Of a DNA stretch of 64,000 bases, positions 1 through 64,000 are shown piece after piece. The position numbers were made by a program, and so were the translations under genes. The notes beneath the pieces were generated by a model. That model worked only from the letters and a program-made list of their open reading frames with translations. It had not been told where the DNA came from and ran no database searches. The first letter of the stretch is position 1. Every line of letters begins with the position of its first letter. Source of the DNA: Ruditapes philippinarum. Taxonomy: Eukaryota. The stretch lies in contig NW_026866770.1 of assembly GCF_026571515.1 (NCBI RefSeq), positions 310,001 to 374,000 of the forward strand, written 5' to 3'.

Positions 1-1643
1 TTACAAACCTACACAGTTCTTAGCTGTGTATGTACCGTGCCGTTCTCTGTAAATTTAAAGTGGTACTGCGCGGCCGTGCAAATATTTTAATGTTACATCA
101 AAACACAGTGTGTGCGCATGCGTAGTGTTTCCGTTACTCTATGAGCGTGTCAATAAAAATCAAAGTGCTGCAGCACTGAATGCGACGGACATGCAACCGG
201 AGAGACATTTAGGTTATTTTTAGAAAAAAAAATAAAACACAAAAAATAATTTGTTCCATACAAGTTCGAGATTTGTAGAGCAATATATTTTGTGTCCCAA
301 TCTGATATAATCCAGATTTTCTACTTTCAAGCATTTAAATACAGAATGAAATTTATGCCTAAAAACTCTGGTCAAACTTGTAAATCAGTGTCATTATCGA
401 TTTATTTCAAGAAATGATATGTAAATAGAAAAAAAAACTGTCAACGAAATATTTCTAAAAAACCATGCAAATAAACGTCAAGCATAATACATTATACATG
501 TGAGAATGTTATTTAGAATTGCTTCGTGTTATATCATAGTGGGCATACAGACAATAAAATTTGTATTTTTATTTCTCTTGGATATGTACGTCTCATTAAA
601 AGTATTTTTGGTTAAAATCATCAGCAATTAATAGTGTATTTTTTAGTGTTTTTTTTTATTTACAAGGGCCAGAGCACATCGTTTTTATTTTAATTTAAAT
701 GTCACTTAAGCACTACAGTGTTTAGTTGTCCTTTTCATTTTCACACTAAATTCCATTTTCAACTTGTTTGCTTCTTACAATTGTATAGAATTTCTAAGAA
801 CAAAGTAAGTATCCGTTGGTTTATAACATGTATAATGTGTACTCCCTACTGTCCGAAAATCAGCACAGGCAAATCAGAATCTATTTATAGAATAGCGAAG
901 GTTAACTCATATCGTGACCTAGAAAAATATGTAAACAAACCACAAGAATCGGAAGTAGAACTGATATTATAAGTTCCTTCAATAAAGATTACCATGAAAG
1001 ACTACATGGTGGTAAAGTGTTGAAAAACGCTCTTGTTACATGAATTTTCAAAAATATATATTTATACTAACCATTGTACTGAATCTAATTTATTAATAAC
1101 TGCTGAATATTCAGCTAAACCCGCGGTATGAGTCACGAAAATAGTTCTTGTTTTATTAATGCGCGAGTTATTCTAGAGTCACGAAAAACTTTTGATTTGT
1201 TAATAATAATGTTTTGTATAATGTAAAATATTTATTTCCTACTAATAATTTATTGGAACTCAGAGCTTACACCTTTATTATAGTATAATTTGCTGTCCTA
1301 CTTTTTCGACAGCGGTAAATCGTTTCGGCAGTAATTTGCATATTGCGCAATAATACTACGGGACTACAACGTTTTTATCAATCATATACGTTCATATTTT
1401 AACTTGGATAACTTAATTTGAAATTGAAAAGGCTAAATATGGAAGATTTTAAGATATCCCGACATAGTATGGGAGTTTTAAAGGCTCAAATTCATGTACT
1501 ATTTCTTGGGCTGTTAATCGGTTGAGGACACTTTGCGCGACTGTAGCAGACGAAATCCCATGTGTAGATGACTTAGCTCTGAACGCGCCTGAGGGCGCGT
1601 CCGTCGCAAAAATCTTATTTTAAGTATGATATAAAGATATTAA

Positions 1644-2030
1644 TTTATTATATACTTATAACTGAAATATTGATACTTATTGATGAAATAAAATGCGTGT
1701 TTTTATTTTTATATTTTCACTCTAAAATCTGCTGTGAAACATATTTTCCGTATTTTCACTGGTGTCTTGCCGAACTACTTTCTTCTAAATTCAGCCTATA
1801 CACAAAATAAAAAGGGAGTTCTCCCTATTCATAAGGTTAAAAAAGAGATAACTTTATAATAAACAGAATATTCGAGTTTTTTTCTATAAATACAGAATTT
1901 ATTTTCAGCTTGTGGTATGAAAAATATCATGATTCACTCGTGGCTACTGCCACGCGTGAAATATTTATTTTCATAGCACTCGATGAAAATAAAACCTATA
2001 TTCATAAAAGAACCTTGAATATCCTCTATA
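1644..2030. mobile_element. Dispersed ~390-bp non-autonomous repeat with internal hairpin (CACTCGTGGCTACTGCCACGCGTG)
   Basis: Clearly homologous copies at ~9785-10144 and 49161-49557 (opposite orientation) and ~18212-18585 (same orientation). A related element lies at ~57615-58055. One end reads ...GAATATCCTCTA. No ORF. Confidence 0.75.
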
Positions 2031-3753
2031 AATTCATGTGGCTTAATAACTAAATTTATTGAATTTCTTGAATATAATAATATTATGCTCGCCATATTAC
2101 AATTTTATTCAACGAGTTTAATGAATTCAATAATGAACCTGTAGACATTCTGTATTGTATTTTATTTTTATACATTTTTATTTGAGCGCTGTAAACGAAA
2201 CGTTAAAGAATGAAAAGAATGGCAACATTTCAAAATTTTAGCCAAATCTATACATATACTAAGTACAAGTATGTACGTGACATTTCAGTTTCGCAATAGT
2301 TTTTTAAAACATTTTTAAACCCATCAACACATTCACCGAATAAAAATAAAAAACATAATAATAAGGTTGGTAAACAGAATCAATGTAAGAGTTTGAGCGA
2401 CAAGATTAGAATTTAAATGCTCTTCTAGATCAATTCTATTGAGTATTTATTTACCCTTAAAATGGGGGTTGTATTAAATGACACGATTCTATGGGAGAGC
2501 TTAAGGGCGTGGCCTCCTATAATATGTTATTCAATTGCATTTTAAAATACACGATGAAGTAAATAAAACGCCCTGTTATTACCAATAGTTATTTCGTTCA
2601 GTTGACCGATTAAACATTAATTTAACATTTCAAAATACACTAATGGTTGAAATTAATGTCAGTTTATTTATGTATTTATAAGTAAAAAAAAAACTCTATA
2701 AAAGCGTAGATTTTTTTTTTGTAACGAAAAGATAACTCTTTAATATGATTTTTTTATGATTGTTCTACTTGTCTCCCCTGGTAAATTTCTCGACATAGGA
2801 AAGTATACGTGGAATGATTATTTTAGAAAATAACGCTACATTGTTTTCAGAAGAAAAAAGCAAACAACAGAAAAAAACATTGATTATTTTATATGTGTCT
2901 ATGAGTATTTTTCACTTCTTAAAAAAGTATATGTCAGAATAAATTTTATTGGAAAGGGATGTAATCCTATTTGAAGGCATTTTGCTAGAATTTAAGTTGG
3001 TGACTCCTTCATAACAGGATGATTTTAATGGGTCAGACATATCATTCTCCTAGGGAAAAAATACCATTTTATTTTGGATGAATTTTCAGTTTTAAGGTAT
3101 GCCCTGGTCTGTTCCTCATCATGTAATACTATCGGAAAATAAGTAGATTAGTCTGACCATATTAAAAGTGAACAGGCATCAAACCAGTCTCTTTATACTC
3201 TGACGCGCTTGCTTATATTCTATTCATGTTCAGATTAGTTCCCTTTAGTTCGCTTTAAGACGATTAAACCACAGGGATACTGATAGTAAAATACGTAAGT
3301 TTCCATCGTGCTGCACGGGTCTCTGGTAAAAAAAAATGCACAGGACACACAAAAGAAACGAGAAATCGCAATTCTATATCTTTTCATATAGAACTCAATT
3401 TTCGATCAGCTAACGAGCATACACAATGTGAAGCTAAAACAACAACAACAACAACAACAACAAAGACGTCTTGGTTATCATGTTATACACCGGACACTTC
3501 TAGACTATTGCTGAGAAATCTAAGAAAAATATCTCTATTAAATTGATTTATTAAACCTGTTTATGTATGATTTATCTGATGGGGAAAAAAGTGAATATCA
3601 CGCGATATAAAGTATATATTCTTACGTATACAGATGGCTGTTGAAAAATTGCAAATGTTTTCACGAAAAGGAAAGAAATAAAAACTACAAAATGTAGTTG
3701 TTTAAATATATGTTATAGTTTAATGGTACCTATTCATTTACGGTACTGACAAA

Positions 3754-3990
3754 TGAGCCGTGTCACGACAAAACCAACATAGTGGGTTTGCGACCAGCAT
3801 GGATCCAGACCAGCCTGCGCATCCGCGCAGTCTGATCAGGATCCATGCTGTTCGCTTACCGACCCTATTACATGTAGAGAAACTGATAGCGAACATCATG
3901 GATCCTGATCAGACTGTGCGGATGCGCATACTGGTCTGGATCTATGCTTGTCGCAAACGCACTGTGTTGGTTTTGTCGTGACGCGGCTCA
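3754..3990. mobile_element. ~237-bp palindromic MITE (TGAGCCG...CGGCTCA), copy 1
   Basis: Long inverted arms TGAGCCGTGTCACGACAAAACCAACA...TGTTGGTTTTGTCGTGACGCGGCTCA; six copies in the window. Confidence 0.9.
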
Positions 3991-4238
3991 AATGTTTTCA
4001 GCGATCGCAAACCTTCTCCACTCAGACGTTGTATCAGAGCTCAATATGCTATACTGTTAAATAAATACTACATGATTTTTGGACATCCGCAACGACCATT
4101 GCACTAGTATCTTTTCTATACTTGTTATTCTTTTCTCTCCTCCTTAATTGCATTAGCAGCGCGGCTCATTTATCGGACACACCTGGCAGGGTCAAGGGTA
4201 CGGCTCATTATGTTTGGACTCAATAACAATAACATATG

Positions 4239-4441
4239 TGAGCCGGGCCATGACAAAACCAACATAATGCGTTTGCGCAGTCTGATCAGGATCCATGCTG
4301 TTCGCTTAAAAAATTCTATTACAAGTAGAGAAACTAATTGCGAACAGCATGGATCCTGATCAGACTGCGCGGATGTGCAGGCTGATCTGGATCTATGCTG
4401 GTCGCAAACGCATAATGTTGGTTTTGTCGTGACGCGGCACA
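4239..4441. mobile_element. Palindromic MITE copy 2 (internal deletion)
   Basis: Same termini and core (GCAGTCTGATCAGGATCCATGCTGTTCGC) as 3754-3990. Confidence 0.85.
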
Positions 4442-5045
4442 TATATGTAATCACTCTTAAAATCATGATAATGAAATATAGTCGTAATGGGTTTGCCAGT
4501 TAACGAAAGTCACTGAATGGATTCAACTAAAACACAATATTATTTCAATATCTTTTAGAAGTGATACTGTCCGCAATGTATGACTTTTGACAGTGAAATC
4601 CATTTTTACAGGTTTCCTTTTATTTGTTGTTTTGGTTCCGTTCTTCGTTAACACTATTTCATAACACAAAGAACATCAAACTTTTTTTTCTCAGAAATTT
4701 TATTAGAAGAAAAGATAAAGGGAAAGAACATACAAAGAAACAGTACATACGGTTTATGTAAGCAATGAATACAAATCATTTTCTGTAATTATAAAATCCT
4801 GTAGAGTTGAATCAGTTGAATATGTATAACCATTACAACGGTTTTACATCTTAAAGACAGTCGACATATCTTCCAGACAGTCGACCTAAAAACTTTAATT
4901 ACAATTTTTACACATGGTTACTTAACGATGATGATTTATCATATAACTGTCTTACAATTATTAAAATATTCAAAAACTCTTTCAATTCGACTGTCATTAT
5001 ACTAATCGGCGAAAGATGCCAAAATTTATTTACTGTCATTTGATT

Positions 5046-5052
<7 letters not shown>

Positions 5053-5095
<43 letters not shown>

Positions 5096-5100
5096 TATTA
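5053..5100. repeat. (ATT)n microsatellite
   Basis: Direct reading. Confidence 0.95.
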
Positions 5101-5522
5101 GTGTTATGGTTCTTATCTTATGTAATAACCATCAAATTTTGTTTTTCACGAAAAGCTTAAAAAAGAAAATTGACAAAATATTATAACAAACAGAAAAAAG
5201 TAGTAAATAATGAAGACAAAGATTTCTTGATTATGATTGTGAAGAAAACGGGAAAAAGTGTGCTTGTAAAAATAATTAAAAATAGACTGAAAAAAAAATA
5301 TGCAGAAATTGTCCTAACTCACAATTTTCGAAAGATTTATAAAAGAAGTATGCGGCTCGTCACTTTCTTGCCAAATATGTGTTGTTAAAATATCTTTCCC
5401 GAATAACACTAATCTAATGAAGTAGTTGTGTGTGAAACTTCCTGTTATTATCCTACATTTGTTTTAAACTGTGTTTTAGAATAAGTGCCGCTTATACCTT
5501 TGAGTGTATTTCTGAAAACAGT

Positions 5523-6140
5523 CTACCTCCTTCTCCTTCTTCGCTTTTTATCTTTACCACTCGCAGGTTTTTCATCACTTTCAGATGCCGGGCTATTTAC
5601 CTTTTGTTCTTGGCTTGCAGGTGAATCTTTATCTTCATCATGTCCTGAGCCATTTGAAGGAGCTGAAACAGATGATTTGCCTGAACCTTCAGATTGCAAT
5701 TTGGAAGCACCTTCAGCATCGTCATCACCTTCTTTATTCTCCTCGTCGGAGCCTTGTTTTCCTGACTTCTGCTTATTTTGTCCGCAGTTGTTAGACGGTT
5801 GTTCTGCTTTCTCTATTGCTTTCAGGACTTTGACAAGATGGCCAATCTTTCCGCTCACCTTGATATTCACTTCATATTCCTGGCTCTTAGGTGCCGTGCA
5901 AGTTTCTGCCTCGTTTTCGTCTCCTTTCTTTCCGTCACCAACAACTGGGCTGGGTGCGGCTTTTGCATCATCTTCATTTTGCTTATTTCCGCCATCACCG
6001 TCATCAGCAGCTGATTCGGATGCGAGTTTATCATCAGCTGAACCGGAATCTTCTTTTTTTTCAGCGGAGTCGCTTTTCCCGGCGTCTATGCAAACTGCAC
6101 ATATTACGACGGCAATTGATACTATTATCCACAGACGCAT
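5523..6140 (-). CDS. Secreted low-complexity D/E/G/S/K-rich protein, 205 aa, C-terminal KKRRRRRR; unknown family
   Basis: Hydrophobic signal peptide MRLWIIVSIAVVICAVCIDA. Kozak-like CACC-ATG. A pyrimidine tract + AG ends 7 nt upstream of the ATG (likely 5'UTR intron). Higher GC than the flanks. Confidence 0.8.
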   Translation of the reverse strand: MRLWIIVSIAVVICAVCIDAGKSDSAEKKEDSGSADDKLASESAADDGDGGNKQNEDDAKAAPSPVVGDGKKGDENEAETCTAPKSQEYEVNIKVSGKIGHLVKVLKAIEKAEQPSNNCGQNKQKSGKQGSDEENKEGDDDAEGASKLQSEGSGKSSVSAPSNGSGHDEDKDSPASQEQKVNSPASESDEKPASGKDKKRRRRRR

Positions 6141-6264
6141 GGTGAGACTAAAATATAAAAAAGATTGCTTGGTTACAGATTACAATAAACGGAAGCGCAG
6201 TTGTTATGGCTAAGCACAAGTTGTAATTTTGTAACTAAATGTACAGCAACAACAGTTTTTTATC

Positions 6265-6398
6265 NNNNNNNNNNNNNNNNNNNNNNNNNNNNNNNNNNNN
6301 NNNNNNNNNNNNNNNNNNNNNNNNNNNNNNNNNNNNNNNNNNNNNNNNNNNNNNNNNNNNNNNNNNNNNNNNNNNNNNNNNNNNNNNNNNNNNNNNNN
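6265..6398. other. Assembly gap (N run)
   Basis: Ns in sequence. Confidence 1.
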
Positions 6399-8306
6399 AC
6401 CTTTTTACTATTATCCAAATATTATACAGAAGGAAGTGCTTGGGCAGCTCTCAGTTTTTTTCTGTGTTGAAAGCGTATTTTAGATCCAATATATACGTTC
6501 GAAACCAATCAATGGATCTTTGTTGCCTAACTTTTAGGGTACTTTGGTTTCCAAAATTATTATAATGTATCTTATTGTAAAAAGACGATGTATTTGGACC
6601 AGAGTTTAATCCAAAATTTACCTTTCTACCCCGCAATTACTAGATTAAAAAAAAATATTCTGGGCTCAGTTTTTTTACTCCTCCTTTCTTTTAAAAACTT
6701 GTTTTTTTACCCTTAGTTTTGAAATGATTTGTCCATTAAAAGTGTCAGAAATCTGGCAAGACCAACGGATTCGTATTATGACGATAGGAAAATAAAAAAC
6801 AAGTCCAGAACGATTTTGTTAAAGTAGAAAAAGTAGGGTAAAAAATTGTTTACTTCATTCAATCAATTCAAAATCTTACCAATATTTACATATCATTTCA
6901 AAATTAATTATTGATTTTATATTGCAACATGTATGTATGAAATACCGAGGGGGACATATTAACTTCACGAAATCATAATTTCAATAAATTTCACGATTTC
7001 GTCTTCACAAATTCACGTTTTTTAGTTTCAACTTCATGAATTTAACTGCATTAAATCACAATTTTAATTTCACAAATTGATGCCAATAATTCGTAAAATT
7101 TAAATCGTTAGTTCATAAAATTGACTTCGTGAGGTTTAAATCGTTTTTTCATGAAGCTGAAACCAAGTGAATTATAAAACCTCTGAATTCGAGAAGTTGA
7201 ATTCACGAAGTTGATATCGCGAACGCGTGACGTCAAATCGTAAATTTGTAAAGTTGTTATCGTGAAATTTCGTAAAATTTATGTTTTGAAATTTCCCTGC
7301 AGGTCTTTCGTACTTATGATGTTGGAACGTTTGTTTATTTTTGATCTACTTCTGTCTGTTTATGATGATCACACTATCATCTACTTAACAAGTAGGCCCT
7401 AGTTCTTTATCCCAATTTCCATGCCATATTCAAATAGAAAAAAAAATTACAAAAAAATGTAAATTAACGCTCAATTTTGCCTGTAGTGACATTATATTTT
7501 GAATAAATGAATCGTTTAGAGCCCAAGAAACGAAAGCATACGGTGGAAAATTCACAGTGGGAGAGGAAGGTTTAAGGTCATGAAAAAATAAACATATCAT
7601 ACCGAAGTCTACAGTTTAACGCTCACATTCAACTGTATTTCAACCATGTACCAGCGGACAGTTACATTTCAAATGCACTGTATTACACTTGGGTCCTGTT
7701 ATCTTCAAATGTGCATGATTTCTATAAAAAAACCAATATTGACCCCCACCTACCTACCCCCATTCCCCCTCCATCCTCCCTCGAACCTCCTCCACCCTAA
7801 ATATTGCGAACATTTCAGCGAAATGTGAAACAGATTTATCAAACATACTTCTTAAGTTCAAATTAACATCGGGAACATATGTGTTTTGACAAGGTTTTGA
7901 CAAGGTATCGAACTGATGTAGACGTAACGCTATCCATTCTGAACTTATTTGGCGGGGTATCACAAAGGTTATAGTTTGCCTATACAAATTGTGAAAGATA
8001 ATGTGACCTTTCGATCACCTGTGGTACATTTTTGGTGAGGATGTACATGTATATGTAGAAAAGTCTTTGGTCCTTCATATCAAGGTGCACCAATCATCAA
8101 GTTCCAAATTATTCGTCTGCTGCTTCCGAGTATTTCATTAAACGTTTTATATCATCAACTCAATTTAACAATGATTTGCACGTGAAAGTACATGTATAAT
8201 ACACCGTGGGAAAGATTGTTGATTTTTCTTTTTAAAAAAAAGAGCTATTTTCGCACGATTTACAAGTGCAATATAATTGTTGGGGTTTTGAATACTGGTT
8301 GTAAAC

Positions 8307-8808
8307 ATGGCTGAGTTGCATTGTGATTTGAGAGAGGAGCAAAGAGCTTATTGCAATATTCAAAGGGTTATTTGGTAAATGCGCGTCAGAAATAAAAAAA
8401 TGATCTAGATTTAATTTATGGAGAAAATGCCCTTCCGTATTGTACAAGTCAATGTTCAAGAAGGTAGAACTAATGTTATGTATGATCCGGTCATTTCCCG
8501 CTACCTCTTAAAAAGACACAAGCACTGTAAAAACCAGAGTTGATGGAAAAGCAAGATATACCGTGGAGGAGATAAGTGACATATCGGGCCTTAGTGCGTC
8601 ATATGTGCTTTCCATCTTGAAAGAAAAGTTAAAGTTCAGGAAAGTGTGCGCCCGTTGGATCCAGCATTTGCTTTAGTCTGACCAGAAAAGGGAGCGGGTT
8701 GAAAAAGCCTCGGCCTTATTAATTAGGTTCAAAGATCGAGACCCAAGACGCCTGAGAGAAATTGTCACAGGGGATAAAACGTGGCTTTATCTTTTTGAGC
8801 CCGACAAT
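8307..8808 (+). pseudogene. Degenerate mariner (Tc1/mariner DD34D-type) transposase fragment
   Basis: Frame from 8527: VKTRVDGKARYTVEEISDISGLSASYVLSILKEKLKFRKVCARWIQHLL*SDQKRERV...LREIVTGDKTWLYLFEPD. This matches the mariner HTH2, WVPHxL and IVTGDETW motifs. In-frame TAG at 8674-8676; truncated after the first catalytic Asp. Confidence 0.85.
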
Positions 8809-9377
8809 TTACTCAGCAGGTGAAAACAGCGATGCATGCAGTAACGTCATAAGAGAGCATTTATTCCGTGGCTTTTAAAGGTTACTTTGTCGTCTCGCGG
8901 TATTATCCATGTCCTGCAGTTCTTCCGTCCCCCCCCCCCCCCTCCCCTTGCGAAAACGAGTAATAATAATCAATGCAATAATAACGTTTACCTGATTATT
9001 TCGCATCCAATAACTATAAAGCATCCTTAAATTAACTTCGATTTATTGCAAAATTAAATCTAGAGAAAAGAGTATCGACCATACATTCATGGAATGATAT
9101 TAAGACATTGGGATATTGTGACTGAAGGCAACATAAAACATTGTAAATAAAATTCTAGATTGACATTCGACCGTAATCTTACAATCTTCAAATTTGTTTC
9201 TTGGCTCCTGAAAAACAAGTTTATTGAGTTTTCCCCCAGAAGATATTACAGATTTATGACGCGAGATGAGTCGATAGTGTGTGATTAGATGTTACTGAAC
9301 CGAAAACGGAAAAAAATAAACGCAGAAGAAATCGTAAGTCGTGGTATGAGAACATGTTGTGAATAAAATGATGAATT

Positions 9378-12300
9378 ATGGAGTTTAGATATTGTTTGGT
9401 TTGGATGGTTGCTGTAGGGCTGTCAAAGTCTTGGACAAAAGGTTGGTATGAAAGTTTAATTGTGTTTTTTTTTCTTCGATAGGATTTAGGTTTTAAGTTT
9501 ATAAAACATTTCCTAAAAAATGGATACCGGTATTTTGTGTGTTGTCAAAAAGAAAAATAACGTCTCTATTCTATTCTATTCTATTCTATTCTATTTTCTA
9601 TTTTCTATTTTCTATTCTATATTCCAGTCTATTATATTCTCTATTCTATTCTATTCTCAATTCTATTTTATTCTATTCAGTATCCGCACCTACCTCTCTC
9701 AAAAAAATGGGTAAAATGTAAAAATTGTCAATTGCATGTACGTGTGTCTCACAGCCTTTCTTTGTAATTTCTTAAAATATCAAGCGGATATTCATTGTAT
9801 AAATACAGGATTTGGTAGTCATGAGTGAAATATGATAATTTTCATACCACAAGATTCATAGAATTATAAGAAGAATATTTATAGAAAAAAACTTGAATTT
9901 TCTGTTTATTATATACATTTTTCTCTTTTTCAACATTACGATTTGAAAGACTTCACTTTTAATTTTGTGTATTGGCTTATATTAAAAGAAAGTATCCCAC
10001 CAAGACACCAGTGAAAATACAGAAAATATGTTTCACTTCAGTGAAAAATATTATTTTTTTTACATTGAAAATATGGAAAATGAAAATACAAATTTTATTT
10101 CATCAATTTTTCTCCGTATTTCATTTATATGTATTATATATAATAAATATAGTTTTATATAGTTTTAGTTTTCATTTCTTTCTATAAAAAGCTAAGATAA
10201 AATTGAGGGTGTAAACTCAACTGTCTAATTTATGTATATTTACATTAAAAAATAAAATAATATTGTTAAATACAATTTTTACAAACTTGATCCCCTCAAG
10301 TGTTCCAAAAGTTCTTTTTTCTTTTATTTATCTTTCTTTCTTTAAGTTTAATATAAAATTTGTCATTCTTGATAAATTTATTTAGAATAGAACTTATTGA
10401 TGATTTCTTTTTGTAAAAAAATATGTTTATGTCAACAACGTTTGTAGACCCATCTACACTTCTTGCTTTAAATATTTTGTAATAAAATAGAATTACGAGT
10501 TATGTTTTAATAGTAACAAATCTATGTCCTGGCAAGCTTGGAAGTTTGATATTAATATACAATAATAAATGTATCGCAAATTTGGGACTAGTAGCTGATG
10601 ACAGGTGGTCAAAACGAAGTAAATACTCACTCTAACCGTTACAGATTATGTAGTTATGTACATGTTTAGGATTTTAGAGATCGATCAAAACGAAGTTAGC
10701 TCTCAAAAGAAAATCTAAAGTAGCGACCTCTACAGATAAGCTATGTATAGGATTTTAGAGTCCGATTGAATCTAATTGGGCCGGTGGCATTTATTTACTA
10801 AATAATTTTTTTGACTTGACTTGACTTGCACACTATTATAAAAAAAATCATCTCATTAAAGCCGTTTGTTTACTTTGTCATAGGAAATCTCGGACCCGAA
10901 GGATGTGAAGATGGTTGGCACCATTTCAAGGACTTTTGCTACTTGGCTGTGGACGCGCATATTCACTTTGATTCGGCCAAAGCTATATGTTTGCTCAAAG
11001 GAAGCACATTGACGTCACTGTGGGGACAAGATGAGATAGCCTTTGTTACACGTCTGCTGCAAAATGCAAGTGTTTGTTTTTCCTTTTTGAATTTTAAGAT
11101 ATTATTTTCCTTTCCTAATAATTTGCGTAAACTTTTCGTTTTAATTAATATTAGTTTAAACATATTTATTGCATATACTGGATGAAATCACAATGTATAT
11201 AAACAAATAACGCAGATCATTTACTGAATTCCTATCAACAAAAAACTATTAAAGAGAATAAAATAGAAGAAAAATAAAAACTGTTGCACTTGACTAAAAT
11301 TTTTCGCATGATTTTTACATTACTTTATATAGCATTAATATTTGGCCTGGTGGTGCCTTAAAAATTCACTCTTACAACCAGTGCAGACTAAGATCAACCA
11401 GAACATCCGTGGCCGTCTGATCGTCGTCTGCACTGTTTGCCGTGTCCTGTTTGTCGTGTCGCTGATCGTCGTATGCACTATTTGCCGTGTCGTCTGATCG
11501 TCGTCTGCACTGTTTGCCGTGCCGTCTGATCGTCGTATGCACTGTTTGCCGTGTCTCTGATCGTCGTATGCACTGTTTGTCGTGTCGTCTGATCGTCGTA
11601 TGCACTGTTTGCCGTGTCGTCTGATCGTCGTCTGCACTATTTGCCGTGTCGTCTGATCGTCGTCTGCACTGTTTGCCGTGTCGTCTGAACGTCGTCTGCA
11701 CTATTTGCCGTGTCGTCTGATCGTCGTATGCACTGTTTGCCGTGTCGTCTGATCGTCGTCTGCACTATTTGCCGTGTCGTCTGATCGTCGTATGCACTGT
11801 TTGTCGTGTCGTCTGATCGTCGTCTGCACTATTTGCCGTGCTGTCTGATCGTCGTCTGCGCTGTTTGCCGTGTCGTCTGATCGTCGTCTGCACTATTTGC
11901 CGTGTCGTCTGATCGTCGTCTGCACTATTTGCCGTGTCGTCTGATCGTCGTCTGCACTATTTGCCGTGTCGTCTGATCGTCGTATGCACTGTTTGCCGTG
12001 TCGTCTGATCGTCGTCTGCACTGTTTGCCGTGTCGTCTGATCGTCGTCTGCACTGTTTGCCGTGTCGTCTGAACGTCGTCTGCACTATTTGCCGTGTCGT
12101 CTGATCGTCGTATGCACTATTTGTCGTGTCGTCTGATCGTCGTCTGCGCCGTGTCGTCTGATCGTCGTATGCACTATTTGCCGTGTCGTATGATCGTCGT
12201 CTGCACTGTTTGCCGTGTCGTCTGATCGTCGTCTGCACTATTTGCCGTGTCGTCTGATCGTCGTATGCACTGTTTGCCGTGTCGTCTGAACGTCGTCTGC

Positions 12301-15300
12301 ACTATTTGCCGTGTCGTCTGATCGTCGTCTGCACTGTTTGCCGTGTCGTCTGATCGTCGTATGCACTGTTTGCCGTGTCGTATGATCGTCGTCTGCACTG
12401 TTTGCCGTGTCGTCTGATCGTCGTCTGCACTATTTGCCGTGTCGTCTGATCGTCGTATGCACTGTTTGCCGTGTCGTCTGAACGTCGTATGCACTGTTTG
12501 CCGTGTCGTCTGATCGTCGTCTGCACTGTTTACCGTGTCGTCTGATCGTCGTCTGCACTATTTGCCGTGTCGTCTGATCGTCGTCTGCACTGTTTGCCGT
12601 GTCGTCTGATCGTCGTATGCACTGTTTGCCGTGTCGTCTGATCGTCGTCTGCACTGTTTACCGTGTCGTCTGATCGTCGTCTGCACTGTTTGCCGTGCCG
12701 TCTGATCGTCGTCTGCACTGTTTGCCGTGTCGTCTGATCGTCGTCTGCACTGTTTGCCGTGCTGTCTGATCGTCGTCTGCACTGTTTGCCGTGCTGTCTG
12801 ATCGTCGTCTGCACTGTTTGCCGTGTCGTCTGATCGTCGTCTGCACTATTTGCTATTCAGTCAGTACATATTTTGATATTTTTCATGATCTTGTTCAGAT
12901 AAGGTTATTAAAAAAATCTTAGCGTAAAAATATTTAGGAGATGATTTTAATAAGACTATTATCATTATTATTTAACTATTGATAATAACGTAGAAAATTA
13001 TATAATATGCGCATGAATACATCGCGGTGCATAAAAGCGCTTCCTTCTTCGTTTTTTGCATTTCATAAAACCGATTATTTATATTCACACAAGTGTTGAG
13101 AAAGAAATTCGACGCTGTAAAGATTTGCGAACTTCCCTTACGGATAATGAAAAGTAATCAGGCGAACTTCTACACACAATAAATGATGAATTACTTTGCC
13201 CAAATGTTAGCGACTGGCATGAGAGTTAAATATTAGATTTGTTCAGTCAATTTACTTAATCTATAGGCTAACCTAATCGATCTTAACACAACTTGTTAGC
13301 TTTTCTTCCGAGTCAGCGGAATCTGTAGAATTGTATCTTATTCCCTTGTGGAAAAAAGGCACCATTTTGTAAGGCTCCGATAAAATTGAAGCTGGAACAA
13401 GCAGACGTTACGTTTTTAATAAGTACGCCATTTTGCAGGCTGGAACAATTATACATTATACCCCCCTCCTCCTCCTCCCCCCCCCCCCAAAAAAAAAAAA
13501 GAGTAAAGAACGTCATTTAGGGTCAATATTTGTCTTATTGTAATAATTTAATATTTCATTTCATTTATTCATTCCAGCTTAATAGATATTGTTCGTAACT
13601 AACTTATATAAATATAAAAAAAATATAAATGAGAAAATCAGAAATTTGAATAGATATTTTTCTGTTTATAAAATATTTATCTAGTATACAAAACGCGTCT
13701 TTATAGACAATGCCCGTCAGGAAATTTTTAAACATAACCTTTTTTATGGAGTATTATTCTTTGATAAATAAATAAAAATTTTCATAGACTCATAAAAGAT
13801 TTTTTAAAATTTAAAATGTTATTTCTCTTAAATATGGCAAAATAGCTTTTCATTTCCACGAAACTCTTTAACGAAATAATTTTTCAGTTGAACGAAATAA
13901 ATATAACTAATTTTCCCGTTGAAACGAATTATTTATTATATTTTATAATTACTTTATACTACTCGTATAACTGATTAAAACGAAACTTTTATGTGATAAA
14001 TTGAAGATAATGAAAATGATATTTTTTCGAGGGGCGAGAGGTTGAATAGGGGGCGAGAAGTGGGAGAGGGGCGAGAGGTGAGAGAGGAGGCGAAAGGTGG
14101 GAGAGGGAGAGATGATAGTATGAAGAAACTCGGGGGTTGACCATTTATTTCAAAAGTATAAAAAACCATCAGAAATTATTTATAACGAAGCTTTTCTATC
14201 TTTCAGTTACATGTTATCAGTCCGTACACATGGATTGGTACGGGTGTTGTTAGAAACAAGTGGGTGTGGCTAGACGGATCTGGAAGTCTGGAGACTTTAT
14301 TTGAAGGTATTTGCTAGAATTATTTACCGGCTTGGTAAAATAATCGTGATATTGCCTGTTTTTGTATGGAATAACTATTATTATTAATAAGATAACGATG
14401 ATGACCATTATCATCATCTCCATGCTCGTTGTCGTCGTCATCATCATCTTCGTCGTCGTCATCATCANNNNNNNNNNNNNNNNNNNNNNNNNNNNNNNNN
14501 NNNNNNNNNNNNNNNNNNNNNNNNNNNNNNNNNNNNNNNNNNNNNNNNNNNNNNNNNNNNNNNNNNNNNNNNNNNNNNNNNNNNNNNNNNNNNNNNNNNN
14601 NNNNNNNNNNNNNNNNNNNNNNNNNNNNNNNNNNNNNNNNNNNNNNNNNNNNNNNNNNNNNNNNNNNNNNNNNNNNNNNNNNNNNNNNNNNNNNNNNNNN
14701 NNNNNNNNNNNNNNNNNNNNNNNNNNNNNNTTTTCATGTATTAGCGACATACATGTAAAATCAAGTATCATTACATCTACATACCGAATATCAGTTATGA
14801 AATATCAACATTTGTTCTTTATTCAGACACTTTCAAGATAAACCTTGGTAATTATTTTCCAATGACAGTTTTAGTTTGTGATGTTAACACGTCAAAATTT
14901 TAGATTTAGTTGGTACATGAATATCGAATTAAGAATAAAGGCAACAATTGTTCTTTTTCATGAAAATAGTAAAACCCTTAGATTCGGCACGACTTAAATT
15001 GGCTTTGCTCTATTCGGATGGCAAAGGTTAATGACATTCTGTTTCATCAAATTCCGGTTTAAGAAGATTGGTTTACAATTAGCACCATTTCCACTATAAG
15101 TATTTCAAATACTGATACAACCCCCCCACCCCAAAAAAAAAAAAAAAAAAAAAAAAAACCAACAAAAAAACAACAACAAACAAACAAAAAAAACAAACAA
15201 ATACACAAGCACGCACGCACGCGCGCGCGCATGCATAATGGATTTCAATATTCTTATGAAATATTCCTTGGAAAAAAACAACATGTCGATAAAGGTTTAA

Positions 15301-18300
15301 GTGATTTAGTATGAACAGTTATGTAATGGATAATAAAATTGTGTTCAAGAACATTCTATTATTATGTGCTATATAAATTTACATGTATGTAATTTCGGAT
15401 CATGGATCTCTCACTTACCAACAATATACATGTACATATAATTGAGCCGCGTCACGACAAAACCAACATAGTGCGTTTGCGACCAGAATGGATCCAGACC
15501 AGCCTGCGCATCCGCGCAGTCTGATCAGGATGCATGCTGTTCGCTATCAGTTTCTCTACTTGTAATAGGGTTGGTAAGCGAACAGCATGGATCCTGATCA
15601 GACTGTGTGGATGCGCAGGCTGGTCTGGATCCATGCTGGTCGCAAACCCACTATGTTGGTTTTGTTGTGCCGCGGCTCATATAATTATTTCGTGGTTTGT
15701 AGTTATGTCTGATACTCAATACCGTCAACGTTTTTATTATGTAACAGACCCTCCATTATAGACCAATTCACTTTAATGCATGGATACGTATACAGTTTAT
15801 ATTGATCAATTGATACGTTATTCCCCTATATTAGTGTATGCATGTCATTTCATAAACCAAATGTACTTCAATATTTATTTGCTTGTTTGTATATTCAACG
15901 TTATGCAGCATAGCAACCATTTTTTTCACTGTGATTTTGGCGAAGACAGATTTGTTTCTTTAATATTTGTATTTTAAGTTAATTTGTATTTAACAAGAAT
16001 CTGGGTGGCGTTTTATCAACAAAGACGATCGTAAGTGCGATCTTATCTTTCTACTGAGCATTCGGTCGTATGCTTCTTTACGACTACCCTGAAGCGGCCG
16101 TATAGTGCTACAACGTCAATTAACGACGTCTTTGTTGCGACCAAGAACGAGTGTACGACCAAATCTGAGCGACCGTTGATAACACGGCACCCTGTTGATT
16201 AGTTTGAATTTGTCAGGAAAAGCCTGAATTGTTTCCTTTAATGAAGGGTTTTATTGAAATGAATAAATAAATGAAAATTACTGCACATTTTAACGTTTGT
16301 AAGATCTTCACCAAATGAAACATTACCTCAAAAACTTGTTTCCAGTCCCGTCATGTCAAAAAAAGTGGAGTCCCTTTAATAAAAAAAGAATATTTTATTT
16401 ATATGATTTTATCAAATGATTTTATTATAGTATGTTCACAGCGAAAATAGTATTTATTTTTTTTTAATTCAATTCAAATATTGATTTGCAGATTGTGTAT
16501 CGCATACTGCTCAAATTACCTTCGTATTTTCTTTCTTTCCCACTGTATATTTTGAACCAATATACCTGTCAAAATTCTTTATATTAATACATCAAGATAC
16601 ATTTTTTATGAAAAAAAAAGAAGAAATTTGCTTCATAAATTTATATAAACGTCAAATTATCTTACGAAAATCGAATTTACAGTGTTGCGGTATTGTAAGC
16701 AATATTTAGAACTGTACAGGCATTTAATCAATCGAAAAGTGATCGTCCACGATACCGAAAAAGCCAAGACATAGTAGAACTTTTTTTCTTTGGCAAGATG
16801 ATTGCCTGAATAGATAGATATACGACAAGCTAATTCCCTCGGTTCGAACTCATCAGTCTCAGTTGGTCGGGGAAAAAACAACAACGTCATAGCAACGTCA
16901 TAGTGACGTCATTCGCACGTGTCGCACCAGTTGATCACTTACATGGACACCCTGATATAAGTATAGATTATAATGATACTGCAGTCATAATCTAACCTTG
17001 CTGTTTAAGACAATAGTTACTGCTCTTTGATCTATTTATGAACTGCAGTTCGATAATTGACAATTATGAATAAGCGTTAAATATGCACGCGTAACCGACT
17101 TCTTAATTTGATCAAAGCGTCTGCTGACTGGGTTATGTCAATACCCACAGGGAGGGTCAAATATGTCGTCTGCAGACGAACTTATATACGCAATACCAGG
17201 GTTATTGCGTTCTTGGTGACCAAAAAAGGAAACAATCTTTCGTCATCTTTTTTACATATATGTATTTGTCTTTGCTCTTTCTTATTTTATTTTTTATATT
17301 TCATTCTAATTTTTTTGTCTAAAAAATGCCTCTTGCTATCAAAGAAAACTGTTGTCTGCTTAACTTGGTTTTCCAAAATAAATATATGATATCAATTTTA
17401 TACTGGCGTAATTACAAGTTATATCGTTTCATCAAATACCGTCTTTGTTAATATTTTACATCAAATTTGCACCATTTTTTTATCTGTTTTGAAATGATTC
17501 TAATTGTTAATAACGCATACTGTAGGTATCTAATTTCATTAAAAAATCACAATAAAAAACTTAATTGCTTTTAAAGAAATATCGCATATATTTTTCATAG
17601 AACCCCAGTAAGATTTGAAGTAAATGTAAAAACATTCAGTATTATCATTAATATCCTTTGCATCATTTGTTGTTAATAAAATGGCTGTATGATTTTGTCT
17701 TTATCGGTTGAATTACAAATTGCATTCACAACAAGTTTTGTGTTTTCATCGTGTTTTGTCGGTAATTTTCAAAAAACGAAAAAAATCTATTTCAAACATA
17801 TTTTGAATTTATACCATTCCTTTTACGCATTTATGAAAAGGGTGACTCCGTGATTGAGTGGTTTAGGTCAATCACATCGGATCACCTGCCCCTCCCCACC
17901 CGCTTTCCGTTTGAATCATTCGAGAACTTTAAAATCTTTCTTGTGAGAAGGTCATCAAATAAGCTAACAGAAGGTTCGTGGCGGAGGTGGTGCTCTGACT
18001 CGGGTGGCAACTTCTGCTTGAAATACTGCACAGAAAGACATCCGAGGTCTTCCTGTAACAGTAAAGCTGGAAAGACCAGCCATATGGCATTTACAGTGTC
18101 GGTTTGGTTTAAAACCCAACCCAACAAATTTTGTAAAAATATTAAAAATCATAATAATCGAGTTAGAATATTCATTACTTTATTGATTTGCCTTATGATA
18201 ATAAAAACGTTGTATAATATACTTATAATTAACTATTGATAAAATGCGTTTTTTCCATATTTTCACTGTAAAAATTTATTTTCACTAAAGTGAAACATAT

Positions 18301-20054
18301 TTTCCGTATTTTACTGGTGTTTTGCCGGACTACTTTCTTAATTCAGCAAATACACTAACTTAAAGTAGAAGTCTTACAAATGGTAAGGTTAAAAACGAGA
18401 AAAAGTATATAACAAACAGTCAAGTCTTTTTTCTATAAACACTGGATTTATTTTCATCTTGTGATATGAAAATTATTATATTGCGCTTATGCCTTCCGCC
18501 ACTCCTGAAATATTTATTTTCATACCACTCGATGAAAATAAATCGTGTATTTATAGAATTAAAAAAACAACTTGAATATCGTCTGTCGTGATATAAATGT
18601 GTCAGCGCAGCCTATACTCCCTAGAAATCTAGTCAGACACTTTAACCGGGTCCAATTTAGCATTTTCTCACATTTTCATCGTCATTCTTCAAACTTTTTA
18701 AATATATAACATATCATGAAATTTATTTTCAGATACGTCATTACCGGAAGTATCTAAAGAAATGTGTGGTTATTTAACAGTTGATGGTTTGTTAAAGTTT
18801 ATGGACTGTGATTATACAACGCCGGTGTTCATCTGCAAGAAACGTAAGTTTTCTTTTGTTTGCTTCTGTTGTTTTTTTTGTTGTTACAAGATACAAGAAA
18901 CTTTATTTTAAGTCGGTTAACAAATTACAAGAAACATAAGCTAATAAAGTAATAATTGTTTTTTTGGTGTTTTTTTGTTGGTGGGTGTGTTTTTTGTAGT
19001 TGTTGTTTTTTGTGTTTTTTAGGAGGGGGTGGGGGGGTTGTTGAAATTCAGATTGCTAAAAAAAATAAAGAAAGTAATGAAACCGAAACAAAAGTTTAAT
19101 TCGATCACTCCAAATCAATGCCACAAAGTCTGGAAAATGCAGACTCGGTTTGATCGAGTCTGTTCATGAGAGTGTAAGTACATGTAAATGCAACATCTCT
19201 AACGCCCCGTAGCACCGTCTCTAACAGTCTTGAGTTTTCATCAAAATAAAATATTGGACTCAATGACCCCGAAGGAACAGAAAACTATAACAACACTGAC
19301 AATTTACTTTGAATTTAATAATAATTAGAAAATAATTTTTTTTTGGAAAATTCGTTATTCTTTCTTCAGATTTATTCTCACATTCACTCACTTCAAGTAC
19401 TGAAAGTTATGTTTTATGTAAAAACAAATTTATAGCAGAGTAATTTATATTATTTTGTATATTTAATAAAGATAGATTCGTTATGAAGGAATGCCACAAT
19501 CACTGCATTTAAAAGGCAAACATATTTTAACAAACAATAAAAAGCATACACATTTAGGCTTAAAAATAAAATGATTATTTCTTTTTTGATTTAAATAGTT
19601 TTGATAATCTGAATGTGTCGTAATCCATTTCGGTCGGTTCTGTAAGAACTGTAAACATCAGAAAAAAACTTGGTGGTTCCAGGCTTTAGATCTGTTTAAT
19701 GTTGACCTTGACATTTCAAATGATTGATATTTTAGTCCTTTGTCTTATTTTTCAGCTCTCGACATGATTTATGTACCAAGTTCAGTGAACATCACCAAAA
19801 GCGGCATAACTCTTCCTGCCAAAGACCCGGATGAAATCATTTTTGAGCGTCTATGGCCGCCATTTTTAGATCGAGTAATTTTGAATATGACGTCATCGAA
19901 TTACATAGCGACGATAGAAGTTGCGCAAGCAACCGACTGCGCATACCGCTGTTACAATATAGACGAATGTCGAGCTTTTGCAGTCACGTGTAAATCGGCT
20001 AAAAGATGTGGCATACGCTACTGCATTCTCCTGGCAGGGCTCGATGTAAGATGA
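9378..20054 (+). CDS. Secreted C-type lectin domain + C-terminal PAN/apple-like domain protein (~251 aa)
   Basis: Exons 9378-9441 (MEFRYCLVWMVAVGLSKSWTK, signal-like; least certain), 10884-11065 (CEDGWHHFKDFCY...AKAIC...LTSL), 14207-14306 (TWIG...WVWLDGS), 18733-18843 (EMCGYL...FMDC...FICKK) and 19756-20054 (TDCAYRCYNIDECRAFAV...C...C..YC). Phases are consistent, total 756 nt, with a GC donor at 11066. Confidence 0.85.
9565..9678. repeat. (CTATT)n pentanucleotide microsatellite
   Basis: Direct reading. Confidence 0.9.
11408..12853. repeat. 32-bp CpG-rich minisatellite (CGTGTCGTCTGATCGTCGTCTGCACTGTTTGC), ~45 copies, in lectin intron 2
   Basis: Head-to-tail units with few variant sites and no spacers. 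Confidence 0.97.
14468..14730. other. Assembly gap (N run) after (CAT/CGT)n repeat
   Basis: Ns in sequence. Confidence 1.
15443..15679. mobile_element. Palindromic MITE copy 3
   Basis: TGAGCCGCGTCACGAC...GCCGCGGCTCA. Confidence 0.9.
16004..16191. mobile_element. ~188-bp MITE, PIF/Harbinger-like
   Basis: TIRs GGTGGCGTTTTATCAAC / GTTGATAACACGGCACC flanked by a CTG duplication (16001-16003, 16192-16194). Confidence 0.65.
17840..18128 (+). mobile_element. Degenerate tRNA-derived SINE
   Basis: A-box-like head (GTGATTGAGTGGTTTAGG) and 3' tail GCCATATG...GTGTCGG...TAAAACCCAAC shared with elements at ~38576-38625 and ~51320-51385. Confidence 0.6.
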
Positions 20055-20289
20055 GTAAATACAGAAAAGGCAGACGAAACTTCCGTCCAAAATGTTATCA
20101 GAACAATGCACAACCCTCGACCGATCCAATATAATTATTATTGGTTTTGTGCCCTAACTTGGTTTCTTAAAACCGTACAAATTCCTCTATACATAGTTTG
20201 TTGCATCATATGCTATCTTTTTCATTCCATCTGAGATTTGTTTTTTTTTTTACTAATGCACATTGTATAAAAAAAATGTTCTCACAATA

Positions 20290-20880
20290 ATGCTGCCCTC
20301 ACACATAAACCACGACCTTACTGCGACCTGAAAACTAGTAAAATAGCATTTTTCTTTCGAAAATCGTTGGTTTTCTTTCAAATTTCCAAATTTCTCTCGC
20401 AGAAAATTTCTCTCGCAGACGGTCCGGGGCTCTGCAGTCTTGTGTTCAGTACGCTTTCTCTATGTCCCCAATACGACCCTTCTACGTCCATGGCGTTTCC
20501 ACTGCGACTTAATTGCGTCCCCAAGGCGACCCCACGGCGATCATCGGCGACCCAGCTGCGACTGTGCTATGTTCTCTGCGTCCTTACGGCGACTGTACGA
20601 CGACTATTGCGTTTGTCCGGCGACTGTCCTGCGACTGTACGACGACCCTACTACGTTCTTGCGACCTAACCAGGACTTAGCAAGAACACAGAGTTTCTGC
20701 GACTGTTTTGTGCATGTTCAAAATAGTCGCCGACGGTCTGCGACCTTGTGCGTCCTTGGGTTCCTCGCTACGACCTCGCTGAGTCCCTGCTGCGTCTATG
20801 GCGACTGTGCTGCGTCCTGGGTCGTAGCAAGGTCGCAGTAAGGACGCAGTAAGGTCGCGAGGTATGTGTGAGGGCAGTAT
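20290..20880. mobile_element. GC-rich ~590-bp MITE with TA target duplication
   Basis: TIRs ATGCTGCCCTCACACATAAACCACGACCTTACTGCG / CGCAGTAAGGTCGCGAGGTATGTGTGAGGGCAGTAT, TA on both sides, internal GCGAC-rich subrepeats. Confidence 0.8.
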
Positions 20881-21354
20881 TACAGACATGAAAGAAAACA
20901 TGGAAAGATTTTATTTTTATCACGAGAAACATTAAACAACAAGACCCTTTAGAATGGTTCAAGCGAAAATGTAAAGAATGAGGGAATCTAAATACTGGTG
21001 TTATATCAAGAAACCAAGCGGGTATCAAGCGTACTTTAAATTCTTTATAAGTTTCTTTAACATTTTCCGCTTTTCTTAATAATTCTACCGGCCTAAATGT
21101 AAAGATTTCAAGGTTAACATTTAAAGTGTAAGTATAACTAAGTACCTGGAAATGTCAGTTTCAATCATTGAATATTTTAGAGCATACGATAACAGTACAA
21201 GTACATTTCACTATTAGAGTTTACGTGATATGATGTCTTTTGAAATTTGATGATACAAAGCCAATTACAAAGTTCATCTGTATAAATTTATACAGATACA
21301 AATATGTTTGTTTTATATTACATATACTTCCTTTATAAATACCACATCAAAATT

Positions 21355-24300
21355 TTAGTATTGAGCTCCAAGAGGGACAAGAAAAATCATTGTAAATATA
21401 ACTTGAACAATAACAAACACTGCGAGAAAGAATAGATCTAAAACTTCAGCGATGTACTCCCACGTGAGTTCTTTCTTTGGAGAAGATGATGATGCACTTG
21501 ATGCAGCTGATTGCACACGAGAGGGTGCTGCTGATTGGAAAACGGACTCTGCATCTAACGAAGGACGTGGTTCCTGAGCAGAAGCACTTGATCCAGATTC
21601 TGAAGAGGATGGTTTACTTGAAGAGTTACCTGACAAATACCCAGAGGATGGCGCAGAAACCAAACCTGTTGGCCCATTCTTTTCATTAGACTGCTGAAAC
21701 CCAATTTGTTGCGAATCCGATTCTGGATTGCCTTGAACCTTTAATATAGAACTGACATCATAAAATGCGTTGCTTTGATCCGGCTGTATTTCATTAGTAT
21801 CCAAGTTTGCATTATGCATTTTGTCTAAGCCCTTAGTGACACTATTACCGATTCCGATGAGCCCAGACCCCTGTTCCGGGTTGAATCTATTTCGTAAATC
21901 ATTTGTTTCGCTTACCTTTGTAAAATGTAATCCTTGAACGGTCTCTTCACTTGCAAGTGTAATCATGTCGTCATTGTCTATGAGATGACTGTCTTCATAA
22001 TCAATTTGTGAATGTTTCTTTGTACATTTTATTGAAGAGCACGTGGGCAAGCGATGCCATAAATCTCGCAGACATTGACACCTTATTTTCGGACATTTCG
22101 GACATCGCCGCCAGACCTTGCATGTGATAACTTCAAGAATAATATGAAAGTACTGCGGAACTTCTTCCTTACTTGGATTCAGATGCAGTCGGAGTAAAAA
22201 GACATTAATAATGCTAAGGAAGACACTAAAGGATAGCATCACAATAACATAAAAACACAGAATAGACATTGGTGAAGAAACCTCAGGCATAAAACTCATC
22301 AATGTCTGCAATAGAACAACAAAAGAAAGAAAACACGTGATTCCAAAACCGACCCTAGACCCGGAAGCAGCTGGTAACAAAAACAGAAAACCTGTCAATA
22401 AACTTAGAAGCAGAACCGGAAGTACTATTACCAGCGCTAGAAATAACGGTTTTCTTTTTATTGTTATTTTGAAATCTACGTAGAATCGGGTATTGTTAGG
22501 ACCAATATATGTTTCTGTCGATGTGGAATCAACGCCCCATGTTGAGCTCTTCTCCATGTTTGCTGTATTCCATTCATTTGTTAAAGGCTCTAGTCTCAAT
22601 TCATCGATACCTCGGTTCCATGGCGTTATTGTGAGCGTGCAAGATTGCTTATCAAATGGGTAATACGTCATATCCGGTGTACACGCAGCATTTATGATCA
22701 TGCGTGGATACCATTTACAATATCCGGAACTGTGAAGGAAACAAAAAATAAAGTAAAACCGATGAATTATCTTTAAGTTAGCAGAGGGGAATCATTGTTA
22801 AAAGTCATTGCCACATGGTTTACATTCTTTCAGGAATATTTATAAAATTATGTCCTTCACTGGTTCTTTGAAAGACTTTTTATATGGCATAAGGAAAAGG
22901 AATCAATAAGTGTTGACAGAATGCATTCTGCTATTGTTCTTTTAAAGCTTGAAAAAACAATCATTTAAAAAAACAACATTGACAATCTTATTTTCATGTT
23001 GTCACAAATACGCCGGAATTTTCTAAATGACAGAAAATCACACAGAAAAGTTGAAAATGACCATTTAAATTTATATTAGGTAATTTCACTGTGTATGGGT
23101 GGCCACGTGGTATAAAATACCTAAATAAATACATTTATAAAATTTCACAGCTGCACAATTTATTTCTCACCTGACATTGTATCGAATTTTATACGTTTCG
23201 TCCCCAATTCTTTCAATTGAGTCCACGGAGCTCATAAGTACGAGATTTGGTGACCAAATCTGATCATACCCAACAAATATTGTCTCCTGGGATCCCATGA
23301 ATGTTGTCCCAGTTAGTGTTTTTACTTCATCAAGCCACTCCATCTTCATGCTAGCCACTAACTGTATCACTCCGCTCACCGCGTCATAGTCCATTATGGC
23401 GAATAGGCTCAAACCTGAAACCAGACAAATTTCTTTTTTTTTCTTTTTCTTTTGGATTATAAATTACATCGGCAATTTAAAGGTCATATATAGTGACCTT
23501 CTAGCTTTACTGGTTTTGGAAGAGTCTATCCGTGCTTTATTTTTGTCGGGAGCAAGTACCGGAGTAGAACTATTATTCTTCCGGAAGTTTGCTAGAGTCC
23601 TTCCTCTCATGAAGAAAATTTATAGCTGCCTGTGTGATTCGGACCTTTATTAATGAGAGGCACGAAAGTGATCAGACAAATTTCAATAGATATAATAATC
23701 CCATAAAGAATTTCATAAACACGTTGATTTTAATAAGGAATTGTGTTGGGCCGGTTGTTTGATTCATGGGAATATTATTGGACATGAATGTTTGAATCTT
23801 AGGACAAAATCAAATTAATCTATTGAAGTTCGATTGCGACAGAAGCTTAGAGTTTAAACTATCTTAATCATTGTCAGCACAATTTTTGGGCTTATCAGTA
23901 TCGGTATTGTATGAGGAAACGTTGCTAAGACCATAGACGTACTCGAATTTATGACACCTGAGTGGTGTGGCAGACACCTTAACCATTATACCACGGGTCC
24001 TCATTTTCCTTGATTAGTTTTATTAATGAGTATTTCTTCAACCAACATTATTTCTTGAAAAGTAGAGTGTGTCGTTTTATATTATTTATGCATACACAGT
24101 TTGCCCTCTGCAAACCGACCCTCTGTAGAACATTTACCTCTTTTTAAAGACTTCTCTTAAGAAATACCGGTCAGAAACGACCAAAATCTTTTTCTCCGAA
24201 AGGGTTGTGCTGGCTTTTGAAAAGAATGCACTGTACAATAATTACGTATATTTTTATTTCAAATAAAATATACATGTACTGACAAAACAAATTAAAGCTT

Positions 24301-25228
24301 GTTTCGAGGCAATTTATATGCAAAATTAATTATTATTAATAGGCTTTATCAATAAATAAAACACAATAAAACTCACCCATATAAACCGTAACTGGTCCCG
24401 TGGACAGGTCCTTGGGCATAACATCTGTTCCGCCAACGTTTCCATTGCCTAACTGTAAATGGAAAATTAAAACAAAGCGACCTCTCATTTCGTTGTTGTC
24501 ATGAATTTTGAGAATTCTTAAAGTTAAAATATATAAGTGCGGCATGCAATGAACGCATCCATCCATACAAATACTGCGTCGCATATTTGCGTCTGTGACC
24601 TTTTCAATGCGTTAACACTTTGATTTTGATTAAATGTTTTCATGTAAGAATGCCATCAGGCATTTGGTTTAACTCCCGTCGACTTACAGAAAGTCGGCGG
24701 TTCAGTCAGTGAAGTTCCAAGATCGGAACTAACCATATAAGGAAGGGAGTTAATGTAGAACCTTGCGAAACCCCCGCTTAAAACAATTTTGGCTGAAAAC
24801 AAAGGTCTTCTCCCACATGTGAACCAAGAAACGTCTACACTTCAATGTTTAATCATAAGCTTATGGTGGAATAAAAACCGGTCTCTAAGACCTTGGATTT
24901 TGAATTGGAACTATGTCGCAGTCGTGGCCATGGTTCATCATACATTATGTACAAACAGCAATACATTCTGGTTAGTTCAAAAGGCGAAATCGATTGAAAT
25001 TTGATAGTTAATTACTGAAAGAAGTTATGGAAGTAATTGTAATGTAAGTAAAGGGATTTTAAAGGGAGATAATCATACAAAAAGTAAAAATCTTACCTGA
25101 TAAGCCGATAGAAGGGTTTCAAAGTCGGCTTTTACATCATTATACGGTACTACACTGGAACATTCGCTGAATAACATTAACAAAACGTAAATCGTCCATT
25201 TGCTTGTAATAATATATCTTAAATTCAT
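21355..25228 (-). CDS. Atypical Cys-loop ligand-gated ion channel subunit (nAChR-like), paralog A, ~608 aa, 4 exons
   Basis: Exons 25228-25097 (MNLRYII...DVKADFETLLSAYQ), 24452-24377, 23414-23171 and 22729-21355. GT-AG, phases 0/1/2, total 1827 nt. Cys-loop CTPDMTYYPFDKQSC, KRKP pre-M1, four TM helices. Confidence 0.9.
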
Positions 25229-26774
25229 TTTTTGTTTTAACAAACAAAACCGGTACGGAATTGAATCTAGCTTTCAAAATAGTTTTTATACGTATCTAAA
25301 TTCTAACAGACAATTCGTTATTAAACATTTAGTACATCGCAGAAGTGTTGTATATGTCAATACAATGTCATATCACTAATAAATATCATAACAAAGACCT
25401 GACCGTAATTCAAAATTAATAGGTAACAGTGTCATTAATTACCAATAGCTACTTTAAATATTATCTTTTTATCTAATGTTATCAATCATCAGACGGCTTG
25501 GCTTATCTGTCACAGTAGTTTGTTTAGATCAAAAATTGGAACGGATTGCTTGATTGCAATTGACGTAAAAACATTGATTTTTGGCAAAACATAAATCGAA
25601 TAGGCCACAGACGCAGGATATGCACCGCGCTTTTTAATCTTTTTGTTGTCATTATTCTCGTTCAAAAAGCGTGCTTAATTTGTTTTTTATAATAATTTTT
25701 TACCTATATCTTACAAGACTTTGAAAAAAATGCACAGAAATAACTGCTTCTTTGTTTTAAAACTGACGACATGATTGTATAATTGTACGCAAAAAATGGA
25801 AACTAAAAGATCTATTAAAAATGCAAAGTCACTGGTTTTATTAGAAGCCAGTGTGGCTTTTTTGTAATGATTTGAAAAACAACAAAATTTGGTTCGAACA
25901 TCCTGGTAATAGTGTTACAGCGTTAGTTATGATGTACCACGTGACACATTCATTTGCACTTCTACCTTTTACTAGCAAACACTAAAATGCTTCATTGTTT
26001 TAATGCATTGATAAAAATCATAACCGATGTATCTTAACAGAACAAATTAGTATCTGACGGTATAATAAAAATATATGTATACCGAAAAATTAAACTTTGA
26101 CCGGTTTCTAAACTAGGAAAATATATAAAATTAGGATTATGTATTTTAAGATAACCCGCTTTGATAGTCAGAAGTCCAGAAGTCGAACAAACAATATGTA
26201 CAAGACCAGACATATGCGTTCTCATTCCCGGGTACAGGGTACATTTTTAACCGCGTGGACCAGTCGCTTTCCGCAACAATCATCCTAACTTTATTTCCAC
26301 CGCGTTTCAATTGGTGCAAATTCATTATAAATTAAATTAACACCGACCGTGACCCGTATGAACAATACAGCTCATTAAAATAATATTAACGTATCATTTA
26401 ACACAACAATCAACGTTTTGTTTTAATACCAGTTCGATAACACTGATATAAAGTACTAAAGTTGACGATCAAATAGGGTTTTGTCTGCAAACATTTTTTT
26501 ATATTATCTTCGGATCAAAACATTTTGCAGGACAAAAGGCAATCACATCTTTTTGATGCATACAGCGGGACTAAATTTTAAATACCTTTTTTTATTTGGA
26601 ATAGTTTTGGAGATTTATCATAAAACGTTTTACTTCATGATTTCGGTCAATAATCTTACAAGTAATTTACGTCAACAAAGTGGGCGGGCTAATATATAGT
26701 TTCTTAATTATATCATCGCTTATGGAGAGTAGGCATAATTACCTGTAATTTAAACGACTTTCTGATATTAAAAC

Positions 26775-28310
26775 ATGGAGAAACAACTTGTTATTCTTTT
26801 AATTTTTGGAATAAATTCGTTGATACAGACGACACAGTGTTCATCATGGACTGAAGTGAAGGCGGAGTATGAAAAACTTTACAATGCCTATTCGATGAAT
26901 CAGTTCGAATCTTACGTAAATACGATCCCTTCGAACGATTTTACACAACCGCTAGATATTAGACTGGAATTCGAAATGAACTCTCTTGCCGAATATGACG
27001 CAGTGAATGGTGCGTTAGATGTGATCGGGAGCCTATCAATGACCTGGACAGACAGCATCGGCGCACTGGGCAGTGTGACCTTTGATACGGGAAAGATCAA
27101 TGAAGTAATGGTTCATTATAAGACAGTTTGGACTCCAGTCATTGTGCTGATAAATTCGGCTGATTCCATACAACGAGTCGGGGACGAAACATACAAAGTA
27201 AGATTGAATCTCGGAACTGGTGAAGCGAACTGGAAACCTCGAATTATAATCAAAGGTTCCTGTTCTCCGGACGTGACGTACTTCCCCTTTGATCAACAGT
27301 CGTGCACATTCACTTTTCAGCCTTGGTATCTAACGAAAACGAGGCTAAAATTGTCGGTCGCTTCAAATGAATGGAAAATGGACAGGTACGACAAAAGCGG
27401 CGTTTGGGACATCGAATCGACCGATTCAAGTACTTATATTTCAGGTGACTATTATTTTGCTAACTTTACTGTAACATTCAATCGGGAACCAACGTACTTT
27501 ACAGTCAACTTAGTTTTGCCTATTTTGTGCTTATCTATGTTAAGCGGATGTGTATTTCTTCTTCCTGCAGCATCAGGTGAACGTATAGGGTTTGTCATAA
27601 CCTGCTTTCTGTCGTTTATTGTCCTTTTGCAGACGACAATGACGTATTTACCACAAGCGTCTTCGCCGATGTCTCTTTTGTGCTATTACGTCATAGTTAT
27701 GATGCTTTTTAGCGCCATATTAACCTTAATTACTGCCATTCTTCTGAGGGTCTACCACAAGCCAAAAGGCGAGGATGTTCCGAGATGGCTTATACATGTT
27801 TTAGAGATTATCAAATGTATTAAATGTCGGCGCGTTTGTGGAAAAAAGGCAAATTCAGTAGAAGATGGTTCTTTCTTTCCCGGCAAATCCTCAAAGAAAG
27901 GCGGATCGTTAAACCAAATGCCAAAACGGACAGTCTTTAATGCAGATCGACTGTCATCAGTAACCGGATATAGCTCTCCGAAATCACTAGAACAAATGAA
28001 AGTAAAAAGTGTTACGAGTGCGGACTCTTTCGCGTCATCAAGCATGGCTAGCGTGGCAGATGACGTAGATAATGTTAAATCTGCAAGTAAATCAAGGAGC
28101 AATCGCGAAAAAGTAAAAGTAATTGCTTCTGGACTTGAAGTGGCGACGGAATCGTCAGAATACTATGAGGAAGATGATGAAAGTACCATAGAAGAAATTG
28201 ACTGGGAATTGATTGGCCATCTTTTGGATACTTTCTTTTTACTCGCGTTTATCGGAGTACAGGTTGGATTCAGCATTATATTTTTGGTGCCTATTGGTAC
28301 TCGAGCGTAA
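26775..28310 (+). CDS. Atypical Cys-loop ligand-gated ion channel subunit (nAChR-like), paralog B, 511 aa, intronless CDS
   Basis: Signal peptide, WTPVIVL, Cys-loop CSPDVTYFPFDQQSC, M1-M3, M2 PAASGERIGFVITCFLS, M4 after IDWELIGHLLD. Confidence 0.95.
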   Translation: MEKQLVILLIFGINSLIQTTQCSSWTEVKAEYEKLYNAYSMNQFESYVNTIPSNDFTQPLDIRLEFEMNSLAEYDAVNGALDVIGSLSMTWTDSIGALGSVTFDTGKINEVMVHYKTVWTPVIVLINSADSIQRVGDETYKVRLNLGTGEANWKPRIIIKGSCSPDVTYFPFDQQSCTFTFQPWYLTKTRLKLSVASNEWKMDRYDKSGVWDIESTDSSTYISGDYYFANFTVTFNREPTYFTVNLVLPILCLSMLSGCVFLLPAASGERIGFVITCFLSFIVLLQTTMTYLPQASSPMSLLCYYVIVMMLFSAILTLITAILLRVYHKPKGEDVPRWLIHVLEIIKCIKCRRVCGKKANSVEDGSFFPGKSSKKGGSLNQMPKRTVFNADRLSSVTGYSSPKSLEQMKVKSVTSADSFASSSMASVADDVDNVKSASKSRSNREKVKVIASGLEVATESSEYYEEDDESTIEEIDWELIGHLLDTFFLLAFIGVQVGFSIIFLVPIGTRA

Positions 28311-28381
28311 ACAAAATACAACGAAGACCTACAATTATATTGTATAACTGAAATCATGTATTATGAGGTTATTTTACATTC

Positions 28382-28510
28382 TTAAGTACAATATTGATTT
28401 TTATTGGACGAGTACATACCTTTCAAAACTATACTGGACGGGGCGCTAGCCGAATCCGATATAGGTTTTGCAGCTGTGTACGAGTCCAATAAAATCAGTA
28501 TTGTTCTTAA
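28382..28510. mobile_element. ~130-bp palindromic element in the presumed 3'UTR of paralog B
   Basis: TTAAGTACAATATTGATTTTTATTGGAC is the near-exact reverse complement of GTCCAATAAAATCAGTATTGTTCTTAA. Confidence 0.65.
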
Positions 28511-31500
28511 ACATGTTTAGTGACATCTTTATTTCACACCACCATTTTGTAATTTTGAGAGAACTTTGTTATTTCAATTACAATAAGGATTTGATATGGG
28601 CAGTGAAAACGATCTAGATGGTGTGCGATATGGATATGATATGAATCTTTTGGATTCTGGAAATGAAAATGAGGCTATATTGGGTGTAATATGCATTTGA
28701 TATGTACCTTTTGGACTCTGGAAATAAAAACGAGGCTATAAGGGATGTGATATGCATTTAATATGGACATTTTGGACTCTGGAAATGAAAACGAAGCTGA
28801 ATTGATTAGATAAGATCCAATAATGATTTCTTTTGAAACATCCCGTGATGCAAATGCTGAAAGTGTACTGGGTGTGGAATAAACAGTATTCAATCCCTGA
28901 TATGAAATAGCCTTATCTGATATGCGAAAAAACATCGAGCTAAACAAATCTAAAAATGATTTTAAAAACGTTAAAGTTTACTTATTGAAAAAAGATTGAA
29001 TTCTATATTAACGAGAAAAATAACTGATTGTACGGGCTGATAGTGAAGTCAAATATTTCAGTTTATCATAATTATGTTGATAGTATGGAAGTTTGAGTTA
29101 TTTTTGTTTTATTACATGTACATTTAATTTTACCTACCTAAGATGTACTTCATTTTAACCACAATGAAAAAGTTACCATTATCCTCTATCTGTACAAGAT
29201 TACATAGGTTTGGAATGTGTTTACTTTGCAATAAAACTTTTATTCATTCAGAAATAATAGCACATGAGCACTTCATTCCCGTATAATTATATCAACCCCC
29301 TATTTCTTTACGTTAGGGTACGAAGGAGGTCGGGGATATCGTGCCTATTTTAGTGATCTGTCGCGGTTTTTGTTTCAGTAGAACACGACGCTCAAATGGA
29401 AAGAAACGCTCACTTTATATTGTTTGGTAAACATCCATTTATAGATTGGAAAACAATGTCTTTAATATGCAATAATAAAATCATTTATTGATTTTTTTTC
29501 TTCTCTAAATTTGAATGTATATTTTTGTTACATTTTAATATTTTTTAATAATATTCCATACATTTTGATTTTCAAAAATATTTCTGTTAAACATATACTA
29601 TGCTCAAATTTGATAATAAGAAAATCTTGATAGTTGCTACACAGTTTCTTTGTGAATATAAAATAAACATGTTTTGACTTCATATAAGGTAGATATTTAT
29701 GTTTAAAACTCTAAACACTATAGGTGGTCACAATATGAATACATAGTGTCATTTTTAAGAAAAGACCAACTTAGACCTGTTAGACCTGTAATAGGGAACG
29801 CAGCTTCCCATACATAGTTTATTCATTTTTATTCATATGAGACATTTCCAGTAAGAATTTCATAGATTTCAATAAATTTATGTTATTAAAATATTTTACT
29901 CAAGATTGAGCACAGTTTATCTTTAATGGTTTTTATTCACGTCTAGTTTGACAATTACATCTTAGTCAGTTTTGTTTTAGATGTTCAGTTGTGTCAGATG
30001 ACTTATTATTTGATGCATGTTTCTTTTGTTTAGACTTATAGACATCTTTATACATCTGTATAAATGCATGCTTTATACAATCTTATGAAGCCGAACTTTT
30101 ATCAAAAACAAATGTGTTTTGTTAATTGTCATCAAAAATAAAAAAATGTATTGCTTGTTATATACACCACATATACCATGAGGGGAATATATCATACGAG
30201 TGAGAAATAAACAAAATAAAAATCCATTTTAACTTGTCATACCTGTAACATGTATTGTTTTGTTTTCGTCTTTCACCTGTTTATTAAGCCGTTTAGTTTT
30301 TTTGATTCTCTCGATTCCTTTATTTATGCTTTAATATAAATGTAATAGTACTTGTACCTAGGGAAGGACCATAGATAATGTTGATATAAATCTTGGTCCA
30401 ACCCTTTGGCATCTACATTTTATTTATTCTTAAGATCATGATGTTAAATTGTGATAATTTATCATGTACAAATAAACAATAAAATATTATTAAAATTAAA
30501 AAAAGCTATTGGTACAATACTAATTGATCACCAAAATAGAAGACATTATTTGGGCGAAGTCCGTCTGAGAACAGTTTGGTTTCTTGTAAAATATACAGAG
30601 AAGAACTACATATGTATTTAAATATGGATGTCTATTGGCCATTAGCTAAAATCAATGGCCATTCTAAAATTAGAAGAAAAAAATTGAAAGTACGAATGGC
30701 GTCTTCGATAGAATGAGAATTTACATTCAGAATTACTGTCATTATAAAAAAGCGCTGAGCTATTATTCTTCATGTATTCAAAAGTCCGAAATGAGTTATG
30801 AAAAAGTATCTCTTTAAAAGATACTTCTTTCAATAATAATTATAAATACTGGCATTTGAATAAATTTTTAATGCATATTAATCGTGTTTTACAGAAACAT
30901 GATAATTCTTTTATACAAATTTAATGAAAAAAAGAAAAAAATGTAAACTCAAGACTTTTCAGAAAGATATATAAGAGCTTTTTTTTTATTTCATATCCAA
31001 TTTTATTCCATTACTTCACTTGTATACAGTGACAATTCAAGTCATCTGTACAAATTAGCCTGCTTATCAATATTAATAAGAAACTGTCATATTTTTACAG
31101 TATTCCCTTTGCAAAAAAGTGCGGACAACTCTTTATAAGAAAGGGAATCATTTTCATGTGATACGCTTGAGTGTTCGCAAGTTCACTTTCTTTCAAACAT
31201 GTCCTCGATGCTTGTATGTGGTCGCACGATCAAAAATCTTTAACAAAATGGCAACATCCTTAGAAGTGTATTGTTTCAAAATTGCAATGTTCTTGACAGA
31301 AACTAATTCCTAAAAAGGTCCAGTTGCATGAATTTTGGGTCAATGATCACTATTACTAAAGTAAGGGAAAGGTCGTAATCAAATAAACGTATAGGGTGAA
31401 AAGTACGAACACTCTTTTTATGAAATCGGAACCACAACTTTGCGTTTCAATCTTATCCACCACAGTCTGCATGATAATCATTGTCAATTCTTTTATATAC

Positions 31501-31676
31501 TTTTTTTGCAATGTGATATTTCCATAGAAACGGAAGTAGCAGTTCGCACATGCGCAGTCTGCGTCCGACAAAAAGCAAAGAAAACGAAAGAATAAATTTT
31601 ATCAGTAGATCTACTCAACAACTACATTAACAATTAAATGATTAACATTAGGTTTAGAATAGTTTCTTTTGATAAA

Positions 31677-33026
31677 CACGGGGGAGGAAGTGTTACACGA
31701 AGGATGGAGTTCTTATGATAACTTGTTTGGAGTTCTTATGATAACTGTCACGGAGTTCCTGGAAAACGTTACGGATTTCTGTGGAAAACTTTTCTATATA
31801 CTTGGAGAAATCGCGTAAAAAATGGTTATTTTTAAATTTAAATGGGGAGTTTGAGGTGCAAAATTAAACTTTGACAATGAAGCTTGCCCTACATATTGTA
31901 TTTTGTTTCAGAAAAAATCTTTTAGTCCATATTTTGTCGCCTTTTAAAAAAAAATCTGGTAGTCTTGAGAGAAATAACCGAATTACTTGCTAATTCGTAC
32001 ATATTGACCTTTTCATTTGTGATCTTCTTCGTTGCTATACTTTATTACCTAATTATAATGGAGAGTTGCAAAAATAAAGCCCGGGCTAATAAATTTATAC
32101 CCGATTTTTCAAATGTTACGGAGTTCTTGCGATAACTCAAAATATGTCCTGGAGTTCTTATGATAACTTTTGTTACTGCCAGTGTGTTTTTGTGCTTAAT
32201 CACGGCACGTTTAAGCGTATTTTATTAGTCAATAAGTGTTTAAATCATAACGAAGCATAGTACGCTTATCATTTGCACAAAAATTTGGTTATATAACGTT
32301 GGTTTTAATCGTGTTTTCAGTTCAAGAGATATTTTTCTTACCTCCGTTTCTTGTGTTTTCGCACAAATTTAATTAGGAACTAAAACACGATCAAAACCAT
32401 CGTTATATAACCAAATTTTTGTGCAAATGATAAGCGTACTATGCTTCATAATGATTTACACACTTATTGACTAATAAAATACGCTTAAACGTGCCGTAAT
32501 TAAGCACAAGAAACACACTGGCAGTAACAAAAGTTATCATAAGAACTCCAGGACATATTTTGAGTTATCACAAGAACTCCGTAACATTTGAAAAATCGGG
32601 TATACATTTATTAGCCCGTGCTTTATGTTTGCAACTCTCCACTATAATTAGTTGATTATGTATAGCAACGAAGAAGATCACAAATGAAAAGATCAATATG
32701 TACGAATTAGCAAGTAATTTGGAAATTTTTCTCAAAACTACCAGGTTTTTTTTTAAAAAAAAGGCGACGAAATATGGACTAAAAGATTTTTTCTGAAACA
32801 TAATACAATATGTAGGGCAAGCTTAATTATCAAAGTTTAATTTAGCACCTCAAACTCCCCATTTAAAGTTAAAAATAACCATTTTTACGCGATTTCTCCA
32901 AGTATATAGAAAAGTTTTCCACAGAAATCCGTAACGTTTTCCAGGAACTCCGTGACAGTTATCATAAGAACTCAAAACAAGTTATCATAAGAACTCCATC
33001 CTTCGAGTAACACTTCCTCCCCCGTG
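31677..33026. mobile_element. 1350-bp foldback element: ~650-bp inverted arms, CAC...GTG termini, 5-bp TSD ATAAA (Transib/RAG-like or Chapaev-related, non-autonomous)
   Basis: Left arm 31677-~32323 (CACGGGGGAGGAAGTGTTAC...), right arm ~32377-33026 (...GTAACACTTCCTCCCCCGTG). ATAAA at 31672-31676 and 33027-33031. Repeated GGAGTTCTTATGATAACT boxes. Confidence 0.85.
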
Positions 33027-34014
33027 ATAAATAACCATAGTAATACTCGAAATGACAAAACTATCTTATACATGTATACGATATGACGCCGACGTTATCG
33101 GAATCGTTCCGGTTTTAACCAAAATTGGCAATTTAAGCGGCGTCACCTCGTGAAGACAAATGACACCGAATTGCACTGTGTATGTGTAAGGAGCTGAAAC
33201 AGTTCTCACCAAGTGTTTCCAGTAAAAACCTAAAACATAAAGTAAAACTTACTGGTGACAATGAAAGAAAGACGGCTTCAACACAATAGCGAATGAACCA
33301 AGACTTCTGCAAAAGTTGTGGTCAGTATTAACACGACATCACATTTTGATGATGTCAAACACAATATGTAAAAGACAATAGAATAGATGCAAGTTTATAG
33401 TTATGCACAAAATCAATGACCAAATAAGCATAATACGAGTAGCAATGAAAAAAGCAATACAGTATAAAGCAAAAAGCAAATTCCGTGTCATTAAGCAAGG
33501 TAGAAGCTTAATAATTGAGTGATTTAAGTTTCAATTTCGCCAAGCAAAATGGAATAAATGCAGTAATTCTGTTCCATAGTTTTAAAAATGTGTAATTTTG
33601 ATCTACTTATTATTAAGTTTATAGCAATTAATTAAATCTTTTTTTAATTGGAACATTTCGTGCCCGACATTTTACACATTCTTTTCAAAGCATTGCTTAA
33701 AAGTCGTAAATCAGTATTGCCGACGGATTAACATCGACACCGTTTTAAACCCAATACACCTGTGATGTGTCTATGTATTTCATCGATGGGCCATATAAAA
33801 TGATTAATAAAGATAAAAAATATTCTAAAGGAACTGCGATTAGGTTATCACGCATCTTTTTGATCTACAAACTTGTTATTGGCATTGTTGAAAAGACAAA
33901 TTACTCGACACATTCTTACAGTATCAAAATGTATCACACATTTAAATAATAATGTTTAATGTAAGACAATTGATCCACATTTTATTTTGTTTTATACCAA
34001 AGTGATAATAAGCA

Positions 34015-37000
34015 ATGGCTAAAATTCTGTATTTAAATTCTCTTGTAAGAACTGACGGAATGTGCAATTTTCTAGTGATTTTAACTTTCTTAAACATTTT
34101 CATATCACCAGCTTTTTGCCAGACCTATGACGACGCAAAGGCCGTGCAGGAGACTTTGCTGAACTTCTATTCAAACAATAACACACAGCTGACGAGTATC
34201 ATACCGGTCGAGGACCAGTCTACCGCGTTGAGCGTTATACTCACAATGCACCTATACTCAGTAGACGGGTTCAACGCAGTAACGGGACTGGTTGAGATAT
34301 CCGGAAGTCTGTATCTCGAATGGAAGGACGAGACTAGGGCGGCTTCCATTGGGAACTATGTCTTTCCATTCAGTCCAGAAGGTCAGTACCAATTTTTTGA
34401 TGATAACTATTCAATCATTTTTGTATATGTTTATTTTCTTGTTTGCACTGTTATTGTTTAAGTGCATGGATGCATACAATAATATATAATAACTCTGTAA
34501 TTGGAAAGAAACCGACAAACACCACTTTGGATTGTTCTCGTCTTTTTTCTGCCAGCGACAACATTTCAATCATTCCAAAACACCACTGGGATAAAAAACA
34601 AATATAAATTGTTCCGCCTAAATTTTGACCTATAACAGGTTTAAGTAAATCAAGTATTTCGTGCAAAAGAACAGTAACTTATTAATTCATATCATTAAAA
34701 ATTTTAAACATAGAAAAACAAAGTCTGAAAAAATAGTTTACTAACTCAAATCAACTTCTGATGAAGAACATGAAATAATTTTACAACAAACCATTGGTTT
34801 TATATGTTCAAACTAGCCAATATGATTGGAATAAGTACATTTGTATACTGTTTTTATGTTAAAATTCCGGAAATAATTTTTTCATGTTATAATTTGTGAA
34901 CAATATAAATAAATGTGAAAATAAATGGAAGGTCAAATAAATTTTCTAGTCTGGAACTGACACACTTAAAGTCTTATAATTTTCTTTTATTATTAGGTTA
35001 CTCCGTTCGTCTGCCGCAGGAATCGGTTTTTCGTCCATCAATCCGCTTAACAAATGCTGTTGATTCGGTCAAGCACATTGGCGATCCTGCATACAAAATA
35101 CGTTACCATGTATACGACGGGAGAATGATGTGGCAGCCGAAAGTGATCATGAAAGCAGCTTGCAAACCGGTATGTTGAATATTATCCATTGACCGCCAAA
35201 AATGCAGCTTTGTATATACTGCATGGGGCTATACAACATCAGAAATCATTCTCGACAGTGCACAGTCTGAATGGTACCTTTGCGATTACAAAACCCCAAT
35301 GCTGGTGTGGGGCCTAATTGAAACAACGGTTGAAAGCTACGAAGTTGATGATCAATCCTACATGAGATTCCTTTTCACAATCGAGCGCCAACCGTTATAC
35401 TTTGTGATGAAATGTTATATTTCCCATACTGCTTCTGTCTGTTTTGACTGGTTTCGTTTTTTCTACTTCGGCGGAAAGTGAGGAGAGCGCATTGGCTATT
35501 CGCTGACATGTTATCTCTCTTTGTTCAACACCACTTTGGATTGTTCTCGTCTTTTTTTCTGCCAGCGACAACATTTCAATCTGCCAAAACACCACTGGGA
35601 AAAAAATAAACATAAATTGTTCCGCCTGAATTTTGACCTGTAACAGACTTAAGTAAATAAAGTTTTTTTGCGAAAGAACTGTAACTCATTAATTCATATC
35701 TTTAAAAAAAAGTCTGAAAAAATAGTTTACTAATTCAAATCCTCTTCTGATGAAGAATAGATCATTTTACACCAAACCATTGGTTTTGTATTTTCAAACT
35801 AGCCAATATCACCTCACAGAATATTATTTGAATAAGTATACTGTTTGAAATAGATACTTTGTTAAAATTAGTGAATAATATAAATGAAGGTGACGGTCAA
35901 GATTAATTTTCTCGTCTGGAGCTGAAGTCTTATAATTTTCTTTTATTATTAGGTTATTCCGTTCGTCTGCCGCAGGAATCTGTTTTTCGTCCATCAATCC
36001 GCTTAACAAATGCTGTTGATTCGGTCAAGCACATTGGCGATCCTGCATACAAAATACGTTACCATGTATACGACGGGAGAATGATGTGGCAGCCGAAAGT
36101 GATCATGAAAGCAGCATGCAAACCGGATGTTGAATATTATCCATTTGACCGCCAAAAATGCAGCTTTGTATATACTGCATGGGGCTATACAACATCAGAA
36201 ATCATTCTCGACAGTGCACAGTCTGAATGGTACCTTTGCGATTACAAACCCAATGCTGTGTGGGGTCTTATTGAAACAACGGTTGAAAGCTACGAAGTCG
36301 ACGATCAATCCTACATGAGATTCCTTTTCACAATCGAACGCCAACCGTTATACTTTGTGATGAATGTTATATTTCCCATACTGCTTCTGTCCGTTTTGAC
36401 TGGTTTCGTTTTTCTACTTCCGGCGGAAAGTGGAGAGCGCATTGGCTATTCGCTGACATGTTTTCTCTCTTTCGTATTCATGCTACAGACTGTGATGGGG
36501 TTTTTACCTCATACCGCAGATCCGATGTCGCTTTTTTGTTTCTATGTTATCATAATGATGGTTGTAAGCATTGTTGCATGCATACTAACAGTTTTAATGT
36601 TGAGATTACATCTTAAACCGGAAACAGATAAAGTACCAAAATGGCTCCAGAAATTTGTGCGTTTCATTCGCTGTGGACTATGTAAAGCAGCATGGCGGAA
36701 GTGTCGGAAAAAATGCAAAAGATCAGTCGACAACTTACCTGTTGAAGGTGAGTGTTTAATTTTTCTAAATTTATTTGGTAAATCTCAAAATTTCTCAAAC
36801 TGCCTTTTACATGTCTGTAAATTTACTGTACATTTTACGACATTTGTATATATTTATAAACTATTTATATGAAATATAGAAATTCATCGGAAATATATGA
36901 GAATTTTGAATATCAAAATAAGTTGAACGAATTGTTAAAAATGGAGCCTTAAATTCCTTTTATTAAAATAAAAAACACAACAAAAAACAACAGCCAACAT

Positions 37001-37365
37001 AAAAAACAGAAAGATAAATTAAACGTAAAACGTTTTCTTTGATTTTTGGAGTCTCCCTTATCTTTTCAGAGAATGCAAATGCACAAGTACAGATTCGGAG
37101 ATCTTCAGTTTCAGTTCAAATGGTAGCATTGTCAACCTTCCGTCGGATTGAATCAGCCGGTGCCAATTTAGATACCTTGTTCGAAAATGCTGTTACAGAG
37201 GCGGATGACGGTGTAAGCGTAATCGATGACGATGAGCAGGAGGAAGAAATGTCGTGGACAAATGTCGCCGACGTCCTTGATACATTTTTCTTTCTTGTGT
37301 TTCTAGGGGGACAAGCTACTCTGTCTGTCTTTTTCCTAGTGCCCTTGGTGACAGGGCCATCTTAG
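34015..37365 (+). CDS. Atypical Cys-loop ligand-gated ion channel subunit (nAChR-like), paralog C, ~485 aa, 3 exons
   Basis: Exons 34015-34381, 35953-36747 and 37070-37365 (phase 1/1, total 1458 nt; the ATG at 34060 is an alternative start). Cys-loop CKPDVEYYPFDRQKC, M2 PAESGERIGYSLTCFLS, M4 after MSWTNVADVLD. Confidence 0.88.
34997..35525 (+). pseudogene. Frameshifted partial duplicate of paralog C exon 2 (tandem duplication or assembly/haplotype artefact)
   Basis: ~34518-35525 is repeated at ~35526-36475. The first copy has several 1-2 nt indels and ends within M2. Confidence 0.8.
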
Positions 37366-37824
37366 AGTAAAATATCAGCCATCAGCTCGTTTATATTTAT
37401 CTGGAAAGCATCTAGTTAACAAGACATTTTTCATGATCTTAGCGGCGTTTGTTTGCTTTTTAATAAATACGGAAAGTTAATAAAAACCGCGAAACAATTC
37501 AGACCATTTGTATTGTGACTTGAACTTAACGCAATATTGGTTATATAGCCTTAGCTGCTTAACTTGCTTAATCGCTTTTAGTAGAACAATTCTTAACACT
37601 GCACGTTTGTAACGTCGTTTTCATTGGATAATCGTGACGTTTCATAATGCTAATGTTGAGACAGGCACAACCAGAAAGAAAATGATTCCCTCTGAATAAT
37701 TTATATCTTACATTATTGAATCACATGTCATTGATAATTCGATGACATATTTGTTATTAAAATGCAATTGTATATAATGTTTAATTTTATTTCAATGTTT
37801 AACTAGCCAGTAAAGTCTTATATA

Positions 37825-38061
37825 TGAGCCGCGTCATGACAAAACCAACATAATGGGTTTGCGACAAGCATGGATCCAGACCAGCCTGCACATTCGCGCT
37901 GTCTGATCAGGATCCATGCTGTTCGCTATCACTTTCTCTACTTGTTATAGGGTTTGTAAGCGAACAGCATGGATCCTGATCAGACTGCGCGGATGCGCAG
38001 GCTGGTCTCGATCCATGCTGGTTGCAAACCCATTATGTTGCTTTTGTCATGGCGCGGCTCA
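37825..38061. mobile_element. Palindromic MITE copy 4
   Basis: TGAGCCGCGTCATGAC...GGCGCGGCTCA. Confidence 0.9.
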
Positions 38062-38427
38062 TATGTATTTGGTATGTCATAGTATACACATAAATTTCCA
38101 CTACGAAGCATTGCACCTTAATTTAGACATTATTTGAAAGATATACAAACAATATCTTGTAAAAAGAGTAAATATTCCTTTAATACTTTGAAGAAAAGAG
38201 ACAGATTTAAATATGATAATCTTAATGCTGCGTGTGATAAATGCTTAAATGTTATAGTATTGTGTCCCTTTAACTTTTCCTCAGGTAACCCATGTAACCT
38301 CTATTTGTCATTTACTAAACCGGCGTTACCTCATATAAGTGGCAGTTTAGGAATGACAAATAAAGGGCCACGGCTTTACCTCATATAAACGACCCCTTGT
38401 GGCGGAGGGGTTGCTTTTACGGATTGA

Positions 38428-38625
38428 GGCATCAGAATTGCCGCTATCGTTTAACCCTGTGTGATCATAAGAGGCGACTAAATCGGTTCGAATTTCTTGA
38501 GTCTATGAATCTCTTATGCAGTTGCTTTTAGTTTTTAACAAAAGAGGTTAGCCAAATCATCGTTCGTATTTCGGTGCCATATGACCTAAACTGTGTCGAT
38601 GCGCCGTAAAACCAAAAAACAACAA
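38428..38625 (+). mobile_element. SINE-like retroelement with TAAGAGGCGACTAAAT core
   Basis: Homologous to 51148-51385; shares the GCCATATGA...GTAAAAC tail. Confidence 0.6.
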
Positions 38626-39505
38626 CCTCATATAAATGCTTAAATCAAAATTATCTGCTAACTTTAGGTATTATATGACACTAGTGTATCTATGGTATAC
38701 CGGAAAATAAATATAATAATGTATTTTTGTGCGTTATTGTACAAATGTACAAATAAATATCGAAAAAACACACAAAATAATCGTCTGCAGTCAATCTCTC
38801 GAATGGTCTAGAGAAGCATAGACTTTCTTGCATATATATAAGATGTACTAAGATGTTCATAACTTGTTTGGGACAAGGCTTGGGTATGTTTATGAACTTC
38901 ACAGTATGTAGCTGAGATCTACTTAGACTAGGTTTAACTAGGTTCGTGAGATATATGATAAGACTATGTTTGAGTATGCGTATCAGCTGAATATGTACAT
39001 GAGATGTACTAAGGCTATGTCGAAGTATGTTCATGAGTTGTACTGGGATAAGGTACGGGTATGTACATTAGGTGTACTTGGTTATGTTTGATTTCATGTA
39101 CTAGAACAAGGTTTAAATATTTTCATGACCTGTCATTTGACTTGGCTTCAGTATGTTCACGAGTTGTATGAAAAACACAAATTGCCCGGATGTGAGTAGT
39201 ATTTATAACTCGTAAAACATCATAATAACCATTCCAATTTGAATGATTGATATTATTTTGTAAAATGCAAAATTGCTTTTTTTTTGTTAAGGTCTTGTAT
39301 AATGCAAATACTTTATTCATGTGTTTGTGTTTTGTTATGTGTAAACCAAATAAATGATTGTTGACGAATAAAAAGAAAAAGTTATTATTGTAAGCCCCTT
39401 GACATAACTTTATAACAACGTCTGTAACCAAAGGCATGCTATAATTTAACGTGACACTAGTCATTGTGTTAGAATTTTACTTTAAGCAGTTATAAATATT
39501 AAACA

Positions 39506-39720
39506 GGGGAACGATGGCAAGGACTTGTGGTTAGGGTGTCTGCCTCTCAACCCATGGATCATGGGTTCGAGCCCTACTCGGGTGACGACCATGTTTCTTC
39601 TTATGACACCAGTACTGGCTGGTTCTAGGAAGCGGACTCGAAAGTGCTAAATATATAGTGTGGTACTATAGTGTTGCAAGAACTTGTTTCGCAATCGAGC
39701 TTAAATAAATGTGTTAAAAC
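39506..39720 (+). mobile_element. tRNA-derived SINE
   Basis: A-box-like TGTGGTTAGGGTG and B-box GGGTTCGAGCCC followed by a non-tRNA body. Confidence 0.65.
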
Positions 39721-40599
39721 TATAAATACTTGTAATATAAGATCAGATAATCTTTATAAAAAAAATAACATCTATGTTCTTGAATTCCAATTAAGGTACA
39801 TGTAACATATTTATACCGTCGTTATTTTCCAAAACAACATGTTCCACTGTTGTATGTTCTGTTACTGTTTTAGTTTAATCTTCACATTCTCTGCGAACAT
39901 AATTTTATTCATGTGCTGTGTTCCAAGTTAACATATTTATACCTTCGTTACATTCAAAAACAACTTGTTTCACTGTAAAGTATTCACTACCTGTCTGTTT
40001 TAATTTTACAATTCAACGTCTGTTTCGTGTTCTCTACGTGTTGCGTTCCAATGTGACATGTATATTAATGGCGTCGTTACATTTCAAAATTTATTTTTCC
40101 ACTAGCAATGTTCAGTAACTATTTATTTCCATTCCTTAGTTTTTCATGTTCCAGTGGACATAATTGGGTAAAAAGAATCAATATTTTCAAATGAACAATT
40201 TGTTGAAACAACTTGTTTTACCATCAATGTCCAGCAACTGTGTTCTTTTATTTCTACATGTTCCTCACCAAGATATACTTCCAATTGTTATGTAACAAGG
40301 AAACACATACTTGTGCTGTGCCGCCGTTTTTCAAAAAAAATTTATCCGCTTTCGTTTTTTTCCGCGCAAATATAATTTTATCTAGGTGCTAATGGAGGAC
40401 ATTTCTATACCGTCAGTATCATCCTCAACAATGTGTTTTTATTTCTGTATTTAGCTCCCTGTTTTGGCATTTAGATCTATATGCCTATTACTTTTCTTTC
40501 GTCATCATGCCCAAATTACACGTTTTTCTTCCATTCAAATTGTTTTAATTTCAGTCTAAGTTTCTATGTGTTGCTCGCAAAAAAAAAAAGATGTTTCCA

Positions 40600-41030
40600 G
40601 TTGTTCAGTATACGTAACTGTTGTTCCAAACATGACATTTTCAATAATTGATTTTTCAGATAATAATATTTCCTGTAACTAATCTCCAAATATGATATTT
40701 CCAGTAAGTGGTGTTGGTATTTCTAGTAAGTGCTGTTCCAAATATAATATTTCCATAAGCTGATGCTCCAAATATGATATTTCTGGGAACTGTTCCTCCG
40801 AATTTGACATTTCCAGCAATTTCTGTTCCAAATATAATATTTTCGGAATAATTATCGATGTGTAAAATACGATTTTTCTCCAGTAACTTATCGATATTCC
40901 AAATAGGATTTAACTGAAGATTCCGATATGACATTTCCAGAAACTGCTGCTCCAAAAATGATAAAATCAGTAACTGGTCGATGTTCCAAAATTAAGTGAT
41001 GTTCAAAATGATATTTATCTGTCACTGATG
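40600..41030. repeat. Degenerate ~30-40-bp tandem repeat (CCAAATATGATATTTCCAGTAACTG-like)
   Basis: Recurrent TCCAAATAT(A/G)ATATTT motif. Confidence 0.65.
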
Positions 41031-41228
41031 TTTTTAAACCGGAGTGTCTTGTAAATATTTTTTTTTATTTTCCATTGATGGAATAACGTTTTAAAATGAT
41101 TCATTTCCAAAATCAAATCAATAATTTAATTGTCTTCCCTACACGGTAAATTGTTAAAACTATTCACCCGTTGTGAAAGGAGAAGTAATGTTCGGAATTA
41201 TGTTGCATATTATTAAATCGTGTTACAT

Positions 41229-41792
41229 TTAGAAATCTGACATATGATGGCTGTATTTTAAAATTCCTCTTCTTCCCGGGACCTTGGAAGAGGATGAGGA
41301 TGCCTCTATTCGAAAAGCAGATGTATCCTGAACACCGACTTCTGTTTTATCCTCTGAATTGTTGCCTTTTTCGTCAGCAAAATCTACATTTCTTGTACTT
41401 GGCTTATATTCAACGCATGAATTGCTGTAATTAGTGTCACCGTCTGGTTTGGCATTGAACCTATTAATTGGTATCCATCCTTGAACTTTGACATATTTGT
41501 CGTCTGTTCTGAATTCGTACTTAGAATATTTATACTCGGGTCCAGGTTTCCGAACTCGTTTGTCTGTTGCATATTTGTACAGACTCATGAAGCCAGATAT
41601 ATCAAGTTGACAGGAGTTGATGTCCTTCTCGAAAAAGACGCCAAATTCATTTCGTGGTACGCAGAAGTATATTGTGTCGATTAGATTAGGCTTATAGGAT
41701 ACGGACGTCAAACTGTTAGCTATGTACGGAGTCCAACGGTCAGCCTGATTATTAGGTATGCAACAAAATATTTTCCAAAGATATGAGCACAT
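41229..41792 (-). CDS. Intronless orphan protein, 187 aa from the first ATG (MCSYLWKIFCC...), with RVxF-like and GILK motifs
   Basis: Long stop-free frame (726 nt in the ORF track) in AT-rich DNA, non-repetitive, CAAA-ATG Kozak context, head-to-head with TM9SF4. No homolog recognised. Confidence 0.6.
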   Translation of the reverse strand: MCSYLWKIFCCIPNNQADRWTPYIANSLTSVSYKPNLIDTIYFCVPRNEFGVFFEKDINSCQLDISGFMSLYKYATDKRVRKPGPEYKYSKYEFRTDDKYVKVQGWIPINRFNAKPDGDTNYSNSCVEYKPSTRNVDFADEKGNNSEDKTEVGVQDTSAFRIEASSSSSKVPGRRGILKYSHHMSDF

Positions 41793-42135
41793 TTTGTATG
41801 GTTTAGATCTACCTGCAATGTATTTTCCTACAGCGTTCTGTTTTGCGATTGTCTCTATGAAACTTTGTAACGACGTCAATGACGCCGCATTGACGTGGCT
41901 GCCAATGCGAGGTAATTTCCCCCTAGATTTCAGCGTCGAATGTAAATAAAACAAAAATAATTAGATAAATAGTATTTAATTGACCGCCAAGCAAAGGAAA
42001 CCATGCCAGGAATTTGTGTTAAATGATTCGTAAATTGAAGCTTGTAAGTTGCATACTTTAACAAGGAAAAGTAAAAATATAGCGGTGTTCAGGATTAAGC
42101 ACTTTCATGACTGTGAAACACCACAACACCGTTTA

Positions 42136-42171
42136 TGACGTCACCACCTCCACGTTTGATACAAGATGGCG
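42136..42171 (+). promoter_or_regulatory. CRE palindrome TGACGTCA (42136-42143) and YY1-type CAAGATGGCG overlapping the TM9SF4 start codon
   Basis: Exact consensus matches in a housekeeping-promoter position; further TGACG half-sites at ~41872-41898. Confidence 0.65.
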
Positions 42172-45100
42172 ACGAAGGTTGTATTTTTTGTAATTAATTA
42201 GGAAATGTCAAAATATATTGACATTTAATTTTCAACTATTGTTTTGTTATGTTTTTAAATGAAAGCCTTTGTAAAAGTTTTGAATGCACTAACTAAGTTA
42301 ACATGTTGCTTTTTCAATAACGAGTAGGTATAAGGAAATTAAGACGATATTTTTAGGTTAACCATTCACACAAATAAAAATTTATCTTTGTAAATTTATT
42401 TAAATTGTAATTAAATACTTTGTTTACAGCAAAACACATAATTTACATAAATTTGATAACAAACGTTTTGCAAAATAAATTTTAAATTCACTTTCACTTT
42501 TAGAAATTTGAATAAAATTGTAACTAATTTTCAATTTCAAACACACAGTTTAAATTTTAACTGATAATTTGACTGAAACAGTTGCTAGCAAGTTTACTGG
42601 TTGGGGACCACCAAAACCGGACAACCACCAAACCCGGACGGCCCCGAAAATGCTTAATTTAGTATTTTCTTTGTTCAATGATTGTCATTCACTTTTTTAT
42701 CAACAATAAGTGCATGTTTATTTTAAAATTAAGTAAATAAATTTATTTCAACCTCCGTAAATATTAATATTTTAATGTCTATTTCAAGAATGTTGACGTT
42801 GAAATTTGGGGGTCAAGAAAACAATGCCTGACCTTATATACCAGCTATAATCATTTGCAGAGTGAATAATAGAATATCCAAAACTTCAGCACTTGTTGCT
42901 GACATATTGTATATCATGTTAAAAATCAAAAATCAAAACACCCAAGCTTTTATCTGAATTAAATCAGGTCATGTACATATCTGTCGGGACACATGGTACT
43001 GTAGTGTAGACAATTTAGGTAATTTTGATACCCTCTTTGTCGAGCCTCAGATATATGTGTCAATAAAATCAGAAATAAACAAACTAGTTTGTTAGTTAGG
43101 AGAAGAACCTAGCTGAACTGTGTCAAATGTTTTGGTCTCTAGGTTAAAAATTATGAAATCTGTATGGAAAAATGTTCCAAAAGTGTCCGGTTGATGGTCT
43201 CCGACCAGTAAACAGTTTATAGCACTCTTAGATAAATTGTATGAAATTCTTGAAATTAATTGAAATCAATAAAAAATTTATGCGTCTAAATCGCGTACCT
43301 GTCTAAATCTAACTAGAGCAATACGTCAGTACAAAAGTGGAGACAGCTTGTGTTAGGTTATGTACAAATCTCGCTCGGGCACATTCCAATCAAACCGGTA
43401 TCCATTTAACAATGCATTCAAAGCTCTATAAAATGCACAATTTATACATAACTTAAAGCACAAGCTTTGTTTCAGATTTTCCATCATTAAATGTAAACAA
43501 ACAGATCATGAGAATTTTAGTTGTCTACTTCAATGGCGAATTTTCTGCAAACTACAAAATTGTAGTCATTTTGCCTTTATCTCTACTTGAAGATACAAGC
43601 GGATAAGTGAAATGTTTGATCCCAGAAGAAATACCAAATGATAGAATGACACTATTAAAATATAAAAAATGTTAAATAAAAAATGAACAAACTTTTTTAC
43701 CTGACTTTCCCTTTTATAGGCTTAGCCTAAAAATAATTTCATATTATTGTAATTGAACTAATTCTGTAAACAACCACAGAAATTCAACTGATTCATCTTG
43801 TCAATAACAGTGCTGTAGATAACCATTGTTTTATTGATAATTTGTTTTGACAAAATGATTTTGTTTTAAATAAGAATTGAAAATTAATATATGTATTACT
43901 ACAAGCAGACCTAATCTTAGTAAGATTGACAACTCATTCGAATTGGTAAAATTTGCACCGAATTTTGTTCTTGCTTATAAGTATTCCAGATATGAAAGTT
44001 TAGTTTTTCTTAATAAATGTCAAATGGCGTCAAAATAAAGTATTTTTGTTGTTTGATATATATTGGATTAGCTGGGAAAAATCTACATTTGCAGAGTTCC
44101 AGATAAATCTATTAAACCCTTCAAAGTATAAGTTTAAAGTAAACATTTTGAAAATAACAAGTTTTTGCTTTATTTCAGACTCTGCTGTTAAACATCTTTA
44201 TAGTGAGTGTACAGGTCTGGTGGTGTAAGGGCTTCTACATACCAGGGGTAGCACCTGTAGAGTTTATCAAAGGTCAAGATGTAGATGTTAAAGTAAGTAC
44301 ATTTACTATAATTATATGTTTGCAATGATTGTGGTAGCTTTCGTGAAGGAATATGATATTAACTTTATTAAGTAGCCATTTCTTTTGCTTGTTTTTGTTT
44401 GAAGCATTGAGTTAATCAAATATCAATTCAGATCAAATAACTTTATATGTGTTCCATGGCCTCAAGGTCTTTTTTGATAGTTTTGGAGTAATTAACTTCT
44501 CCATTCTGGCTTGTGTTTTTCAAAATATAATGTTTTTTCTTCTTCACCTATGTATAATGTGACTTCCAATGTGAGAGACTTTGCAGTCTCTGATCCCCTA
44601 AAGTCCTGCTACGACCAAAAATGGGTCACCTGAAGAATATTTATAACGGGAAAACAAAGACTAAATATTACTGTTGATATTTTCCATTAATACATATACA
44701 TAAAACACAAGCTTCCTTAATGTGGTCATATCACTTGTAGTTATTAATACATATAAATCATAGATACTTTTATAAAAATTCAACTGAAAAACGTGATCCC
44801 TGATCTATGGCTGTTAAATATTATTTTCAAGGTTTTTTTTTTAGGGGGAAAACACACACTTTTTTAATGGGGGAATGACGCCCATATTTGGCCCCAAATT
44901 TTACTCAATGAGAGCCCTGCCCAAAACATATACATAATGTAAAATTTCAAAAACTGTTCTGTCTTTAATGTATTCAGACATTTGCTTCTGAATCTGAATC
45001 ATTACAGAAAAGTAATTATAAGTTGTAGTCCTCGGTTTATTTGAAGTAAATAATCCCCGATGATATTAATGATAAAATATTTCAAACTATGTTTCTTTTT

Positions 45101-48100
45101 CAGGGCGTGAAATTAACTAGTGTACGGACCCAGCTTCCAATGGAGTATTACAGGGCACCATTCTGTGAACCTGAGGGTGGTGGCCAGTACAAGCCCGAAA
45201 ATCTAGGTAATTATAATGATGTCAATAATGCTGGGTTTAAAAATGTATGTTAAAAAGTACTTAAAGCGCTACTTTTTTCTGCAGAGCAAGTTTTCTGTGC
45301 AAAATTTGAATTGACAAGAAGTTATGGAAAATATTTAATTGCTACTTGGTATGAAATTTGATAGTTTTGTAAAAAAAAATATTTTTGTGGGTTATTAAAT
45401 TCCAGGAATGTTTATTTTTCCAAAACAGTAAAATATAAAATAATGCGATACAAAATAATCTTACAGCGGACAAAATGAAATTTTTTGGATCTTTAATTCT
45501 CGGATTGACCTATCCACAGAAACCACAAAAATTAGTGCCCCATGAATTATGATGATTTTGCAGTTTCTCAGTGTATTATAGAAATCTTTTGATGTCTTAA
45601 CATCAATATATTTAATGCAACAGCTGTTGCCAGATAGCCTATTATATAAAGCATTAAAACAGTTTACAATATTTTGAATTGTTTTGCTTCAGATCTGTAT
45701 TAAAATGGTATATTGACTGTGATAAATGATACTGACATATGATATATTTCTGTTGTCTCACAGTCTGGTGTCAGTGTTGGTAATAGTTTATGTTGTTGTA
45801 CATATAAGGGTATCTTTTAAGATAAATGAGTGGTTTACATAAAAATGCTTTTTAAGCAGTTAAAATTTCTCTTAAAATTGTGCCAAAATGAACAATTTGC
45901 ATGTTGCGACTTGGATTTTTGCCAAATTTAAGCCAAATAAAAAAAATGCAAAACCAAAATGAAGCTCTAAACTAATTTCTTCTGTTTTACCACTGCTTGC
46001 ACCAAAAACAAGAAGCATTTTCCACCAGGGCAAATTTTACATGACTACATTTTACATTTTTCTTGATATCCCTAAAATTGATGATGGACAGTTCCAAAAA
46101 TGAATGTTGGACCAGTCCAATTGAGAAGTAAGCTAAGCAGGTTATGGGTTAGTCATGTGACATTAACATTTATATATGATTTATTTTCTGGTTACAGGTG
46201 AAGTTCTTAGAGGAGATAGGATTGTTTCAACAGCTTATAAGGTACGTAGAGCTAGGACATTACTGAATATGAATGCTGAAGAAAAAAACTTTACCCTTTA
46301 AGAGGGAACTTGAATCAAACTTCTGAAGTTTATCACATGAAATAATCTGATTTGAACCAGAAACAAAATTGTTTTTAATATGAAAATTAGTAATTAAAAG
46401 CAGTCATTTAGAAAGAGTGTTAATAGTACTCTGATATTGGAAACAGACACTGTATTTTATTCCATAATTTGTTAATATCTTAAACATCATTTCATATCAT
46501 AATGTAAAATTCTGTACTCTACATAAGTAACAGTACTTTTTCACAGTAAAAATCTGAGAAATAAAAACCAATAGAAACTGTGTCCCAGTGAAAACATAGG
46601 TATATTATCATTTTCAGTATCTTATGTTCATGGTACCTAAATAAAATAAAAAAGATTGTAATGGTTTTAAAGCTGTCAGTTTTAAACTCGTATCATTTAT
46701 AAATCAAATGTGTGTATGATAAATTTTCATACAGATCAAAGCATTGGAGGATCAGACCTGTAAATTACTGTGTACGGGTGACAAACCCAGCCAGCTGTCA
46801 CTGAAACAGGCTAAAATCCTCATTGACTTGATAAAGAACGATTACTATGTGCATCTGTAAGTAACTTATAACCAAATTCATTGTATGCCAGTTAATACTC
46901 TGCTGAATTATTATTATAAAATATACTGTTTTATAGACATAAATATATGATGTGATAGAAAAAAATGCTTTGTTATGAAGTTGCTGGCATTATGACAACT
47001 TACATAATGGGTGATTATATGAGTTAACATTAATTATTTTTTAGAAAATTTCAAGAATTCGTGAATTCATTAAGTGTATTTTAGTAAAGAGAATATCACA
47101 GGCATGCTACAATGTACCGCATGTTAATTTAAAGTTGTATTGTACAAATTGTAACTGACTGAAAAATAAAAATCAACCTTAGGTGGGATTTGAATTTGGG
47201 ACACTCGTACATCTGAAGTGGACACTAACATGGCACTGTAAAGCTATGAACTATAAGCACACATTTATATTATACCATACATTATATTTCATTTGCCGTT
47301 ATTCTTCTAGGTTGGTTGACAATTTACCGTGTGCCACAAAGTTTGCTTTAATTGATACACAAGAGATCCAATACGAGCATGGCTATAGACTTGGTTTTGA
47401 GAAGGATGGAAAGGTAAAAGATGTTATCTGGAACTCGGCAATTTTTTTTGTCCAAACTGACCCGTAGGTACAAACAAAGTTTTACCATTATACCTTCACA
47501 GTGCACTTCGGGTCATAATAGATTAGTCAACCTGTTGTGCTTATTTTCGAAGCTATAACTGTAAAAGGTTTGTTTGTACCTACGGATTAGCTGGGGGAAA
47601 AAAACAAAATATTCTTAATTTTGGAGTTAGTCTATTGTTAGGACAGTGTGCATTTCATCATGCTTATGAATATTTAATGAGAGATGATTAATGAATGTGA
47701 AATGTTGAAAAGTATAAGAAATTGAAAGCACATTAAGTGAACTGAAAATCACAATAAGTAAATGACCAAATTCCAATTGAATAATTTGATGCTGTTATTG
47801 CAGATTTTGCATTTTAAAGTACTTGTTTCTATGTTGAGTTCTAAGTTGGAAGTAGTTTTGTTTGACTGATGTAAGGAAAGTAAATGTGGTAACTGGCATA
47901 TTTTTATGTGTTCTGAATAAATGGAGCTAATCTTTTAGTGTAAGCTTTATAAATAGGTAATGCATTATGATAGGCTTTCATAGACATTTTGTTTTGTACA
48001 TCATAACATGTAATATAACATGTATAAATTGCTTAAAATTGAAATATAAATGTCCTTGGATTCATTTTAAAGGATTTGCATCAAATAAGACACACTTTAA

Positions 48101-51100
48101 GGCAAACATTTAAATTTGTTATTTTTTTCTTGTATTTTTACAGGCTTACTTGAACAATCATTTGAAGATTTTATTGAAGTACCACTTTGATGTTAGTAGG
48201 TAAGTGCAATTAATGGTCTTAACATGCTGGAACTGAAAGTGATTACCATTTGCCACCAGTATAGATTCTGGAAATTTTGTTTAGATTCATTATTGGCATG
48301 CATGTTTTAATTACTTATTTTACCTACTGAAAGCCATATATTCATTTCGGTTGAACAGAGTTTAACTTTTAGCAAGACAGATAAAATGACAAATTCAGTC
48401 TATTTTTTTGTACTGTAAAAGTCAAATTCTGACTTCCTAACTTTACCTTAGACAACAGGTGCCACTTTGTGCAAGAGCGAGCATCTGAGTAGAATCATCA
48501 ACATTTTGTATGCTATTTAGATAGCTTCATCTTAATAAAGAATGAAAGGATAAGATCCAACGGCAGTGAGATGTAATTTAATTTTAAAGATAAATAAGGC
48601 ATAAAACACTAGATTTTGCTGATATATACAATAACAAATGAAAATTATTTGAGCCGCGTCAGACAAAACCAACATAGTGGGTTTGCGACCAGCATGGATC
48701 CAGACCAGCCTGCGCATCCGCGCAGTCTGATCAGGATCCATGCTGTTCGCTATCAGTTTCTGTACTTGTAATAGGGTTGGTAAGCGAACAGCATGGATCC
48801 TGATCAGACTGCGCGGATGCGCAGGCTGGTCTGGATCCATGCTGGTCGCAGACGCACTATGTTGGTTTTGTCGTGACGCGGCTCAAATTATTCCTCTTTT
48901 ATTGCAGCCAGACAAACAGAGTAGTTGGGTTTGAGGTAGCCCCAGAAAGCCGTTCCGTAACAGATTACGAGGTCAAGGATGGTGCATGTTCAAGTAAAGC
49001 CAGTCTTGCTAAATCGGACCCATCTCCTCTGCTTGTAGAGGCTAAAGGTAAATAAATTATTTTCTGTTATTCTGTCAATATGTTGTTCTGTTCTGAAGTT
49101 ATGTTCATATATTTATGTTCACAGAAGGAACTCATGTTATGTTGTATTTACAAAAAGAAATAGAGGATATTCAAGATTTTTCTATAAATACATGATTTGT
49201 TTTCATCGAGTGGTATGAAAATAAATATTTCATGAGTGGCGGTAGCCACGAGTGAAATATGGTAATTTTCATGCCACAAGTTGAAAATAAATCATGTATT
49301 TATAGAAAAAACTTGAATTTTCTGTTTATTATATACATTTTTCTCTTTTTGACATTAAAATTTTAAAGACTTTTCCTTAAATTTTGTGTACCGGTAGAAT
49401 ATAAAAGAAAGTAGTCCGGCAAGACACCAGTGAAAATACGGAAAATATGTTTCACTGCAGTGAAAAATAAATTTTTACAGTGAAAATACGGAAAATGAAA
49501 ATACGCATTTTATTTCATGAATATTTCTCAATATTTCATTTATAAGTATATAATAAACCAATTTATTTTCATAATTATAATTTATAGTTTTGTTTACAAA
49601 AGAAAATGAAGCTATGTTAACATATTTATTTTTACATATCTATATTTTTGAGAGAAAAAAAACCGGTTATTTTCAAATATTCATGTTTAAAAAAGAAACC
49701 AAAGTGGTGTTTTTCATATTATTTGTTCACTGAAATAACCCAAGTAATGTCCATATAATAATACATGTATATTAATGTTAACATGTGGAATCCAAAATTA
49801 TGTTCACATACTTAAGTAAACAGGAGGAACCAAAATTATGTTCACATATCTAAATTTTAAAGAAGAAAGCTAGATTATGTTCACATGTAAATATATTTAT
49901 GATTACAGAAGGGACAGAGGTTATGTTCACATATGAGGTACACTGGGAGCAGAGTGATATAATCTGGGCATCAAGATGGGACACGTACCTGGCTATGAGT
50001 GATGTACAGATACATTGGTTCTCCATCATCAACTCTGTTGTTGTTGTCTTCTTTCTCTCAGGTTAGTGATATACTGACTCACACGCTATATAATGTTCTA
50101 AAATCTGGAAAAAGTGTGATCTCTTGGAAGCATGATTAATCACAACAAAATTACATGAAAACTGCAGATGTGCTTTGATTTATTCTGTATTTATGGAATA
50201 AAAAAAGAAATAAAATGCAACATCCCTCACACCCCCTAGCACCGGCTTGAGCGGTACACAATTTTCAATACTTAAAAGTGCTGGAATCAATGATCCCCAA
50301 GGACCAAAACTGAAGTGAAGAATGGGGCAAACTTTTAACAGCTGCCACACGGCACTTGTCACTTGCTCTTGTGAAGTATACAAATATTGAAGAAGGATGA
50401 TCCCTCGAAAGCATTAATCACAATAAAATTGCATGAAAACTTGGTTTGATTGAGTCTGTACATGAGGGATAATGAATAAGTACAAAAGAAGGTACTGAGA
50501 GCTTTGGAATCTGGACAGTTATTAAAATTGCTGAATGCAAATGATTTTATAGAACAGATGTATATGGAATTATAACAACAGTAAAATATGTTGCAACACT
50601 TTTCACCCAACACAGGCTAAGAATAGAAAATAATATGATTTTCAAGTCATTTCTGGGTATAGTTCTTAATGATATTTTGCTTGTTGTTTTGTTTTTTTAG
50701 ATGCCCCAGTTGGTCTTTGTAAGAAATTCAAATGTATTTTATATTTTTGGGCTTTTGGACCTCAACGGAATACCTCTAAGTTTTGAAATATCATTGTATT
50801 GCAGGTATATTGACTATGATTATGATCCGAACATTGAGAAAGGACATTGCAAAATATAACAGAGATGAGGATTTGGTAAGTGTATTAACCCTTGATATCC
50901 TGAATTTCTTAAATGAACTTGTCCAGCTTCCATTTGTGGAACTTTCCATTATCATTTTTTGGCGACATCAAGATGAAAATATTAAGTAAAACAGGGGACA
51001 GTATAGAGTTTGGTCAGACTGCATGGATATGTAGGGCTGGCCTGGCTCTATACTGGTGGCAAAGGCAAATCACGTGTTTACGGTTGCTGACTTCAAATCA

Positions 51101-54100
51101 CTTGTCTTGCACTGCTGTTGGTGATGAATCTTGCCATTAAGAGTTTAGGCATCAGAATTGCAGCCACTGTTTGTCCCTAGTTGATGGTAAGAGGCGACTA
51201 AATGGGTTCGAAATACTGGAGTTTATGCATCTCTTGGCTCGAGCAAGCATGGTTGTTTTGATCCCTGGTGTTAAGTTTGAAGCATCTGAATTTAACCAAA
51301 ATAATCTTTCCTGTTTTAGAGCCATATGATCTAAATTGTGTTGGTGTGTCGTAAAACAAACAGGTGTGTCGTAAAACAAAGTAAAACAGGTGCCTGTTCA
51401 TGACTAAAATTATGCGTCAATGGGACCTTGAAATTATGCAACAACGCACACATGAAATTTTGCAACAAGGTGACCCTTAAGATTATGCAATCAGAGCACC
51501 TAAGCTTTGCTGCCATATGACTTATATTTTTAGTGTCACTTAAAACCCATGAAAACAAACTTATTGCTTCTAGTATAATATCATTCTCAAATTTTAAACA
51601 TGTTGTTTTTTTGTTAATTTAGGAGGAAACATTAGAAGAGACCGGATGGAAGCTTGTACATGGAGATGTATTCAGACCACCAAGATTTAATAAGTTGCTG
51701 GCCTCACTTCTTGGTGCTGGAATACAAGTCTTCTTTATGGCTATGATTACTGTTGGTAAGTAGAATACTGAAACACACAATAGTATTATGTGGATTATTT
51801 TCTATATTTAATTAGTCAAAGGTAAATGAGCACGTTTCAATGGTTGGAAGTTACAATTTTTCCCAAACTGTCAATAATTATAACTAAAAATTCAACTTTT
51901 TTCTGTTATTTAGACTGACTTTATCCCAATTTACCTAATTTTGTGTCTCAAAATATGCTTCTATTGGGCATACCTTGTACAAAAATTAATACAAAGGCTT
52001 ATTTGAAGTAACTTTTTGATACTTAATAGTATGTTGTAAATTCTTTTTACTAGATATCTATGTTTTTATGCTATGCTTTATGTTCAGAAGGTACTTTTTT
52101 ACATTTTCGAGTCAAATTGAATTGTTATAGAGCATAAAGTATGAAGAGCACTGAATTATTTGATACAGCTTTCTAGTTGATCTGTCTTATTATACAAATG
52201 ATATATAATATTGTCATATATAACAATAATTTCAGCATTTGCTATGTTGGGTATGTTATCACCAGCGTCTAGAGGGGCTCTCATGACTGCAGCACTATTC
52301 CTCTTTGTATTTATGGGGTAAGATCACCTTCTGATGTATCCAATTTCTATATGATTACCTAAGTATGATTGTAAAGGTCTTTTATCTATTATGTTCGACA
52401 TATTTAATTTAGCAGAATTCTGAAGTATTTTTTAAGTTTTTTAAACAATCGTTTATTTTATTTAATAAGCTGACTGTCACTGGTATTGTTGTTCAGAGTT
52501 TCTATTAGTGGAAATTCGGAAGTCATTCACTTCCTGACTTTGGTGAGTGACATCCAAAATGTCATGGTTGTCCTTCTTTACCTATATACATGTAATGTGT
52601 CTTCCACTGTCTGAGAGGTTGCAGTCTTTGACTTCAAAATTTTGAAATTTAATTGGAATTCTGGAACTTGTTAAAACAGTTTAGACTCAAACAATGAAAA
52701 ACAGACACTGAAGAAATAGAGCTAGTTATTACTTATTTTACAATTTTGAAATAACTTCTGAGCAGCTATGATTTTGATGTAATTGTTTAATCTGATAATC
52801 ATTTTCATTTCAATGTATATAAACTGTCTTTTTACAGGTTGATTGCAGGATATTTTGCTGCAAGAATTTACAAAACAATGAAAGGTACTCAATGGAAACA
52901 GTCCGCTTTACAGGTAATATATTAGGCTATATATAGTCCTCGTGTTTACAAGTTTCACGTAATTTCTGTCAATCTTAATTAGTTTTTGAGTGCTGTAGGG
53001 CTCAAAAATTACATATGCCGCCTGCATCAAGTCAGACTTGCCTGTATGTTTATGTAATATGACCTGATTGTTCTATCCATCATAATAAAAATTGACTTTT
53101 CCAAATTGAAGAAGCCCATTTATACAAGAGTTTGTCAGAAATTAATATGGTGAAAAGGCTTATTGAGTCTCATCGAAGAAAATTAAGCTAGTTTTTAAAA
53201 AAAAGTACCTTGATATCCAGTTTATTGAAATATTATCAATCATATGAGATTCTTCTGATGAATATTTCACTGGTATGAATAGATTATATGATGAAATATA
53301 TTGTTCAATGATTTAGATTGTTGTCATGAAATTTAAGCTTACAATAATACAATGCAATAATTTGTCACCATTAGGGGAGATATAATTACTTTTATAAACG
53401 ACTCTAGTCTAATTTTAAGACAAGTTCAAGACAACGGCAAAAGTTAATATTATTTGTGTTTCATTCCAGACTGCTACATTATACCCAGGACTTGTTTTTG
53501 GAATATGTTTTTTCCTGAACTTTTTCATCTGGGGCAAACATTCATCAGGAGCTGTACCATTTACAACAATGTTGGCTCTACTCTGTATGTGGTTTGGTAT
53601 TTCAGTGCCACTTGTGTTCCTAGGCTATTTCTTTGGGTTCAGAAAACAGGTGCGTATTTTAAGTATTTGAAGTATTATATCCCTGATAAGTTTCCCTGAA
53701 AATTCGTAATATTGCATAATGAGCATAATAATATGCAAAAACTTAAGTTGGTGAATTAACATATGGAAATAAAGGCCACAAACCACTCTTGATGGTGAAC
53801 TAGCTTTCCATTGATAGGATTTGTGTGTGTTAAAATGTAACAATTTTTTATGATAGTAAAAAAGTTTCAGTGGTGCATACCACAGGTGTATGACATTTGA
53901 CACAGTCTGTCTATAGGGTGCTACACAGATGTCAGGCATCAGTGTTTTATTGTTTCCTCATACTGTCCCTGCTTTTCATTTTAAGATGGGATGTCAGATC
54001 ATACAGTTTCCAGTTTTATCTCATGATCTAAGCCTTCTGTTACATTTACTGTCTTATTTTTCATAGCAACTGTATTTATTGACTGATATTTTACATATTT

Positions 54101-57100
54101 AGTGTGTGTGAATCTCCCACTGAACTATGTATGCCTTTGAGTGGAATTTCATATTGATTTGGTCAAGGTCACTGAAGCTTAATTTAGGTTTTAGGTTTTT
54201 CCTTCCTTTTATCTGCTGCTGGTAGGCCAGTGATTTTAATCTGTTAGATTAAAAGAATAATAGCCCCATGTTTGTTTAATTGTAAACTGTGATTTTGTAT
54301 TGTAACATTGTTGACACAATAAACAATTATCATTTCAGAAAATATATGTCTTAAGATGATGCAATTCTTGTTAATGGTTGTTAAAAAGATTATTTTTTAA
54401 CAGATGTCATTATTTTCTGTTACAGGCATATCAGCATCCTGTTAGAACCAATCAAATTCCAAGACAAGTTCCTGAACAAGCCTGGTATATGTCACCAGGT
54501 CTCAGGTTAGATATTTACTATATTTCTGTTGAACATATGAATACATTAAGTTTTATTTTTGTACAGTTTTTAGCTCGACTATTCGATAAGAATAAGTAGA
54601 GCTATTGCAGTCACCCGAGCGTCGGCGTCACCACTTATGTTAAAGTTTTTGTAATAGTTCAAATATTTTCATAGTCCATTGACATTTGGCTTTGAAACTT
54701 TGCACACTTGTTCACCATCATGACCCCAACCTGTAGACAGGAGGAGGTAACTCTATCAAGCATTTTGACAGAATTATGCCCCTTTTTCGACTTAGAATTT
54801 ACGTTAAAGTTTTTGTAATAGTTCAAATATTTTCAAAGTCCATTGACATATGGCTTTGAAACTTTGCACACTTGTTCACCATCATGACCCCAACCTGTAG
54901 ACAAAAGGAGGTAACTCTATCAAGCATTTTGACAGAATTATGCCCCTTTTTAGACTTAGAATTTACGTTAAAGTTTTTGTAATCGTTCAAATATTTTCAA
55001 AGTCCATTGACCTATGGCTTTGAAACTTTGCACACTTGTTCACCATCATGACCCCAACCTGTAGACAGGAGGAGGTAACTCTATCAAGCATTTTGACAGA
55101 ATTATGCCCCTTTTTCGACTTAGAATTTACGTTAAAGTTTTTGTAATAGTTCAAATATTTTCAAAGTCCATTGATATATGGCTTTGAAACTTTGCACACT
55201 TGTTCACCATCATGACCCCAACCTGTAAACAGGAGGAGGTAACTGTATCAGGCATTTTTTTTACTATCAAGCACGAAGAATAGTCGAGCGTTGCTGTCCT
55301 ACCGACAGCTCTTGTTAGCTCAAGCTATTGTTCTTGCCCACGTGTCAGCATCACACTTTCATAGGTTCAAGTTTTTAGGCATTTGACTAAAGTTCCGCTT
55401 TTTTTCTACTTGTGAAAGATTCTTTTTCCATATAGAACTGATTGAAGAGTTAAAGGCCCATTATGCCTCACAACTGGTGTCAATTTTATTTCTGAAAACC
55501 TTTTTATTTATGGTATCTTCTTACATGGTACGAAAAAATATTTCTTTGCAATATAAAAGAACTTTTTTTTTTGCTACTTTTGCTCTGTTGGCAATTGGTA
55601 TGATTTAAGTGAATCAGCATTTTGTATGGAAGTTAAAATACTACTTTGTTTACATTTTGCTATTTTTGCAACACATTACTGCACATTCAGCGATACTTTC
55701 TTCAGTTGTTATACCTGTTTAAATGTTCTTAATCCATTATCAAAGCATTATTAAACAAATGTTTGACATTTCTAAAGAATTTGCTTTGAGTGATTTATCA
55801 TATTTACTAATAATTTTGTTGTAAATTTCAGCATCTTGATGGCAGGTATTTTACCATTCGGAGCTATGTTCATTGAACTGTTCTTCATCTTTACAGTGAG
55901 TGTTATCTCCCTTGATATATGTTTGAGATAAATTTAGTCAAGATTTCTTAATTTATTGTTGAAATATTTTTATTTCTCTATGAAATTTTCTTTTTATGCC
56001 CCCACAATGTGGGAGCATATAGCGTTGCACTTGTCCGTCCGTCAGTCCGTCCGTCCGTATGTCCAGAAATCTTGTGAACGCAACTCCTCTTAAACCGGAT
56101 AGCAGAATTTGCTTAAACTTACAGAGATGAACAACCTTAATGTGTAGATGGTAGTAAAGGAAGGAATTTTCGCTGCGACCAAATTTAACAGAAGTATGGC
56201 CCTTTGTTGATTTTTTCACTAGATACTATGTAGAAATTTTGTGAACGCAACTCCTCTTATACGGATGGCAGATTTTGCTTAAACTTCCAGGGATGAACAA
56301 CCTTAATGTGTAGATGGTAGTAAAGGAAGGAATTTTCGATGCGACCAAATTTTACAGAATTATGGCCCTTTGTTGATTTTTTCACTATATACTATGTAGA
56401 AATTTTGTGAACGCAACTCCTCTTAAACTGGATGGCAGATTTTGCTTAAACTTACAGGGATGAACAACCTTAAGGTGAAGATGGAAGTAAAGGAAGGAAT
56501 TTTCGCTGCGACCAAATTTTACAGAATTATGGCCCTTTGTTGATTTTTTTCACTATATACTATGTTGAAATTTTGTGAACGCAACTCCTCTTAAACCGGC
56601 TGGCAGATTTTGCTTAAACTTCCAGGGATTAACAACCTCAATAAGTAGATTGTAGTTAAGGAAGGAATTTATGCTGCGACCAAATTTAACAGAATTATGG
56701 ACCTTTGTTGATTTTTAGTTTTCAACTTGTGGCACATGTAGTCCAAAAAATATTTGACCTAGAGTCATAAGATTGACAGAACAGTGGCGTGTTGGGGCAT
56801 CTGTGTCCTTTGGACACATTTCTAGTTTTTATGTAATTCTGACTTTTATATTTCACACAACAGACAAATTTATAAGTTTAATCCTATTGCTTGATGTATA
56901 TTTTTGAACCACTATAATTTTGATTGCTTAAACATTGTCGGCACTTAACATATGTGTACATATATATTTTATTTTCAGGCAATCTGGGAGAACCAGTTCT
57001 ACTATCTGTTTGGTTTCTTGTTTCTAGTGTTTGTCATTCTCATAATTTCTGTATCACAAATCTCTATTGTGATGGTATACTTCCAGTTATGTGGCGAGGT

Positions 57101-60100
57101 AAGCTATTCCATTTTCTTTGCATTTTTTCACCATTGTTTGCTGTTCAGTCAGTACATGTTATGAAATGTCCCCTAAAAATAATGAATGGTTTTGTCTAGT
57201 TTGAATGATGGGCAAGTCCATTTAAGATATTTAGCATAGTATGGGTAAAGCTTGAGTTTTTCTCATTAGGAATTCTGAAGTTACTTAATATATTGCAAAG
57301 GTATGGCCTAAAACAAATCGATTTTTAAAGATCATTTTCAGAAAGCTTTGAAATGAATTTTTTTTTTTTGAATAAGAAAAATAATTTTAAGTGGTTTATC
57401 ATGATATATGATGATATAATGATAAAAAGTAAGCTAAAAATAGCATGCCTCTTCACTTCCATAGATAAATTACCTAGATTATTACAATAGAATTTAATAG
57501 TGATCTGTTTTTGCAGTTAGTTTAAAGTTAACCATACTTTCTAAAACTTTAAAGTTTGTTGAAATATTGCAGTTATACACATGGTATACATGCTTTTTTC
57601 TCAATCATACTCATTTATTACATGCTTTTCGGTGGTTTATAGAAATATATCAGTGACATAAAACTGGTAATTTCACTGTTTGAAACAGTGAAATTACCAC
57701 TTTGATAATTTCACTGTTTTGAATTTAAGCCCCTTACGTTGTTTCTGTGAAATACCAGCGTGCACAGTACTGGGTACCAACTTAATAACGTGACGTCGTA
57801 AATGACGTCACGTTGTATTATTATTTGGCGCGCTTTTCATTCAGTTATAGGTTTTATGTCTTTTTAATACGTTTCTTTGCATATAATAAAAAGAAAATTT
57901 GTTTAGTTTAGTGTAAGATCGAAATATATTTCACCTTGTGAACACCAAAAGTTCATATTTCACTCGTGGCTGTGCCACTCGTGAAATATACCTTTTGGTG
58001 CTCACTCGGTGAAATATATTCCGATCTTACACTGAACTAAACAAATATCCTCTATCTATTTCATGTTATCTATTTATACAGGACTATCACTGGTGGTGGA
58101 GATCGTTCATCGTGTCTGGAGGTTCAGCTGTTTATATATTTGCATATTCTATATTCTACTTCATGACAAAGGTAGGTTACAAAATCTGTCCGACTCTTGT
58201 TTAATCCCGTCCAGCCGCACAACATTTCTTAAGCAGTAGCTGTGCTTCCTAAATTGAGTGTCCACTAGATATAGAAAATACATAGAAATGTTATACATAC
58301 AAGTTGCAAATTGCCTTACAAAAAATCTGGAGAAAGTGTGATCTCTCAAAAGCAGTAATCACAACAAAATTACATGAATATTGCAGAAGTCATATTTTGC
58401 TTGTTTGGGTTAATTTTCGGCGCCTTGGGTCAAGATTGGACTTAAACTTTGAAATAGAAACAGAGATGTTAACAATAATTTTTGCTAATATTGAACAGGA
58501 AATTTGTAAAACTTATTGATTTAATACAATAATTTGAAAAATAGGGAGAGCTATTGTACTCACCAAGGCGTCTGCATCACAATTTGGTTAAGTTTTTGTG
58601 TGCAAGTTGTTGTCTTCAAAACTATTAAAGGGAAATGGTAAAAACATCACACACTTATTAGAGTGCATAATAGGTCACTATCTAAGGTCCATAACTCTAT
58701 TGTAATTTTTATGCCCCCACAATGTGGGAGCATATAGCGTTGCACTTGTCCGTCCGTCAGTCCGTCCGTCCATACGTCCCGAAATCTTGTGAACGCAACT
58801 CCTCTTAAACCGGATGTCAGATTTTGCTTAAACTTACAGGGATGAACAACCTTAATGTGTAGATGGTAGTAAAGGAAGGAATTTTTGCTGCGACCAAATT
58901 TAACAGAATTATGGCCCTTTGTTGATTTTTTCACTAGCTACTATGTAGAAATTTTGTGAACACAACTCCTCTTAAACCGGATGGCAGATTTTGCTTAAAC
59001 TTACAGGGATGAACAACCTTAATGTGTAGATGGTAGTAATGGAAGGAATTTTTGCTGCGACCAAATTTAACAGAATTATGGCCCTTTGTTGATTTTTTCA
59101 CTATATACTATGTAGAAATATTGTGAAGCAACTCCTCTTAAACTGGATGGCAGATTTTGCTCTAACTTACAGGGATGAACAACCTTAATCTGTAGATGGT
59201 AGTAAAGGAAGGAATTTTTGCTGCGACCAAATTTAAAAGAATTATGGCCCTTTGTTGATTTTTTCACTATATACTATGTAGAAATTTTGTGAATGCAACT
59301 CCTCTTAAACCGGATGGCAGATTTTGCTTAAACTTCCAGGGATTAACAACCTTAATGTGTTGATGGCAGTAAAGGAAGGAATTTTTGCTGCAACCAAATT
59401 TAACAGAATTATGGCCCTTTGTTGATTTTTTCATTAATTACTATGTAGAAATTATGTGAACGCAACTCCTCTTAAACCGGATGGCAGATTTTGCTTAAAC
59501 TTCCAGGGATTAACAACCTTAATGTATAGATGGTAGTAAAGAAAGGAATTTTTGCTGCGAACAAATTTAACAGAATTATGGCTCTTTGTTGATTTTTAGT
59601 TTCAACTTGTGGCACATGTAGTCCAAAAAATATTTGACCTAGAGTCATAAGATTGACAGAACAGTGGCGTGTGGGGGCATCAGTGTCCTATGGACACATT
59701 TCTAGTTGAAAGAATTATGGCCCTTTTTAAACTTGGAAAATTCTACATTATCCAGGCTATCAAGTACTGGGAATAGTGGAGCATGCTGTCTTACCGATAG
59801 TGCTTGTTTTAATGCAGGTCATTTTGTTGTATTTGTTGAGAGATAAGAATGATCATTAAAGTCTTAAAAAGTTACTAGATCTGAAACAAATGTTATGTAA
59901 ATTTTAACACATTGAAGGACTTAAAACTTTAATTTTCATAACAGTTATAATAAAATTTGTTTTTGTTCTTTTTCAGTTGGAGATCACAGCTTTTGTATCA
60001 ACACTGTTGTATTTCGGTTACACATTGTTGATGGTGCTGACATTCTGGTTGTTAACCGGAAGTGTAGGTTTCTATGCGGCTTACTGGTTCATCCGTAAAA

Positions 60101-60126
60101 TATACAGTGCCATCAAGATCGATTAA
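42166..60126 (+). CDS. TM9SF4: Transmembrane 9 superfamily member 4 (nonaspanin), ~630 aa, 19 coding exons
   Basis: Exons 42166-42177, 44179-44292, 45104-45206, 46198-46241, 46735-46856, 47311-47413, 48144-48199, 48908-49047, 49909-50061, 50805-50875, 51623-51755, 52236-52317, 52838-52913, 53470-53649, 54426-54505, 55832-55895, 56979-57098, 58082-58171, 59977-60126 (1893 nt, all GT-AG). Motifs [86 protein letters not shown]-terminal KID. Confidence 0.95.
42597..43208. mobile_element. MITE with TA TSD in TM9SF4 intron 1
   Basis: TA|CTGGTTGGGGACCACC ... GATGGTCTCCGACCAG|TA. Confidence 0.7.
47441..47603. mobile_element. Short palindromic element just downstream of TM9SF4 exon 6
   Basis: CCGTAGGTACAAACAAA ... 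TTTGTTTGTACCTACGG inverted repeat. Confidence 0.65.
48650..48885. mobile_element. Palindromic MITE copy 5
   Basis: Near-perfect copy ending 22 nt before the exon 8 start. Confidence 0.92.
54567..55316 (+). mobile_element. Helentron/HINE-like non-autonomous element with 164-bp internal satellite (~3.8 units)
   Basis: Subterminal inverted repeats GCTCGACTATTC / GAATAGTCGAGC, 3' hairpin GCTGTC...GACAGC, T-rich ends. Units start at 54639, 54803, 54967 and 55131. Confidence 0.8.
55991..56827 (+). mobile_element. Helentron/HINE-like element, family 2, ~4 x 167-bp units
   Basis: ATGCCCC / GGGGCAT subTIRs, (GTCC)n microsatellite, 3' hairpin TGTGTCC-TTT-GGACACA, CTAGTT end. Confidence 0.85.
58706..59707 (+). 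mobile_element. Helentron/HINE-like element, family 2, ~5 x 167-bp units, nested in an older family-1-like element (~58535-59810)
   Basis: Near-identical head and tail to 55991-56827. Flanks resemble the 54567 element (GAGCTATTGTACTCACC ... GAATAGTGGAGCATGCTGTC). Confidence 0.85.
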
Positions 60127-61770
60127 CCCTGTAAAGGACATCTAGGACTTTTTTAACAAATTCTCCTTCATTTTGACTTAGTAGTGCACACACAGTGTCA
60201 ATCCCGTATTAGCAGTCTTTTATAGATAATAGCCATCAGTGAAAAATAGATGTTCCACGGTGATCGAGGTGGCGAAAAAGACAATATTGTACATAATGAA
60301 GATTTCGTTGAGGGTTTGAACCATATTATGGTATTGTTGGAATGAAATCCTCAGCAAAAAGGAGATTTTGTGATATCACTGGGATTTATATCAACCTTTC
60401 AGTTGTATTCTTTCATAAGGTGATACAAACATTCTTGCGAAAAACAACTGTTTCTTGTCATACATGGGCCAGCATTTACACATATCGTCAATCGTGTTTC
60501 AGCAAATAAGAATAAAGTGGCATCACATAGTTATCATGTAAGGAATTTACATGAGAAATTTGAAGTTGCATCACTGTGATTTCCAGAATGACTGCTAATT
60601 CGGGCTCGACATTTTTTAGTTCCATTCCCTTTTTTTTTGCTGTTTAACCATAAACTTGTGTATTACAGTTTGTGGACGAACACTTAATTTTGTTTCATTT
60701 GTAAATGAAGCAGTGTGGGGGACTAAACAGTGCTTTTGGGTTCAAAGTTATAAAGATAACGCTAGAGTTGTATAAACAATGGGTTTGATTTGGAGGGTTC
60801 TTTTATATTCCAAGATGGTTCAGAGATAATAATGTGATAAAGTGTGTTATTTGTTTATGTGTGCGATATGATTAATTCCAGAAATGTCATGCGTATGGCA
60901 GAAAATTAGTGTGAAATGTCTGTTGTTTTGAAAATTAGAGATTTTTGTGCTTTTTACTGCAAGAAAGAAATCATCGTTAATGTCTTGCCATAATGTGAAT
61001 ACAATTTAATTTAACAAATTGGATGAAGTTGGAAAAAAAATAATCTAGGAAAAACAAAAAAACTTGGCCAACACTTTTGATTTGAAGAAACAACTTGGCC
61101 AACACTTTCGATTTGAAGAAACAGATGTAAAATTTTTTAGGTTTGTAAAGTAATTTGAAAAACTTTCAATCCTCAAGATATGTGTAGCAGTTCAAAAAAA
61201 AAATGTGATTTGTAAAGTTTTCTAGGTATGTATAATATTTTGAAAAAATCTCAAGGATTTTTAAGCAATTAGAAAAAGAAATTGTGATTTAATATACTCT
61301 AAGTACGTAAAGTATTTCGGAAAAATAGAAATTGTGATGTATTTTTTTCTATGTATGTCGAATAATTTTGAGAGAGAAAAAGAATGTGACGTAAAATATT
61401 GGTTTGTACATAACGGTCATCTTGGCATTTAAGCATATTGTATGTGTTAAGTAATAAATCATAAAGCATCTTACATAATAACTGAAAATACAGTTGAAAA
61501 AATCTCATGTGATACCTTTTATGTACTTTGTGCTGTTGTGTTTTTATTGTTATTTTTTTAATATATTTTTGAGAAAGGAAAATTTTGTGTGACTAATAAT
61601 AAATTATTTCCTGAATATTTACCTGCTTGTGTATGAAACATACATAAGTATTGGCAGAAAAGAAAAGCAACTGATCCTTAATGTAATAATGTTTTAACCC
61701 TTATTTTGCTGAAACTTAAAAGTGATTAGTCTTTGTGACCCCCGTATAAAGCCAGTCTAGCTTGCACATC

Positions 61771-62070
61771 CTGGTAAGCTCAATAGGTAGAGCGTTTGAC
61801 TGTGAATCGGGCGACCCGGGTTCGATTCCCGGACGGCGCAGATCACTTTCATTGTGATTGATCATGAAATTATTTCTACGGTCATTCACACTGTGCCTCT
61901 GCTCTGGCATGTACAGAAGTAATCAGTTCCTTGGGAAAGTAAAGGCAACTAGTACTGGTCAACTGCTTGACAGCCTGCCCAGAAACGATGCGATGGCTGA
62001 ACTATGCTTTGGTAAATTCAGTGTGGCTCACTGCTGTGATCCGGAGTGAAAACTACCAACACCATCACCA
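61771..62070 (+). mobile_element. tRNA-derived SINE (His-like GTG loop), inserted in a MITE-like element (~61694-62213)
   Basis: A-box AGCTCAATAGGTAGAGC, B-box GGGTTCGATTCCC, conserved body GATCATGAAATTATTTCTACGGTCATTC (resembles, from memory, the MetaSINE central domain), (CAC/CAA)n tail. Confidence 0.8.
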
Positions 62071-63329
62071 TCCATGTAGTCTGGCCAGGCTCCATACTGT
62101 TGGCTAACTAACTTTAAATTTTCATCTTCATATCCCCAAAATTGACAATAGACAGTCCAAGAAATGGAAGCTGGTCAAGTCCATTTAAGAAATTTAGCCA
62201 TTTAAAATGTTAAATACTTTGGGAGGGGCTCTCTGTGGCCAGGTGGTTACTTATAATTTCAGACTTTTGAGTCACTGTTCCTAAGTTATAGCAGGAGAAA
62301 GTTTCCTCAATAAAATTCAGCTGGCTGAGGGTTTAACCTGAACAAAATATAAAAAAAAACATGAGTAATATATCTAGGGTGTATGCTGTCATTCATGATG
62401 ATTTTCTAGCTCTAAGTCAAGCTATTTTGATTGCTGATTTCTTTTCATCATTGTGGTGCAAAAACTTTTATGTAGCCCATTATTTAAACATTTTATAAAG
62501 TATCAACTTGAAACTTGGAAGCAATAGTTTAAGGTGTTATGTCCCCTTTTAACTTAGCATATTTCTAAAAATTGGTTATTGATTGTCATTAACAGTAACA
62601 GGTGAGCGTTAACACAGCATGCGGTGCTCTTGTTCAAGAAAATACAATCTTCAAACAAGTTGTGTTATTTACAAATGTATATATTTAAATCCTTCCATTG
62701 AAAACTGTGTATATACTTCACACCTATGAATTCCATATTACTAACCTTATTAAGTGTGTACATGTGATTTCAAAATGGCGAAATGAAAGTGTGAATGCGT
62801 GGTGAACTTTCTGTACTTAACTGACCATATCTATCGTTACAAATGAAAGCTTTTGATTGTTACAATTGAAATATCTTCAGAAATTGATTTGTTTTATCAT
62901 GCATTAAGGTATGGCTTGTCATATAGGTGATTTCTTTAGTCATACTGGTGATTTCTTTATTACATTAGCTGCAGTAGTGGATTTTATGACATATTGTCTT
63001 TGTGTTAGGTGATTTTACATGGGCTAGTTCAAGATATTCATATCTTTCATATTTTTCAAAAATTGATCGTCACCTCACCTTAGTGCAATAACTGGTTAAC
63101 TCCTGTTAAATTAAGAAGGACTTAACCCATTACTGCACTAAGGGGACAAGATGTCAGGTTTTGGCCAGGGAAGTAAAGAAAGTTCACAATATTAAGGCGG
63201 TTTACTAACTTTTTATTTATTATCTAATTATGTATGAGGGTTTGAACAATTTAGTGCTTGGTAAAAGTACATTAGTTAATGTATGTATGTACACCAGTGT
63301 ATTATTTGCACATTAGTTAAAAGTACATA

Positions 63330-63552
63330 TGAGCCGCGTCATGACAAAAACAACATAGTGCGTTTGCGACCAGCATGGATCCAGACCAGCCTGCGCATCC
63401 GTGCAGTCTGATCAGGATCCATGCTGTTCGCTTACAAACACTATAACAAGTAGAGAAATTGATAGCGAACAGCATGGATCCTGATCAGACTGCCTGGATG
63501 CACATGCTGGTCTGGATCCATGCTGGTTGCAAACCCATTATGTTGGTTTTGT
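63330..63552. mobile_element. Palindromic MITE copy 6 (3' truncated)
   Basis: Same family as 3754-3990. Confidence 0.85.
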
Positions 63553-64000
63553 ACAGCAGTGTATTATTTTCATGTGATGTACTATTGATGCACAATAGGT
63601 ATTCTATATATTGACTCTGTTTTTATTACCGTAATTATCATCTGAAACATTTTACGATCATTTATATGCGAGCATGAAATAAAATTTCAGAGTTTCGAGT
63701 GTATAAAGCTTGCAACTTTATGTTCGAATTTTTTCCTGTTGTTTTGTATTGTTTGTGTGAGATCTTTATGAAATTGATTTGTTGCGATGTATATTATTAA
63801 GAATAATACGAAGTATGTTGTTAAGAATATTGCGAGTTTGTGTTGTTCGGTTAATAGGTTTTATTTTTTAAAAATATTCGAGGGACATTAAAGTTTATGT
63901 CACATTTAAACATAAATAAGAGTATATTAACGGAGGGTAAGTAGTGTAAGAAATGGTATTGTGTACTTTTTTTCTTCCTATGCACATTTAATACAACAGT

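Follow-up and report, generated by a model that had tools for sequence, protein, structure and literature searches.

Three clustered nicotinic-like subunit genes of the clam Ruditapes philippinarum as likely non-cholinergic members of a bivalve intron-poor expansion

Three Cys-loop (nicotinic-family) subunit genes occupy positions 21355-37365 of the window, the 64,000-nt stretch of Ruditapes philippinarum DNA analysed here (NW_026866770.1, 310,001-374,000). We consider it rather likely that these genes, of which genes 1 and 2 are expressed, are old paralogs belonging to the published bivalve expansion of intron-poor nicotinic-like genes, and that they encode channels gated by a ligand other than acetylcholine. 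Nicotinic-like orphan receptors are encoded by one to several hundred genes in bivalves, and the cluster represents a concrete, testable case, with a verified gene model and with expression for genes 1 and 2. An earlier note had presented the three genes as a candidate chemotactile-like receptor system. The cluster alone is not a new kind of system, and this part of the claim is not supported by comparison with the paralogs, orthologs, and cephalopod receptors described below.

Gene structures and transcription

The Pfam domains PF02931 (Neur_chan_LBD) and PF02932 (Neur_chan_memb) score above cut-off in gene 2, as they do in the large exon of gene 1 and in that of gene 3, and a tblastn search of the 64-kb window with gene 2 as the query found no further intact copy. 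Gene 1, which lies on the minus strand, was assembled from spliced RNA contigs as four coding exons that encode an in-frame product of 608 aa. Coding exon 1 (25097..25228) carries the start codon, the signal peptide, and the N-terminal helix, and is defined by an RNA joint between 24452 and 25097 with GT..AG ends. Coding exon 2 (24375..24452), a 78-nt segment encoding the beta-1 strand, is bounded by this joint and by one between 23412 and 24375, both present in runs X1 and X3. The latter joint and another between 22729 and 23171 delimit coding exon 3 (23171..23412), to which alignment assigns the loop-D Ser and the loop-A Met. Coding exon 4 (21355..22729), supported by both Pfam domains and an RNA joint, contains the Cys-loop, loops B and C, and M1-M4, with a long Ser-rich intracellular loop between M3 and M4. 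Database searches with genes 1 and 3 used single exons, while their joined protein models entered the alignment and the tree. When exon 3 of gene 1 (80 aa) was compared with the PDB by itself, the matches were to designed armadillo repeats, which are spurious, and weakly to AChBP, and these were set aside because the query is too short.

Gene 2 is arranged head-to-head with gene 1 on the plus strand, and the two have an upstream region in common (25344..26683, no strand assigned) that no transcript contig crosses. The gene 1 transcript extends at its 5′ end to at least 25343, where the contigs stop; they resume at 26684, and depth is zero over 25401-26600 in runs X1 and X3. Gene 2 itself is a single intronless open reading frame (26775..28310) encoding 511 aa, a model consistent with the Pfam domains, an alignment to alpha3, RNA contigs, and an AlphaFold2 prediction with a mean pLDDT of 76.

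Gene 3, also on the plus strand, is predicted to comprise three coding exons. The first (34015..34381), an open reading frame ending at a predicted GT donor at 34382, runs from the signal peptide to just before loop A and includes the loop-D Ser. The second (35953..36747), located by Pfam and by alignment to alpha4, spans loop A with its Thr, the Cys-loop, the loop-B Trp, loop C, and M1-M3, and the third (37070..37365), found by a tblastn match to M4 of gene 2 and a predicted AG acceptor, supplies the end of the intracellular loop, M4, and the stop codon. With these splice sites, predicted from the genomic sequence, the joined frame is open over 485 aa. The first intron of gene 3 contains one copy (34543-35522) of a tandem repeat of ~1 kb whose counterpart spans 35553-36472, and the repeat families here have a spacing of 950-1010 bp and an identity of 74-99%. 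Within the intronic copy, the beginning of exon 2 is apparently duplicated in frameshifted form (34997..35522, plus strand), with stops and frame changes in all three frames. The decayed exon copy retains an intact acceptor.

In sum across the cluster, gene 1 has three introns verified by RNA, gene 3 has two that are predicted, and gene 2 has none. In gene 1, exon 2 had been missed in the earlier note, and the coding sequence extends farther than the start given there, to 25228. The introns of genes 1 and 3 do not coincide with the places where exons begin in the canonical genes of another contig of the genome (C5624), on which alpha-type exons encoding the Cys pair are found.

Genes 1 and 2 are both transcribed, gene 1 being spliced at its GT-AG introns and gene 2 being represented by transcript contigs with a depth of 27-58. 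Transcripts were detected in 19 runs from 9 studies whose tissue labels are coded, a breadth that hints at expression in commonly sampled tissues. One raw-read run (X24) gave no reads over the window stretch. Another (X22) gave thin cover in which most aligned reads run into dissimilar sequence, and it was excluded from the evidence.

Residues of the pocket and the pore

All three genes possess a Cys-loop of 13 residues, a Trp in loop B, the helices M1-M4, and Leu 9′, and none of them has the Cys pair of loop C, the Tyr of loop A, or the Trp of loop D. In a 92-sequence alignment, which shows the Cys-loop and Leu 9′ in each gene, Ser occupies the loop-D position throughout the cluster, and Met, Ile, and Thr occupy the loop-A position in genes 1, 2, and 3, respectively. 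The residue assignments made in the earlier note are borne out by this alignment and by those to alpha3 (6pv7_A) and alpha4 (8ssz_A). A 7-residue insertion after loop A, suggested by one alignment, was dismissed as an artefact on the strength of a second.

When gene 2 is aligned with alpha3 (6pv7_A), Ser86 falls at the position of the loop-D Trp, Ile126 at that of the loop-A Tyr, and Trp184 at that of the loop-B Trp. Within loop C, Tyr221 corresponds to Tyr190, Ser223-Gly224 to the Cys pair, and Phe228 to Tyr197, and the loop is 6 residues shorter than in alpha3. The Cys-loop is formed by Cys163 and Cys177, Glu269 is the -1′ residue, and Leu279 is the 9′ residue, which is invariant in the family alignment. 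Similarly, exon 2 of gene 3 aligns with alpha4 (8ssz_A) so as to place Thr in loop A, Trp in loop B, and Tyr at both aromatic positions of loop C, with Val-Asp at the positions of the Cys pair.

Of the five aromatic-box positions, three are therefore retained, namely the loop-B Trp and both loop-C positions, the latter bearing Tyr plus either Tyr or Phe; among the four principal-face aromatics, only the loop-A Tyr is lost. The claim that the acetylcholine site has been lost is right in that both faces lack key residues, but it overstates the case given what is retained, and the pocket is better described as remodelled, not erased. As both faces of the pocket are without residues needed for the recognition of acetylcholine, a different ligand is a fair inference, and the three clam channels are probably not gated by acetylcholine. 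This much of the earlier proposal about the ligand stands, whereas an environmental ligand or a sensory role is unsupported.

Canonical nicotinic receptors (human alpha3, alpha4, alpha7, and muscle alpha1) are the best matches to the clam genes in both sequence and structure. The best sequence match to gene 2 is alpha3 (E 3e-38), and its predicted structure aligns with human alpha7 with a Z of 27.2 at 28% identity. The clam genes share with these receptors the Cys-loop, the loop-B Trp, both loop-C aromatic positions, M1-M4, and Leu 9′. They differ in that they are without the vicinal Cys pair, have a shorter loop C, and have replaced the loop-A Tyr and the loop-D Trp. They also differ in M2, which has Cys 7′, Phe 8′, and Gln 16′ and is without the acidic 20′ residue. 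Genes 2 and 3 retain the Gly-Glu-Arg ring at -1′ without a Pro of the anion type, whereas the M2 alignment column for gene 1 has Ser instead of Glu at -1′. Judging from these M2 motifs, the subunits would assemble as pentameric cation channels, in which gene 1, with its -1′ Ser, would more likely serve as a partner subunit.

Identity among the three genes is 32-38% in the extracellular domain and 53-60% over M1-M3, as the earlier note had described in qualitative terms. This is the usual pattern of the superfamily, and alone it is no proof of the ligand diversification that was read into it.

Paralogs, orthologs, and selection

The genome of R. philippinarum contains at least 150 ligand-binding domains of this type: a first look gave 727 candidates, and all 150 of the 150 that were scored proved significant. 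Most of the scored domains lie in tandem arrays, as frames of 420-450 aa contained in a single exon, and many adjoin one another on the same contigs. An expansion of Neur_chan_LBD domains in this species has already been published (PMC11592408), and bivalve intron-poor nicotinic-like genes have been attributed to retroposition, tandem duplication, and the acquisition of novel introns (Jiao et al., 2019; PMC6896357). We sampled 42 other intron-poor paralogs from about 35 places, picked by similarity search and thus not at random, and not one of the 42 has the Cys pair, the Tyr of loop A, or the Trp of loop D. The trait that had drawn attention to the cluster thus appears to mark the whole published bivalve expansion and is not specific to these three genes, and so it singles out no sensory subset. 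The clam cluster resembles the expansion described by Jiao et al. (PMC6896357) in being a tandem array, with one intronless gene and two that carry a few non-canonical introns, and in having strongly diverged extracellular domains in a genome with at least 150 such domains. It differs in that the three genes are old paralogs with orthologs across families, not recent species-specific duplicates.

This age is evident in the phylogeny. In a tree built without CR, Alpo4, or human reference sequences, genes 1, 2, and 3 fall within a 56-row clade supported at 100%, but in separate orthogroups, each beside Mercenaria or Mactra proteins. The three genes are thus old paralogs, and other clams possess orthologs of each. 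The branch of gene 3 is long; its exon 2 is 100% identical to an NCBI Ruditapes philippinarum protein, and its orthologs, at 62-89% identity, have the same M2. The M2 type of the clade (Cys 7′, Phe 8′) found matches only among heteroconch bivalves in word-based searches, which may miss distant members, and the loop-D Ser occurs in most of the clade. In the literature on the expansion, we found no residue-level account of this M2 type or of the loop-D Ser.

Loop C is the most variable extracellular part between orthogroups, and yet it is conserved within the gene 2 lineage: 9-11 of 13 residues in the loop-C segment of gene 2 are identical in unionid mussel proteins with an extracellular identity of only 35-37%. 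Within the species, gene 2 carries 18 synonymous and 5 non-synonymous variants (pN/pS ~0.08), and none of the 8 variants in its extracellular domain is non-synonymous. Gene 2 is under purifying selection. Neither the comparison of loop C with unionids nor the within-species variants gave a sign of rapid change in gene 2.

Alternative readings and the candidate ligand

The proposal made in the earlier note is that the cluster constitutes a peripheral chemosensory, chemotactile-like system of the siphon, mantle edge, palp, and foot epithelia, gated by environmental molecules. Cephalopod chemotactile receptors (CRs) are intronless, clustered genes that are expressed in sensory epithelium and gated by poorly soluble or environmental molecules. 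The clam genes share with octopus CRT1 and squid CRB1 a nicotinic-family fold, the loss of acetylcholine-site hallmarks, and a clustered, intron-poor arrangement, as well as, in genes 2 and 3, a cation-type pore motif. A pocket remodelled on both faces and a loop C that varies most between orthogroups fit the proposal as well, as does the precedent of the CRs. We know of no proven bivalve chemoreceptor family. The molecules of bivalve chemoreception are mostly uncharacterised (PMC11682238), and a chemosensory role has also been proposed for divergent clades of mollusc genes in a preprint of 2026 (PMC13174522). In the MolluscaGenes tree of that preprint, 15 clades include divergent CR-like, Cys-less, and nAChR-D groups, some with bivalves, and those with substitutions at ligand positions are proposed, with no function given, as possible ionotropic chemosensors; by description, the clam genes resemble these divergent clades in having substitutions at ligand-binding positions.

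Despite these points, we regard a chemotactile-like role for the cluster as doubtful, and a chemosensory reading as unsupported. The same residues are lost in every sampled member of a family that numbers in the hundreds, the genes are old with conserved orthologs, and transcripts in 19 runs hint at commonly sampled tissues, although the tissue labels are coded. Relatedness to the CRs was judged by structure alignment and by rank among PDB matches. The predicted structure of gene 2 aligns with squid CRB1 with a Z of 21.9 at 19% identity and with octopus CRT1 with a Z of 20.4 at 22% identity, and neither receptor is among its best 60 PDB sequence matches. Both thus appear to lie farther from gene 2 than does human alpha7, which argues against membership in the CR family, and any likeness of the clam genes to CRs would be convergent. 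Unlike the CRs, clam genes 1 and 3 carry introns, and only gene 2 is intronless. Moreover, octopus CRs are reported to have an outer pocket that is diversifying (bioRxiv 10.1101/2025.10.28.685082), whereas the pocket loop of gene 2 is deeply conserved and its extracellular domain is under purifying selection.

A different reading is that the three genes encode accessory, non-binding subunits that co-assemble with canonical alphas into acetylcholine-gated heteromers and tune conductance or localisation. Vertebrate beta1 and alpha5/beta3 are accessory subunits of this kind. Canonical alpha-type genes with the Cys pair are present in the clam genome, the general nicotinic fold is retained along with the Cys-loop, the loop-B Trp, and Leu 9′, and the absence of the -1′ Glu from gene 1 is tolerated by some accessory subunits. 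This reading seems unlikely to us, however, as the canonical subunits encoded in this genome have a very different M2 and M2-M3 region, and as hundreds of genes are far more than a few canonical alphas could use. The conservation of loop C within an orthogroup would also be unexpected for a non-binding interface, and it suggests that the pocket itself is under selection.

That any of the three genes is a decaying, functionless retrocopy is highly improbable. Little or no expression is commoner among intron-poor than among intron-rich copies (Jiao et al., PMC6896357), and the long branch of gene 3 and the decayed copy of an exon within its intron point the same way. Against this, the reading frames of all three genes are open, gene 1 is spliced, gene 2 is transcribed with a low pN/pS, and the orthologs of gene 3 share its M2.

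We therefore return to the reading of the genes as members of the bivalve expansion that form channels gated by a ligand other than acetylcholine. A small molecule would bind the remodelled pocket between subunits, where the loop-B Trp and two loop-C aromatics are kept and the loop-A Tyr, the loop-D Trp, and the Cys pair are gone, and its binding would open the channel. Since loop C varies between orthogroups but has changed little in the lineage of gene 2, a single, fixed ligand for each orthogroup, either an internal signal or a ubiquitous cue, is favoured over fast tuning to the environment. A partial parallel is found in Alpo4 from the annelid Alvinella pompejana, an orphan nicotinic-like receptor that does not respond to known transmitters and whose ligand is presumed to be non-cholinergic (PMC10338036). 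Alpo4, too, is a nicotinic-like subunit from a lophotrochozoan and has no Cys pair in loop C, but its key aromatic residues are retained according to its authors (PMC10338036), whereas the clam genes are without the loop-A Tyr and the loop-D Trp, and its structure-based identity to gene 2 is only 19% (Z 23.6).

What holds for the cluster probably holds for the entire expansion, which would likewise be non-cholinergic, in that the sampled members all lack acetylcholine-site residues while a few canonical alphas remain; annotation names of the type "acetylcholine receptor subunit" would therefore be misleading. More tentatively, and with a low probability in our estimation, ionotropic receptors for non-cholinergic cues might have been invented independently by bivalves in the form of the heteroconch-only clade, some orthogroups of which would serve as peripheral chemoreceptors, possibly including gene 2 and its head-to-head partner gene 1. 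If true, this would constitute a second origin of nicotinic-derived chemosensation besides that of the cephalopod CRs. The orthogroup of gene 2 is in any event a good candidate for de-orphanisation, its pocket loop having been stable since the split from freshwater mussels.

Gene models and binding-pocket residues

Pfam ligand-binding and membrane domains are present in all three neighbouring genes at 21355-37365, confirming the three Cys-loop receptor genes proposed in the earlier note. The window lies within a 388,801-bp contig of the 1.41-Gb genome, and a tblastn search of the whole window with gene 2 found no further intact copy. Gene 1, on the minus strand, had been drawn too short: contigs from two public RNA runs of separate studies skip introns at 22730-23170, 23413-24374, and 24453-25096, all GT..AG, revealing four coding exons with an open frame of 608 aa. 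Gene 2 occupies 26775-28310 on the plus strand as one open frame of 511 aa. Gene 3 is predicted, with consensus splice sites, to encode 485 aa in three exons (34015-34381, 35953-36747, and 37070-37365), the second of which is 100% identical to the NCBI Ruditapes philippinarum entry 'acetylcholine receptor subunit beta-type lev-1-like'. Database searches with genes 1 and 3 were made exon by exon.

The first intron region of gene 3 contains a tandem repeat of ~1 kb (34543-35522 and 35553-36472), in the upstream copy of which the first 550 nt of exon 2 are duplicated, with the frame shifted, at 34997-35522. Because the two copies differ mostly by homopolymer-length indels, the duplicate may be a real, decayed exon or an assembly artefact in which an unpolished haplotype has been set in tandem. 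The acceptor of the duplicated exon looks intact.

In a HMMER alignment to alpha3, gene 2 carries Ser in place of the loop-D Trp, Ile in place of the loop-A Tyr, and Trp at loop B, and its loop C, which is six residues shorter than that of alpha3, keeps the first Tyr, has Ser-Gly where the Cys pair would be, and carries Phe in place of the second Tyr. Gene 3 exon 2, aligned to alpha4, has Thr in loop A and Trp in loop B, is without the Cys pair, and retains both loop-C Tyr residues; a 92-sequence alignment reveals the same pattern in gene 1. These alignments bear out the reported loss of the loop-C Cys pair, loop-A Tyr, and loop-D Trp, with retention of the loop-B Trp. The claim that the acetylcholine site has been lost holds in part: the disulphide and two of the five aromatic-box positions are gone, but the other three remain. 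The core observation of three receptor genes with an altered acetylcholine site is thus upheld, with amended gene models, and from the residue losses we infer that a ligand other than acetylcholine would be reasonable. The pore has Leu at 9′, Gln at 16′, Thr at 17′, and no acidic residue at 20′, and at -1′ genes 2 and 3 have Glu where gene 1 has Ser. Right after M3 lies a Cys-rich basic stretch, with three Cys in gene 2 (window ~27810-27840, residues ~347-355), eight in gene 1, and five in gene 3, that could represent a palmitoylation or metal-binding motif.

Age of the array and the wider expansion

A maximum-likelihood tree of 79 proteins, built without sequences of cephalopod chemotactile receptors (CRs), places genes 1, 2, and 3 inside one clade with 100% support. 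Its members come from heteroconch bivalves only (Ruditapes, Mercenaria, Mya, Dreissena, Mactra, and the freshwater mussels Sinanodonta and Potamilus) and bear the M2 signature Thr-Cys-Phe-Leu-Ser-Phe at 6′-11′; matches from scallop, mussel, and oyster have the ordinary M2 type. The three genes belong to separate orthogroups, gene 1 pairing with a Mercenaria protein, gene 2 with a different protein from the same Mercenaria chromosome, and gene 3 clustering with Mactra and related proteins. Since each has partners in other clams, the array is, judging from these groupings, old and not a recent burst. Orthologs of gene 3 share 89, 78, 77, 72, and 62% identity with it and an M2 identical in type, and the nearest relatives outside the window, within this genome, number only about five, at 34-39% identity. 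Genes 1 and 3 have their introns at positions other than the exon starts of canonical genes, a placement that fits the published course in which intron gain came after retroposition and tandem duplication (PMC6896357). A sister subgroup within the clade (proteins P0030 and P0036-P0042; locus L001 at 160453-161415 of contig C2284 in this genome, G000) encodes proteins of 820-875 aa, roughly double the normal size, that are conserved in several clam species.

The expansion of such receptors in bivalves, with intronless members, tandem arrays, and novel introns, has already been described (PMC6896357), and it is documented in Ruditapes philippinarum too (PMC11592408). A first look across this genome with the Pfam ligand-binding domain gave 727 candidates, of which 150 were scored and every one proved significant; most of these are unbroken frames of 420-450 aa, adjacent to one another on shared contigs. 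Fifty loci were obtained, and the loop-C Cys pair, loop-D Trp, and loop-A Tyr are each absent from all 42 distinct intron-poor paralogs examined among them; the three-gene cluster is, by this comparison, not exceptional in its residue losses. Intron-containing canonical genes on another contig, C5624, possess the alpha-type Cys pair and an ordinary M2. A conventional cholinergic receptor set is therefore retained elsewhere in the same genome, and the entire intron-poor expansion looks non-cholinergic. The canonical cluster spans ~122-315 kb of C5624 (loci L021-L025, L037, L038, and L048), several members being alpha-type with the vicinal Cys pair.

Comparison with chemotactile receptors

For gene 2, AlphaFold2 gives a model with a mean pLDDT of 76 and disorder confined to the intracellular loop. 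The model's best structural match is human alpha7 (Z 27.2, 28% identity). Scores are lower for Alpo4, the orphan receptor of the annelid Alvinella pompejana (Z 23.6, 19%), for squid CRB1 (Z 21.9, 19%), and for octopus CRT1 (Z 20.4, 22%), and the top PDB matches from Foldseek and phmmer are canonical nicotinic and 5-HT3 chains only. With alpha7 closer than either CR, a resemblance to CRs in function, if there is any, would be convergent on this evidence. The 'chemotactile-like sensory system' of the earlier note is unsupported, given that the residue losses are common to all 42 paralogs and that CRs are more distant than alpha7. The chemosensory idea extends to another locus a hypothesis already in print: a 2026 preprint divided 3,586 sequences from molluscs among 15 clades, some with altered binding residues, identified a CR-like clade in which bivalves are included, and put forward chemosensory roles without tests (PMC13174522). 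In structural terms, Alpo4 sets a precedent for nicotinic-like channels of unknown ligand (PMC10338036).

Identity among the three genes is 32-38% in the extracellular domain and 53-60% across M1-M3; the divergence is as had been reported, but such a gradient is normal for the superfamily and is not in itself proof of ligand diversification. Across the clade, conservation is lowest in loop C. In gene 2, this loop (residues 220-232) is identical to unionid proteins at 9-11 of 13 positions despite extracellular domains just 35-37% identical, which points to a specificity fixed in each orthogroup and probably able to last very long. Stability of this kind would be closer to what transmitter receptors or conserved co-receptors show than to the behaviour of fast-evolving environmental sensors. 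The evidence tilts mildly against a CR-like, fast-diversifying receptor; most likely, genes 1-3 are conserved orphan subunits of non-cholinergic, probably cation-selective pentameric channels belonging to the known bivalve expansion.

Transcription and variation

Transcription is evident for two of the three cluster members, genes 1 and 2. The RNA contigs that define gene 1 also take in gene 2, starting at 26684 and with a depth of 27-58, and leave uncovered the ~1.3 kb between the two genes (25344-26683), so that the signal derives from RNA and not from DNA carry-over. The two genes lie head to head and are detected in the same RNA runs, which suggests that they may share a bidirectional promoter and that the products could co-assemble.

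Variants in gene 2 transcripts comprise 18 synonymous and five non-synonymous changes (pN/pS ~0.08). All five replacements fall in or adjoin the intracellular loop, and the eight variants located in the extracellular domain are all synonymous. With at least 23 variant places per 1.5 kb in transcripts of a few runs, polymorphism in gene 2 (26775-28310) is very high.

Unrelated to the receptor genes, a 205-aa open frame at 5523-6140 on the minus strand opens like a signal peptide, continues into an acidic low-complexity body rich in Lys, and ends in a C-terminal run of Arg.
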